A DNA stretch of 64,000 bases from Pecten maximus (Eukaryota): positions 21,328,001 through 21,392,000 of the forward strand of contig NC_047028.1 in the NCBI RefSeq assembly GCF_902652985.1, given 5' to 3'. The notes under the pieces were generated by a model. The model was not told the origin of the DNA, did no database searches, and was given only the letters and a program-made list of their open reading frames with translations. The translations under genes were made by a program, and so were the position numbers. Shown one piece after another: positions 1 to 64,000 of this stretch (positions within the stretch are counted from its first letter, which is position 1; each line of letters starts with the position of its first letter).

Positions 1-272
1 TGCAATGCTGGGAGTACAGAATTAAGCAAAAGTAATTGTCTTCAGAATAATAGAATAATTTCTCAAAAGTTTTGTTTTTCATTTTTACACTAATAAGCTA
101 AACAACACAGAGTAATTGTTATAGTGTTCAAACTGATGTTCGTTGAGAAATTTGAAAACCCAAATATTGAAATCAACAGCTGGTCACAATCTTTAATAAA
201 TCAATCAGAACTCTAATAATCAATCAGAATTCTAATGGAAATGATGAATTAAGGTTAAAATACTACACATAC

Positions 273-3200
273 CTGTCACAGCATCATCTTGGTATAAGTT
301 AAATTTAAGTTGTTCATAAACATCTGGAATAAACACAAAAATATATCAATCAGTTTCAGATTGATCTTTATAACATGCCTATCTTTTAGATTTAGTCTAA
401 TTATATAAATGAAAGTGATATATTTTTTTTTAATAGCATGAATTATGTAAAGAATTATTTTATTCACAATTTAAAATATTTTATTTTGTGAATGTCAAAA
501 GCTTCAACACAATTTGTATCAACAGACATTTGGATAGCATATTCATTGGACCATTTACCTTGTCTAGCGGTTCCCATAGCAGCCAGTCCAACACCTAAAC
601 ACCCTCCATGTCTAACCATCTATAAAACAGAAAGGTCACATACCGTAAAAAACTTAATACATCCAAGAGGAATAAGATTTTTATTTACGATTTTCAACAT
701 GAAGTGATGACTAAAAATAATGATATGAAAGTGAATTAAATTTTTTTTCAATTAACAATCTTTTCATTTTAATTAAAATTATTAATATTTTGTGAAAGAT
801 ATTCATATAATTGTAACTTACATCTGTCGATGCATCTTTTAACTGGTTTAATAAATAATCTGTAATCTCTCCTCCATGGTTCGCATGGATCAAACCTGAA
901 ACACAACAGGCATATACATATAAAGTAGGGTGATTATAAAAACCCAGGTCTAATGGCCTGAGACCTGTAGATTTGGTCTTATTTAAGTTTTATTTCTTGC
1001 CCTGAAAAGTAAATACTTCGCCAATCAAACAGAGCAACATACCTGATTTGACTGTTGAATTATGATTCTTAAAGGAAAAATCCTTAATATCCAAGAATGC
1101 CAGATTATGATCATTTTTTACAAAGCTAAATCATTTTCAATCCTACATATTCAATTCAAGAGTTGATGGAAAGACTGCAAAGTGAACTATTTTATAAAAA
1201 TCTTCAAAATATAATGATTACAAAACAGATCTATTAAATAATCAATATTAAGAGTAATAATTTTGTTTAGGCTTCCCATTGAAACTATAACAATAATGCT
1301 CAGATGAAATTCAACTTCAGGAGAATAGAACCAGCAAGAACAGCTGCCTGATATAAGGAAAAAATATCACAATCTTATCTTGTAAAATAGTCTTGCTATT
1401 CGTAATATTTTGCATATTTATCAACAAAAGAATAATAAAACTTTTCAGCATACCTTGCTTCTTTATTAATTGGATTTCTAATTTAATAATTCACATAAAA
1501 AGTTGTTTACCTAGAGCATATAAGCCGCCTCCTTCTGAGTAAGCTGATCCTGGGCCGGAATCTTTGGGTAAGTATGTTGACATTAAATTAAGTGCTTCTT
1601 TTTCATGACCCTGAAAAATACAAAACGTCAATTACAGCATCACCCATTTCTGTTACTTACATTGAATTAATGGTGATAAAACGATATAGGTTTCTCACAG
1701 TAATTCTGATTCACCGTTTTCAAATGATTACAATGTAAAAATAGTGTTTTAGTTACATTCTACAGAAATTTAACTCAAATTGGAAATGTACCGTAATTTC
1801 CTATGTATTGCCAGAGGACTATCTGATGACCAGTCAAATATGATGACTAACAATTACTAATACTTTGCAGTTTGAAGAAAAAAATTAGCATAAAACTTTG
1901 TTGTCAGCGTTTGTTCTCATTCACTTACCCTGTGTATCGTTCCTAAACTGGCAGTAGCTGAAAATTTGGCCCAATTTGTTGCTCTTGATAACCATTCCAA
2001 ATTATCTCTGTAACAGAACAATACTTGTGCAGCCTTTCACTTCGTAAGTTGTAACAGTAGTTTTTTATTCAAAGATACACATCATAGCCTATATGCAGAT
2101 GGCTATAGTTTTTAAATTACTCTGGAGCATTGTAATAACAAAAAGTAGCAATAAAGATTTTGGTTTGTTTATTGTATTGTTTAATGTCCTGTCTTTGTCA
2201 TTTCAGGATGGCCTCCCTTGTGTGAAAACTGTTGGCATGTTACAAGAGTGTGTCTTTGGAAGGCTGAGGTATGTTCATGCGTGTCGCCTTGTGAAGGTGT
2301 GGAACAGATTCGACTTTTGTGCTACCTCACTGAAGCATGCTGCAGAGGACACAGCAGGACACCTGACCTTGACACATTATACTGACAACAGGCGAACCAT
2401 TTGTCCTACACCGAAGCAACAAAGACACTAATCTATATTCATGTAACCGATATGTTTAGATGCTATTCTAAGTGTATAGCTGTTTTTCTTATCTCTAGGA
2501 AAGTTCTATCTGCGCTGTATAAGTTAAGACAGAATTTAAAGAAATGATATAATGTCTGATGGAGACTTATATTGATATATTTTCAACATTTAACGTTCTC
2601 ATTAAGTCACATGAGGACAGTGAACTGATCAAGCAGTTATCAAAAGCAACATATTCCTACTCTCCATTGTTTATCTTATACATGGGAAAGTTTCCATTTT
2701 CTGAACATAGCACATGGGAGGTAACTCACAATCTATAACATCATGTATACAGCTATATATTTCTCTAATTTCTTTAATTCCATAAATAGGTATAAATTTA
2801 TTTTTGTGTTTCACCACAATATTTTGCATTTAATAAATTAAGTTGATTAGTGGATCAGGGTAAATATCATCCTAACTTATATCTAAACACCATATTGATA
2901 TTCTTCCTTTTTATTATACCATTCAGGCATTTGTAAACAGTTTAGTCTTCACCTCAGATAAAGTGTATTAGGAAAAATTCCAATAATGTATCATTAAATC
3001 CAAAACATTTTTAAAAAGCTGTGTCAAGACATACACACACACAAAAATCACAAAAAAATGTCAAAATTCCTTTAAGATAACAAAACTACAATTACAAGCT
3101 GTTGGGGTAAAAATCTTAAATGTCGTGTAGATTCTCTAACGAAAACAATTGAAGAGGTACCTTTACTGATTATAAGAAATCTAATTCATATTTAACTCAA

Positions 3201-6200
3201 GTTTATTTTCACTTGCTTACCTGAGAAATTGATCACAAGTTGTTCCACAGTGCATGTATGAGTTAGCGATGACAGTAGCTGTATGACAAACGGAGTTACG
3301 TACGGCTTCCTGTAAAACACAATATTCTAATTCCTGTAAGGACTAACACGAATCAAACTGACCACTAACTTCTTATAAAACACAACATGACAATCTCATT
3401 CCAGTCAGGACTAATACAAATCAATCAGATGATTTACTTCTCATAAAATCCATTGTTTAAGAAATGAAGGGTCAATGAACATGTTTATTATGGCATTTTT
3501 TTTTTCAAATCTGCATCAGTAAATCTGATCACATCTCTCTGAATAACCTACACATTGTCTTCATTAATCAATAATATGTCAATTTTAATACTATGTCTCA
3601 TTAAAAAATTTGAAAAACAACTTGCCTTTTAACATCATGTTTATATTTCTTCTTAGTGACAAAACCATCACTCTAATGTATTGAGCGAGGTGCGCAAAGC
3701 TGTCATTTTGACTACCTGATCAAGAGTTTACTTAATATATATCCAGGCTTGATTGAATCTTGTTAAAAAAACAGTTACTGCATTATTGAAAAATAGCAGT
3801 GATATAACATGTCGATGGAATGTTAAGGTACAGGAAATAAAACTATTGTGCAGTAAGACAATATCCGAGTTGAAAATAAGGTCAATTTTGTCTCGCACAG
3901 AAAGATGACTCATACATTTAAGGTAAAGTAAAGTTTCAACATGACACCAAATGGAGTATATATACTTAACACTGACCTTTGTGTTTTTCAGTATGAGCAT
4001 ATCTGTCTTGTTGTTACGGATGAGGAACTGGAGATGCAGGTTGATAGTTACATCCCCTGACAATATATTTTTCAGCTTCATCATGTTGTCCTGTACTTTC
4101 ACATCAGCCTCACTCTGAAATGTCACATAAAAGCAACTTTTATTTATTAAAATGTACTCAATTTTTTTTCTCGCCTATTTCTAAGTAACAATATTTAAAA
4201 CATCTGAAGAACATATGGTTTTTATGGCAAACATTGAATTAAGACATATTGTCTGTATTAGCAAGAAAGTGCAAGAGAAACGGGAATGGCACGGGCAATA
4301 TACACGTGGGCCTGTAAACAGCTATACATGGTTAGGACTTATGAACACTACACATGGTAAAGGCCTGTAAACAGTATACATGGTAAGGGCCTGTAAACAG
4401 TTATACATGGTTAGGACTTATGAACACTATACATGGTAAGGGCCTGTAAACAGCTATACATGGTTAGGACTTATGAACACTATACATGGTATATGGGCCT
4501 GTAAACAGCTATACATGGTAAGGGCCTGTGTCCATACACTCACCTCTGGTTCGACCTTGCCAAGCTGTACCTCTCTGTTAAAAAAGAAAAGCGAAACTGA
4601 AGAAACAGACAAAAATCACTTATTCTCATTCCTTTCTGATTGATAATGATTTTTTTTTTAAATGTTTGGTTTCAAAAAGACTTCCTCATAATTTTCAATG
4701 CACATTTTAATGTTTTAGAAAAATAACATAAAACTAAACTGAAAGAAAAATTTATCTTTATTATTAATATCATTTGAAAATATTGATTCTTTTGCCAACA
4801 ATTAATTTATTCAATTTTAACAAATGATTGTAAAATGAGCTAAGTTTGGATTTTAATTGTGAAATGTTCCTGTCTAGCTTGAATGATTTCTATAAGTAAC
4901 AATTAGACATTGCATAACACTTATTAGTAAATGTTTCCTGGCAGAAATGACATAAATAAAAATAATTTTTTAAATACTATGACATATATACCCAGATTCT
5001 CCATCTTTCTCCTCCTCCTTAGCATCTGACACTGTGGTAACAATTCGTCCTTTCTCCGTCCCAGTTACTGAGGTGCGGAGTCCGTTGCCGACTCGCAGGA
5101 GGAACTGCTGAGTGGCACTGTCGTACAAATCAAAGGCGATCTGGTACGCCATCAGGATGTCATTCTGTGAAATAAGAAAAACATACAACTTATAAATCGG
5201 GACTTCATAATTTAATTTCAGACACAAACTGTTAATGCATTATCCATAGTATCTTAATTACCATATTTATTTCTCAACAAGCCAAGTGAACTAACGCAGA
5301 ACTTTCAATTTAGGGGGTGAACTTATTACAGCACAATGGAATCTTTGTTGGCACTTTTACTGAAAAGCAATAGCAGCCTTATTGCAGGATACATATGGTA
5401 CATTTGCATACTGTTAATAAATTCAAGAATTCTATGAGTATTTTAATTATATGACTTGTGAGGATGAATAGAATCTTTCCCTACCTTGAGGCTGTGACAG
5501 AGAAATCTTCCCGAGCGTTAAACAATCAAGAATATATACCAAGGGTTGGAGATTTCTATGTCACATCCTCAAGGTAAGGGACGACTAGTTTTCCTCCCAT
5601 CAGACAATTTTTTTCCGCAGAGTCCAGTTGTTCAATATTGTAAAAAATATTACAATGCAATACAATGTTCATGCTATGGAATTGTCGTCATGATGTCATT
5701 GTATTGTTGTTGTGATGTCATTGTATTGTTGCTGTGATGTCATTGTATTGCTGTTGTGATGTCATTGTATTGTTGCTGTGATGTCATTGTATTAGGTTGC
5801 ATGAATGTGCTATCTGTTATACCATGGGGGTGACAGAGAAATATTGAACAAGTAGAATGGGAGATAAATCTGTAAACGATAGGAGAAAGTGCTGAAATGA
5901 AATATGGAACAATTTGATTACAAAGAGGACCCCTAAAATTGAGAGTATGTAAGAGAGAACAAATCAAAAAGGCTTTCAACTCTAACCTTCAAATTTGTAT
6001 ATCTATCCTATTGAATTATATGAAAGAGGGTATGTTGAATGTTACCTCAGATCCTTGCATCAACTTTTCCAGGATCTCAGTCACTGACTGGGGATCGTCC
6101 AAGAAAATGTAGCACTGAAAAATAAATGGGTATTTTGATACATCGATTATATCACACCTATCTTATATGTAACAAAATTTGTAAAGTCAGTGTAATCCTG

Positions 6201-9200
6201 ATAGGTAAGAGACCATTTACAAAATATTTTGTTAATATTAAAATTAAGAGGAGCGATTAAAATAAAAATTAAAACAAACTGAAAATTGGTAAAGCAATTT
6301 AAAGTTATGATAGCTATGATAGCCTCAAATACAATATAATTCCACATTTGCCAGTGCTTTTCTTCATTCTCAAAAACATAGGCCACTTGGAACAGCTTCA
6401 GTACCTGGCAGACATTGATGTAGTCGGGTGTGCCAAGTTCCATGTAGAGTTTAGTCAGTACTGTAAGGATCTCGTTCCTGAACTGACGATGTTGTATCAG
6501 GGACATACACACCTTCAAGCTGTAGGACAACATGGCTGCTACATCATCCTGGAAGATACATAAAATTAATATCGAGGTGGTCGGGTAGCTCAGTGGTAAC
6601 ACTTGCTTTTCCCATAGGCAACCCAGGTTCAATCCTCAACCTGATGTGAAAATGTATGTAGTCACCTATCTGTTCAAATGTGTTTTTTTGTTCAAATGTG
6701 GTTTTTTTCAATGTACTCTAGTTTCCCCCTACAGTAAGATTCATCACATGCTTATATGTGTATCAACAAAAGTGATTTCTATCAGTTGATAAAACTTTCT
6801 TTTTTCGGGTAGGGAGAATAGTTGATAGTTTTGAAATCTATACTTGTAGTTATGTTTTATCACATATGATATTTTTTTCCTCAAATGTGAAATAATCAGT
6901 CCTAAAAGTGCAGGGGAAACCTCATGATTAAAGTTTTCAAACTCCCAAATGTTTTTCTTTCCGATGTAACTTACACTTTCCAGGATGGCTCTTCGGAAGA
7001 TGTCAATCCTACGTGTCTCCAGTGCTATACCGACAGCCTGTGTAACAGAGAAAACCACTCAAAACTATACAACAATTTCTCAAATACCTGAATTACCTAT
7101 CAGTGTTCAAAATATAATTATTTACAAAAAAACTGTACACTTTAACTTTAAGTACATTCATAATCATCCAAAGTTAACAAATAAAAAGATTTGTTTTAAA
7201 TCTTGCTTGGACTTTTTTCTATGTGGAGATATAGTTTGATTTATAGGCAAGTGAGTAAGGACCATTCCCGAATTATCTGTGTTGGAGGGGAGGGAGGCAC
7301 TTGTTTATAAGTTTGATGGGGGTAAATCCACATTTTTCTAAATTTCCTTACCCGTATACTAAATATGTTTAAATATCTAATTGATGTTGGGGTCTCTGAA
7401 AAATGCCTCCAACCCCTCCCAATTGGAGAATTTAATGATCATTAGTTTGGTCTATATATAGGTAAGTAAGTAACAACATTTTGTTAATCAGTATTATTCC
7501 AATGTTTTATTCTTTATCGTTCTTGTTGTAGACTACTTAATAGTATAAATTAAATCAGGATAGTTTTTAATTGGAATAATGAGTTACTGAAAACATGTTT
7601 TATTTCTTAAAGTTTGCTTCTCTTGTTTTGCTTGATTAACTTCTTTTTTAATAGTATTAAATCATTTAGAGATTTTGACAAGATTAAAATTGGGAATTCT
7701 TATTAACAAATAAAAACAAAATCCAGAAAAAAAATAAATAAATGAAAAAGATGATAGTCTAAGATTTAAATTTGTTTATGCCATCAAAACTTTTTTGGAG
7801 AAAATAATTGATAGAATATGTCATATTCATATTCTCTCTGTATTGATAATTAACATTTCATTAACATTTAATTCCTCTAACCTGTTTGTACTGTTTGTCA
7901 TCAAAACACCGCTGGAACATCCGGTTAACGATGGCCTCCAGGCGGGGGTCAATGTCTTTTTTATCATCTCCATGTCTGTCTGTGTTTCCCTGCATGCCTT
8001 TTGTGTAGAAGTCAATACACTTGGCTACAACACAAAAAAATCAAACAAATTCAACAATGGATAAGAATATAAAAGCAGATCCCTAAAAACCAAAAATAGA
8101 GTATGAAGTAAATTTTAACACCAATTGCTAGCAATTAATACACAATCTTAATGTAAAAACATTGAATAACTAAAATTCAAACTAATAGTTTGCAAATTAT
8201 TCTTCACAGATTTCCATGTGTGATACACAACTGGATATGAATGTGGAGTAATACATATTTAGAATACAAGTGTTGAGTTCTATTTAGATAAAAGAGTGTG
8301 GAGTTAAAATAAAGATGACAATACCAATTGTGGTCTCCACATATTCGGTGGTGGCATTAACATTGAAGAGACCACCAGCTCCGAGGGCGTATGTCAGAGA
8401 TTCCTCAAAAGCTCCCAAGTGGTAATACACCTGGGAAAGCAACATTTTACAAACAATATAACTAATAAAATCAATATGAAGATTATGACTGACGATAATC
8501 TTTGGAATATCTTTAATGTGTATTGACAATAAAGAATCAGGAGAAAATAATTTCTTTCATAATTGCAACATTATGAAAAGATTTTCCTGTCATGGAATGA
8601 AATAAATTTGATTCTAATAAATTTTCTTGATATGTTATTGCAAAAATACCTTCAATGCAATTAAGTTTTGTTTCTAGAGAATGTTTGCAGCCAAAAACAA
8701 ATGTAATAAACTAGTAAGAGTACTACTGTATTAATTTAACATGAAATATTTTTTCTATGAAATTAAACTTAAAACATATGTATCACAGCATTCATTCCAA
8801 ATGACAACTTGTGAATGTTAATAGCCTTTACATTTCAGAAAACTCTATATTCTTCATTATATAATATCAACAAAATATCTGGTGACCAACTTCCGAATTC
8901 AACAATGCATACCTTTGATGCTACCAGAGCTGCCAGTTCTTTGTTTTTAAAAGCTACATCTTCATACAGAATCTCACTGGAAATAACATACAAAGAGATT
9001 AATGCATGTTTACATCTCGTTCTGGTTGTAAATTCAAAGTAAAATCCTTAAAAAAAAAAAACTCATATTGATAAGTGTCATACTTGAAAGTGTTCCTTCT
9101 AATTTAAGATTAAAATGACATTTACATATACATGTGTTGGTCTATTTGTTAAATTCAATATCAAAAAATTTAAGTTGAATCTGTATTAAGCGACCACTCA

Positions 9201-12200
9201 AGGGAAGTTGAAAAACGGTCTCTTAATGGGAGTGGTCTCTTAATAGACATTGTGTATATTTGATAAAATAAATGTTCCTAAGCTTTTTATTAACCTTATA
9301 CATTTGCAATAATGATGTACATAGGAAAAATAAACCATCCATTTGAACAAACCAACAAAATTTTTCTTTATTATCATTCTCCTAATTTTTTTCATTATAT
9401 ACATTTTTTGTAATTCTTTTGCATAGCAAAACATATTGATTTAACACTAGAAATATATTTTATTGGTTTAATAGATTATTTTCCAATGCCTGTATATATA
9501 TTTATATATATATTTCAATTCCTGAAATCTTGGTCCGGACATCCGCCCCGATTATTAGTTCATTATAATTACTGCATTTCCTACTTGATAAACGGCGTTT
9601 TTTCCCCTGGTAAATATCTCTTTTTTAACATCTCAAAAAAGATAACAAATCACGATTTAACTGTAAGTTGAGTGTTCATGCATTCATCAATTATTATATA
9701 TCTCATGCATTATGTAGTTTATGAGTTAAATTGTCAGAATTCTAGACTGTCTCTTTGCCTCCTCTCCCGTCCTTATATTATTCACAAAAAGTAATATTAC
9801 TTGGGTGTTATCAAGGCGAAAATGATAATGGAAGACATTTTGGAGACTTCTGGTCACTGATAAGAGAGTTACCGTTATCACAGGAATGAAAAATTGCGGT
9901 CGCTGGTCCCGTAAACAGAGGGTCGCTTAATAGAGTTAAAATATATAGCGAAAAGACTCAGGAGGGATTGAAATGGTCACTTAGAACAGAGAGTCGCTCA
10001 AAAGAGATGGTCGTTAGGACAGATTTGACTGTAGCATATTTCTTCAAAGTAGTGGATTTTTCACCCTTGATATGTGTACCATAAGTGATCATAAAGGTAA
10101 GAACCATGTATGTACTTACATCTTATCAACAGCCTCAGAAATCTCTGCCCAAAAGACATCAACGATCTTATCTAGTTTCTCTAAAGCAAACACCTGTTGA
10201 AACAAAATCAAGTTATCATAATGATATTATATATATACGGTACCATATATGGTATGCATAGTTATAAAATAAACATACGTTAAAAATTCAAAACATTCAG
10301 AGTCTCTGGATTGCATTTAATTCTTTTTTTTTTTTTTACTTTTAAGTAGTTGAAATCTCATTGTTATGTGTAATTATTAAATGATTGCAAGTTTTAAAAG
10401 CCCTGATGATTGCCAAAAGCAGGTGCAATAACTTCATGATTTCAGAACATCTAAATTGTTAAATGATATTACATAAAAATAATACATTAACACACACCAT
10501 AAATGCAAATATAACATAAAAACTTGTGTAATTGGCACAGTGTTTTTTTGTACTGAAATAAAGTTTAAAGTTGGGGGTGCGCAACTGCTACATGTATACA
10601 GCAGCCATTCTGAGAGAAGCATAACACTCACATCCAAGCGGACATTATTTTTGTCGTCATTTACCGCATTAAGCAGGTTTATTGGGCTAATTAATTAAAT
10701 TAAACTTGTGGCGATATATGCAGAAGTGATTACTTAATTTTACTTTTCTTTCAAAGTGTGTGTAAGTTTGAGCTGATAAATGTTCATAAAGCTGTGTGCA
10801 TGGTGGTTACTGTAGCTTTTCCTCTTATACAGTTGATTTAAAGAAAATAAACAAGACACAATTTTGCCATTTCCACATTACAAATACAAAAGATCAGATT
10901 ATTTTCAATGAAAATTCATCATTAAGTGTTTAGTAGAATTATTTCAAGCAAAGTTTTGTGCCAATCTGTGTTAGTGTCATTTTCATACAACGTTTTCGGG
11001 AAAGATCTCCTTGACATCATTTTTGGTCAAAATTTTTTCATGCGCATAATATACGGATAGCTAAATTTATTTTCAGCATTTTCAGCCCCAAAAAGTACAT
11101 GAGCAAATTACACTGGTGTGCAAATTACACAGGTTTTTACGGTATGTAATATTAAAACATGTTTAAAATACATATTTAGGTCACCATATAAAAACATTCT
11201 GATTTGATGAAACATTAAAAAAAAAAAATTTTCTTCACAATGTTCAAAAGATATTTATTTCTATTACAACCCTGACATGTGTTCATTTGAAGGTTGATGA
11301 ATCTATATTGTACTAGTTCGTTTTATTTTGATGTTTTTTCAGTAAAGTATGCTAAGTACATACATTATGTACATGTATAGTTATGTAGCAGGCCGGGTTT
11401 AATTGCAAATACTGCACATAGTTGTATGGTCGCCTTCTAGTTTAGGTTAGGGGTACTCCTATAACATAAGAGGCTACTGTTCGGCTCTTTTTCTATCGGA
11501 TGGCGCCTGTCAAAAATATATCTCCGCTTAAAACCTCTAACATTGTTGGAGTAAGGTTAGGGTGAATTTCTCTTTAGCTCAGTCAGTAGAGCGGTGGACC
11601 AGTAAGCCGAGGGTCGCAGGTTTGATTCCGGCTGTCAGCACACTATTACTCCCTGAACTTTTACAGTTAAAATATTTCACTAATTATCAACTCACAATCA
11701 CAATTATTATTAACACACCATGTGAACTTTCAGTTTAAAAAAATAGCACGTAAACAAACCTTTAACTGTGGTTCTGGTTCATCCAGCAGGGAGATAACCC
11801 CAGCTGAAAAAAAAAAAAATATGTGAAATAGTTCTGAAAACCCTGCTCAATACATTGTCTTCACACGACTTTGAAGAAATTCCCTTACATAGAAAATCTA
11901 AATTTTGAATCTTGCTTAACATTTAATTAACATACAGATTTCATAGAATATAACATTTCAACTAAATAAAATAATGTGTAGCTAGATATCTATATCAAAT
12001 GACATCATCATTAAATTGTGAAGTCATCATAAAGTCATGATCTTAACATTAACAGCATTAAAATGAAATCAGAAAGTTATAAATATAGTCTCTTTCCGAA
12101 TACATAATGGATTAGATCAAGGATATGAACTATGTCAATGATACTGATGTTGAATATAAAGTACAAATTACAAGGCAAAACGAAAATAGAACAAAGTCAA

Positions 12201-12503
12201 CGGAAGATATATCTAGAGCCAAATTGTATTACATATTTCAATAAGGAAAGAGGAAGGGTTTCATTATATTCAAATTAAAACCTCGATATACTACCAATAC
12301 TGTTTATGAGGTTTTGAAATCAGAACATGATTGGGTTTTTGTTCTATTTCACAAATGTTCAAAATTCACTAAAACTAAAATGGAATAACAGTTAATCATG
12401 TGTCTCTTAGTAAGTGAAGATTACGGTCATTTATTTTGGCAGAGAATTGAAAAATGACAGGTAAAATTGTTTTCTTACCTGCTGAAGTTATGTTCATCTT
12501 CAT
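273..12503 (-). CDS. PSMD1: 26S proteasome non-ATPase regulatory subunit 1 (Rpn2), 5' part; gene continues beyond position 1
   Basis: 18 GT-AG exons in consistent phase: 12503-12479, 11803-11760, 10193-10120, 8976-8913, 8430-8325, 8024-7882, 7037-6975, 6548-6405, 6114-6046, 5164-4992, 4574-4544, 4114-3977, 3309-3221, 2007-1929, 1610-1511, 895-822, 619-559, 323-273. Translation ([15 protein letters not shown]...FWAEISE...[10 protein letters not shown]...GIALETRR...HLQFLIRNN...RATNWAKF...GHEKEAL...IHANHGG...[10 protein letters not shown]) closely matches vertebrate PSMD1. Confidence 0.97.
4305..4528. repeat. Intronic tandem repeat, ~26-bp monomers alternating into a ~52-bp dimer
   Basis: Units gggcctgtaaacagctatacatggtta / ggacttatgaacactatacatggtaa repeated next to the donor of the 31-nt PSMD1 exon. 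Confidence 0.9.
5688..5793. repeat. ~22-bp tandem repeat (tgatgtcattgtattgttgctg), ~4.5 copies
   Basis: Directly visible. Confidence 0.85.
6575..6755 (+). mobile_element. tRNA-derived SINE, V-domain type, degenerate
   Basis: A-box (gtagctcagtggt), B-box (ggttcaatcc), then V-core-like gtactctagtttccccctacag; colinear with copies at ~43565 and ~51800. Confidence 0.65.
9171..10033. mobile_element. Non-autonomous Tc1/mariner (pogo/Tigger-like) element
   Basis: Left end agttgaatctgtattaagcgaccac is an imperfect inverted repeat of right end tggtcgttaggacagatttgactg-TA; subterminal ggtcgcttaa/ggtctcttaa motifs. Confidence 0.6.
10513..11144. mobile_element. Non-autonomous Tc1/mariner-type element (CCGTA-type terminus), degenerate
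   Basis: Right end gtgcaaattacacaggtttttacgg-TA is an inverted match to left aacataaaacttgtgtaattggcac. Confidence 0.45.
11570..11645 (+). mobile_element. tRNA-derived SINE head or tRNA pseudogene (Thr-like anticodon loop)
   Basis: tagctcagtcagtagagcg...ggaccAGTaagcc...gcaggtttgattcc: D and T arms recognisable, acceptor stem unpaired. Confidence 0.5.
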
Positions 12504-12559
12504 TTTGTTGGCGTTATATTCAGCTGAAATGTTTTATTATTATCCCAATGACTTGACAA

Positions 12560-12630
12560 CTTCGGATCTCACGCCGGTTTAGTGTATTTCCGGTCGTCCT
12601 CGTTTTGGCGCAAACGAAACCGGAAATTCT
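12560..12630 (-). promoter_or_regulatory. Probable PSMD1 proximal promoter
   Basis: CpG-enriched patch 60-130 bp upstream of the ATG with ETS-like TTCCGG/CCGGAA sites and E2F-like TTTTGGCGC. Confidence 0.5.
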
Positions 12631-13517
12631 ATAATGTTAAACAAATTTGCGAATCTCACACATTTTAAGAAAAAACGAAAGGGTAACCTTAACAAAATTC
12701 TAAGAGTTGTGTGTCATATTGAAATATAATCAAATAAAGCTAATCGCTGCGTTGAAACAAGGCAGGAATCGAGAGTTGTGCATATAAATATGATTTAGTA
12801 ATAACGTCTTCTTTAACAACGGGCCTCGATCGCGATCTGTACTGTAGAGTACTCTAACATTAGCCGAGTCCGCGCTTGAACCGTGCTTGTGTAGATTTCT
12901 AGTTCTTTCCTATTTGGCCTGGCTTTGGTGGTTTGGCTACATATCATTGTACAATAGGCAGGTTTAATAGTCAATCTATCATTAGTGAACTGTCACATAT
13001 TGATTATCTTTGAAATAAGTTGGGATTTTTTATCATTAACATTGAAATTGAAACACTAGATATTACATATCTTGTAAATTTGCTTTTTGATATATAGGCC
13101 TATTAGTATTCCATAATAGCATATTTTACCTTTTATCTAGTCCTTGGTTTGCCCGTGTTTAATTTTTTTTATTACACTCTAGTCATGTCAATACAGTATT
13201 ATATTGCACAACATCAATGTTTTCCAAATGTTAATGAATATTTTTCTCAGATAAATTATATCGGAAATATAATAAAATTATTAACAGCGAAATCTCTCCC
13301 GATATTAATTTACTATGGATCACATGTCATATTTAGTTGACATTTTTACAGGATGAACTTATAATCAATAAGTATATCAACTGTATTATGTTGTTAAATG
13401 GATTTCGGGTAGTATTATATTGTACATTGTGATGTTTTTTTAACTTTGGTGATTTGATGCTGGTAGTATTTGGTGATAATACGTATGTGGATGATATTGT
13501 GATTATTTATGAACTAT

Positions 13518-13596
13518 AAAATTTACATTAACCTGACAGCTGTATATCTATCCATATCAGGGATAGATGTAAAGCTGTCAGGTTAATGTAAATTTT
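13518..13596. repeat. Near-perfect hairpin (36-bp arms, 7-nt loop)
   Basis: aaaatttacattaacctgacagctgtatatctatcc-atatcag-ggatagatgtaaagctgtcaggttaatgtaaatttt; 2 mismatches. Confidence 0.9.
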
Positions 13597-14651
13597 GTGT
13601 AATTATTGCATGTTTTATTATGGTCAATTTCTCTATAACTTTAAATCACATGGTCTTATGACGCAACATGATGAGACTGTAATAGTAAACAGTTAGTTGA
13701 GTATTGCCACAACTATAATACTGATGACTGATTGAATCTTGAGCTTGATAAAATGTTAACTAAATAAATGCTACTTCCATAACTTTATATTTAAATCCAA
13801 TTTAATCACTCCATCTTTGAAAGTACATTGGTACTAATAGCTGAGACTTGTATCAGCATAGTTAAAATAGTTCTTGACTATATAATACTGTTATTTTCAT
13901 TTTTACCAGAAAATGTGATGATAAAATATAAAGTGATTGAATTGACAAATTATTCAGACAATGTATCAGAGTGTGATTGTGTACTTGTAGTTTGGTGCGA
14001 GCTGAAGTGATTCTAAGAGGTTTGTGTGTAACTTTAGTCTGCAGTAATTTCTCACTTTTACCAAATTATATTTTGAGTATCCACATTCATTAATTATGAC
14101 ACAACCATATAATAGTTATGTCTTGAAAGGTCCTCTGTCTACTGTGATATGTCCTGTTCTCTTCTTATAAAACAAATCATGCACATGTACATTTTTTTAA
14201 ACTGAATATTCTTGTAAATTTAGAGTACTCACTTGATATTAACTTTTTCAAAATTGGGGACCAATTTTTGTTTTGCGGGGGGGGGGAGGGGGGGTATTAT
14301 ATATATGACAAATTTGTATTTATCACATATATATATATATCATCAACCATCAAGAGTGTACCCGAAATTAATTAATATCATCTTTTTATGTTAGTATATA
14401 TATTGTTCCGTAATTTGTGTCCGTCCATCACCGAAAGTTGTTTTTGTGTTTAGTTGAGAAGAATAAAAAATAAAAGTTGGAGGTAGCACGTGTTCGACAT
14501 TTTCTATATTGAATCACACTACCAAGCGACCCCCAACACAACACATGGCTATATCAAACGTAGTCATCTCATCTGTATTGTTCCCTAGTTAACATGGAGA
14601 CGTGTATGATATACATGTCTATGGTTAACTCAAGCCCGATTGGCGTGGTTT

Positions 14652-14938
14652 TATGGCGCGGGAAGGATGTCATAATTAAATATTTTAGCCTAGGCAAAAT
14701 TATTTTTGCCCAGGCAAAAATAATATTGACTAGGCAAAAATATTTCTGCCTAAGCAAAAATAATTTTGCCTAGGCAAAATTTTTTTTTGCCTAGGCAGAA
14801 ATAATTTTGCCGAGACATAAATCGAATATTGCCTAGGCTAAAATATTTTTGCCGAAGCAATATTCGAATTTTGCCTAGGCAGAAATCGAATTTTGCCTAG
14901 GCAATATTATTTAATTATGACATCCTTCGCGCGCCATA
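14652..14938. mobile_element. IS3EU-like non-autonomous DNA transposon with internal palindromic tandem array
   Basis: ~31-bp TIRs TATGGCGCG(G/C)GAAGGATGTCATAATTAAATA; exact 6-bp TSD tggttt (14646-14651 / 14939-14944); interior is ~21-24-bp units centred on TTTGCCTAGGCAAA. Confidence 0.8.
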
Positions 14939-15828
14939 TGGTTTATTCTATTTTTTTTGACCAGTGTGAAGTCAGCATGAATGACAGTAAACATATATCA
15001 TGTATACTTTGATATATCTTATTTCTTATAAAAGAGATTTTGGTTAGAATATAAAGACCCCATAATAAGATATCTAATCAATTATATGCATGCATATAGC
15101 ATGTCCTTTTTCTTACGCCCTACTCGAAGGACCGATCTGGATGTGGTGTGCACACCTTATCAGTACCCGTCTAATTAATTAGCTTTTCAATGATCCAAAA
15201 ATGAGAAAAAGAAAACAAAGTTTAAAAGAGTATTTTTGGAGAAAAGAGGTTCGCAATAAGGTAGTCAACCTCGTAGCCAAGGGGCTACATTTCGTAATAC
15301 CTTATTGTAATAAGAAACCCATAAGATTTTCGGAAGAGTTTGGTGCGACGATATTGATGTAAGTTAGTATATTTCGATAATACATGTATGTGTTATTTAC
15401 TACGAATGCTAAGCGCCATCACATAAAATCGGCGATTATCTATGCAAGATTTGGACAATTTGCTTAAAATCCTTTGTTACAAAAATTAATCAGCCCCCGT
15501 GTCTGAATTCATTCAGCTTTTTACAGATGCAAAAATTGAAACAATTCTACGAGAAACTTTGGAGAAAAATGGTTCGCAATAAGGTAATATTGTTAACTCG
15601 ATTCAATATGAGCTCTTAGTCTTCTCGTTACGTACAGATATAAACTTAACTTCCAATCCCTGTATGAACGTCTCTGACCTGACCAACGGGACCTTTAAAA
15701 CACTACCTTTATCTACATGTGCTAGCAGAACCCATATATGGACGATTTCTTATCAGCTTTATGTAAAATAGAGTGTCATTCGAATTCGACGCAGTTGTTG
15801 ACGCTTTTCTGTACAGTATACACACATA

Positions 15829-18800
15829 ATGCATTGCCCTGGTCTAGTCCTCCTTCTCAACCTAGTGGTTCTTAGTTCGGCCGAGGAAAGTTGGTCCGGA
15901 ACGACAGGGACACATTCTCGATATTCCGGTGGGGAAAGTAAGGAATGGTAAGAGTAGGAAATGACCGCCGTGACAATACTATCAATAGTTGGACAAGTTG
16001 TGATCGATTATCTTGTGTGCCTTTTGTACAGTCCTTAATTGAAGTTGCAGATGGTAGACACTGCTACTGGGTTAAACTCCAAAGCTTTCCAGTTTTAATA
16101 GTGAGATACTATTCAGAATATACAAAACTATGCGACATTCTTCTGAGATTCCTAATTGAAAATTATAAAATTTATAGATTTCTTTTTAGTTTTTGTTTAC
16201 GTCCCAATCATTATTATGGAATTGCTAGCGGACTTAAATCATCAAGGCTTGCCAATTTGAATAGTGAGACAAGGTTCAGAATTTACGCATGTACTTGACA
16301 TTCTTTTGAGGTTCAATATAGAAAGTCATGAAAATTATTGATTTATCCGATAATTGCACGCTCCATCAAAATTTTAACGTTAGTTTCGATCTGTTTTGAG
16401 CTTCCACAGTCGTGGTCTAAGCACCAACACTTTCCGTACCCAATATCAGTGGCGACTCCTATATAAAGACGAAACAGCTCATCATATTTTGTGTTGAAAT
16501 TACACATATTGTGTGTGTCTTTTGTAAAATCCTTTGTTTTCCAGCAGTTGAGAGTTATCTTTAAACAGGGGGATGCTCCATTTTCTCTGAGAAATGTCTG
16601 CTGTCATCTTGTTGCTCATTTCGAACTTGTATTACAACATTGTACACCTTATGACAATCCAGGTTAGAAATGTTTCAAATAAACATAATTATACATCTAT
16701 CAAATGTATTGAAGAAATGATGGAAGTAATTTCTTGGCAAGGTCAATATGGCAATGACCCTGATTTAATTAAATATAATATCAAGAATAGTTGATTTGGT
16801 GTTATTTAATGTCTCATCAACACCAACAGCCATTCAAAGACTTTGTCGAACAACATACATAGCATTTTTTGTTCATTTTTAATGTTATTTAAAATCGAAA
16901 ATTTGTTTCAGCCGTTTTGGACTTTCCGAACTTTCCTTGAATTCCTAGATACATAACGTTTGTATGATGTAGTTTACTGTGTAGTTGTACACGTGGAGTA
17001 TAGATGCTTTCACCATGTGTGACTAAATGCAAAACCGTTAATGCTGATTACCTCTCGCGGTATAGCCGAGCGACCGTCACGCTCTACCATCATTTCATAA
17101 TGAGTTTTTCCACCATTAGCGATACTCACGACGGTGATATTCAACAGTATGAACCCCATGAACAATCGTATACACCACAGTATACCGAACTTGTGTCCGT
17201 AAATTCCCTCGATCTAACAGAATGGGAAAATGGTCAGATTCCATTGACGTTTTACGATATGAACGAAACAATGAGTGACAGTTTACGGGATGTAAGTCTC
17301 GCGTCACAAAGTGAAGAGTGTAATGAAACCACGTCACAAACGATTGAAACGTCATCTTACCTCACTGAAATAGAAAAAATGAAAGATACTCCTAAAGACG
17401 TCATGATAGACCATATACGGAATATCACACGCGATAGTGTTCCTGATCTTGAGGCTCTACGTTATAAACTGTTTACAATTGCAGTTATTAGAGACGATTT
17501 CCCTAAGAAAGATGGTTACCTAAGGAAACGTCGCGTAGCCCGTAGTACCGGGGCAGCACCCGCATGTAAAAAGCTTGCGAAAGATTGTTTTGTTCTGACC
17601 CGCGCGTGCGAGGGTGAATACACAGAAGACCTGTGTGAAGTGGTGCCGTCCAAAAGCAGAAAAGCGCTTAGCACTGTCAGCAACAAAGCACAGAATACGG
17701 AACAATCCGATGTTGGTGGTATTGTATCTTTAAAAGAAACTGTTATCATCCTACAAAGAGAAATTCACGAAATGAAGTGTGAGTACAATAAAGTCGTGAA
17801 CAACCTCGAACAGAAAATTGACAAGTTATATAAAGAAAAGGACACAGCACAGAAAAGAAGGGAAAAAACACAAACAGAAACGCGACAACAGCTAAAACAA
17901 GTAACAGACAATAAGCATGAAAACAAAGCCCTACTTGAAACTGTGACGAGCTCCAAAGAGAACAAACAGCAAACAAGGCGGAAATTGAGGCTCTGAAACT
18001 AGAAAATAAAAAAATCAGAAACGAACTTAATGAAATTAATGTAATTTACCAAGATTCATGTAAGAAAATTGAAGATGTCGAGAAGCAGGTAGTCACCGTG
18101 AAAAAGGACATGAAACAGATTGTTGAATCCGCTTCAGACTTCAAAAATATGGCGAGTCGGTACGACAATGACCAGTTAAACGGCGTCGCAAGTACTAAAA
18201 AGTCGCTCAAACTATTATCGGAACGCGTTGGTAACTACATCAAATGCTACGATTCCGACATGACCAAAACTCAAGATTCAATACAAACATGTGCATCTTC
18301 TGTAGAAGGGATAAAAAAACAACTAGACAAGTTGAGGAAAAAAGTTGATAAGAGCGAGTCTCAAGGTTCATGTTAATCAAAGTCTACTATTGATGATCGA
18401 GCAAAGCATACTGTAGAAACATACAACAGATTCAGTGTGCTAGACGCAGACACAGTTCCTCAGTCGAGAGGTATACAACGACATGACCCCGAAACACAAA
18501 CGAACGCACCCCTCAGCCACAGGTGCGTGGATATACCAGAGACTCACACGAATGCGCCTATCCATTCGAACTCCGCAACAACGTCAGGCGCGAGTCCACC
18601 CAGTAGTACAGGAGTAGAAAACAACGACAGTAAGGTTTGTGGAGAGAAAGCCAGAGAAAGGGAAAGTCGATCGTACTCCACGGTTGCATCAAGTGCTATC
18701 CCTGTACATTTTCCCACTTCGGCTTGTCGAAGTAACACATCCGCTCCCCGTTGTGAAAAATCTGATTTTGTAAAAGAACAGTCAAGCTTGGCAGACCGAT

Positions 18801-21800
18801 TTGTTGGATACAAGGCTGTGTCGAGACAAAAAATATGCCGGTTCTATATACATGGTATTAACAAGAGAATAGCGTCAGAATCAGCGATGAGGGATTTTCT
18901 TCATAAATCAGGTGTGCGCGTGACGCATATAAAGTATTTTCAGAACAGTTGGAAATCCACAGCCTCCGCCCAACTAAATATACAATCAGAGGACGTCGGA
19001 ATCATATCGGCTGGTGGCTTCTGGCCTAGTGGAATCGGTATGAGAGAATGGGTTCCGAGACAAGTCTTTTACAACCAAATCAATGATGGTTGACTCAATT
19101 AACATGATGTGTTGGAACATAGAGGGCGTTATGGCCGGCTCTCCATATTTACTGGAATGTTTAGAAAAATATCATATAGATATTTGTGGTCTTTCAGAAC
19201 ACTGGGTGAGAGAATATAATTTATCTTTCTTCGACATGTTTAAACAGTATGGTTATACAGCTATAGTTAAACCGGTTCATGAAATTGACCCTTTCCGGTA
19301 TAAATGTAACGTTAGAGGTGGTGTGGTAATTCTTTGTAAATCTAACAATTTTATTTTTTCGGAAATAGAGGTTGAAAGTTCAAGGATAGTTGGTGTGGAG
19401 ATTCAAACTCCCAATAAGGAATATTTGTACTGTTTCGCAGTTTATATGCCAGCCTCATCAAGACCAATTGATGTTTTTATTGAGCATGTTGAAATTCTAG
19501 AGTCACTAGTTACAGTTTACTCAAAAAAGGGTAGGTTTTTTATAATTGGTGATCTGAATGTTAAAATCAGAGGGCACAGAAGTAATTTTGAAAAAAATGA
19601 AAGGTCAAGTGTATTCCAATCTTTTTTAGATAGAACTAATTTGTATTCTGCTAACGTTCAGTTAAATTGTAAAGGACCAGTGTACACCTTTTATCCTCAA
19701 ACAGGACACTGTACTACCATTAATCATATCTTAATTCAGTCAAACGTTTTTGACTTGATAAATTACTGTGAAGTACTAGACGATGATCTTCATAATTTAT
19801 CGGAACATCACCCTGTCATATGTTCCATATCCATACCAGTTTCTGCCCCTCATTCTGCGGGATCTGCATATGTAAAATATAATTGGAAAAAGGCAAAAAC
19901 AATCAATGCCTTGAAATGTTATACAATATGTCTAGATGATAATTTAAGTTCAGTGATTATACCTGAAGGTATTATATCGAATAACGACATTGACGGATAT
20001 TATTCTAACATAGTATTGTCAGTCAAGAAAGCTGCTGACTTAACATTACCTAAAAGTGAATACAAAAGTTATCTTAAACCGTATTGGAACGACGAAGTAT
20101 CACAAATGCATAAGGTAATGACTAATAAAAGGAAACGTTGGATCTTAGAAGGTAGGCCAAGATCCGGAAGCGTCAGTTTTTTGGAGTATAAACAAAACAA
20201 AGCTATTTTTCGCAGAAATTTACGTACTGCCTTTCATACTTATATGTCAAATCAGTTTTCTGAAATTGATAAGTGTGGTGAGATAGACCAAACATTGTTT
20301 TGGCAATTGTATAAACGTAAAGTTAATAAACGACCCCAATCACAAACTGAATTAAGGTACAATGGTAAAACCTTACGTGAGCCTGCTGACATTGTAGAGG
20401 CATGGGCGTTACATTTTGGTACGATATTTCAAGATAAATCGGATGAATGTTTTGAAACAGGCTTTGAAAATGATATTAACACGCATATTGACAATATTGA
20501 GTCCAATGTTAAGTTTGAACAGGATAATTTCCTGAATGACGTCATTACGTCAGTAGAGATATCGACGTCATGCAAGAAACTCAGCACAAATAAAGCTGGA
20601 GGGCATGATGGTTTAGTTTATGAGCATTTTAAGTACGGAAGTAATAAACTATTCGAACATATGGCTGCGTTGTTCAATATGATAATAAAAAATGAATACA
20701 TCCCAAAACAGTGGAAAAAGGGATTAATTGTTACGTTGCACAAAGGTCAAGGGAAAGTAAAAGATGATCCCAATAATTATAGAGGCATCACCCTACTGCC
20801 AGTCATGTTTAAGTTATTTGAAATGTCTATATCAAATAGAATCAGCCCAGTCATATGTTCTGATACGTTTCCCAATAAGCAGCAGTCTGCATACCAAAGT
20901 AATCTGTGTAGCCTATGCACATCTTTTAACTTACAAGAATGTATTAATTATAATTTAGAAAATGGATCAAATGTATATGTTGCATTTTTAGACAGCAACA
21001 AGGCGTTCGACACAGTGTGGCACGCAGGTCTTCTTTTTAAAATACATGAAATTGGACTGAGAGGCAAGATATGGGTTATTCTTAAAGAAATGTATACACA
21101 TGTAGAAAGTTCAATCTTATTTAATGGCTTAACATCACCTTTGATCAAAATGGAGAGAGGGATTTTGCAAGGGGGATCTTTGTCTGCCAAACTGTACCTT
21201 ATTTTCATAAACGAATTATTGAATGAAATGGAAAATTGTGGAAACGGCGCAGTTATTGCAGATTTAAAAGTTAACATCCCAACTCAGGCAGATGACATTT
21301 GTCTTGTTAGTACAAATTTTCAAAGCCTACAAAAAATGGTTAATATATGTGAAACCTATAGTAAGAAGTGGAGATTCACTTTCTCATCTACGAAAAGTAA
21401 AATTGTATTGTTTTCTGAAAAACGCATATCCCATAATATACAAAATGTCTACCTATACAAATTTGTACTGCCTGTAGTTGAAGAAATTAAACATGTCGGA
21501 ATATTGTTAAACGGCAGAAGAAATTCAGTTGAAAGAACTACTAGAGCATGTTGTAAATTAAAAACTGGTGTTATGTCTCTTCTAAAATCTGGGGCTCATC
21601 CCAACGCACTTAACCCTCTCACTGTTGCTAAAATAGTCAAAATTAAAGTGTATCCTTCTGCACTTTTCGGATGTGAACTATGGTTACTCTCCAAAACTGA
21701 AGTATTATTATTAGAAAAGGCACAAAATTTTATTGTGAAAAGTATTCAAAGGTTTGAAAAGAGAACTAGGACAGACATGTGTGTATCATTGCTTGGCTGG

Positions 21801-24800
21801 ACTAGTATTGAATCTTATATTAATATCAAGAAATTATTATTTCTGGGACGAATTTATAATATCGATAATAGTATGCTAGTACACAAGATATTTATTACTA
21901 GATTTTTTATGTTCATTGTAAACAACGAAAAACAACAGGGATTTATACCCGACATTATTTCTATTTTAAGAAAATATTCATTGTATGAGACTTTTGTTGA
22001 CTATATAAAGCTAGGGTATTTTCCGGGGAAACTACAATGGAAAAAAAGTGTCTATGAAAATGTATATAGAGTAGAGGAAACTGCATGGTTAGAACGTATG
22101 CATAACCACAATGACTTTTTCAGATTTAAATTTATTCATTCTAAGATTAAACCACATTATTTATGGAAATTGGCTATTAAATATCCTCAGTATTATAAAT
22201 CTATACACTGTATCATAAAATTATGTACAACATCTCGTATGTTGGACCATATGGCTTTATGCCACTACTGTGGTATTTTATACAACGATACTTTAATGCA
22301 TATAATTCTACATTGTGAAAAGAATACTGCTATTCGTGATAAATTATGGTGTTTTTTATTTAATATGTTGGGTATTGATTTTATTGCGTACCTTCACAAT
22401 TTATCAGATTTTGAACTAGTTAATGCTTTATTAGGAAGCAAGTTAGACTATGACATGTCTAACGAAGACAACGAATATGTAAGATTAGCAAATGTAAATT
22501 TTCTGAATGAAATGCTTAAAAATATAACCCAATTTGCTAACAATTGATGTTTCAATATAATTACTTGTGTGTGAAATAACTTTGTATATGTATATTCAGA
22601 CTATTCTTGTTTATATGTTGATTGTATGATGTAATTATTCTATTTGTGAATCTTCATTTGTGGAGGAAATAAAGAGAATAATAATCAAGGCTTGCCAATT
22701 TGAATAGTGAGACAAGGTTCAGAATTTACGCATGTACTTGACATTCTTTTGAGGTTCAATATAGAAAGTCATGAAAATTATTGATTTATCCGATAATTGC
22801 ACGCTCCATCAAAATTTTAACGTTAGTTTCGATCTGTTTTGAGCTTCCACAGTCGTGGTCTAAGCACCAACACTTTCCGTACCCAATATCAGTGGCGACT
22901 CCTATATAAAGACGAAACAGCTCATCATATTTTGTGTTGAAATTACACATATTGTGTGTGTCTTTTGTAAAATCCTTTGTTTTCCAGCAGTTGAGAGTTA
23001 TCTTTAAACAGGGGGATGCTCCATTTTCTCTGAGAAATGTCTGCTGTCATCTTGTTGCTCATTTCGAACTTGTATTACAACATTGTACACCTTATGACAA
23101 TCCAGGTTAGAAATGTTTCAAATAAACATAATTATACATCTATCAAATGTATTGAAGAAATGATGGAAGTAATTTCTTGGCAAGGTCAATATGGCAATGA
23201 CCCTGATTTAATTAAATATAATATCAAGAATAGTTGATTTGGTGTTATTTAATGTCTCATCGACACCAACAGCCATTCAAAGACTTTGTCGAACAACATA
23301 CATAGCATTTTTTGTTCATTTTTAATGTTATTTAAAATCGAAAATTTGTTTCAGCCGTTTTGGACTTTCCGAACTTTCCTTGAATTCCTAGATACATAAC
23401 GTTTGTATGATGTAGTTTACTGTGTAGTTGTACACGTGGAGTATAGATGCTTTCACCATGTGTGACTAAATGCAAAACCGTTAATGCTGATTACCTCTCT
23501 TCGTCCATTTTATACCAATAAATACCCGTACACCATCAAATCTTCCAAAAGTTATCACACAAATTTCTTTTAAATATATTCTCATCAGCTGACGAATCAT
23601 AGAAAAATGAGATAGCTTTATGATGCAATTTAATTCATTTGAAGGCGCCTCTCTAACTCAGTATGTATCATAATATGTTAATATATCGTGTCTTTTGTAC
23701 AATACTGAACAGAGCAGTTCTGTTGAGACAAAATGTAATGTTAAACGTTCGTTTGTAGGATGCCGTCAGACGAGGAACCATTGAGACTCCTGGTGGAATC
23801 TTTGCTTGAGCGGATGGAAAGACAAGAGAAGAAACTACAGCGGATGGAGAAGACTATTCAAGAGAACACAGAAGATCTGAAGCGGAAAGACATCCGGGTA
23901 AATAATCTGGAACGAGAGCTTGACGAAATGAAAACGCTATACCGAGCGCAAGTTACAGAGGACAAACATCGGCAGTACGATGTTCCAAAGCAGGACAACA
24001 AATCCGATTTGCCGCAAGAGAAACACAATAGTACCGATGACATTACAACCAGTCAGAAACCACAGGACAAAGTCATGAGGCCTGGTAGGTAACGTGACTG
24101 CATGCTTGAATGATCGACTATGTCAAAAGATGGTAATTTTTACCCGCTGTTCGTCCGTCCTTATGTACATATGTATGTAATTTCAATTTTGCATTTGTAG
24201 AGCTATTCCTCATTTATGATATTTCAGTATTGTAGCGACTTTGTATTGTAAACTACTAAATGTGTTGACGAATGGCTACTGAAAAGATTTAGCGATAATT
24301 AAGATTTCCATTTATAAAGTAAGTTTACGATGATTTTTTATCACGATTTCAGTGATTAACAACACACGATTTCGAGAGATGTAGTCTGATGACAACCACG
24401 AGAAAAGATTTGATCGACATCATAATCTCATTTGAAAATATTCCTTGCGAGTCAGACGTGCTCATTGTTTGTTCCATCGTAGATCTTTTGTATGGCGCTT
24501 ACCCTTCCGGGACACTCTGTCTTATTCTCCTTTTTCATTTTCAATAGGCTTTATGTAAATCTAGATTTTTTTTCTCATGTCTTGCCCTCGTTTTATGGTG
24601 TTGGAGTTATGGTTTAATCATTATGTCGTACTCTCTGTCGTTTTTGCCACTTGAGACCAATGTAAATGATCATACAAATGTGTTTCATGTAATATGTTGA
24701 GAATAATGAGTGACAATGGCCCATTCGTGTTTTTTTTCCATTTCAGTAAGGGTACCGTCCGAGGAAGCAGTTGGTGCCTTCAGCGTTTCCTTGAGTAGGA

Positions 24801-25159
24801 GTATGGATTTACACGCGAATTTCGTGTTGACTTATGACGAAGTCAACTTAGACAAGGGAGGTAACTATAATAAAGTAGACGGGGTGTACACAGCCCCTAT
24901 CAGTGGGGTGTACGTATTCACTTGGACTTCTACGGGAACCACCACGGATGACGTGTTTACAGAACTGGTTGTTGACGGATCATCGCGAGGCACAATATTG
25001 GCCGACGGGGACCAGTATCATTGGGATAGTGCCACCGGGTTGATCGTGACGCCAGTCGCTGCCGGGGACCATGTTTTTATCAGATCTAAACGCGGGGGTC
25101 ACCTGTATAGCGAAGATTATTACGGCAAGGTTACTTTCTCTGGATGGCGACTATCTTAG
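15829..25159 (+). CDS. Secreted C1q-domain-containing protein A (signal peptide + coiled coil + gC1q), 285 aa
   Basis: Exons 15829-15947 (MHCPGLVLLLNLVVLSSA signal, phase 2), 23759-24084 (heptad-rich LRLLVESLLERMERQEKKL..., phase 1), 24747-25159 (gC1q: GAFS...LTYDEV..D.GGNY...GVYTAPISGVYVFTW...GDHVFI...TFSGWRL). Total 858 nt, in frame. Confidence 0.9.
16241..17056 (+). repeat. 816-bp direct repeat, copy 1 (left of LINE)
   Basis: atcaaggcttgcc...gattacctctc; matches 22684-23499, with one mismatch seen by eye (A16819 / G23262). Confidence 0.97.
17100..19093 (+). pseudogene. LINE ORF1 (coiled coil + NRFxxL motif + RRM-like domain with FWP motif), disrupted
   Basis: The three track ORFs join into one: frameshift near 17960 (next frame ANKAEIEALKLENKKIRNEL... 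runs into the 18098 ORF) and an in-frame TAA at 18374-18376 followed by YNRFSVL and C-terminal RFYIHGI...FWPSGIGMREW. Confidence 0.8.
19083..22547 (+). CDS. LINE ORF2: apurinic-like endonuclease + reverse transcriptase + C-terminal CCHC knuckle, 1154 aa
   Basis: EN motifs WNIEG, LSEHW, GGV, VYMP, GDLN; RT motifs KAGGHDG, NYRGITLL, FLD..KAFDTV, QGGSLS, QADD, HVGI; CHYC-x8-H-x4-C. Confidence 0.96.
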   Translation: MMVDSINMMCWNIEGVMAGSPYLLECLEKYHIDICGLSEHWVREYNLSFFDMFKQYGYTAIVKPVHEIDPFRYKCNVRGGVVILCKSNNFIFSEIEVESSRIVGVEIQTPNKEYLYCFAVYMPASSRPIDVFIEHVEILESLVTVYSKKGRFFIIGDLNVKIRGHRSNFEKNERSSVFQSFLDRTNLYSANVQLNCKGPVYTFYPQTGHCTTINHILIQSNVFDLINYCEVLDDDLHNLSEHHPVICSISIPVSAPHSAGSAYVKYNWKKAKTINALKCYTICLDDNLSSVIIPEGIISNNDIDGYYSNIVLSVKKAADLTLPKSEYKSYLKPYWNDEVSQMHKVMTNKRKRWILEGRPRSGSVSFLEYKQNKAIFRRNLRTAFHTYMSNQFSEIDKCGEIDQTLFWQLYKRKVNKRPQSQTELRYNGKTLREPADIVEAWALHFGTIFQDKSDECFETGFENDINTHIDNIESNVKFEQDNFLNDVITSVEISTSCKKLSTNKAGGHDGLVYEHFKYGSNKLFEHMAALFNMIIKNEYIPKQWKKGLIVTLHKGQGKVKDDPNNYRGITLLPVMFKLFEMSISNRISPVICSDTFPNKQQSAYQSNLCSLCTSFNLQECINYNLENGSNVYVAFLDSNKAFDTVWHAGLLFKIHEIGLRGKIWVILKEMYTHVESSILFNGLTSPLIKMERGILQGGSLSAKLYLIFINELLNEMENCGNGAVIADLKVNIPTQADDICLVSTNFQSLQKMVNICETYSKKWRFTFSSTKSKIVLFSEKRISHNIQNVYLYKFVLPVVEEIKHVGILLNGRRNSVERTTRACCKLKTGVMSLLKSGAHPNALNPLTVAKIVKIKVYPSALFGCELWLLSKTEVLLLEKAQNFIVKSIQRFEKRTRTDMCVSLLGWTSIESYINIKKLLFLGRIYNIDNSMLVHKIFITRFFMFIVNNEKQQGFIPDIISILRKYSLYETFVDYIKLGYFPGKLQWKKSVYENVYRVEETAWLERMHNHNDFFRFKFIHSKIKPHYLWKLAIKYPQYYKSIHCIIKLCTTSRMLDHMALCHYCGILYNDTLMHIILHCEKNTAIRDKLWCFLFNMLGIDFIAYLHNLSDFELVNALLGSKLDYDMSNEDNEYVRLANVNFLNEMLKNITQFANN
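22684..23499 (+). repeat. 816-bp direct repeat, copy 2 (right of LINE)
   Basis: Starts immediately after the LINE tail; offset from copy 1 is 6443 bp at both ends. Confidence 0.97.
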
Positions 25160-25395
25160 ATATGTTATTTTTTTCAGTGAGGGAAAGGTCTTCTAGTATG
25201 ACAGTAACATAAAACATATATTCAAGACAAACGTTAATCTTAACATTTTATTTACATATTGCACTATAAGCTAACCCTGAGGAAAGTCACTTTTAATGAC
25301 GGACTCTTTTCTCTCAGAAATTATTACACCGCTGTAATAGACAATCAAAAGCGACGTTCCAAACAGTGACGTCATTGTATGAGCTGATAACCTAA

Positions 25396-25496
25396 TAGAC
25401 TGGATTACCTGCTGCGCCGAACTTGGTTTACAACATTCGTATTCATGAGCGAACCCAATCGGAGAGAAATGGCACTAAGGCAGGTAACCAGTCTAA
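25396..25496. mobile_element. Short TIR element with TAG...CTA termini (Academ-like)
   Basis: tagactggattacctgc ... gcaggtaaccagtcta inverted repeats. Confidence 0.5.
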
Positions 25497-25967
25497 TATA
25501 ATTTCTAGCCAAGGAAATTTCTTGTTACCATCAAGGTCAAATTATGTAATAATGTTATAGGTATCTTTCAGCAAAAAGAACATTTTCACTCAGATAAATA
25601 TTGGGGCGGGAAGGCATTGTTTATCATATGCAATTCTGTAAGGATATATTGTATAGACATATATGAAATGTATGAAGGATTACTGATGTTCTTTTGTTCA
25701 GCTTCCCAATAAAAGTTTGATATCTTGGATATCAAAGTTGTATGTTTTGATTTCGGTTAGGAGTTAAATTATTGTATTTTATATCTACAGTATTGTCAGT
25801 GAAAATGTTAGACTTACCATATACATTGAACGTGCATTTATTTTATAAAAAGAATTATTGCTGTCATTTACTGTGATATATTCTAACAAGAAAAAAATAG
25901 TCATAATTGTCTATTTGAAAATTATCTTCACTGAACAATAATGTATATATAATATAATTATATATCT

Positions 25968-26104
25968 AACAATATAGAACTACAGTGAAAACCGATAGCA
26001 GACAATATAGAACTACAGTGAAAACCGATAGCAGACAATATAGAACTACAGTGAAAACCGATAGCAGACAATATAGAACTACAGTGAAAACCGATAGCAG
26101 ACAA
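25968..26104. repeat. 33-bp tandem repeat x4
   Basis: acaatatagaactacagtgaaaaccgatagcag exact copies. Confidence 0.95.
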
Positions 26105-27369
26105 AACCGTAATTCTAACTCTTAATATAAAACACGAGCAACATACGAACACAGACAATAGAAAAAGTACAATGCGATTAGGACCAGGTGTTCCGGCAGA
26201 GTAAGCAACTTCTAACTCATCGACGTCACCCGTTATGATAGGTCAATCGCATGTGATGTCACATGCTCATCCTCAAAATGGCGACAACAGACCTATGAAT
26301 CTCATCCATGAACACCTGTCACATCGAACAAGGAAGATGAATACCGCCAATTGGAGTAACGATTTCGACAATAAACGTTCTCATAGTCTTCGAAACAGCG
26401 ATACGAGGTAAAATTGACAACCAAAAAAAAAAAATAAAAATTATAAAAAAGACGATATTACCCAAATCCAGCTGTTCCAGAAGAATGGTCGTCGTCTGCA
26501 TCATCGATAACGCGCGATTAATTCTAGGTCAAAGGAAGACCAGCTTGGTGGCTATTTAAACACTGACCAATAGGAACTCAAACATATCGTACAATGTGAT
26601 CAGGATTACTCATAAAATGGGTTATAGTCTTCATAGTTTTCTTATCTGACAATGCTCTATCTTCGGTATAGCATGTCTCTAATTTCAAACATGCGTTTTT
26701 TTGGAGAAATACATGACTTCATTTGGTCAACCTTTATATTGACGTAGCTTGAATCATCAATGAATCAGAGCACATTTCTTGTTTTGAACGTTCCTTGGCG
26801 TTTGAAAACCTAAACAATACTTATGATACTATTAATAACACCAAGGTCAGGATGGTTTACTATTTGCGGACAAAAGCTTTGCACTCCCCTCCCCCGTTTT
26901 TTAGAGTGGGGGCAAACAAATCTGTTTTGTCCTTATAAAGCCTTATTTTCAGACATGATGTCACTTAACAATTGTTTTAAAATTTGAATAATAAAATAAA
27001 AATATAAAAATATCAATAAAATTTTAAACATTTAATACTATAATTTAATGTAAAAAAATATGTTGAACATATCTCTTGATGCCAGTCACTTTTTTGTCAA
27101 AGAATTTCATTTTTTTAAGATGTTTATTTGTAAATTATTCAAACATTGAATAAATTAATTTTCTGGAAATAAAATATGGTGAAAATACATATTGATGCCA
27201 GTCACTTTTTTGTCAAGCAAATTTTGTTTATGAAATTGATATATTTTGATAAGGTCTATTGTCCTTGTGTTATCTTATCGCCGGTATGCTGGCCTTATCA
27301 GTTCAGACAGAAATTGTACAGATAATGGAACTAAATCGACACAGTTGTCTACACCTTCACTAGGGTATA

Positions 27370-29593
27370 ATGTATTGGTTGTTTTTCGTCCTCGTCATGG
27401 GATCAATGATCCAGGTTAAGGCGGCGGAACGTTCAGTTGGAGAAATATCCGATGTCAGAAACGATGACCGGTGAGTAGCCTCCCTTTCGGGTTCTTTTTT
27501 ATTTTCCTTTCTGGATATGTATACTCTTGGCCCCTAGTATCACTGACGAGCCCAGGACGGAACAGCTGTATGATAATCCTATCATCACTGATGAGTGCTA
27601 GAAAGACGGCAGCGGTACGATGTGGCTAGCAACACTGGTGAGTCTTAGAAGGACGAATAGATGTATGATGTGCCTAGTGTCACTGATGAGTCATAGAAAG
27701 AAGAAAAGACTGTATAGTCACTGGCATGTTCTAGAAGGACGAAGCATCTATATGGTACAGTTTCAAGTCATGTTGGCTATTCTGTATCTTAAATTTACTT
27801 TGAAGGGTACAATCCTTTGACGAAGAATTACGCTTTGTCGATATTCTTCTCTGATGTTTTTAACCCCACCTTGTAGCATTACACTGGAAACAAGAAACAT
27901 TTATTTTATTTCGATATGTTTTTATTGAAATAAAAATATTATTGAAAACTTGATCTGCTTAGTAGAAAACTTCTCTGTGAATTGGAGACATGGAGTTTAT
28001 TGTCATTAGTATCTGTGCTACAAATAATACTAAATATTCGTTGCAGGACAGTGTTAACAGAGAAGTCACTGAGAAGGCTGGTTGAATCTTTGTTGGAAAG
28101 AGTGGAAAGCCAGGATGGCAAAATAGAGTCGCTCGAACAGATGGTCAAGGATAACAAAGATGATCTACAGCGCAAAGATATCCGAATTAGCCTGCTGGAA
28201 CGAGAACTGAAATTGATATCAAAGCAATCCCAGAATTTAACAAACAATCAGGACTATGTCTTCAGATCATGCTTCCAAACCTAATTGGCCTCAAAAGGAA
28301 ACCTTGAGAAGGACCAATGTAGCCACTTCTGGCCAGAAATTAGTTGAAGACGGGGAAGATTATCATACTTCAAGGATAGGTACGTTTGACGGAATCATTT
28401 TCATCTTAGCTATCTTTAGCAAAATTGAGACATCGACACATAGACTATAAACTTTATCAATTTTGCAAAAACAATTGCATTTAGTTATATGATTTATACT
28501 AATCATTCATGATTGACTCGGATTGAAGGGCGTGCTTATTCTTAATGTGGAGGGAGACCAGAGAACCTGGAACTCAAGTAACCTCCAAACCTTTTTGCGA
28601 ACTTTCGAGGAATCAAACCTCTGGCGAATAGGTTAAGGCGATATGGAGCGCCAACCGACCAACCATTAGTTTAACACTAATATTAAAAAAAGATGATTTT
28701 CTTATCCTTTGATGTTGCAGTTGTTAGACAAGGCTGGAGGACGTTTCAGTCCTCGAGGTGTACTGTAATCTGTTTATCGCGTTTAATTCATTTGTACTTA
28801 ACTTTTTTTTAATACAATATTGCAAATTACGAACTTTAGGGTACATTGTACTTCTCTAAGTTTCTTTTTTTTTTTTTTTACCTATTTCGACTTTTTTTGT
28901 CGCCTGTTTTGATCAACTGTTTAATTCCTTAGTATCACTAGCGAGTCATACAGGTATCAGGACGAAACTGCTGTTACTGCATCTAAAAGGTGCTAATATT
29001 TTGTTTGCCTTTTGTATTATTTGGCATTAGAGCTAGCAATAAATTTATATAATATCTGCTTATTCCTTATTTTTGCACCTCAGATCCTTATTTGCTTTGA
29101 TATCTAATACCTTGTGTACATTATCCAACATCAGTATCCACAACTGTTAAATTAACACGTGATCGTTCTCCTTGCAGCCCGCGTGACACCTAATGGAGCA
29201 GGAGCGTTTAGCGTTTCCTTGAGTGCCAGAGATATGACGTTACATTCCAAATTGGTGATAGTATTTGATGAAGTACTATTGGACATTGACGGAAACTACC
29301 ACACAGGAGACGGTGTGTATAGAGTTCCGGTTTCCGGGGTATACGTATTTACCTGGTGTATGACAGGGACCACCACAGACAACGTCGTGACAGAACTTAC
29401 CGTAAACGGGTCGCCACGGGGCACCATATTCTCTGATGCGGAAACAGGGCACACGTGGGATACTTCCACCGGTGTGATCGTGACGTCAGTCATTGAGGGA
29501 GATCACGTGTTTATCCGATCAAAGTCCGAAGGAATGATACACAGTAGTGGTATATATGGTAAAGCTATGTTTTCCGGATGGCGTCTAACTTAG
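27370..29593 (+). pseudogene. Secreted C1q-domain-containing protein B, paralogue of A, +1 frameshift in exon 2
   Basis: Exons 27370-27470 (MYWLFFVLVMGSMIQVKA signal, phase 2), 28047-28379 (LRRLVESLLERVE...), 29178-29593 (intact gC1q). Sum 850 nt = 3n+1; the entry frame stops at 28282-28284 while the +1 frame carries the linker homologous to gene A and reaches the phase-1 donor. Confidence 0.8.
27535..27755 (+). ncRNA. Degenerate tandem array of five minimal type I hammerhead ribozyme motifs
   Basis: 38-48-nt units (cores at 27543, 27588, 27635, 27683, 27721); consensus atca-CTGATGA-gtcc-tagaa-ggac-GAA-acagctgt-A-tgat. Confidence 0.65.
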
Positions 29594-30049
29594 AAACATC
29601 TACTCCGATATGTCAGATCGCGATGCAATTATAGGTCACGGAAGGGTTTACAAGGGAGATATCGAGGGAAAGTGACTGGAGATATAAATGTTGAAAGATC
29701 TCACTTAAGAGAAGGATATTTTTTAATTCAGAAATATGTTAGACTTAAAACATGTCATTATAATATTTTTTTAATAGGAACACTGTTATCATTTTCTTAC
29801 CAACATTGTATTTATTATTTAAAAATTACTCGACTCAAGTGGATGAGAGATCATTAACCGAACGTAACCTTTGACAGTGTGTTTAAGCTAAAGTTACATT
29901 TAACGAAGTATTCCTGTCGTCAAATCAAAAACTTTTTCTGAAGTTCACAAGAAAAATCGCATCAATGGGATTTTATTATTCATCATTGTGATTGTACAGG
30001 TAAGGTTGTGTAAGAACCAACTGTCGCTTTTGTTGTAAATGTCGCTGTT

Positions 30050-30648
30050 TTGATTAAATTCCATTGTTCTTATACTGTTTGATTGTTTTTTGCTACCGTC
30101 CTGTGATGGTGCCAAAATAATTGGTCGCTGAATGAAACATATCGTGGGGTTGATAGTCGGTCTGCTTACATTGGCTCGCTAGCTTGTTGTCTGTGATGTC
30201 ACAATTCGTAGAGGTAAAATTGGGGAAATCAATTGCCAATAAAATCGACCAAATGAGAGATTCGAATGTCAATACAGGATGATAGGACATTGTACTGCTT
30301 TTCCGCGCATGGGAGTGCCGTTGTTTGGTTATGTCCGATCCAGTTCCTTTTACGTTGCTTTTTGGCAGAATCTCTCTGCGTTTTGGAAGGCCCACGCTTT
30401 TGGCCTTCCGCCATTTTGTGTTGACAGATAACCCGCCTGTTGCATTGTGGGACTAATTTGCATAGTAACCTGGTCCGCGGACCCAGTTATTATTTTTAGG
30501 AATTTCCCGTATATTTTCATAAATATTATTTTCTTCCAGTTTTTGTTTCACGATAATTTGTTAGGTATATATTAAGTCTGAAGACTATAAAGAGGTCAAA
30601 ATGTAAACATTTATTTATTTCTTTGGGAGTAGGACCTATGGGGCTTTA
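30050..30648 (-). mobile_element. Probable decayed DNA-transposon end (Kolobok-like) with internal promoter and basic ORF remnant
   Basis: GC-richer island with GCCATTTT, TGCATTGTGGGA and ATTTGCAT motifs in front of MAEGQKRGPSKTQRDSAKKQRKR; terminus-like ggacctatggggctttac. The other end was not found. Confidence 0.3.
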
Positions 30649-33600
30649 CCATCAAATTTTATCTCTCGCATATATTTTTTTCAGCATCACTACCGAGCTT
30701 CTACATACCCATCTATCTTACTATAACTGCCTACCAAAACAACGCTGTATGTAGTGTAAAATGAAATTAAATGTTGATTAGTTTTATAGAGTTTTAAATG
30801 TCACTGTATAATAAAATAAAAATTAAAAAAAATAAAATCCCGGCTGTTTACAAACATATTCTGGGACATGATGTGAGGTGATATTCTCCAAAATGTCAAA
30901 AATGATGCTGAATTGCTGATAAAATGTAAAAAAAAAATATATAACCATGCAATATAAAGCCTGTATATATCTGATATGATAGGATAAACAGTGTTGGACT
31001 CGGTAATGGTTTCATCGACCCGTAACTTCAACTGGTAATTGGGGTATGAAGATAATGAACACATTATCCTATATAAAGATTAATTGTTTTTTAATTGATA
31101 TATAGTATTTTTATCAATCTCATAAAAGAGAACATACTGGACGGTTTGTTGCAGTATATTTCGATGACGTTTTTATCGAGCGTGTGCGATGATAGATGTG
31201 GTCAGTTTCCGTGGGTTCGGGACAGGTGATGGATAGCAGCAGCACGTGCCTCCACGTGATAGTGGTCAGCTGTTTTCCAATAGTACGTTATACATGTACA
31301 GTACATGACAATGCTCAGCTGTATCGGTCATCAGATAATATCTACACATAACTAAACGTCAGTCGTGATTAATGTATGTGGTCAGTAAAGTCTACTGGGA
31401 AGAGGACCGTGTTATTTCTGCACGTGCAAGAACAAAGAGAACAGGTAAATATATAAAAATATATAGATATTAGATCTACTTGATATGCATATAAATGTAG
31501 ATGTAAATAAGTATGTAATCAACTTTTATCAATGCAATTGTATGTTGTATACCATGCCACCATGCCATCAATTAATGAGATCAATAGAATCTTGCATTCG
31601 TGTAGCTGTAGGGTTGGGGGTTGGAGTTGGGGTTGGAGACTGGGGTTGGCTAACCATTCTAGTGGAAAAAATAAACCAGTTTAATAGGGAAATACATTTG
31701 AGAATTTGCGCTTTTTTTCTTATAGATATGAGTTTCTATGATAAAAAGAATCTTGCACTTGTTAAATGATTTGATATGCTGATGTTCTAAAAGTTTGTTA
31801 AATATTAAGAAAATATATTATAAAGAATATTATTGATACTTACGAAAGATGCGCAATACCGATACCGTAGAGACTATTATTATCACACAACAATTATATA
31901 TATGCTATTTATATAGCATACAATTAAAGTAGGAGTATGGTTGTACATATATCAAAATAATCACGTATATGTCACTATATAATCCTTTCATTTGAAACTG
32001 AATATACAAAGGGATTGGGCACAATTTATACAATTCATATTAAGCCCTTTCCCGATAAAATTAACCATAAGCATTACAGCAAGATGACACATTTATTTAC
32101 ATATTTACAAATTGTTTTTGTATGGTAATGACCAGTTATAAACAATATCAGTTTACAATGTTTTCGTTAATAAAAATAATAAACGACTTTCTGTCTTCAC
32201 GTCAACGATTAAGATAAAACAGACGTCCAAAAATATTTAACCCTGGTCCGGCTACGTCTTCCTTTGACCAAGTGAAAATGTTAACATATGTTTAAAATCC
32301 ACGATATATGTTTCTGTTGCCACAGGTATGTTTAGAGTACAGAGATAGCGGTCGTTCTGAAGATCTATGTAGTGATTATAAATAATTACTAAAGTACAAC
32401 TGTACCTTTTGAAAGTAGAAGTCATGTTTTCGGGCAAGAGCTATTACTCTTTTGACGAAAGAGCGTAAACATTTTAATCCAGATGTGAGAATGATGTTAA
32501 CATAAGCCGCCAATACTGGTACTCGTGTTTCACCGACAGCAACAGTATGGTAACACAATGGCTGTCTGCTCTAGACTTTACGCAATGTACGCCAGAATCT
32601 ATTTCGTGCGCCTTAACATTGATTTATGCTATAGAATATTATCTTAATGGTTTCACCATCTGACCACTTTGTTAATGAAAAATGGCGTCACTTTGATTGG
32701 TTCTGTTGTAAAGTGTTATCGTGGATTAACATTACAGCCATATTGGATTGCTACAGAAGCTGTGCGTTATCGTAAGTAGCGTGAATAGTGTAATGATTTT
32801 CATATATTTTGAAAGATTTTTTTTTATATACATTTATACTTAAAGGTTTTATATAAATCAGTGCAATTCTAAAATTTCAATAGAATGTGATAAGGTGTAC
32901 ATGTACTTGTCAAAACAAGAGAATATGTGATGTAATAACTAAGATATTGTAACTGTCCTGTAATTAGGTATAACACCTGTAATAGTTATTTTGCTAGGAA
33001 TGATATCGAGAGTGAAATTGTTGTAACTATCCTGTTATCAGAGTTTTAACGCCTATAACATTACAGTTGTTAGGAATGATATCGAAGGTGAAATTGTTGT
33101 AACTATCCTGTAAGTGAGTGAGTTTATTTGCCGTTTCCGCATGAATGTTCGAAAACATATCTTAGCGATGTGGTAAACACACTATTACACGTATATCTAT
33201 TTCATATGAAATTGATACTCCTAACGCACGCCAATCAATCAAGCAATGGTAGTGTTTTAATTACTGTTAAGATATTTCGTGATGAGAAGCTATTTCTAAT
33301 GGTTTCGTGATGAAAATTGTTATTGATACCTCATATTAAACAATACTATTTACTTAAGTGAACTATAAATGTTCATTCTAAGTCTATATTCATACACACA
33401 GTGAGCATTTCTTGTTGACATGTGATGGATGTGTTCCTATTAAATAATTTAAGGAAATAAAATAATATCAAATAATGTTTGCATTCATGTGTTGGCGTAC
33501 TTAACAGTTACATCAATATTGAATCAAAATAGATGATGAATTTGTGCTGGCTGTAACTAACACGATAATTTCACTCATCTGCCAACACGTATTCTTCAAA

Positions 33601-34559
33601 CGCTGGTTTACCTTACCCAGGGGAAATCAAGTTTCCAATCAAGGTTCGGGTGTCTCTTTGTCAGGCAGTGTTCGGGAATTTGCAGATTGGTTGCGTGATT
33701 GGTTGGGAGATGAAGCGTTGTTGCTGAGGATACTTGTCAAAGTTAGGAATAAAAACAAATCGAAACAATTTACAATTATTCACATAACCCGATTTTCGTG
33801 ATGTTCGAATGTAATCGGTCGAATTATTGAAACGCCAACAACTAGAATATTATGTCTTCTTTGAGTAGTGAACAAAGCCAGGTCATTTTATCACTAAGAC
33901 AATGGTCATCTATATAGGGAAATAATGCTGAATTTTAAAAACGAACAAATATTTACAAAGTTGCACAAATATGCCGTTGATTTCAGGTTCTACAGATCTA
34001 AAATAACACATAATCTCTATGGGTGAAATTGGAGGACTTTTCAAGGTCTCTCTTAACTGTTCTGATAGAAAAAATCTCTTTTTAATGTAATCAGCTTCGT
34101 ATGAAAATAAATACAAGTCGACAGTTTGTTCCCATTGGTATATTAATCTACTGGAAGATCTTATCACTAAACTCTAAAAGATGTTGACGATTAGAAATTC
34201 AATCATTCTCGCGATTCCGTCCCCGGTGTATTTCCTATGGGCCCTAATCGTATATTTAACGAAACGTTTCAGTATAGTTTACACATTGTTCCTATAACGA
34301 CAGTAAAACGTTTGGGTGTCTAAGATTAATCAAAAGATCTTATGAGTTTTTCAAATTCTGTTTCCCGTTTATTCCAATTCTGAAGTAAACGTTATCCCAG
34401 GAGGACGTTTCTAAGACTGCTTTAAGTTTGGATGGAGGTTTAATTGAGCAACTTCTCTTGACAGCCATAAAACGTTATTAAGAAAATATAAGAATTCCCC
34501 GGAAGTGGCTGTGTCTTCTGCGCAGAAAGTTGAGTGATTACGAGAATTGTTATACGGAT

Positions 34560-35070
34560 TTTTTATCGATGTGAACCGTGACATTGGCCTTTAACCTTTG
34601 GACCAGTAAAAAAATCCCATGCAAGAACTTGTAGGAAGGAAAAACTACATAAAATTTGAGTTTGATGGGCCCAAAGGAACCTGGGCTATTACAAGAAAAC
34701 GTGTTTTCTTCTATTTTTAGCAACAGTGACCTTTACCTCCGACCGTGGGACCTGAAAAGCAAGTATTTTTAGTTTGAGCTTGAGTTCGATCGGCCCAAGG
34801 GAACTTGAGTTATCGCTCGGAAACAAATTTTCTATTTTTAAAAAACAGTGACCTTGACCGTCGATCTTCGGACCTTTGGTTAGGAAGATCTGCATGAAGT
34901 TTGAGTTTGGTAGGCCCAAGGGAACATGAGTAATTTGACGGAAGCGAATTTTCTAATTTTAGTACGAGTGATCTTCACCTTCAAAAGATTGTAACGCTGA
35001 AAATGATTGCTCAGTATTTCGTCTTTAGAAAAACCGGACGGTATGGTGACCCTGGTTATCAAGCTAACCT
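34560..35070 (-). mobile_element. Helentron/HINE-type bivalve repeat fragment
   Basis: Recurrent gtgaccttgacc / aagtttgag / ggcccaaggga subrepeats of ~120 bp; similar motifs at ~50440-50640. Confidence 0.45.
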
Positions 35071-35979
35071 AATTTTATGTTTTTTTGTTGTTGTTTTTTT
35101 CTTCCAAAAAGGGTCAACAGAGGAAGATGAAATCACCGGATGCCTAAATGCAGGCACAGTAAAAAACACCTGTCATATAGATCTTTTAGCGCAGTTTTAA
35201 CATCGGAATCAAGAAATACATATTTGTGTTGTTAATTCTTTTAAGAAGTATAGACCCTATATATATATATATAATACACTCCGACATTGAGTCCATGTTG
35301 TAAGTTCTCGTTTTACCCATTTTCTAGTATACTCTTCGATGGAGTCCATTCACTTTTTATCATAAATAAAATTCATACTCCATTTAATTGAAGGGGTCTC
35401 TGGATAAGTCGGAATGCTCTCTTTGCTTTTCATTTAACGTAAATAAACATCGCCAGATACGACGTGTCCAACTGGACCATAAATATCGTTATAAGTAGTA
35501 CAGGAGTATGTCGTCATCGGAGGAGGAGTTTCGAAGGTAATAAAAATTGAACGTTTGTAGCGTTTTCTTGCAATAAAAGAGTTTGGAAGCAATTGGGTTA
35601 GAACAACGGTACGAAAATTAATGATAAAATTGTTTTCGTATCGAAGTACAAAAGTATGTTACTTGGGCAGATTTATCATGAAGAATACGGCTAATGACAA
35701 TGGAATTTATTCCTTTGTTGGCAAATAAACTTCCTAAAGTGGCGAATAGATAGATCTCTGTTGCCATCTATACTGAAAGTCTTGAAAAGTCTATTTTTTG
35801 TAAAATCGTCAATACTTCAGTTTACTGGCTTATTTCCCTTAAATGCAAGAAACAATTATAGCTGAACCCTTCTGTAATGTACGTAACACTTGACAGTGGA
35901 TGCATGTTAAAACCTAGTTATTATGATATTGTAATGATAGATTGTCAGAGAATGACGTCATCGTAATTGCTATATTTAA

Positions 35980-36432
35980 AGAGGCTTACCCGCAGACGGA
36001 CCGGTAAACGGCACATCTCCGATCACTAAATAAACTTCAGTACACGTTTCTATGTGACAAAATTAGAGGCTTTCCGACTTTATTTCTTGAAAACAATTAC
36101 AGAATATGTATTTAAAAGACGTTTTAAAACTCAACCTGAGAGGGAAATGTATGGAATATAACGGCAAATCTTCTTTGTAAATCGCCGCTGCCTTTGAAGT
36201 TATCACTGTGCGGCACTGTACACGTGCTTGTTTCTTTGATGTGTCAATCAAATTAGACTTATTGCGGGTTGCGATTAAATAAATAATATTAAAAATGAGG
36301 TTTTAATATCACTTTTCAGCGTTTTATAAGGAAAATAAAATGAAAAACTCAACAATTCCAACAATCTGTCATGTGTAAAAAAAATCTTTTTCTATTAGCC
36401 AATTTTTCTGATCTCTCTGCGGGCAAGCCTCT
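35980..36432. mobile_element. Kolobok-like non-autonomous DNA transposon
   Basis: TIRs AGAGGCTTACCCGCAGA / TCTGCGGGCAAGCCTCT flanked on both sides by TTAA (35976-35979, 36433-36436). Confidence 0.8.
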
Positions 36433-36503
36433 TTAACAGTTGTTGTTATATTTTAACAGTTGTTGTTATATTTTAACAGTTGTTGTTATATTTTAACAGT
36501 TGT
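36432..36503 (+). repeat. 20-bp tandem repeat containing four copies of a 3' splice site
   Basis: tttaacag|ttgttgttatat x3.5; AGs end at 36439, 36459, 36479, 36499. Confidence 0.9.
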
Positions 36504-36519
36504 CCCCCGTGAGTATCCG

Positions 36520-39064
36520 ATGAAGCCCCAGACGAGATGGAGGATGGTACACTGGGTAGCCCCAGTAGTGGTGTCTGCCCTCATATTCCTAGCGCTGATG
36601 ATGGTCCTAGTATATAATACAGGGGACCACAAACCTCCCGCAAGTATGTCCATATTTAACATTTGTACTTTTGTGTGAAACATAATTCTGAGTTACCTTA
36701 TGCCATCTTTGCATGATTCCTTTGCGACATATTCATACGTAAAGGAGTGTTATCATTGGAAATAGTTTAGATGATTTCCTCTATTATCGCTTTAAAAAGA
36801 TCCCCTTCATTGGAAAATTTATCTAGTTTGATACGAGATTGAAAATTTAGGTTAGAGTTTCGGTTATATCAGTATGTGGAGGTTTCTGTTACCATGTGTT
36901 CATTCCGTCTAGACCTAAGGCTATGTTCTTTAAGTACTTTAAAGAATTTACAAACATTATCAGTTATCGTTTCATCAGTTTATAATATAACACCTGTTTT
37001 GTCTCAGTCAGTGAATTGTCTGTTCACTATTACACGGAATGGACGCTATCACTTTATGCTATGAAAATCAGTATCACAATATTTTCGTTTATAATATACT
37101 GATGAACAACAGTTTGCTTGATTTATCGCCCCATGAGCATCCGTAGTCATTTTAGGTTGTAGTTTGTGACTACCTCACTGAACAACATAATTCTAAAGGT
37201 TACGTGGCCGGCGCTCTAACCGAGTTATCGCGGCCACTCAATAGCCTTAGGCCACTGGTGTGGAATGAACTACATGAATAGTTTTAGGAAAACATAACCT
37301 ATTTTATCTCTTACATTTCAGACCAGACTTTTGATTGCTACACTAAGAAGCAGGCCGCCATTACCTTTCGGAACACCATCGTGATAGAGTGTTTTCTAAA
37401 TACAAGTCAAATAAACCGGACTTTACATTTACGGTTAGTAATGATTGAATCTGAGGAAGAACCAGAAACAGAAATATTTAAATTAGCAGCAAATTCTACA
37501 TTTATCGAGAATCTATGGAATATCACAATTGGTGCCCATGGAAACGATGTGACCTTGACTAGAAGTGCCGTCACGTGTGCAGGAACCGGAAAGTATCGAG
37601 CGGACATCACTATTGGTAGTGAAAGACAGAGTTTAGGTATTGATGTCGAAAGTAAGTTAACAAATTATAATTAAACAGATAAAAGTCACGTGCTTATGTA
37701 TTTTTGAAAACAAAATAAAAATATATATCATATAAGACACAGCTTTACTATAATCGGACTGCGAAGGGATGAATGCGAGATATACATGTACTAGTATATA
37801 GATTGTGCAAGCTCCTATAGAAGCACAATCCGAGATCGTCTAACATTTTATTTGTCGCCAGGTTGTGATAGGGGAATATTTGAGTTTAATAATTTTGAAT
37901 TTCAAGAGAATAAATATTACGTCTTAAAATTGTTCATATCAATTGATAGAAAATCGGGTTTAAGACAAAAATACTTATAATCAAGGTCACATATATGCAC
38001 ATACATGTATGTGTACTAATGTCAGCACATTAGCGATATTTTAGCGACATGTTAACCTTGCAGAAACCTTATTACATGAAATGTTATCATATACCTACGA
38101 CCTGTATCTATTAATTAAATACAGGAGTGTGACAGTAAAACATAAAAAAATGGCGTCCATTCCATTTCCGTATATTTGATGTTTCTTATCAATACCAGCG
38201 ATACTATTTTGTCCATATTAAGTTTGCCTTTAAAATACGGCTGTTGTGTCAGTTTTGGAAATTTTAACTATCGCCAATTTTCGATTTTACAGATATTGTT
38301 GCTGAAACGTCAGTTTCCCTGTCACGTGATACGGGAGATTTGAGCGGGAGTATATCGTACGGAGTAACATGTTCTCTGCGGTCCGGATGTCATCCAGTCC
38401 CTGTTATACTATTGGGTAACCAAGGCAACAGCGTGACGCCCATATATGACGTAAATCTCACGTGCATATCACTGTACAGTAGTGAGGAGGGGTGGACAAT
38501 GGAATGTTCCGGTGTTGTCATGGAGGTTACCTTGAAATCGATGTCGAGGCTGATATGTCGGTCATACCCATCGTACTTGGCACAAGAGTCTTCCATCCCA
38601 ACAAACAGTCTGTTTCTGTCGGGTAAGTCATGGTGAAATTTTCCCTAATATTAATTATGTTATAAATATTAATGTAACAACTGTTTAATGTTATATCCCC
38701 GTTTTGATTGACGTTCTTCTTGAATCCAATATCAAAATGAATACATTAAAAAAAATCGAAAAACGAAATCCTGCATCCCCCCCAATGACAACCACATGTT
38801 TGATAATTTTCCATCCATGTTGTAGGGCCTCCGCATGGTTGCAAGAATTCGGCAATTGGGAGGACGTTCCTGGATCCCTGGAGCTGTAGGGTTTACCATA
38901 GATGTCTCACGGAGTCTGTACTAGTATCACAGTCGTGTAATAAAGACATGCACTTTGACTCACGCACGTGTACTTGCCGGAATATTGATGCAGTTTCTGA
39001 ATGTGACCATAACGGAGAAAGAGGCGGTCGTTCAACGGTTACTTCATGTACTTCCATTGAGTGA
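36520..39064 (+). CDS. N-terminally anchored protein with two Ig-like domains and a C-terminal chitin-binding type 2 (peritrophin-A/CBM14) domain, ~340 aa; start codon uncertain
   Basis: Exons 36520-36643 (hydrophobic WVAPVVVSALIFLALMMVLVY), 37322-37651 and 38293-38622 (each 330 nt, phase 1-1, beta-rich, with VIEC...C.GTGKY and VTC....GCHP...LIC), 38826-39064 (CKNSAIGRTFLDPWSCRVYHRCLTESVLVSQSCNKDMHFDSRTCTCRNIDAVSEC). Total 1023 nt, in frame. Confidence 0.82.
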
Positions 39065-39118
39065 AGATCGGATATGGTTTGAAATCGTAAACAAGACTGA
39101 GAGAGGAAGTTTTAAAAT

Positions 39119-42100
39119 GCAAGGCCTCATAAAGGACGGTGTTAAGTCCTAAACGGCTTCAGATAGGACAATGTAAAGTCGTAAAGGGCTTCAGATAGGA
39201 CGGTGTAAAGTCGTAAAAAGCCTCATAAAGGACAGTGTTAAGTCGTAAAGGGCTTCAGATAGGACGGTGTAAAGCCACACAAGGCTTCAGATAGGACGGT
39301 GTAAAGCCATACAAGGCCTCAGATAGGACGGTGTAAAGTCGAAAAATAGCCTCAGATAGGACGGTGTGAAGCCACACAAGGCCTCGGATAGGACGGTGTA
39401 AAGCCATACAAGGCCTCAGATAGGACGGTGTAAAGCAATACAAGGCCTCAGATAGGACGGTGTAAAACCCTACAACGCCTCAGATAGGACGATGTAAAGC
39501 CGTACAAGGCCTCAGATAGGACGATGTAAAGCAATACGAGGCCTCAGATAGGACGGTGTAAACCCCTACAACGCCTCAGATAGGACGATGTAAAGCCCTA
39601 AAAGGCCTCAGATAGGACGGTGTAAAGCAATACGAGGCCTCAGATAGGACGGTGTAAAGCAATACAAGGCCTCAGATAGGGCGGTGTAAAGCCCTACAAC
39701 GCCTCAGATAGGACGATGTAAAGCTCTAAAAGGCCTCAGATAGGACGGTGTAAAGCCATACAAGGCCTCAGATAAGACGGTGTGAAGCCATACAAGGCCT
39801 CAAATAGGACGGTGTAAAGCCGTACAAGGCCTCAGATAGGACGGAGTAAAGTCATACAAGGCCTCAGGTAGGACGGCGTAAAGCCATACAAGGCCTCAGA
39901 TAGGACGGTGTTAAGCCATACACGGCCTCAGATAGGACGGTGTAAAGCCATACATGGCCTCAGATAGGACGGTGTAAAGCCGTACAAGGCCTCAGATAGG
40001 ACGTTGTAAAGCCATACAAGGCCTCAGGTAGGACAGTGTAAAGCCAAACAAGGCATCAGATAGGACGGAGTAAAGTCATACAAGGCCTCAGGTAGGACGG
40101 CGTAAAGCCATACAAGGCCTCAGATAGGACGGTGTTAAGCCATACACGGCCTCAGATAGGACGGTGTAAAGCCATACATGGCCTCAGATAGGACGGTGTA
40201 AAGCCATACAAGGCCTCAGATAGGATAGTGTAAAGTCATACAAGGCCTCAGATAGGACGGTGTAAAGCCGTACAAGGTCTCAGATAGGATGGTGAAAATT
40301 CGTACAAGGCCTCGGATAGGACGGTGTAAAGCCATACAAGGCCTCAGATAGGACGGTGTAAAGCCGTACAAGGCCTCAGATAGGACGGTGTAAAGTCATA
40401 CAAGGCCTCAGATAGGACGGTGTAAAGCCATACAAGGCCTCAGATAGGACGGTGTAAAGCAATACAAGGCCTCAGATAGGACGGTGTAAAACCCTACAAC
40501 GCCTCAGATAGGACGATGTAAAGCCGTACAAGGCATCAGATAGGACGGAATAAAGTCATACAAGGCCTCAGGTAGGACGGCGTAAAGCCATACAAGGCCT
40601 CAGATAGGACGGTGTTAAGCCATACACGGCCTCAGATAGGACGGTGTAAAGCCATACATGGCCTCAGATAGGACGGTGTAAAGCCGTACAAGGCCTCAGA
40701 TAGGACGTTGTAAAGCCATACAAGGCCTCAGGTAGGACAGTGTAAAGCCAAACAAGGCATCAGATAGGACGGAGTAAAGTCATACAAGGCCTCAGGTAGG
40801 ACGGCGTAAAGCCATACAAGGCCTCAGATAGGACGGTGTTAAGCCATACACGGCCTCAGATAGGACGGTGTAAAGCCATACATGGCCTCAGATAGGACGG
40901 TGTAAAGCCATACAAGGCCTCAGATAGGACGGTGTAAAGCCATACAAGGCCTCAGATAGGACGGTGTAAAGCCGTACAAGGTCTCAGATAGGATGGTGAA
41001 AATTCGTACAAGGCCTCGGATAGGACGGTGTAAAGTCATACAAGGCCTCAGATAGGACGGTGTAAAGCCGTACAAGGCCTCAGATAGGACGGTGTAAAGC
41101 CATACAAGGCCTCAGATAGGACGGTGTAAAGCCATACAAGGCCTCAGATAGGACGGTGTAAAGCAATACAAGGCCTCAGATAGGACGGTGTAAAACCCTA
41201 CAACGCCTCAGATAGGACGATGTAAAGCCGTACAAGGCATCAGATAGGACGGAATAAAGTCATACAAGGCCTCAGGTAGGACGGCGTTAAGCCATACAAG
41301 GCCTCAGATAGGACGGTGTTAAGCCATACACGGCCTCAGATAGGACGGTGTAAAGCCATACATGGCCTCAGATAGGACGGTGTAAAGCCGTACAAGGCCT
41401 CAGATAGGACGTTGTAAAGCCATACAAGGCCTCAGGTAGGACAGTGTAAAGCCAAACAAGGCATCAGATAGGACGGAGTAAAGTCATACAAGGCCTCAGG
41501 TAGGACGGCGTAAAGCCATACAAGGCCTCAGATAGGACGGTGTTAAGCCATACACGGCCTCAGATAGGACGGTGTAAAGCCATACATGGCCTCAGATAGG
41601 ACGGTGTAAAGCCATACAAGGCCTCAGATAGGATAGTGTAAAGTCATACAAGGCCTCAGATAGGACGGTGTAAAGCCGTACAAGGTCTCAGATAGGATGG
41701 TGAAAATTCGTACAAGGCCTCGGATAGGACGGTGTAAAGTCATACAAGGCCTCAGATAGGACGGTGTAAAGCCGTACAAGGCCTCAGATAGGACGGTGTA
41801 AAGTCATACAAGGCCTCAGATAGGACGGTGTAAAGCCATACAAGGCCTCAGATAGGACGGTGTTAAGCAATACAAGGCCTCAGATAGGACGGTGTAAAAC
41901 CCTACAACGCCTCAGATAGGACGATGTAAAGCCGTACAAGGCCTCAGATAGGACGGTGTAAACCCCTACAACGCCTCAGATAGGACGATGTAAAGCCCTA
42001 AAAGGCCTCAGATAGGACGGTGTAAAGCAATACGAGGCCTCAGATAGGACGGTGTAAAGCAATACAAGGCCTCAGATAGGGCGGTGTAAAGCCCTACAAC

Positions 42101-43255
42101 GCCTCAGATAGGACGATGTAAAGCTCTAAAAGGCCTCAGATAGGACGGTGTAAAGCCATACAAGGCCTCAGATAAGACGGTGTAAAGCCGTACAAGGCCT
42201 CAGATAGGACGGTGTAAAGCCATACAAGGCCTCAGATAGGACGGTGTAAAGCCGTACAAGGCCTCAGATAGGACGTTGTAAAGCCATACAAGGCCTCAGG
42301 TAGGACAGTGTAAAGCCAAACAAGGCATCAGATAGGACGGAGTAAAGTCATACAAGGCCTCAGGTAGGACGGCGTAAAGCCATACAAGGCCTCAGATAGG
42401 ACGGTGTTAAGCCATACACGGCCTCAGCTAGGACGGTGTAAAGCCATACATGGCCTCAGATAGGACGGTGTAAAGCCATACAAGGCCTCAGATAGGATAG
42501 TGTAAAGTCATACAAGGCCTCAGATAGGACGGTGTAAAGCCGTACAAGGTCTCAGATAGGATGGTGAAAATTCGTACAAGGCCTCGGATAGGACGGTGTA
42601 AAGTCATACAAGGCCTCAGAAAGGACGGTGTAAAGCCATACAAGGCCTCAGATAGGGCGGTGTAAAGCCCTACAACGCCTCAGATAGGACGGTGTAAAGC
42701 CGTACAAGGCCTCAGATAGGACGGTGTAAAGTCATACAAGGCCTCAGATAGGACGGTGTAAAGCCATACAAGGCATCAGATAGGACGGTGTAAAGCCATA
42801 CAAGGCCTCAGATAGGACGGTGTAAAGCCATACACGGCCTCAGATAGGACGGTGTAAAGCCATACATGGCCTCAGATAGGACGGTGTAAAGCCATACAAG
42901 GCCTCAGATAGGATAGTGTAAAGTCATACAAGGCCTCAGATAGGACGGTGTAAAGCCATACATGGCCTCAGATAGGACGGTGTAAAGCCATACATGGCCT
43001 CAGATAGGACGGTGTAAAGCCATACAAGGCCTCAGATAGGATAGTGTAAAGTCATAAAAGGCCTCAGATAGGACGGTGTAAAGCCGTACAAGGTCTCAGA
43101 TAGGATGGTGTAAAGCCGTACAAGGCCTCAGATAGGACGGTGTAAAGTTATGCAAGGCCTCAAAAAGGACGGTTTGAAGTAGTACAAGGCCTCAGAAAGG
43201 ACGGTTAAAAGTCGTACAGTGTCTCAGATAGAACAATGTAAAGTGGTACAAGACA
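39119..43255. repeat. 32-bp satellite, ~129 monomers, with higher-order structure
   Basis: Monomer caaggcctcagataggacggtgtaaagccata; homogeneous core with diverged edges. Confidence 0.98.
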
Positions 43256-43564
43256 TTTTCCCAGTTTCATAAATCTATATTCATTCATTAACTTAAGAGT
43301 GCCATATGAAAACGTTACATAATTAACGGAATTTTCCTGTTCTAAGGTTTTCCGTTAAATCCACTAATACTGTCCTATGGAAAATCTTAGTTAACTAATT
43401 TCCTTGGAGTTGTGAATGTTAGTGAGACTATAGGGTGTATGTGTGTGGTCTTACCAAGTCTGTTCATGATTAATATCATTACTATCTCTCTCATATCATA
43501 TCATTATCAGAATCAGAGCGGAAGTGATCTCTTAACAATATATAGATACGTATGACCTACACAT

Positions 43565-43692
43565 CGGCAGTCCTCCAGTGATAACACACTCAACATTTCA
43601 CTTACCGCGACCGAGGTTCGATTTTCCGATCGGTGTTGAAAAAAAATGTGTGGTCATCTGCCTGACCAAGTGGGTTTTATTCGGGTACCCAT
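43565..43692 (+). mobile_element. tRNA-derived V-type SINE, truncated
   Basis: B-box ggttcgattttcc, then ggtcatctgcctgaccaagtgggttttattcgggtac, colinear with the 51800 copy. Confidence 0.55.
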
Positions 43693-43926
43693 ATATTACA
43701 CTGAGTGCTTCCCATTCGACGGAAAAGAGATGAAATACACAACATGTTTCAAAATTGTCCTTTTCGATTGTTTTTCAATAAAACATATCTGAGCGAAACC
43801 TTTTATCTTGTGAAATGGATGTTCATTAATACATTTTACCATAAAGGGAACATAATGAATAAATTTCACAAATGGACAACTGTTCTTCATAAAACAGTAT
43901 AGATGAAGATTCTGTGCTTTAAGAAC

Positions 43927-44240
43927 TATGAGGCGCCGTTTATCAAAAAATAGAATTATTGAGAGAGAAAAATCCTGATATAAAAAATAGATGGTAACAA
44001 GGCACCTTTTTTCTATTCATTAATTATGTTTATATAAAGAATTATGTGTTGGTACAATTAAAAAATAATTATTTGATATCAAAAACTCGTTAACATCTTT
44101 GATATATACAATAGGTATAATATTCATGATTTTTTTATTGTTCAAAAACATAATTCTTTATATGAAAATATAATTCTTGATATCATTAAAATCGAATACT
44201 TGATATCAAAAAGCAGTGAGTAGTAAAACGGTGTCTCATA
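43927..44240. mobile_element. IS3EU-like non-autonomous DNA transposon
   Basis: TIRs TATGAGGCGCCGTTT / AAACGGTGTCTCATA; exact 6-bp TSD aagaac (43921-43926 / 44241-44246); internal degenerate ttgatatcaa repeats. Confidence 0.78.
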
Positions 44241-44934
44241 AAGAACTGTCTAGAACTGTATAAAATCCGTTTGATAAAAAGCCAACCAATTCAGGTATTT
44301 GAACATATCATAGGAAGGATTATAAGTTTAATTGTTTAAGATAATTCTGGCTGCTCTTTTCTGAAGGAGGCTATAGTTAGAACTTTTGCCCCAGACAGTA
44401 AATCTGTAATCCAAAACAGTTATATAAAAAGTTATAACGTCAAGATGAATGACTTAAATAAACAGCCTTAAATTAATCCAGAGACTTGTATATCAGATAC
44501 AATACACGTCTCTGCATGATTGATCATTTTAAAAAAAATGACATGATATTTTTACTAATATTTGCGAACTGATAATCCCAACAGAGACAATTATCTACAT
44601 GTTTTGACACTCCTGGCAGTTTCACTCTTTCATTACAATATTTACATAAAGTGACATATAGGCCTAGTTTAGAATATATCTCATCTGTTTAAACTACAGT
44701 GTAATTTCGTCAAAAAAATAATTTCTTACACCTGCCTTTTTTCCGGTTTACATTTCTGACACCCTTTGTTACGCCTTGAAGTTCGAAGTAATCTATTTCT
44801 TTAATTTGGTTGACTTTTACAAAATAGCAGAAATTTCTTTACACGTAGGCTACATGTTGAACGAGTCATACTTGTTCCGACGGTAGTCAATCCCAACTTT
44901 AGAACTCTTCAATGACGGAGGTAAAATCAGCTGT

Positions 44935-47680
44935 GATGTCGGACGTTTCGCCACGAAGGTTCCACAGCAAGACGTTTCGCACCAATATCAGACGGTTCAC
45001 CTCAATAAAAAAAAAATATTAAGAAGAATAACGTTTCACATCAAATAAAAATTAACCAAACTACAATTAATCAGAATAGGCGCTTCCTGTTTTTTCAAGG
45101 AGAAAAGATAAGATGAAAAACAGTTAAGGCGCATCCAAACAGCGAATCCAGTCAAAATAATGATATTTTACAAGCCTATATACTATACTAGCATGCAGTT
45201 TAACAGAAGTAATATGATTAAGTCATAATACAAATGTATGTATCATGGCTAACCATGGGACTTGCTGTTGACATGTAATTTGTTGAGCTGTTTGTAAATT
45301 TCAACAAAACACACGAAAAATGCAATTTCAAGGTGGGCATAATTAGCTTATTTTTATCGCATATATTGCACAAAATAGTCATCTGTCGATTTGCTCACAA
45401 GAGCTTAAAGGACAAAATAGGAGCATTGTTTTGACCAGATTTGTATGGTCTGTTAGGGCCAAATTTCCAATATTGCTCCTTCGCTCCTTCGACCTTAACG
45501 CGTTTGGCGTCTTTTTTTTTTTTCTTTTTTTTTTTTTTAGAAATACCGTGTATAAATATTTTAACCCAAACTCAACGGTTGAACTTCTTACCATGTCTAT
45601 AGTTCTTTATATTGTCCAATCATAGCTTCTTATATGCCATATTGAGTGATTTCATTCATAACTGCCATTTGCGTTTCAAGGTCAACATAAAAACAGTGTT
45701 TATACCACCGGCGTCTGTTTCTGGTTAGTATTAATAGAAACATATGAAGGTTTATACATATTATTAAGTCAAATCTATGGTGTTCTGTTAGGGCTAAATT
45801 TCCAATATTGCTCCTCCGCTCCTTCGACGTAAACGTGAACTAGCAAAGGAGCGAAAACACGATGACGAAGGAGCGAAGAAGCCAAATAGCGAAGGAGCGA
45901 AAACACGATGGCGAAGGAACGATGGAACACCATAGATTTGACTTTATAATATGCATAAACCATCATAGTTCTTGCTATTGATACTAATGATATAGGTTCA
46001 CTTTTATTGATTGAAATGTCTCCCTTTATGCCATATTTGTGCAATATTTTTTACAAACGTCATTTGCATTTCAAAATCAAAACAAAATAAGTGTTTATAC
46101 GTACATTATTAATATATAAAGTCAAATCCGGTCAAACAAATGCTCCTACCCTGTGCTATATAGACACTTATGAGCATAACAGCCTGGCTATATTTCAGGT
46201 TTGGTTATTTGTGTGACTTAGAATTATTCCATGCTAAATCTTAACACAAAGTAACTCTATAGAAAAAAAACTTAGCATCTATAGGAAATTATTGATTTTA
46301 TTTAAAAAACAAAAAAAACAACAAAACTTACATGTTGGATCGTCAAAATGCCTTATTCATTATGGGGTATCATGACGTCACGGTATTGCTTTTTACTTTA
46401 AAATGTTATATTTTTTCGAGCTGACAAACTGAGTAGGTGTACATGTACATGTATGTAAGGTAGGTATTATTAAATCCGTGATGAAGTCTTTTCATTTTAT
46501 TTCTTATACTGCGACTTTCATTACAAATTTGTTACTAACGCAAAGTTCAAAGTTCAAGGCTTAGGCAATCCAGGGGGAAAATGGAAATCATTAAATATTT
46601 TCACGGGAAAAATGAGTGTAAATACGCGGTATCGAGCCCATTTTCAATACTTTCTCTTATCGATAAATAACGTTTTTTCATAATGATGTTCGTTTGTCCA
46701 ATATGACAAATCTAATTCTTGATTCGCAGTATTTATACACTATTCAGTCTGATCAGTGTTTGATGTAAGGTCGCGCACGTGCCTGCATGATTGGCATGTG
46801 ATTTGTGTTGATAGCTTTTGAGTGTAAGTATGGAAACCGGTACGACATGCTAAAAGCAAAATGCTTAATGTTAAATACCAAATGATACATGCTAATTGCT
46901 TTATTCGAAATGCTTTCTAGACCTAAAAGACGGAAACTATCCACTTTGAAGCAAACAATGGTCGCTTTGCTTACAGCTGATCCTTTTGGTTCGATTAATG
47001 CTCAATTACAAAGGATTTCTGCATTAAAAATTCGTATAAAGAATTTCGCAAAAAGCATTAAGCATGTCGTACCGGCTTTCCATATGTTAGTTCCCGGCGC
47101 AATATATATGTATACCGCGCGGACACCCATGATTGACATGAAACATGTTCTTTCAAGTTATTTTAAATGTTGTAATGGATATCTTATAATAAGCCGTAAT
47201 TCGTATAGCATATCAGAGACATATATATGTCTCTGAGCATATGCATGATTTAAATGACATACAACTGTATCCTATAGACGTAATAGCTGTGGTATCAGAA
47301 ACATATATATACATGTATACATGTTTCTGGTGGTACAGTATATAGAAATGGTTTAAATGACATATCATATTCCTGGAGTGCCATCGTGAGTGCGTAATGT
47401 CTTAGAAATTAACTAAATTAATTATCTCGTGCACATGTACATGTATATATTACCTTATCGACGTATGGTTTATTTTCAGTGTCGGTTTCCGTTTGTCGGA
47501 GCTGTATAGGGAATGTATTTCCCTTTTAACTGTTTCTGTTGCTGTCATCGTTGCCGTAACAGACATGCAGTTTTATTAGAAATAAATAATGGATGCGAAG
47601 TGCGAATGTCGTGGTGCGATTTGTTTTCTGGGACGAAACGTCGTGGTACGAACCGGCTTTGGGGCGAAACGTCACGTTAC
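44935..47680. mobile_element. MuDR/MULE-like non-autonomous element (2.75 kb) with a nested foldback insert
   Basis: G...C termini with subterminal GACGTTTCGC repeats (left) and GCGAAACGTC repeats (right); flanking 9-mer (a/c)tcagctgt at 44926-44934 and 47681-47689; nested inverted and direct repeats ~45400-46155. Confidence 0.7.
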
Positions 47681-47764
47681 CTCAGCTGTCTACCGTCTAA
47701 CCACGATACCGTGTGTACTTATGTAAGCTCGTGATATTATGCTACAGAACTTTATGCTGAAACT

Positions 47765-50700
47765 ATGGCAAGGGCAGTGGTTTTAGGAGGTGGAATAAGT
47801 GGCTTGTCCTCTGCCTTCTACGCATTACAAGAAGGGGCTCCTGCAAAATTTGCTAAGGTAATTTACCGAAATACATGTAGTTACAGTGACACCACAGGGG
47901 CATGTCTAGTTTTATATTACAAAAAATAGTCGGAAATACCTATATATGTCAATATATATAGGTATTTCCGACTATTTTTTGTAATATAAAACTAGACATG
48001 CCCCTGTGGCTGAAGTATGGGTAGCCCGGGTTACCTCTAGCCTAGTCCGAGTTTCCTCTGGCCCTGACACCATGTCTTGTGTACACATTATTATTTGTAA
48101 TTTGTATTAAATTTTCAGGTAGCCCTACTCGAGGCTTCTGAACGATTCGGGGGCTGGTTACATTCTACTAAATATCAAGATGGTACTGTGTTTGATTATG
48201 GTCCCAGAAGCTTTCGTCCCGAAGCAAATCCTGGTCTGAATACAGTGGATCTTGTAAGTAAAATTAATCTTTAATTAAAATGTTTAATGATTTAATTCTT
48301 GATCAGCATGCTAGGCTAAGACTTGTTCTACTAGTATTCAAGGTTTTACACATACGTTAACAGTGTATAATACCCAAACCTAATGTGAACAATTACAACT
48401 AGGTACAATACAGTAGGTTATAGTAGATCATTGAAAATTATCAATAAAAACAAATATACTACCAAAACTTTGTTTGAATAAAGTTTAGGTCATCAAAATT
48501 GAACTTAATTGGAAATGTGTATTTTTCCCCAAGTAGTAAAATTAAGTTATAATCTTTACATTAATACAGCAGTTTTACTCTCATGATGGACCAAAGTTCT
48601 TCAAGTATTAAGTCCTGAAAGTTCTTAATTTGATCCAAAGTATAACTAATTACTGCAAAGACTCTTAAGACGTACACTATTTGGAAATGATACGTCTTTT
48701 CCTGTACATTTCAGCGTTAATTTCATTACATTTTGGCACAAACACTCATATAATCATCATTCGGACATAGATTTCATCTATAGGAATTGTGCATATTTCT
48801 GACGTCCGAAGGAAGAAATGCCCCTTTAAATGAATGTTAAATTCAACCACTTTTGGCCCCGATATACATTTATAGGTACCATGAAAAGAATGTGTGGTCA
48901 CTCTATTCTACTAAAGACTTATAATTTCTTATGATGATGGCACTGCACAATATTTAATTTTCAGGCTCTAAAGCTGGGCCTACGTGATGATATTATCATT
49001 GCCGAAAAGGGTGATATACTCGACAACCGCTACATCTACAATGATCAGACACTCCAGGAACTTAAGTTTGGTAAGTACTTATGTGGTGGAACTGGCCCGG
49101 GTCGGCCATCGGCGACCAGGTAGCTCAATTAGTAGAGCATCTAGCTTGTGTTTGGGAGGTCCCGGTTTTAACCCCAGTCTGGCCGGGCATGTACCCACTC
49201 ATTTTACACTTAGATTTAGGATCTTAAATAACTTGTGATTTTATGAAACGATTCTTGAAAGTTTTTACATTTTGAGAGCATTGTCATGCAAAATAGAAAC
49301 ATATGAATTGAAAACATATTTAAACATACTTTTTATCACCAAACTCAGAATCCTTTCATTCATGTACATGTGGAGACAGATATTTTGTTGGGCCATTTAC
49401 AAATCATGACATCACATCATTGTCCAAATCATGACATCACATTGTCCATGTCATAATGTCACACCATTGTCGATATCATGACATCACATCATTGTCCAAA
49501 TCATGACATCACATTGTCGATATCATAACGTCACACCATTGTCGATATCATGATGTCACATCATTGTCGATATCATGACATCACATCATTGTCGATATCA
49601 TGACATCACATCATTGTCGATATCATGACATCACATCATTTCTGACTGATGAAGTCAATGAGAAATACTCTAGGGTATATTACACTAGTGACATATGCAA
49701 AATTATTACACAAGTGATTTCACTGGATGACAGGCTGATTACAGGAAAAATATTTTCAATAGCATGAACCATGCCGGTAAAATATTTGTTAAAACTAAGT
49801 CTTGTTTTGTAAAAACCATGTTTCTGACGGACAATGCTTGTATATATGGTGAATAACTGTAAAGGTTATTTCTAACATGGGTTGAATTTTCATGGTTTTA
49901 CCAAAGAATTGTCTCTGCTGATGTTTTTTTCAATTGGCCTATTTTCAGTTTTATTCTCTCATCGAAAATAGCAACAACAACAAAAAAAAAAACCATTAAA
50001 CATAATAATTGTTCATTAAAGTTTTTTTATTTATTGGTAGGGAAAACAAACTAGCAAAAATTTGCTAGTAGACAAAATTTTAACTGGCATTTTAATAGTT
50101 ATAAAGAGTTAATTCCAAACCCTGATATCTAATTCAATTTTTTGTTTTCTAGGTATAGATAAATTGTTTAAGGTCGTTCCACCTTTGAAGAAAAGGCTGA
50201 TATCATACATTATTCAGGATATTCGCGCTGCAAAGGGGACAGAAGATGAAAGTGTACATTCATTTGTGTCAAGACGTTATGGAAAAGATGTATGTATACA
50301 AAACATATTTTGTCCCTCAACTTTTTATTAAGATTATCTATGTACAGTGTAACACTTCCTTTTAATAAAGTGGGAGGGTTGGACAGTAATATTGTATTAT
50401 ATCATAATGACATAAAGTTCTACAGCTGATTAGAATTTTAGTGGTCATTGGTCAAGGTGTAGGCCTTAAGGTCAATCTTGACCACTTCTGAAATCAAAGA
50501 TTGTGTACAAGAACCCTCAACAACTTATTTTCAAAACATGTATATCATATTCTACACCTTATTAGATAAGGTCTACTGATGATTGGTCAAAGTCAGAAGG
50601 GTCAAAGGTCAAACATTACCACTTATTATAGCTACCCTAGATACGTTTGCCATCTGAATGAGGCCATAAGTGCCAGATGTTATGATCAAAATTTGAATTT

Positions 50701-53700
50701 ATCTAGTACCTCTATAATTCTGCAGCATTTTAAAGAGTTTTGAGATAATACCCAGATCGAGACAAATCATGCCTTTGGACCTCGTGTTATGTACTTATTT
50801 AATTCTGTTCTGGTCTTTCTCTCTGTCCAAATTGTATTTGTAACCTTGGTAATTACTAGCCATAATATATCGCCTGGCTTGAGAGGTCTTCTCTTAAGCT
50901 TACGGTAATCGGTTGAGTGTAAGACTATATATATATAGTAAGCCAGAGGTCCCAGGTTCGACCCCTAGCGGAGGCAGTGATTTAGATTTAATTAAATAGT
51001 GCTCTGTTTCATATATTTTGTTGACAGGCAGCAGATTTTTTGGCAGACCCAATGTTAAGAGGAATATATGCAGGAGATGTTAGAAAACTCAGCATAAGAT
51101 CAACATTACCAAAGCTTTACGAGATGGAAAAAAGGAAACGCAGGACATTAACAACCAGCTATCGTAATTCTATTTATCATTTCTTGTGTTCTTTTATCAT
51201 GGTCAGCTCATTTTATATTCTTTTTGTATTTTCTGAAAAAAGATTTTCAAAATATGCACAAGTTCATGATCCCATGTCGACAGATAGCGTACACTTTATC
51301 AAGTGTTTCTAGATAACATTGTAAAACGTTTTGATTTGCATTCCCAACAGATGGCAGCACTAACATATTGTAGGTGTGTATCGGAAGTTCAATTCAAAAT
51401 TTTGGTGGGATACCTCTCAACGAAAGAATTAAATGTGTATATCTTTCATGTTTGATATAATTTTAGTTGCAGAAAAAAATCTTGGAAGTAACTTCACATA
51501 AAATGGAGATTTTAATGCCTTCAATTATTCACATTTCACGGTTTTTAATGCCAAGCATAGACCCTAGTTTCGACAATATCCCTTTCCTCAAAATTTTCCA
51601 CTGGAAAGCTTTAATGATCTATAGAATGGTCTTTAACTAAGATTTTTTCCTGCTTTCCTTTAGAAACTTACACATTCTATACACTTATTTTTTGGCACAT
51701 AATTCTGGTGTGCTAATTCATGCTTGCACTTATCTGTTAAAATGTAGTAATGCACTAAACTTTGATTATGCTAAAGATAGTCTTTGATGAGAATAATTGG
51801 GTGGTCGGGTGGCACAGTGGTTACACACTTGTCTTTCACCTAGGTGACCAGGGTTCGATTCCCCGATCGGACGTGAAAAGGTATGGGGGCACCTGCCTGA
51901 CCATGTTGGTTTTTTATGGGTTTTCCGATTTCCTCCTACAGTAAAACCCCTCGCATGCTTCAATCCGGTCGAACAAGCTAGATTATATAAATCACAATAA
52001 CTTGTTTATCAATTGTTGTAAAATAGATAAAGTTAACAATTGTGAGAAACTTTTTGTTACAGCGAAGACACCGTATGTACACAAAGCGTTACAGGATTAC
52101 GTTAGTAACTGGTCCGTGTGGTCGTTAAGAGGAGGCTGTCAACAGCTGTCTGATGCTTTAGTGGGACACTTGAGCAGGCCAGAAATGCCTACAGAATTAC
52201 ATACAAGTAGTCCATGTACGAAACTGACGTTCAAGGATGGTGCTGCATTGGTATGTCTTGGTATCTCTTGTAGCTTACATCATTATGCTCCGACGTCGCC
52301 AAATCGCGTGTTTGATGATAGTGTTACCATATGTCTTCTATCGATGTTTACAGTCACCATCCATTGTTATGTAAAGGATACAAGTCAAAAACTGTCTGTT
52401 ATGTAAAATATTGGTCCGAGTCTGAGTCACATAGCACATGTACTGTCATATCATATGGCCAGGTGAAATAACACTATTTTGATGTCATAATAAATGTGTG
52501 ATGATTTTGATGTCATAATAAATGTGTGATGATTTTGATGTCATAATAAATGTGTGATGATTTTGATGTCATAATAAATGTGTGATGACATTACATGTTT
52601 GATTTGTTGGTAGAAAATTTACCGTTCGAGTCAAAATTGCCTGTCTGGGAAATTTTGAGAGTTTTTGCTAATTTTTCATATAGATACGAGTTGTGTGATA
52701 AATGGAATGTTACACTTTTGTCATTGTAGTATGGAATTTATTAAACTTCTGAGATATATTAGTATGTCACTTACCTTATGGCTCATGACTCATAAAAAAA
52801 TTGAACTTGTTCATTACAATGAAATTCCACATTACAATGATACTCTTTAAAGACTCACTATTTACCAAATACCCTCGTATGGGGATAACACAAGGCTAAT
52901 ATAACCTCAACGGTGTTCAGTCTCTTAGCCTACTTGAATTGGTTAGTGTTATCAGAAAGTTGATATCCTGTGTCGTCGTGTCCAGAGCCCAACTCGATTT
53001 GCACTCTTCTCCTTCTAGAATATAATTTCCGGTCACTCGATTTGTAGCTCTTCTGCTTCTGGAAGATCTTCTACCTCTTCCGTCTCGAAGCTGGAAGATT
53101 TATCTTCCAAGATGGCGGCGACCATGTTTAAGTGTACGAGTGAGGAGTTTCTCTAGAGAAGGATTTATGACACATACATGTACAGGTTTGTGTCATAGTG
53201 TTTGAGAAAACTTAAAAACTTTTTTGTTTTGGGTTATGTTCTTCCGGTTTAATCGATTTACATATAACGGAATGTGGTCTTCTGAGAAAGCTTCTCTTCC
53301 GAGAAGATTGCACATCGAGTTGGGCCTGGAGCAAGTCTATACTCCCGTTTTACTCCTTGACTTGTAAGATACGCCTCCTGTATGTTGATTGAGGTAGTCA
53401 CCAACCACTACAAGGTGTCCTCTTCTAAAATGACCCTGACAGTTTATGGGAGGATCAACATATCATTGGCAGCTAAAATACCTGTGACAGTAAATAATTT
53501 TTGTTTATATTGACAGGTGACCAGTGAAAAAGGGGAGATAACTACAGACCATGTTTTCAGTTCTCTATATGCTGGAGGTAAGATCTTTCTTTCTAAGGTC
53601 TCCCTTGACACTGCCTCACTTTTTGCCTTTTGTTGAGAACTCGTCCCTGTGAGGAAGGTTATAAATCTGTCCTTTGGTGGAGATTAGTTGCTGTCTGCTA

Positions 53701-56082
53701 TACATTAACCTTTTAATTTGGCGATAGGGACTGGTTCGCCATTTGTCAGTGTAATGTCACGAGGTGGGGCTTCATAATATGATATCTTTAAACAAAGTGA
53801 TTATAACATATGATGTAATGAAATGTTAGATGTGTAGTCTAAACCAGGCAATCTAAATATTCTGATTCTTAGCTTTGTATCTTTTCAGATTTAGCTAAAA
53901 TTCTGCCTGAAGAACACGGTGAATTAGCTGAAGAACTAGATGGAATCCCTGCAGTGTCTGTGGTTGTTGTGAATCTCGAGTATCCAGTGGAGAGCCCAAT
54001 TAAGGTAAATTGGTCTCCTAATTTTATCTTACAAAGTAACCTCAATCTATCTTAAACTGTTTGTCTCATTAAAATATGACATGGAGATGGTCATTGTAAA
54101 TTTGTCATAGTAACAGTTCTAAAAAAATAAATTTATAATATCTATGAATTTGGTTGTGATGTAAGTAACACAGATTAACATGAAATCACAGCTAATGACA
54201 TATAAAGTGACTAAAACTTCCAAGCTAGTAAGAACAAATCGTACAATATATAAGGAGATCTCATGGAAATATCCTCTTTTTGGATCTTCAGGGTTTTGGT
54301 CACCTTTTGCCTTCCTCTGAAGATGGACCTATACTTGGTGTGGTGTACAACTCCTGTGTATTTCCACAACAAGACAAAAAATTTTCTATGGGGAAAGTTT
54401 CTAGATTTACGGTAAGTTAAAGCGACAGTTTCAACAGCATGACTAATGTAGGGAGATGTGCTTGATGTCACAGTTAGGGGAAAATACTCCTTTGTTGGTT
54501 ACAGGGAAGATACCTTTAAGGTTGAACTCAATGGCTAGAAGTCCTGCCAGTTTGAAAAAGTAAATAGGCATGTGATATAGTTATCATTTGGAAAGATTGG
54601 ATCACCATTGGATGTTTGGACAAAAATACACCTTGAAAATTGGGAAAAATGCTTAAAGAGTGCTTGAATTTTGGTACGAAACATGAATTCATACATATTT
54701 GTAATGTCTACTTTGACACTTACATTTTTGGCCTTTGATGGAGCATTCATTCCAGTGAGGAAAGATTATGGGTTATGTCCCTTGGTTGAGACAAATTGCA
54801 AGTCTATATTGGTACTACCTGGTCTTGTTTCACGTTCAGCTTTAATCTGCATAACCAAACAAACTGGGTTTATGTCTGGTGGTTTCTGATGCATCACATT
54901 CTTTAGCTCGAGTTTCCTCTGGCCCTGACACCATGTCTGGTGTAGGCTACACCTAGCCTGAGTTTCCTCTGGCCCTGACACCATGTCTGGTGTAGGGCCA
55001 GAGCGCACTACTATATGAAAACGTAGAATTATCCGACACCATTTGGTGTTGCTAAGAATCTGGTATAAATACAATAAAGTCGGGAGTGACATAACACCTA
55101 CCTTACAAATATGGATAAATAAGATATTTATTTACCCTAAAACACTCCTTTAGTCCCATCTAAATGTTTTATTCTTTCAGTAAAGACCCTCGCTTTATAA
55201 AATGAATGAGATATTCTAATTGACAATTTACCCACAGGTGATGCTGGGCGGAGCGTGGTATGACCAACTTCTCGAGAGATTAGACGGATCATTAAATCCA
55301 AATGGCATAGCACGACTTGCAAATGAAGTAGTTTCTGACCATCTAAATATTACTGAAAAACCTTTGAAAGTTGATGTCATTATTCAAAATGTAAGTTTTT
55401 ATCCAATAATTGATTTATATAGAAATCGATCATTTCTTATCAGGGGTAATTTATCCACAAAGCCTTCAAAATGGATATTTTCATTCAAGACCAAAATTGT
55501 CAAGCTTGATATTAACCCGAAAAAACTTTCCGTATAATAGAGCCATGTTTAACATATAATCTTTATCACCCTTGTGATTAATTTTACAATTTTACATATA
55601 CATGTTAAGTCGTTGATGCTTCAATCAAGTCATTGATGCTTCACTCAAGTCGGTGATGCTTCAATCAAGCCGTTGATGCTTCAATCAAGTCGTTGATGCT
55701 TCAATCAAGTCGTTGATGCTGCCATCAACTTCACATTTTTGAACTTAAAATTTCCTTCATAAATTCAAATCTTCCAGAAGATACTGCTATGAAAACAAAA
55801 TGTATAGTTATTAAATATTTTTCCTTAATTTACCAGAAACTGATCTGTTTATTTATTTTCTAGGACTGCATCCCTCAGTATCTTGTAGGCCATAATGAGC
55901 GCGTTGAGAGAATTTTCAAGTACATCAAGGACAAGAACTTACCCCTGAGTTTGGTTGGTTCCTCCTATAAAGGCGTTAGTGTCAATGACTGTATATATAA
56001 TTCCAAACTTGCTGTGGAAAGATTAACTGGTCTGCCTCCATATGTAGCTCCAGATATACCAAAGGCACATTTCTTACATTAA
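47765..56082 (+). CDS. PPOX: Protoporphyrinogen oxidase, 487 aa
   Basis: 11 exons: 47765-47857, 48119-48253, 48965-49070, 50153-50289, 51028-51163, 52063-52250, 53517-53577, 53889-54004, 54292-54411, 55238-55390, 55864-56082 (1464 nt). Motifs [80 protein letters not shown]. Confidence 0.96.
47892..48008. mobile_element. Perfect foldback hairpin / MITE (~56-bp arms) in PPOX intron 1
   Basis: ccacaggggcatgtctagttttatattacaaaaaatagtcggaaatacctatatat and its exact reverse complement; diverged relative at ~61852-61945. Confidence 0.85.
49400..49640. repeat. ~22-25-bp tandem repeat (cattgtcgatatcatgacatcacat)
   Basis: About 10 imperfect copies. Confidence 0.9.
51799..52034 (+). mobile_element. 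tRNA-derived V-type SINE, near complete
   Basis: A-box gtggcacagtggt, B-box gggttcgattccc, V-core-like gggttttccgatttcctcctacag, AT-rich tail. Confidence 0.72.
52476..52589. repeat. 27-bp tandem repeat x4
   Basis: attttgatgtcataataaatgtgtgatg-type units repeated four times. Confidence 0.9.
52981..53330. mobile_element. PIF/Harbinger-like MITE
   Basis: TIRs ccagagcccaactcgatttgca / tgcacatcgagttgggcctgg. Confidence 0.6.
54905..55012. mobile_element. Tandem short TAG...CTA (Academ-like) elements
   Basis: gagtttcctctggccctgacaccatgtctggtgtagg twice, with a third copy at ~48045-48085. Confidence 0.55.
55606..55720. repeat. 20-bp tandem repeat, ~6 copies
   Basis: aagtcgttgatgcttcaatc. Confidence 0.9.
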
Positions 56083-57769
56083 ACCTGCCGGATCCTGGAT
56101 CGTTGGAACAACTGTCATCAGGTATATCTCCCAAACCTCGGCCAATCTACAGATGGATGTCCCCATCAGATACCCACTGTCTATTGCTCAAGGTTACTAG
56201 TGTATCTAGCTATGGATGTTCCTTGTTTGGTGCATTTACATATCACATCTCTGAGATCGTCAGATGTCAAGGTCCTGTGAGCTCTTGCTATAGGGCTTTT
56301 TCTGCCGTGTGTCTTCCTAAATTTTACAGACCAAATAAAAGATTTGTTTCCACATTATGGTGATGATGAGGTGGAAATGTAGGGTAGTGATAAGAATGGA
56401 ATTTCACTTAATTTAACCAGAGACACATATAACCAGATATTCTATTTATAGGTCTCTTATTTAAATGGATCTTTTATTGAATCTTTATGGAAATTATAGA
56501 CATTTTGTATGATTTGTGGTAGATAGGTCCACAGTTTAGTGCTGAAATGAACTGTTAATTTAAATCATTGTATGTTTGTGTGTTATTTTTATAGAGAAAG
56601 AAATCTCATCAAAATATGCTGTAAGGACCCTAGTCAGACAGATAATAATATATTATCCATGCTGACTGCTTAGTGTGTTTACAACTTTGTAATGTTATGA
56701 TAGGCCATTATAGAAGAGGATATGAAGGATGCTATCATTTCATTTGTGAAACAAGTCACAGTAACTAGTCAGCTGAAAAAGAATAAGATAAAGGCAATTT
56801 TTTTCTTTTTTTTTTTCAAACCAATCATTATTTATATGAACTGCTTCAAAATTCAGGAAACAACAAATTATAATAGTTCTTTGTCTGTTTCACATTAATG
56901 AACATATCCACTAATTTAATGGTTAAAAAATAATGGATATTATAGCAGAAAGGTTTGTTGGTGACGCTTTTTTTTCACACATTGTTCTTGTGAAGAATGA
57001 GGGAAATTTATTTTTATTCAACCAGGAACAATAGATGAGATGAGGGTCTTTTATGACTTAACGCAGATGAGAAAGGGTGTACATGTGAGAACCATGTTAT
57101 TATTGTCTCCTGTACAAAATCATATTAGGAAGGCATTCATTGATAAAGTTTTTTTTGAAAAACTACAAACTTCTTCACAATGAAGCTTTTTAAAAATAAT
57201 CGGCATAGTGCCATATTTCCATCATTAATAGACAAACGTATTGAATATAAATTACATTTGTAGGTACATGTTCAGAGTGTGATGTTTTCCGGGAAGTAAC
57301 ACCAGTATGTACAGCCTTTATCAATGGTGTATTGGTATATGCTTAGTTGAAGCTGGGTTGAAGCCCTGGACAATGATTTAGTATTTAATTCTGCGTGTTA
57401 TTGCAAATAACATTATGATTTTGTTTTGATCACGAGATCAGGTATATGTCATACGTGTTGTATGCCCTAAAATAGAATCTGAAACATTCATCAATCAACA
57501 ATCTTAAATCTTCAGAAATTGCATACAGAATTCATCTGAATGAAGGGATGTGTGTGAGTGTGCAGTTAAGATTTTATTTGTGATATCAGTATGATAAATA
57601 AAATATATTTTAAGCAAATCAATCTTTTGCTGTCATTTTATCAAGACTAAAACTGGTTGAATGTGAGCAGACTTTAAAAATGATAAGTTTAATAAAGACA
57701 GTAGTTTATTTAACATTTTAATTTACAGAAACAGCACTTTGATTGTAGTGTTATAGAAAGTTAAAATCT

Positions 57770-58019
57770 TGGCCAAGATGTTCAAATGGTGATTAGCTTA
57801 ATCACTTGATTAGTGAAAATTTCATTTCTCATTTGTTGCAAAACCTTTGAGTATATATCATCTTTAAATTATGCCAGTTGGATGAGAATTAAGAATTACA
57901 GAATTTCATAAAATTTTGACAAGCTAGTTATACCAGAAATTATTATATCAGGTATCAGGATTTGAAAAATGTTGTTAAAATGTGATTAGCCTAATCACAT
58001 TTTGAACAACTGGGCCCTG
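57770..58019. mobile_element. Harbinger-like MITE, degenerate
   Basis: ggccaagatgttcaaatggtgattagcttaatcac is an inverted match to gtgattagcctaatcacattttgaacaactgggccc. Confidence 0.55.
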
Positions 58020-59436
58020 ATGAGTAACGCTGCTGTGAAAAGTTTAACATCTTGCTACTCTTAATAAGAACTTACTTTGTCTTTGATTGAAGCTTAGAAG
58101 TAAAAGACTGGAAAAAAAGACATTTAAAAAGTTAAAGATTTAAGGGATTTATACAACAATTAAATTGAAGTCCTTCTGAAATCTCCTAGCATACTTGGTA
58201 CTTGGCGTTCAGTTTGAAAAATAAGGCACCACTGCTGGAATTATTGCTAACCTGATTCCATAATATCACTCTACGCTGGGTGCTTTAAAAAGGGACCACA
58301 TCTGGACAATCAGAAATACATTATTACAAACAACATGACTCATAATTATATATTGTATTGGGGAAAAAAATCTCGACTCGCATTTATAATTTAATATATT
58401 ATATCGGGGGTAGTGATTTGATGGAACATGACTATGCTGATTCAGAAAAGTACATGGTTATAAGAAACACAGACGACATTATGGAATTTGTCTTTTATTT
58501 ACTTGTGTCATTTTCCATCCCATACAAGAAATTTTCTATCTTACTGACACAATATACAGTAGTAAGGTATTAATACTACGGACTTGATCTCAAAGAAAAC
58601 ACATTCATCATATTCATCCAGTTTAATAAGAGAAAGGTAATTGAGTTATTGAGTATACTGTCTTGTATAACCACATCCGATATCACAGGTATACATAACC
58701 TCAACATGGAGGGACCATTTTAGAAATTATTTCGTTACATTGGACATTACAACCTTTCCTAATACACTTGTTTCTGTACATGTATTTAATCTTTTACAAC
58801 AGGATTTTAAATTCTTAGTTGAGGAAGAACAATAAGGAACAACAAATGGAGATCACATGTGTAAATGTACATGTGTGTAAACAAATCCAGACTATTCAGA
58901 TTTATAAGCTAACCAGGCAGTACATACAAAGCATTACATTTTTGTATGACATTCTCAAAGAGAGTAGAGAAGATCTATCTTTATGACAATCTTTAAACCA
59001 TATAGAAGGTTACCAAGCATCTTATGTTGGTGCAATTTGTTTTATAGAAATGGAAATATATCCTTAGTTTCTTCACAGGCGTCTCCTTCTGGATATCATT
59101 TATGGGAAAAAAATATTAATCCCTGCTCCTACTACATGTAGGGGCTATTTTTTTTCTATAAATACTAACCAGAATCAGAAGCATGTAGATCCTTATACAA
59201 ATATTCTAACACTTCCAGTAACAAACCAACATCTATTCAACGAAGACAGAAAACTTAACTTGTTGAATTGAATATCCATGAAGATAACAGGTAAATATAT
59301 ATATATAAGGTTGCATACATCTGCCATTCAAAAACACAAATGTCAAAAAAGTATAGCTCTTCAATTCATCTGGAAATAAACCCAATTTACATCAGCTAAA
59401 AATACATGCAGTATTGAACATAAAAATATAAAATTG

Positions 59437-62400
59437 TCATTTCTTTCCCTCAACCATGATGATGTGATAGCCAAACTTTGTCTTCACTGGTGGGTCAGTG
59501 TAATTAGGATTGCCTAGGGAACTGATCGGCAGGGCAAAGGCCGCCTCCTGAAACGGGCCCACCATACTACCACGGGTCATCCAGCCAAGATCACCCTTCA
59601 TCAGAAAAAAACAGGACAAAATTAGACAAGTAAATCTTTTCAAAAAAGGGACCTTTCTCATCAAAAGAGGCTTATATGGCCTGTATCACTCATCTGGCTT
59701 CATATAATGCAATTCAACTAATTGTCTTACCGTCTGGGGAAAGTTACCATTATTACAGTACTGGTAAGAACGATATATGATTGTTCAGGTCCAATACCAA
59801 TGTGATCTACACTTTTGTATCATAATGCATAAATATATGGAAATGACAGATCTCAAGATTGAGAGAAGAAAAGAGAAAATGCTCCAGATAACAAAGGGAA
59901 ATAACTCTTTTAAATAGAGTGAAATCAAAATGCTGCTTATGAAAGCACAACTGCATTGGGTATATTAAGAGACAACTTGACAATATTATGAGATCTCTAG
60001 ATATGAAAAGGTGGGCAATTTATAGAAAGTCAACATCATATTGTCATCATTACTCTTTACGGGAATGTAAAAATACTGTAGTCAATTATAAACTCCAAAC
60101 ATTGATGTAAAACATACCAGTCCTAGTAATGAAGGGAAAGAGGTGTGGTTGGTTTTTACAATTGCCAATTTATAACTGGTTTTAATGTCCATTTGTTGTT
60201 TTTTATCTCCAAAATGTTCTTTATTTTCCTTACACTCACATACAGCGTAATGAACCCAGTACTTTTACACCAGTGACTTATTTTCCCTTACACATAGTGT
60301 ATTGTACTCGGTACATTATTTTATACCAGTAGTTTATTTCATCTACACCAGTTGGACTCTGAGGTCAACTTCATTCTCATACATCTTCCTGTTGGCGCTT
60401 ATCATATGTTAGATATTAATGGATAACATGCCATATTACTCTTTTATTAGTCAATGAAACTGGCGAGACTATATAGGTTTCCTACGCGTCCAACTGTTTG
60501 TCTGTCTATCAGTCTGTCCCCTCGGTTTTCTGACTTTTTCTCAGTCATGGCCCAAGGTATGTTGGTGAAAATTGGTTTGTAACTTCGAATTCAATATGAG
60601 TAACTACAGATCAAGTTCAAGTTTCAGAGTGTTTGCGTCAAGACCAAGGTCACTTACTATTTTAGCGGGGTCGGTAGACGGTAGAAGACATGTATTGCTT
60701 TAGCAGTACACAGCATGTTTGTTAATATAATTTGTGTGACCAGCGCTGTGTACTGATTATCCCTAACAGCAACTGTGAGGAAATCAGGCACTCAGTCTTG
60801 TATCAAAATTTTGATTGATACCAACTATTCAGAAGTTGTCAAGTTTTTATAAATGTTTAGGGTTAGAATTAGAAGCTGAGGTTAATCGTGGTAACATAAT
60901 TTAAATGTATTGGTATTGTCATGCCTCATAGATCTGTCCATTTATATGGCTATAAGTGATGTAGATATCAATCACTCACTAAATTTCCTAGTAATGACCA
61001 AGAGACAAAGTACAGGGGGTTAAGATAAACAAATGGAAACATATTCCAATAAGAGTGTATATCATTATTTTCTAACTTGACTCAAAGATTAAATTTAGCT
61101 TGGTTGGCCTGACAAACTAATTCCTCATTCACACTGCATGCCTTGAGTCATCTATTTATGCCAAATCTGTGTAGTTAGGGGTGAGGATATCTGTTTTAAG
61201 TTGTCACCTAATGATAAAGATTTGAAAAAATTAAACATCAATCATCTAACTGGAAAATATTCTGTTAAACTTAAGTGAGCTAATTTTTCTTGTGATGAAT
61301 ACATTTGTAGCTCAGTGTTCATTAGAGTCAGTTAAAATTTCATGTAAAGATGTGGCCCCAAATTGGGCCCGTACATAACTGACTTGCTATCATCACAACT
61401 AAATTCTCACCCCTTGCCTTGCTTTATCTTCACTGTAATTAGTTGCCACCTCATTGAACTTTGTCCCACTTTTTAATTTCTCCATTGCCTCTAAAATCTT
61501 TGACTGTTTTTCACATAGAATATGCCTCACCTGTAATCAAACATAAACAGACAATGATTCAATTAAAATCTATCAAATCCTCAAAATTCAAACACGAAAG
61601 AAGGTAACCAAAATTGAGAATCATAATTATACAATAAGCCATTATAGATCGATTCTACCAAAGGGGTTAAAATAAAAATGATAATAATCCAAAAATAGTT
61701 TCACTATAAATACATATGTAGTATCGTTTTTACATTGATCTTAACTCTATTTTGGATTGTTATCATTTTTAGATTCTTAAATTTTGATATCAGCTCTATT
61801 TTTAAACATTTTTTAATACATACTTGTATCTATTGCAATTTTGTATCCAAAGGGCATGTCTAGTCTTTTATGATACAAATAGTCAGAAATATCTATGCTC
61901 AGCTATACATAAAGGTATTTCGGCTAATTTTGTCATAATAAGCTAATCAGAAATATAATATCTAAATGTATTTCATATCTTCTTTTGTCGTTCGGCCTCC
62001 GTCAAAAAATGACGATTACGGCTAATGGGAGACGTTGCCAATGCTCTTTAAAAAAAAAGTGCAGGGATTTGGGTACAGTGAGAGGGTTTTTTTTAATTTT
62101 TTTTAGTGGAAACTATAAGATAAAAGCATTTGATGGTGTGTTTATGGTGTGTGTTTGAGATCATCAAGGGCTGCATTGTGTATATGTGCCTTGAAGATCT
62201 CTAGTGTAGTGCATTGTACTGCTGCCACCGGGAGGAGGTTCCATTGTGTTATTGTGTGTGGGAAAAAGGAGTATTTATATGTGTCATTGGTGGCAGATAG
62301 ATGTCTGAATGTGTAGGGGTGTGTTTGCCTTGTCCTAGGGTCAGCTGGGTGCATGATGCCGTGTGGGTCTATTGCGACATGATGGTGAATGATTTTGTAT

Positions 62401-63656
62401 AAAAGTATGAGTCTGGTCTTGAGTCTACGTGTTTGAAGTGTGGGCCAGTTGAGTTTGTCCATCATGTCTTGTACTGAACTTGTGTTGTGGTATCTGTTTT
62501 GTACGTATCGTGCTGCACTGCGTTGAATTTTTTCTATTTGATTGATTTGGTTTATGTTGTGCGGGTCCCATATATGGAAGAGCAGTATATATATTCTAGT
62601 TTGGGTCTCACTAGGGCTTTGTATACATGTTCTTTTATATGTTGTGAGTTTATTTTCAGGTTGCGTTTTAGGAAGCCCAGTGATCTGTTGGCGTTTGCAG
62701 TGATGTTATTGATGTGTGTATCCCATTTGAGGTTTTTCTGTAATGTGAGTCCTAAGTATTTGCTGGCATCGACTTGTTGCAGTGTGTGGTCGTGTAGTTT
62801 GTAGTTATATATGTTGTTTTGGTGCATTTGTTTGAGGTGGATATGATGTTGCATTTGTTTGGGTGGAATTTCATGAGCCAGTCTTGTTCCCACTGTCCTG
62901 CTGCGTTTATGTCTTGTTGTAATTTGTGTGCGTCGTCTATGTTGTGGATTGTCTTGTAGATGATGCTATCGTCGGCGAAGAGTCTGAGGGTGCTGTGTTT
63001 GATGTAGTCTGGTAGGTCGTTGATGTATATGAGGAAAAGTATGGGGCCCAAGCAGGTTCCTTGAGGTACTCCTGAGGTGACTTGGACTTTGTCCGATTGT
63101 TTCCCTTCAAGTAATACTGTTTGGGTGCGGTGTGTCAGAAAGTCTGTAATCCATGTGAGAGTGTTCCCTGTAATTCCGTAGTATTTGAGTTTGTACTGGA
63201 GGCGTTTGTGTGGGACTTTGTCAAATGCTTTGGCAAAGTCCATTATGACAATGTCTGTCTGTTTGTTTGTATTGTTATTTAGTGTTAGGTCGTGTATGAA
63301 TGTGGCGAGTTGTGTTTCACATGATCTTGAGGAGCTATAAAACTATACTTGTCCCTGTGGTTGTATAAAGCCAAACAGTAGCTTTCCATGGTTAAAAATC
63401 AGTAAAAATTGAATTCAAAACTTAGTCAAGTTCATTGCTTGAAAATGTGTACACGTATTAATCAGATAATATTAATAGTTGATGCGTATGAAAAATATGA
63501 ATTTAATGAAAGCTGTCATTTGACATAAAGTTACTATCTTACTTTAACAGCGGTTCCGCCTTTCTTCTCCTTTTCACCTCCACCACCTTCAGCTCCCTTT
63601 GAGCCCCCCTTTCCACCTTTTCCACCACCTCCTCCTCCCCCTTTATTCTTCGGCAT
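59437..63656 (-). CDS. PIN4: Peptidyl-prolyl cis-trans isomerase NIMA-interacting 4 (parvulin Par14), 130 aa
   Basis: Exons 63656-63543 ([16 protein letters not shown]...GGTAVK), 61530-61411 (VRHILCEK...YSEDKARQG), 59595-59437 ([23 protein letters not shown]...[18 protein letters not shown]). Confidence 0.97.
60445..60723 (+). mobile_element. Helentron-associated non-autonomous element (HINE/pearl-like)
   Basis: 5' ttattagtc...gagactata, degenerate GTCY microsatellite, aaggtcac motif, 3' short hairpin gtattgctttagcagtac ending in ttgtt. Confidence 0.55.
61979..63334 (-). mobile_element. 5'-truncated CR1-group LINE in PIN4 intron 1
   Basis: RT motifs [59 protein letters not shown] split over three frames; 3' UTR with short aag-rich tail. 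Confidence 0.92.
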
Positions 63657-63874
63657 GACAGTTTTTTAAAATAACAAAATTCAGGTAGTTTGTTTACGAT
63701 ACACACGTGTGCAATACCGGAAGTATAACACCGGAAGTAGTCTGTATCGGAGTATTTGATTGGTTAACATTTCAGGATCGAACCATTCATGAATCAGCTT
63801 TTATAATTATTTCGGTATTTCTCCAAATATGGCGGCGATGCACAACAAAGTGTGAGTTAAGAAACACACTAAAA
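63657..63874. promoter_or_regulatory. Bidirectional promoter PIN4 / GPALPP1
   Basis: 218 bp between divergent ATGs; two CCGGAAGT ETS sites (63717, 63731), ATTGG CCAAT box (~63759), YY1-like AATATGGCGGC (~63826), E-box CACGTG (~63704). Confidence 0.8.
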
Positions 63875-63911
63875 ATGTCAGACGAAGAATATGGACCAGC
63901 TCTTCCTCCGG
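63875..63911 (+). CDS. GPALPP1: First coding exon of probable GPALPP motifs-containing protein 1
   Basis: aaaaATG MSDEEYGPALPP(G) followed by a GT donor; the call rests on one GPALPP motif. Confidence 0.68.
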
Positions 63912-64000
63912 GTACATTTTCGATCATTGCATGATTTTATAGTGACTTCTCATTGAATTGCGTTATTCTAGAGATTAGACGTAACTGTTAAACCCAATTT

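Follow-up and report, generated by a model that had tools for sequence, protein, structure and literature searches.

The window analysed here, a 64,000-nucleotide stretch of Pecten maximus DNA (contig NC_047028.1, positions 21,328,001 to 21,392,000), contains a non-LTR retrotransposon (LINE) copy bracketed by two 816-bp direct repeats and followed by a host gene with a coiled-coil and a C1q-domain open reading frame (Table 1). An earlier note, made by reading the letters of this DNA, had described two such copies with one difference, set flush against the element, and base-by-base comparison at an offset of 6443 reproduces this: the only mismatch is an A at 16819 against a G at 23262, and 0 bases separate either copy from the LINE. 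BLAST of the window against itself gives the repeat as a 99.76% match across 820 bp rather than 816, because the AAT at 16237-16239 also fits the tail of the element. Copy 2 begins straight after ...GGAGGAAATAAAGAG(AAT)n and overlaps this tail by 'AT', a microhomology that the note had pointed out and that is real when the junction is read letter by letter. The earlier note had set the insertion in an intron of ~1.37 kb, some 60% of it duplicated; what the sequence supports is a copy 2 that, at its other end, stops 260 bp upstream of the ATG of the coiled-coil ORF.

Table 1. Features at the locus, in window coordinates (TSD, target-site duplication; APE and RT, endonuclease and reverse transcriptase domains)
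Feature	Position	Strand	Remarks
Probable TSD copy 1, 816 bp of host DNA	16241..17056	.	Equals 22684-23499 except at 16819; single-locus
LINE copy, APE + RT domains	17057..22683	+	5'-truncated by ~261 bp; AATAAA (22668) and (AAT)n tail
ORF1 remnant	17100..19093	+	Frameshift: 1-bp deletion after 17945
ORF2, 1154 aa	19083..22547	+	APE endonuclease, reverse transcriptase, C-terminal CX2CX12HX4C motif
Probable TSD copy 2	22684..23499	.	Begins with an AT that can pair with the (AAU)n RNA tail
Neighbouring host gene	23760..25159	+	Coiled-coil ORF 23760-24092; C1q-domain ORF 24710-25159 (Pfam C1q, E = 2.9e-17)

A search of the 918-Mb genome found the 816-bp unit in only two copies, both at the window locus. 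Because the unit is single-locus while the LINE is multicopy, the repeat is host DNA that lies outside the element; the earlier note had proposed to ask whether the repeat stands at one locus or beside other copies, and the answer favours a TSD. The stretch at ~16255-16400 within the unit is a fragment of an old dispersed repeat whose other matches are 68-86% identical, and it is here, instead of at ~16565 and ~16795-16840, that decayed host-repeat sequence was found.

ORF2 supports the description of a two-ORF APE-RT element. Pfam places Exo_endo_phos at its residues 10-189 (E = 8.5e-6, in a search with the N-terminal part) and RVT_1 at residues 560-787 (E = 1e-25), and its best PDB matches are the L1 ORF2p and R2 reverse transcriptases; the endonuclease part had no match in PDB, the last 355 residues had no Pfam domain, and ORF2 showed no restriction-like endonuclease or RNase H match. 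About 75 residues remain after the CX2CX12HX4C motif, which we judge too short for a restriction-like endonuclease. The replacement of SDH by SEH in ORF2 is common to the whole family, and 19722 G>A (IDHI -> INHI) was seen in the window copy only. An exact-protein lookup returned no record for the window ORF2 or for P0011. ORF1, which is 664 aa long with a central coiled coil in intact family copies, had no Pfam domain and no PDB match beyond coiled-coil noise; its true start is the ATG at 17100, and the part upstream, from the listed start at 17004, is read-through of the flank. The window copy had also been taken for a complete 5.6-kb element, which it is not: eight other family copies reach ~261 bp further 5', to ...AAGATGGCGTCAACCGA, and with its 5' end short by 261 bp and its ORF1 frameshifted this copy is dead.

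The family itself is young and recently active. The genome holds at least 330 candidate copies with 99.1-99.8% identity where aligned, nine of them spanning element positions 1-5627 at 99.1-99.8%, and the copies form a 5'-truncation ladder with starts from 1 to 4979, nearly all ending at 5627. We estimate the full-length element at 5.89 kb, in agreement with a collapsed 5,872-nt contig of sequencing run X1. Full-length copies have a common 5' terminus and the same 3' terminus, each with its own flank repeat. The order of APE and RT, the 5' truncation, the 3' tail and TSDs at 16 loci fit an APE-type non-LTR element. Membership in Dualen/RandI, which is defined by a C-terminal restriction-like endonuclease, was considered and rejected; an element with APE and RT domains that is devoid of the restriction-like endonuclease is not a Dualen. 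Two ORFs, a microsatellite tail, a KPYWN motif that follows the endonuclease and the lack of RNase H point to the CR1/L2/Jockey-like side, a suggestion that we offer as a lead only.

LINE TSDs usually measure 5-20 bp. The survey of the family scored 40 of the at least 330 candidates, with flank-versus-flank BLAST at 30 copies. Of these 30, 15 represent independent insertions whose flanks are duplicated over 99 to ~1,186 bp, each duplication being specific to its locus and touching the element at both ends; one further insertion has a duplication of 17 bp. At 14 loci besides the window, the duplication is flush with both junctions and its sequence differs each time; at one more locus, a 255-bp duplication was recovered across a nested insertion. 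The lengths in this genome are 17, 99, 103, 163, 203, 224, 255, 290, 414, 540, 622, 717, 749, 816, 897 and ~1,186 bp, and the median of the resolved cases is ~270-350 bp. The members of a pair are near-identical (10 differences in 5,487 bp), and a second duplicated segment that we checked is likewise single-locus in the genome. With the junctions read base by base, every resolved TSD starts exactly at the nick-site AT (top strand ...C|AT...), and the 5' junctions of the family show 0-4 bp of microhomology. Long TSDs are thus a property of the family, which answers the earlier note where it had considered what would follow if the geometry were general.

A resolvable duplication was not found at six sampled copies (L029, L030, L037, L043, L044 and L049), and about seven copies are surrounded by satellite DNA, so that similar flanks carry no information there. 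L030 has a single-copy 3' flank, which means that this insertion has no long TSD; at L044 the flank consists of a multicopy element and says nothing about a TSD. At L029, the 3' flank is repeated at 100% 3.4 kb past the 5' end, with a third copy 84 kb off, but a reciprocal search did not confirm the candidate 3.9-kb TSD: most of the 5' flank belongs to a different multicopy element, and it is not duplicated.

Long duplications also occur in two distant relatives from other assemblies, which have 27-33% ORF2 identity to the family. In L051, a repeat of 1,162/1,163 bp (99.7%) lies directly against an (ATCT)n tail; in L053, one of 338 bp (100%) lies directly against a (TA)n tail. A flank repeat was looked for and not found in four older, degraded relatives (L052, L054, L055 and L056), so long TSDs are frequent rather than obligatory. 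They are probably a property of the wider clade. A link with the SDH motif of the endonuclease, which reads SEH in the family and SRH in a sister group, was considered and rejected, as long TSDs accompany SEH, SRH (L051) and the canonical SDH (L053).

Could the assembler have written the 816-bp segment twice because the insertion is heterozygous or a repeat was collapsed? The LINE exists in many near-identical copies, at least one further insertion of the family is heterozygous in the source animal, and the 7.26-kb structure in the window is read from the assembly sequence, with the read evidence coming from a different locus, L035. Such an artefact would, however, require a fabricated join of the (AAT)n tail to the segment start, repeated with a different segment at each of more than 15 independent loci and again in two assemblies from other samples. 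In the same assembly, the duplication at a nested TIR transposon has an ordinary length, 6 bp, which indicates that the assembly is not generally inflating TSDs. We therefore regard an artefact as very improbable.

Less likely still is a tandem 816-bp duplication that was already present when the LINE landed by chance at the boundary between its units. Nothing specific speaks for this beyond the fact that tandem duplications are common in the genome, whereas the element ends are exact unit boundaries at the window and at 15 other loci, and a single difference in 816 positions between the two copies is what a recent event would leave. Empty alleles bear on the matter directly. At L035, which has a 414-bp duplication, contigs of runs X4, X1 and X5 join the flanks through one copy of the segment and have no LINE. 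The X4 contig skips 3,666 bp, the sum of 3,252 bp of LINE and 414 bp of TSD, and for the X1 and X5 contigs a 4-bp indel in the segment brings the skipped length to 3,662 bp; run X1 may come from the sample behind the genome assembly. The one-copy empty allele means that the duplication at L035 arose with the insertion, the opposite of the two tandem copies in empty alleles that the earlier note had named as evidence against a TSD. A second case is probable at L045 (749-bp TSD), with an empty allele on chromosome C6 and a filled allele on the small contig C3854; the C6 allele likewise has one unit, although its right flank is repetitive and its support is therefore partial.

About equally improbable is a duplication made after insertion, by unequal recombination or by copying of the flank during repair. 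Contig C90 holds two identical LINE fragments separated by 1,406 bp of flank, so recombination does act on such structures, but a later event would not repeatedly set the segment flush with the tail and with a variable 5' truncation point, nor would it explain a left edge that is always the nick-site AT. Least probable of all are terminal repeats encoded by the element, as in an LTR-like LINE, or the ends of tandemly inserted copies: the strings TATATAAA and AATAAA do occur within the 816-bp unit, but the unit is missing from all other family copies, the 5' terminus common to full-length copies is another sequence (...AAGATGGCGTCAACCGA) and each of these copies has its own flank repeat, and the LTR-like reading, to which the earlier note had left room, is rejected because the unit is single-locus and the duplications at other copies are locus-specific and unrelated to it.

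The 816-bp repeats are, very probably, a genuine TSD from the target-primed insertion of a 5'-truncated copy of a young APE-RT LINE. The earlier note had favoured a giant TSD, and both the single-locus repeat and the locus-specific duplications at other copies support it. The endonuclease site of the element reads ...C|AT... on the top strand, and the AT at the nick can pair with the (AAU)n stretch that ends the RNA. Joining of the new copy's 5' end took place 816 bp further along, which leaves the host DNA in between on both sides; the first nick, in the bottom strand, lies at the left edge of copy 1, and the second break, in the top strand, would lie at its right edge. We infer that second-strand synthesis uses a top-strand break located hundreds of bases 3' of the first nick, instead of ~5-20 bp away, and that the two long 3' overhangs are then filled in. 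The break could be made by the element's own endonuclease acting at a distance or could be a host discontinuity, such as one at a replication fork. As a broader proposition, to which we give slightly better than even chances, this mollusc family may be an active member of a clade of APE-only animal LINEs whose first nick and second-strand break are routinely separated by hundreds of bases to more than 1,000 bp.

It has long been asked how LINEs cut the second strand and finish integrating, a step whose footprint is the length of the TSD. With TSDs 10-100 times the norm, a family that is young, polymorphic, multicopy and APE-only gives a natural contrast to L1 and L2 and, if our reading is true, would be a tractable natural model for the later half of the integration process. 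Each insertion would be a local segmental duplication of 0.1-1.2 kb of host DNA, possibly longer (here, of the region upstream of the C1q-domain gene), and host promoters, exons or introns could be duplicated in this way. The long direct repeats would be substrates for precise self-deletion, as homologous recombination between them could excise the element cleanly or raise its copy number. Standard pipelines will mis-annotate such insertions as LTR elements or segmental duplications. An APE-only family would also argue against a need for dual endonucleases in kilobase TSDs, so that a second endonuclease of the kind proposed for Dualen would not be required.

TSDs of ~100 to 1,200 bp are very rare among such elements, and we found no kilobase-scale LINE precedent in the literature besides Dualen-4b of Chlamydomonas. 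Insertions of Dualen-4b_cRei in Chlamydomonas reinhardtii are flanked by host duplications with a median of ~900 bp, which were read as TSDs and rated considerably longer than earlier reports; Dualen combines APE with a restriction-like endonuclease, and the dual endonucleases were suggested as the cause of the long TSDs (Lopez-Cortegano et al. 2023, PMC9977147). Both elements thus have long duplications of host DNA at their insertions, whereas the scallop element has APE only, two ORFs and a microsatellite tail, and resides in an animal. R9 of bdelloid rotifers, with a 126-bp TSD (Gladyshev and Arkhipova 2009, as cited in PMC9977147), is a second non-LTR element whose TSD lies far beyond the norm. 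As that secondary account presents it, R9 is site-specific in rDNA, uses a restriction-like endonuclease and has a fixed TSD length as a family property, whereas the insertions described here are dispersed and their TSDs range from 17 to ~1,200 bp. More typical TSDs, according to PMC4245944, are 15 bp for human L1 and 5 bp for zebrafish ZfL2-1. These elements resemble the scallop family in an ORF2 with APE and RT, in 5' truncation, in microhomology at the 5' junction, in target priming complementary to the tail and in a TSD length that is characteristic of the LINE species; they differ in that length itself, 15 or 5 bp against a median of ~270-350 bp here.

The 816-bp repeats at the window locus are very probably a giant target-site duplication (TSD), and the finding exceeds that one locus, being a property of the LINE family inserted there and probably of its clade. 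Direct comparison bore out the geometry described in the earlier note, an APE-RT element flush between two 816-bp copies with one difference: 16241-17056 and 22684-23499 (offset 6,443 bp), a pair recovered by both repeat finding and self-BLAST of the window, are identical except at 16819 (A) versus 23262 (G). No base separates either copy from the LINE segment at 17057-22683, whose end reads ...GGAGGAAATAAAGAG(AAT)n and has AATAAA at 22668. Elsewhere in the window lie a satellite array of ~4.2 kb (39082-43256; period ~32 bp, copies 80-89% alike) and a MITE-like structure (14652-14938) with 50-nt inverted repeats, 92% complementary, around seven copies of a 20-bp GCCTAGGCAAAAATAATTTT-like unit. 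Apparently tandem C1q-domain paralogues at 23760-25159 (C1q domain at 24710-25156) and 27982-28284 share LVESLLER...LERELxxxK in their coiled-coil N-terminal ORFs.

The competing reading, a LINE that carries its own long terminal repeats, is ruled out because the 816-bp unit belongs to a single locus. The genome matches it over its full length only twice, each time at the window locus, and it stands beside no other LINE copy; the single-locus test proposed earlier therefore favors a TSD. Its other matches (68-86%, about 50-160 bp) fall only within unit positions 8-193 and mark an old dispersed repeat fragment there.

We then compared 1.5 kb upstream with 1.5 kb downstream of 30 copies and read their junctions, counting as duplications direct repeats flush with the tail on one side and with the element 5' end on the other. 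The earlier note had asked whether the pattern was general for the family, and it proved so in this sample: flank duplications of 99 to about 1,186 bp occur at 15 insertions and one of 17 bp at another, each a different sequence.

Flank duplications at sampled insertions of the LINE family
Copy	Flank duplication	Remark
L021	816 bp	window copy
L022	717 bp	
L025	540 bp	
L026	103 bp	
L028	897 bp	
L031	224 bp	
L033	99 bp	
L035	414 bp	
L036	203 bp	
L038	163 bp	
L040	17 bp	
L041	622 bp	
L042	about 1,186 bp	
L045	749 bp	
L050	290 bp	
L046 + L034	255 bp	one copy divided by a nested element; 5' flank of L046 vs 3' flank of L034

Duplicate copies differ at 10 positions in 5,487 bp (0.18%; 14 pairs of unique sequence), so the insertions are very recent. 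Of the 15 pairs that were read base by base, 13 have duplications opening with AT, usually after C or TC, and microhomology at the 5' junction spans 0-4 bp. The element nested in the L046/L034 copy (16.7 kb, G000:C3:52510784-52527506) carries inverted repeats at its termini (TATGGAAACGT.../...ACGTTTCCATA) together with an ordinary 6-bp duplication, TTATAC, and is probably a DNA transposon.

About seven copies (L023, L024, L027, L032, L039 and L047/L048) are embedded in satellites, so similarity between their flanks is uninformative. L047 and L048 (G000:C90:15722-17190 and 18597-20064) share truncation point 4159, with 1,406 bp of satellite-rich flank between them; this tandem repetition of LINE plus flank is consistent with long flank duplications having recombined unequally. 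For six of the 30 copies (L029, L030, L037, L043, L044 and L049) the comparison resolved no duplication. L030 has no long duplication, because its 3' flank is single-copy, and L044 is located inside another multicopy element. Matching the 3' flank of L029 at 100% is a repeat 3.4 kb outside the element 5' end, with a further copy at a distance of 84 kb (G000:C10:41731165-41731664, 41740991-41741490 and 41815101-41815555), and the reciprocal test failed; with further paralogues at 86-91%, the region is possibly a local segmental duplication; alternatively, another element may have broken up a long TSD.

A TSD also predicts an empty allele with one copy of the segment, as the earlier note had pointed out, and one such allele came to light at sister locus L035 and a probable one at L045, rather than at the window locus, whose whole structure spans 7.26 kb. 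At L035, neither the 414-bp segment nor its flanks recur in the genome, and contigs from four public sequencing runs were aligned to L035:600-5700. One from run X4 passes from the left flank through a single segment copy into the right flank, skipping 3,666 bp (3,252 of LINE and 414 of TSD), and contigs from X1 (3,583 nt; a possible source sample) and X5 (1,764 nt) follow the same path, skipping 3,662 bp. The 4-bp disparity comes from an indel between empty and filled alleles within the duplicated segment (L035:1322 and 4985). Alleles thus occur in which one segment copy stands alone, with no LINE; should X1 come from the source animal, the latter is heterozygous here. L045 itself lies on the small contig C3854; its counterpart on chromosome C6 has the left flank followed by one segment copy, with no LINE match there among the matches listed; only left flank and segment were matched, the right flank on C6 being repetitive.

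Searching the genome (918,306,378 bases, 3,983 contigs) with the 5,627-bp LINE segment returned at least 330 candidate copies, 40 of which were scored. Nine span positions 1-5627 at 99.1-99.8% identity, and the rest form a 5'-truncated ladder with a common end at position 5627, except for two that are 5' fragments of copies divided by later insertion. This pattern marks a young non-LTR retrotransposon. Eight further copies that look complete (L022-L029) have another ~261 bp upstream in common, with the terminus ...(CA)AGATGGCGTCAACCGA, which puts the true full length at about 5.89 kb, in line with the 5,872 nt of a collapsed read contig; the window copy lacks these 261 bp. Intact copies (L022, L023, L024 and L026) encode two ORFs that overlap by 11 bp: ORF1, of 664 aa, has a coiled coil at its center and no Pfam domain, and ORF2 has 1154 aa. 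In the window copy, ORF1 starts at ATG 17100 (the ORF from 17004 is flank read-through) and is frameshifted by a 1-bp deletion after 17945, and a private G>A at 19722 changes endonuclease IDHI to INHI. Its ORF2, also 1154 aa, holds Exo_endo_phos at residues 10-189, RVT_1 at 560-787 and a CX2CX12HX4C motif ~75 residues before the C-terminal end; Pfam found nothing in the last 355 residues, with no sign of a restriction-like endonuclease or RNase H.

At the element ends, full-length copies L022-L029 start with ...AAGATGGCGTCAACCGA, preceded by 0 to 13 variable bases that differ between copies; ACACTTT, common to L025 and L029 at this place, could reflect a transcription start slightly upstream, in the flank. 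Within the 5' terminus, AAGATGGCG resembles a YY1-type box such as the one that human L1 has at its 5' end. GGAGGA(A/T)AATAAA(GA) directly precedes the microsatellite tail (window 22655-22683, L052:9975-10009, L056:12110-12148) and is conserved between the family and relatives with ~34% ORF2 identity; the repeat behind it varies as (AAT)n, (ATCT)n or (TA)n.

The junctions show the first nick site, pairing of the tail, a variable 5' end with microhomology and duplicated host DNA in between. AT at the duplication start can pair with the (AAU)n RNA end, as expected if target-primed reverse transcription starts from an endonuclease nick. A top-strand break 0.1-1.2 kb 3' of the first nick would then prime second-strand synthesis, and the two long 3' overhangs would be filled in; the distant break might be made by the element endonuclease acting at a distance or supplied by a host discontinuity, such as a replication fork. 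Copies with duplications greatly outnumber the six without a resolved one, and no long target deletions were seen among resolved copies, a pattern suggesting that the process is directional and the breaks are not random. The endonuclease S-D-H motif (ORF2 residues ~240-245, window 19800-19815) is replaced by S-E-H throughout the family and in the relatives closest to it, and by S-R-H in a sister group (P0004, P0005, P0008, P0009 and P0010); more distant relatives among proteins P0001-P0016 have the canonical form. Long duplications accompany SEH (this family), SRH (L051) and SDH (L053) alike, so the variant is not their cause.

An ORF2 protein search retrieved relatives at 21-55% identity, including a Pecten maximus protein at 32%. 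L051 (33%; ENA contig of 1.37 Mb) measures 5.9 kb, has (ATCT)n as its tail and is flush at both ends with direct repeats of 1,162/1,163 bp that are 99.7% alike. L053 (27%; from a different ENA assembly) measures 8 kb, its tail is (TA)n and its flanks share a duplication of 338 bp at 100% identity; its 5' end, ...ACAAGATGGCGTCAACCGA, is the terminus of the LINE family in the window's genome, shared at L053:1799-1830; an additional 830-aa ORF without Pfam match lies upstream of its ORF1 and ORF2 (L053:1768-4260). Four older, broken-ORF copies (L052, L054, L055 and L056) showed no flank repeats. Long duplications are thus frequent in the wider clade, not obligatory, and long direct repeats possibly delete the element by recombination, leaving old copies without them.

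Each LINE species is described as having its own TSD length, which is 15 bp in L1 and 5 bp in ZfL2-1 (PMC4245944). Our literature search for kilobase-scale LINE TSDs found only Dualen-4b_cRei of Chlamydomonas, although accounts beyond the searched literature are possible; the remaining reports concerned occasional long human L1 TSDs and unrelated elements. The Dualen-4b_cRei duplications, with a median of about 900 bp, were rated considerably longer than the previous record, given as 126 bp for rotifer R9 (PMC9977147). Here a young APE-only family (at least 330 candidate copies, 30 examined) makes TSDs of 0.1-1.2 kb routinely, and its clade probably does so too. Long Dualen duplications have been tentatively credited to its two endonucleases (PMC9977147), whereas the family of the window copy, with an APE only, lacks that defining feature of Dualen.
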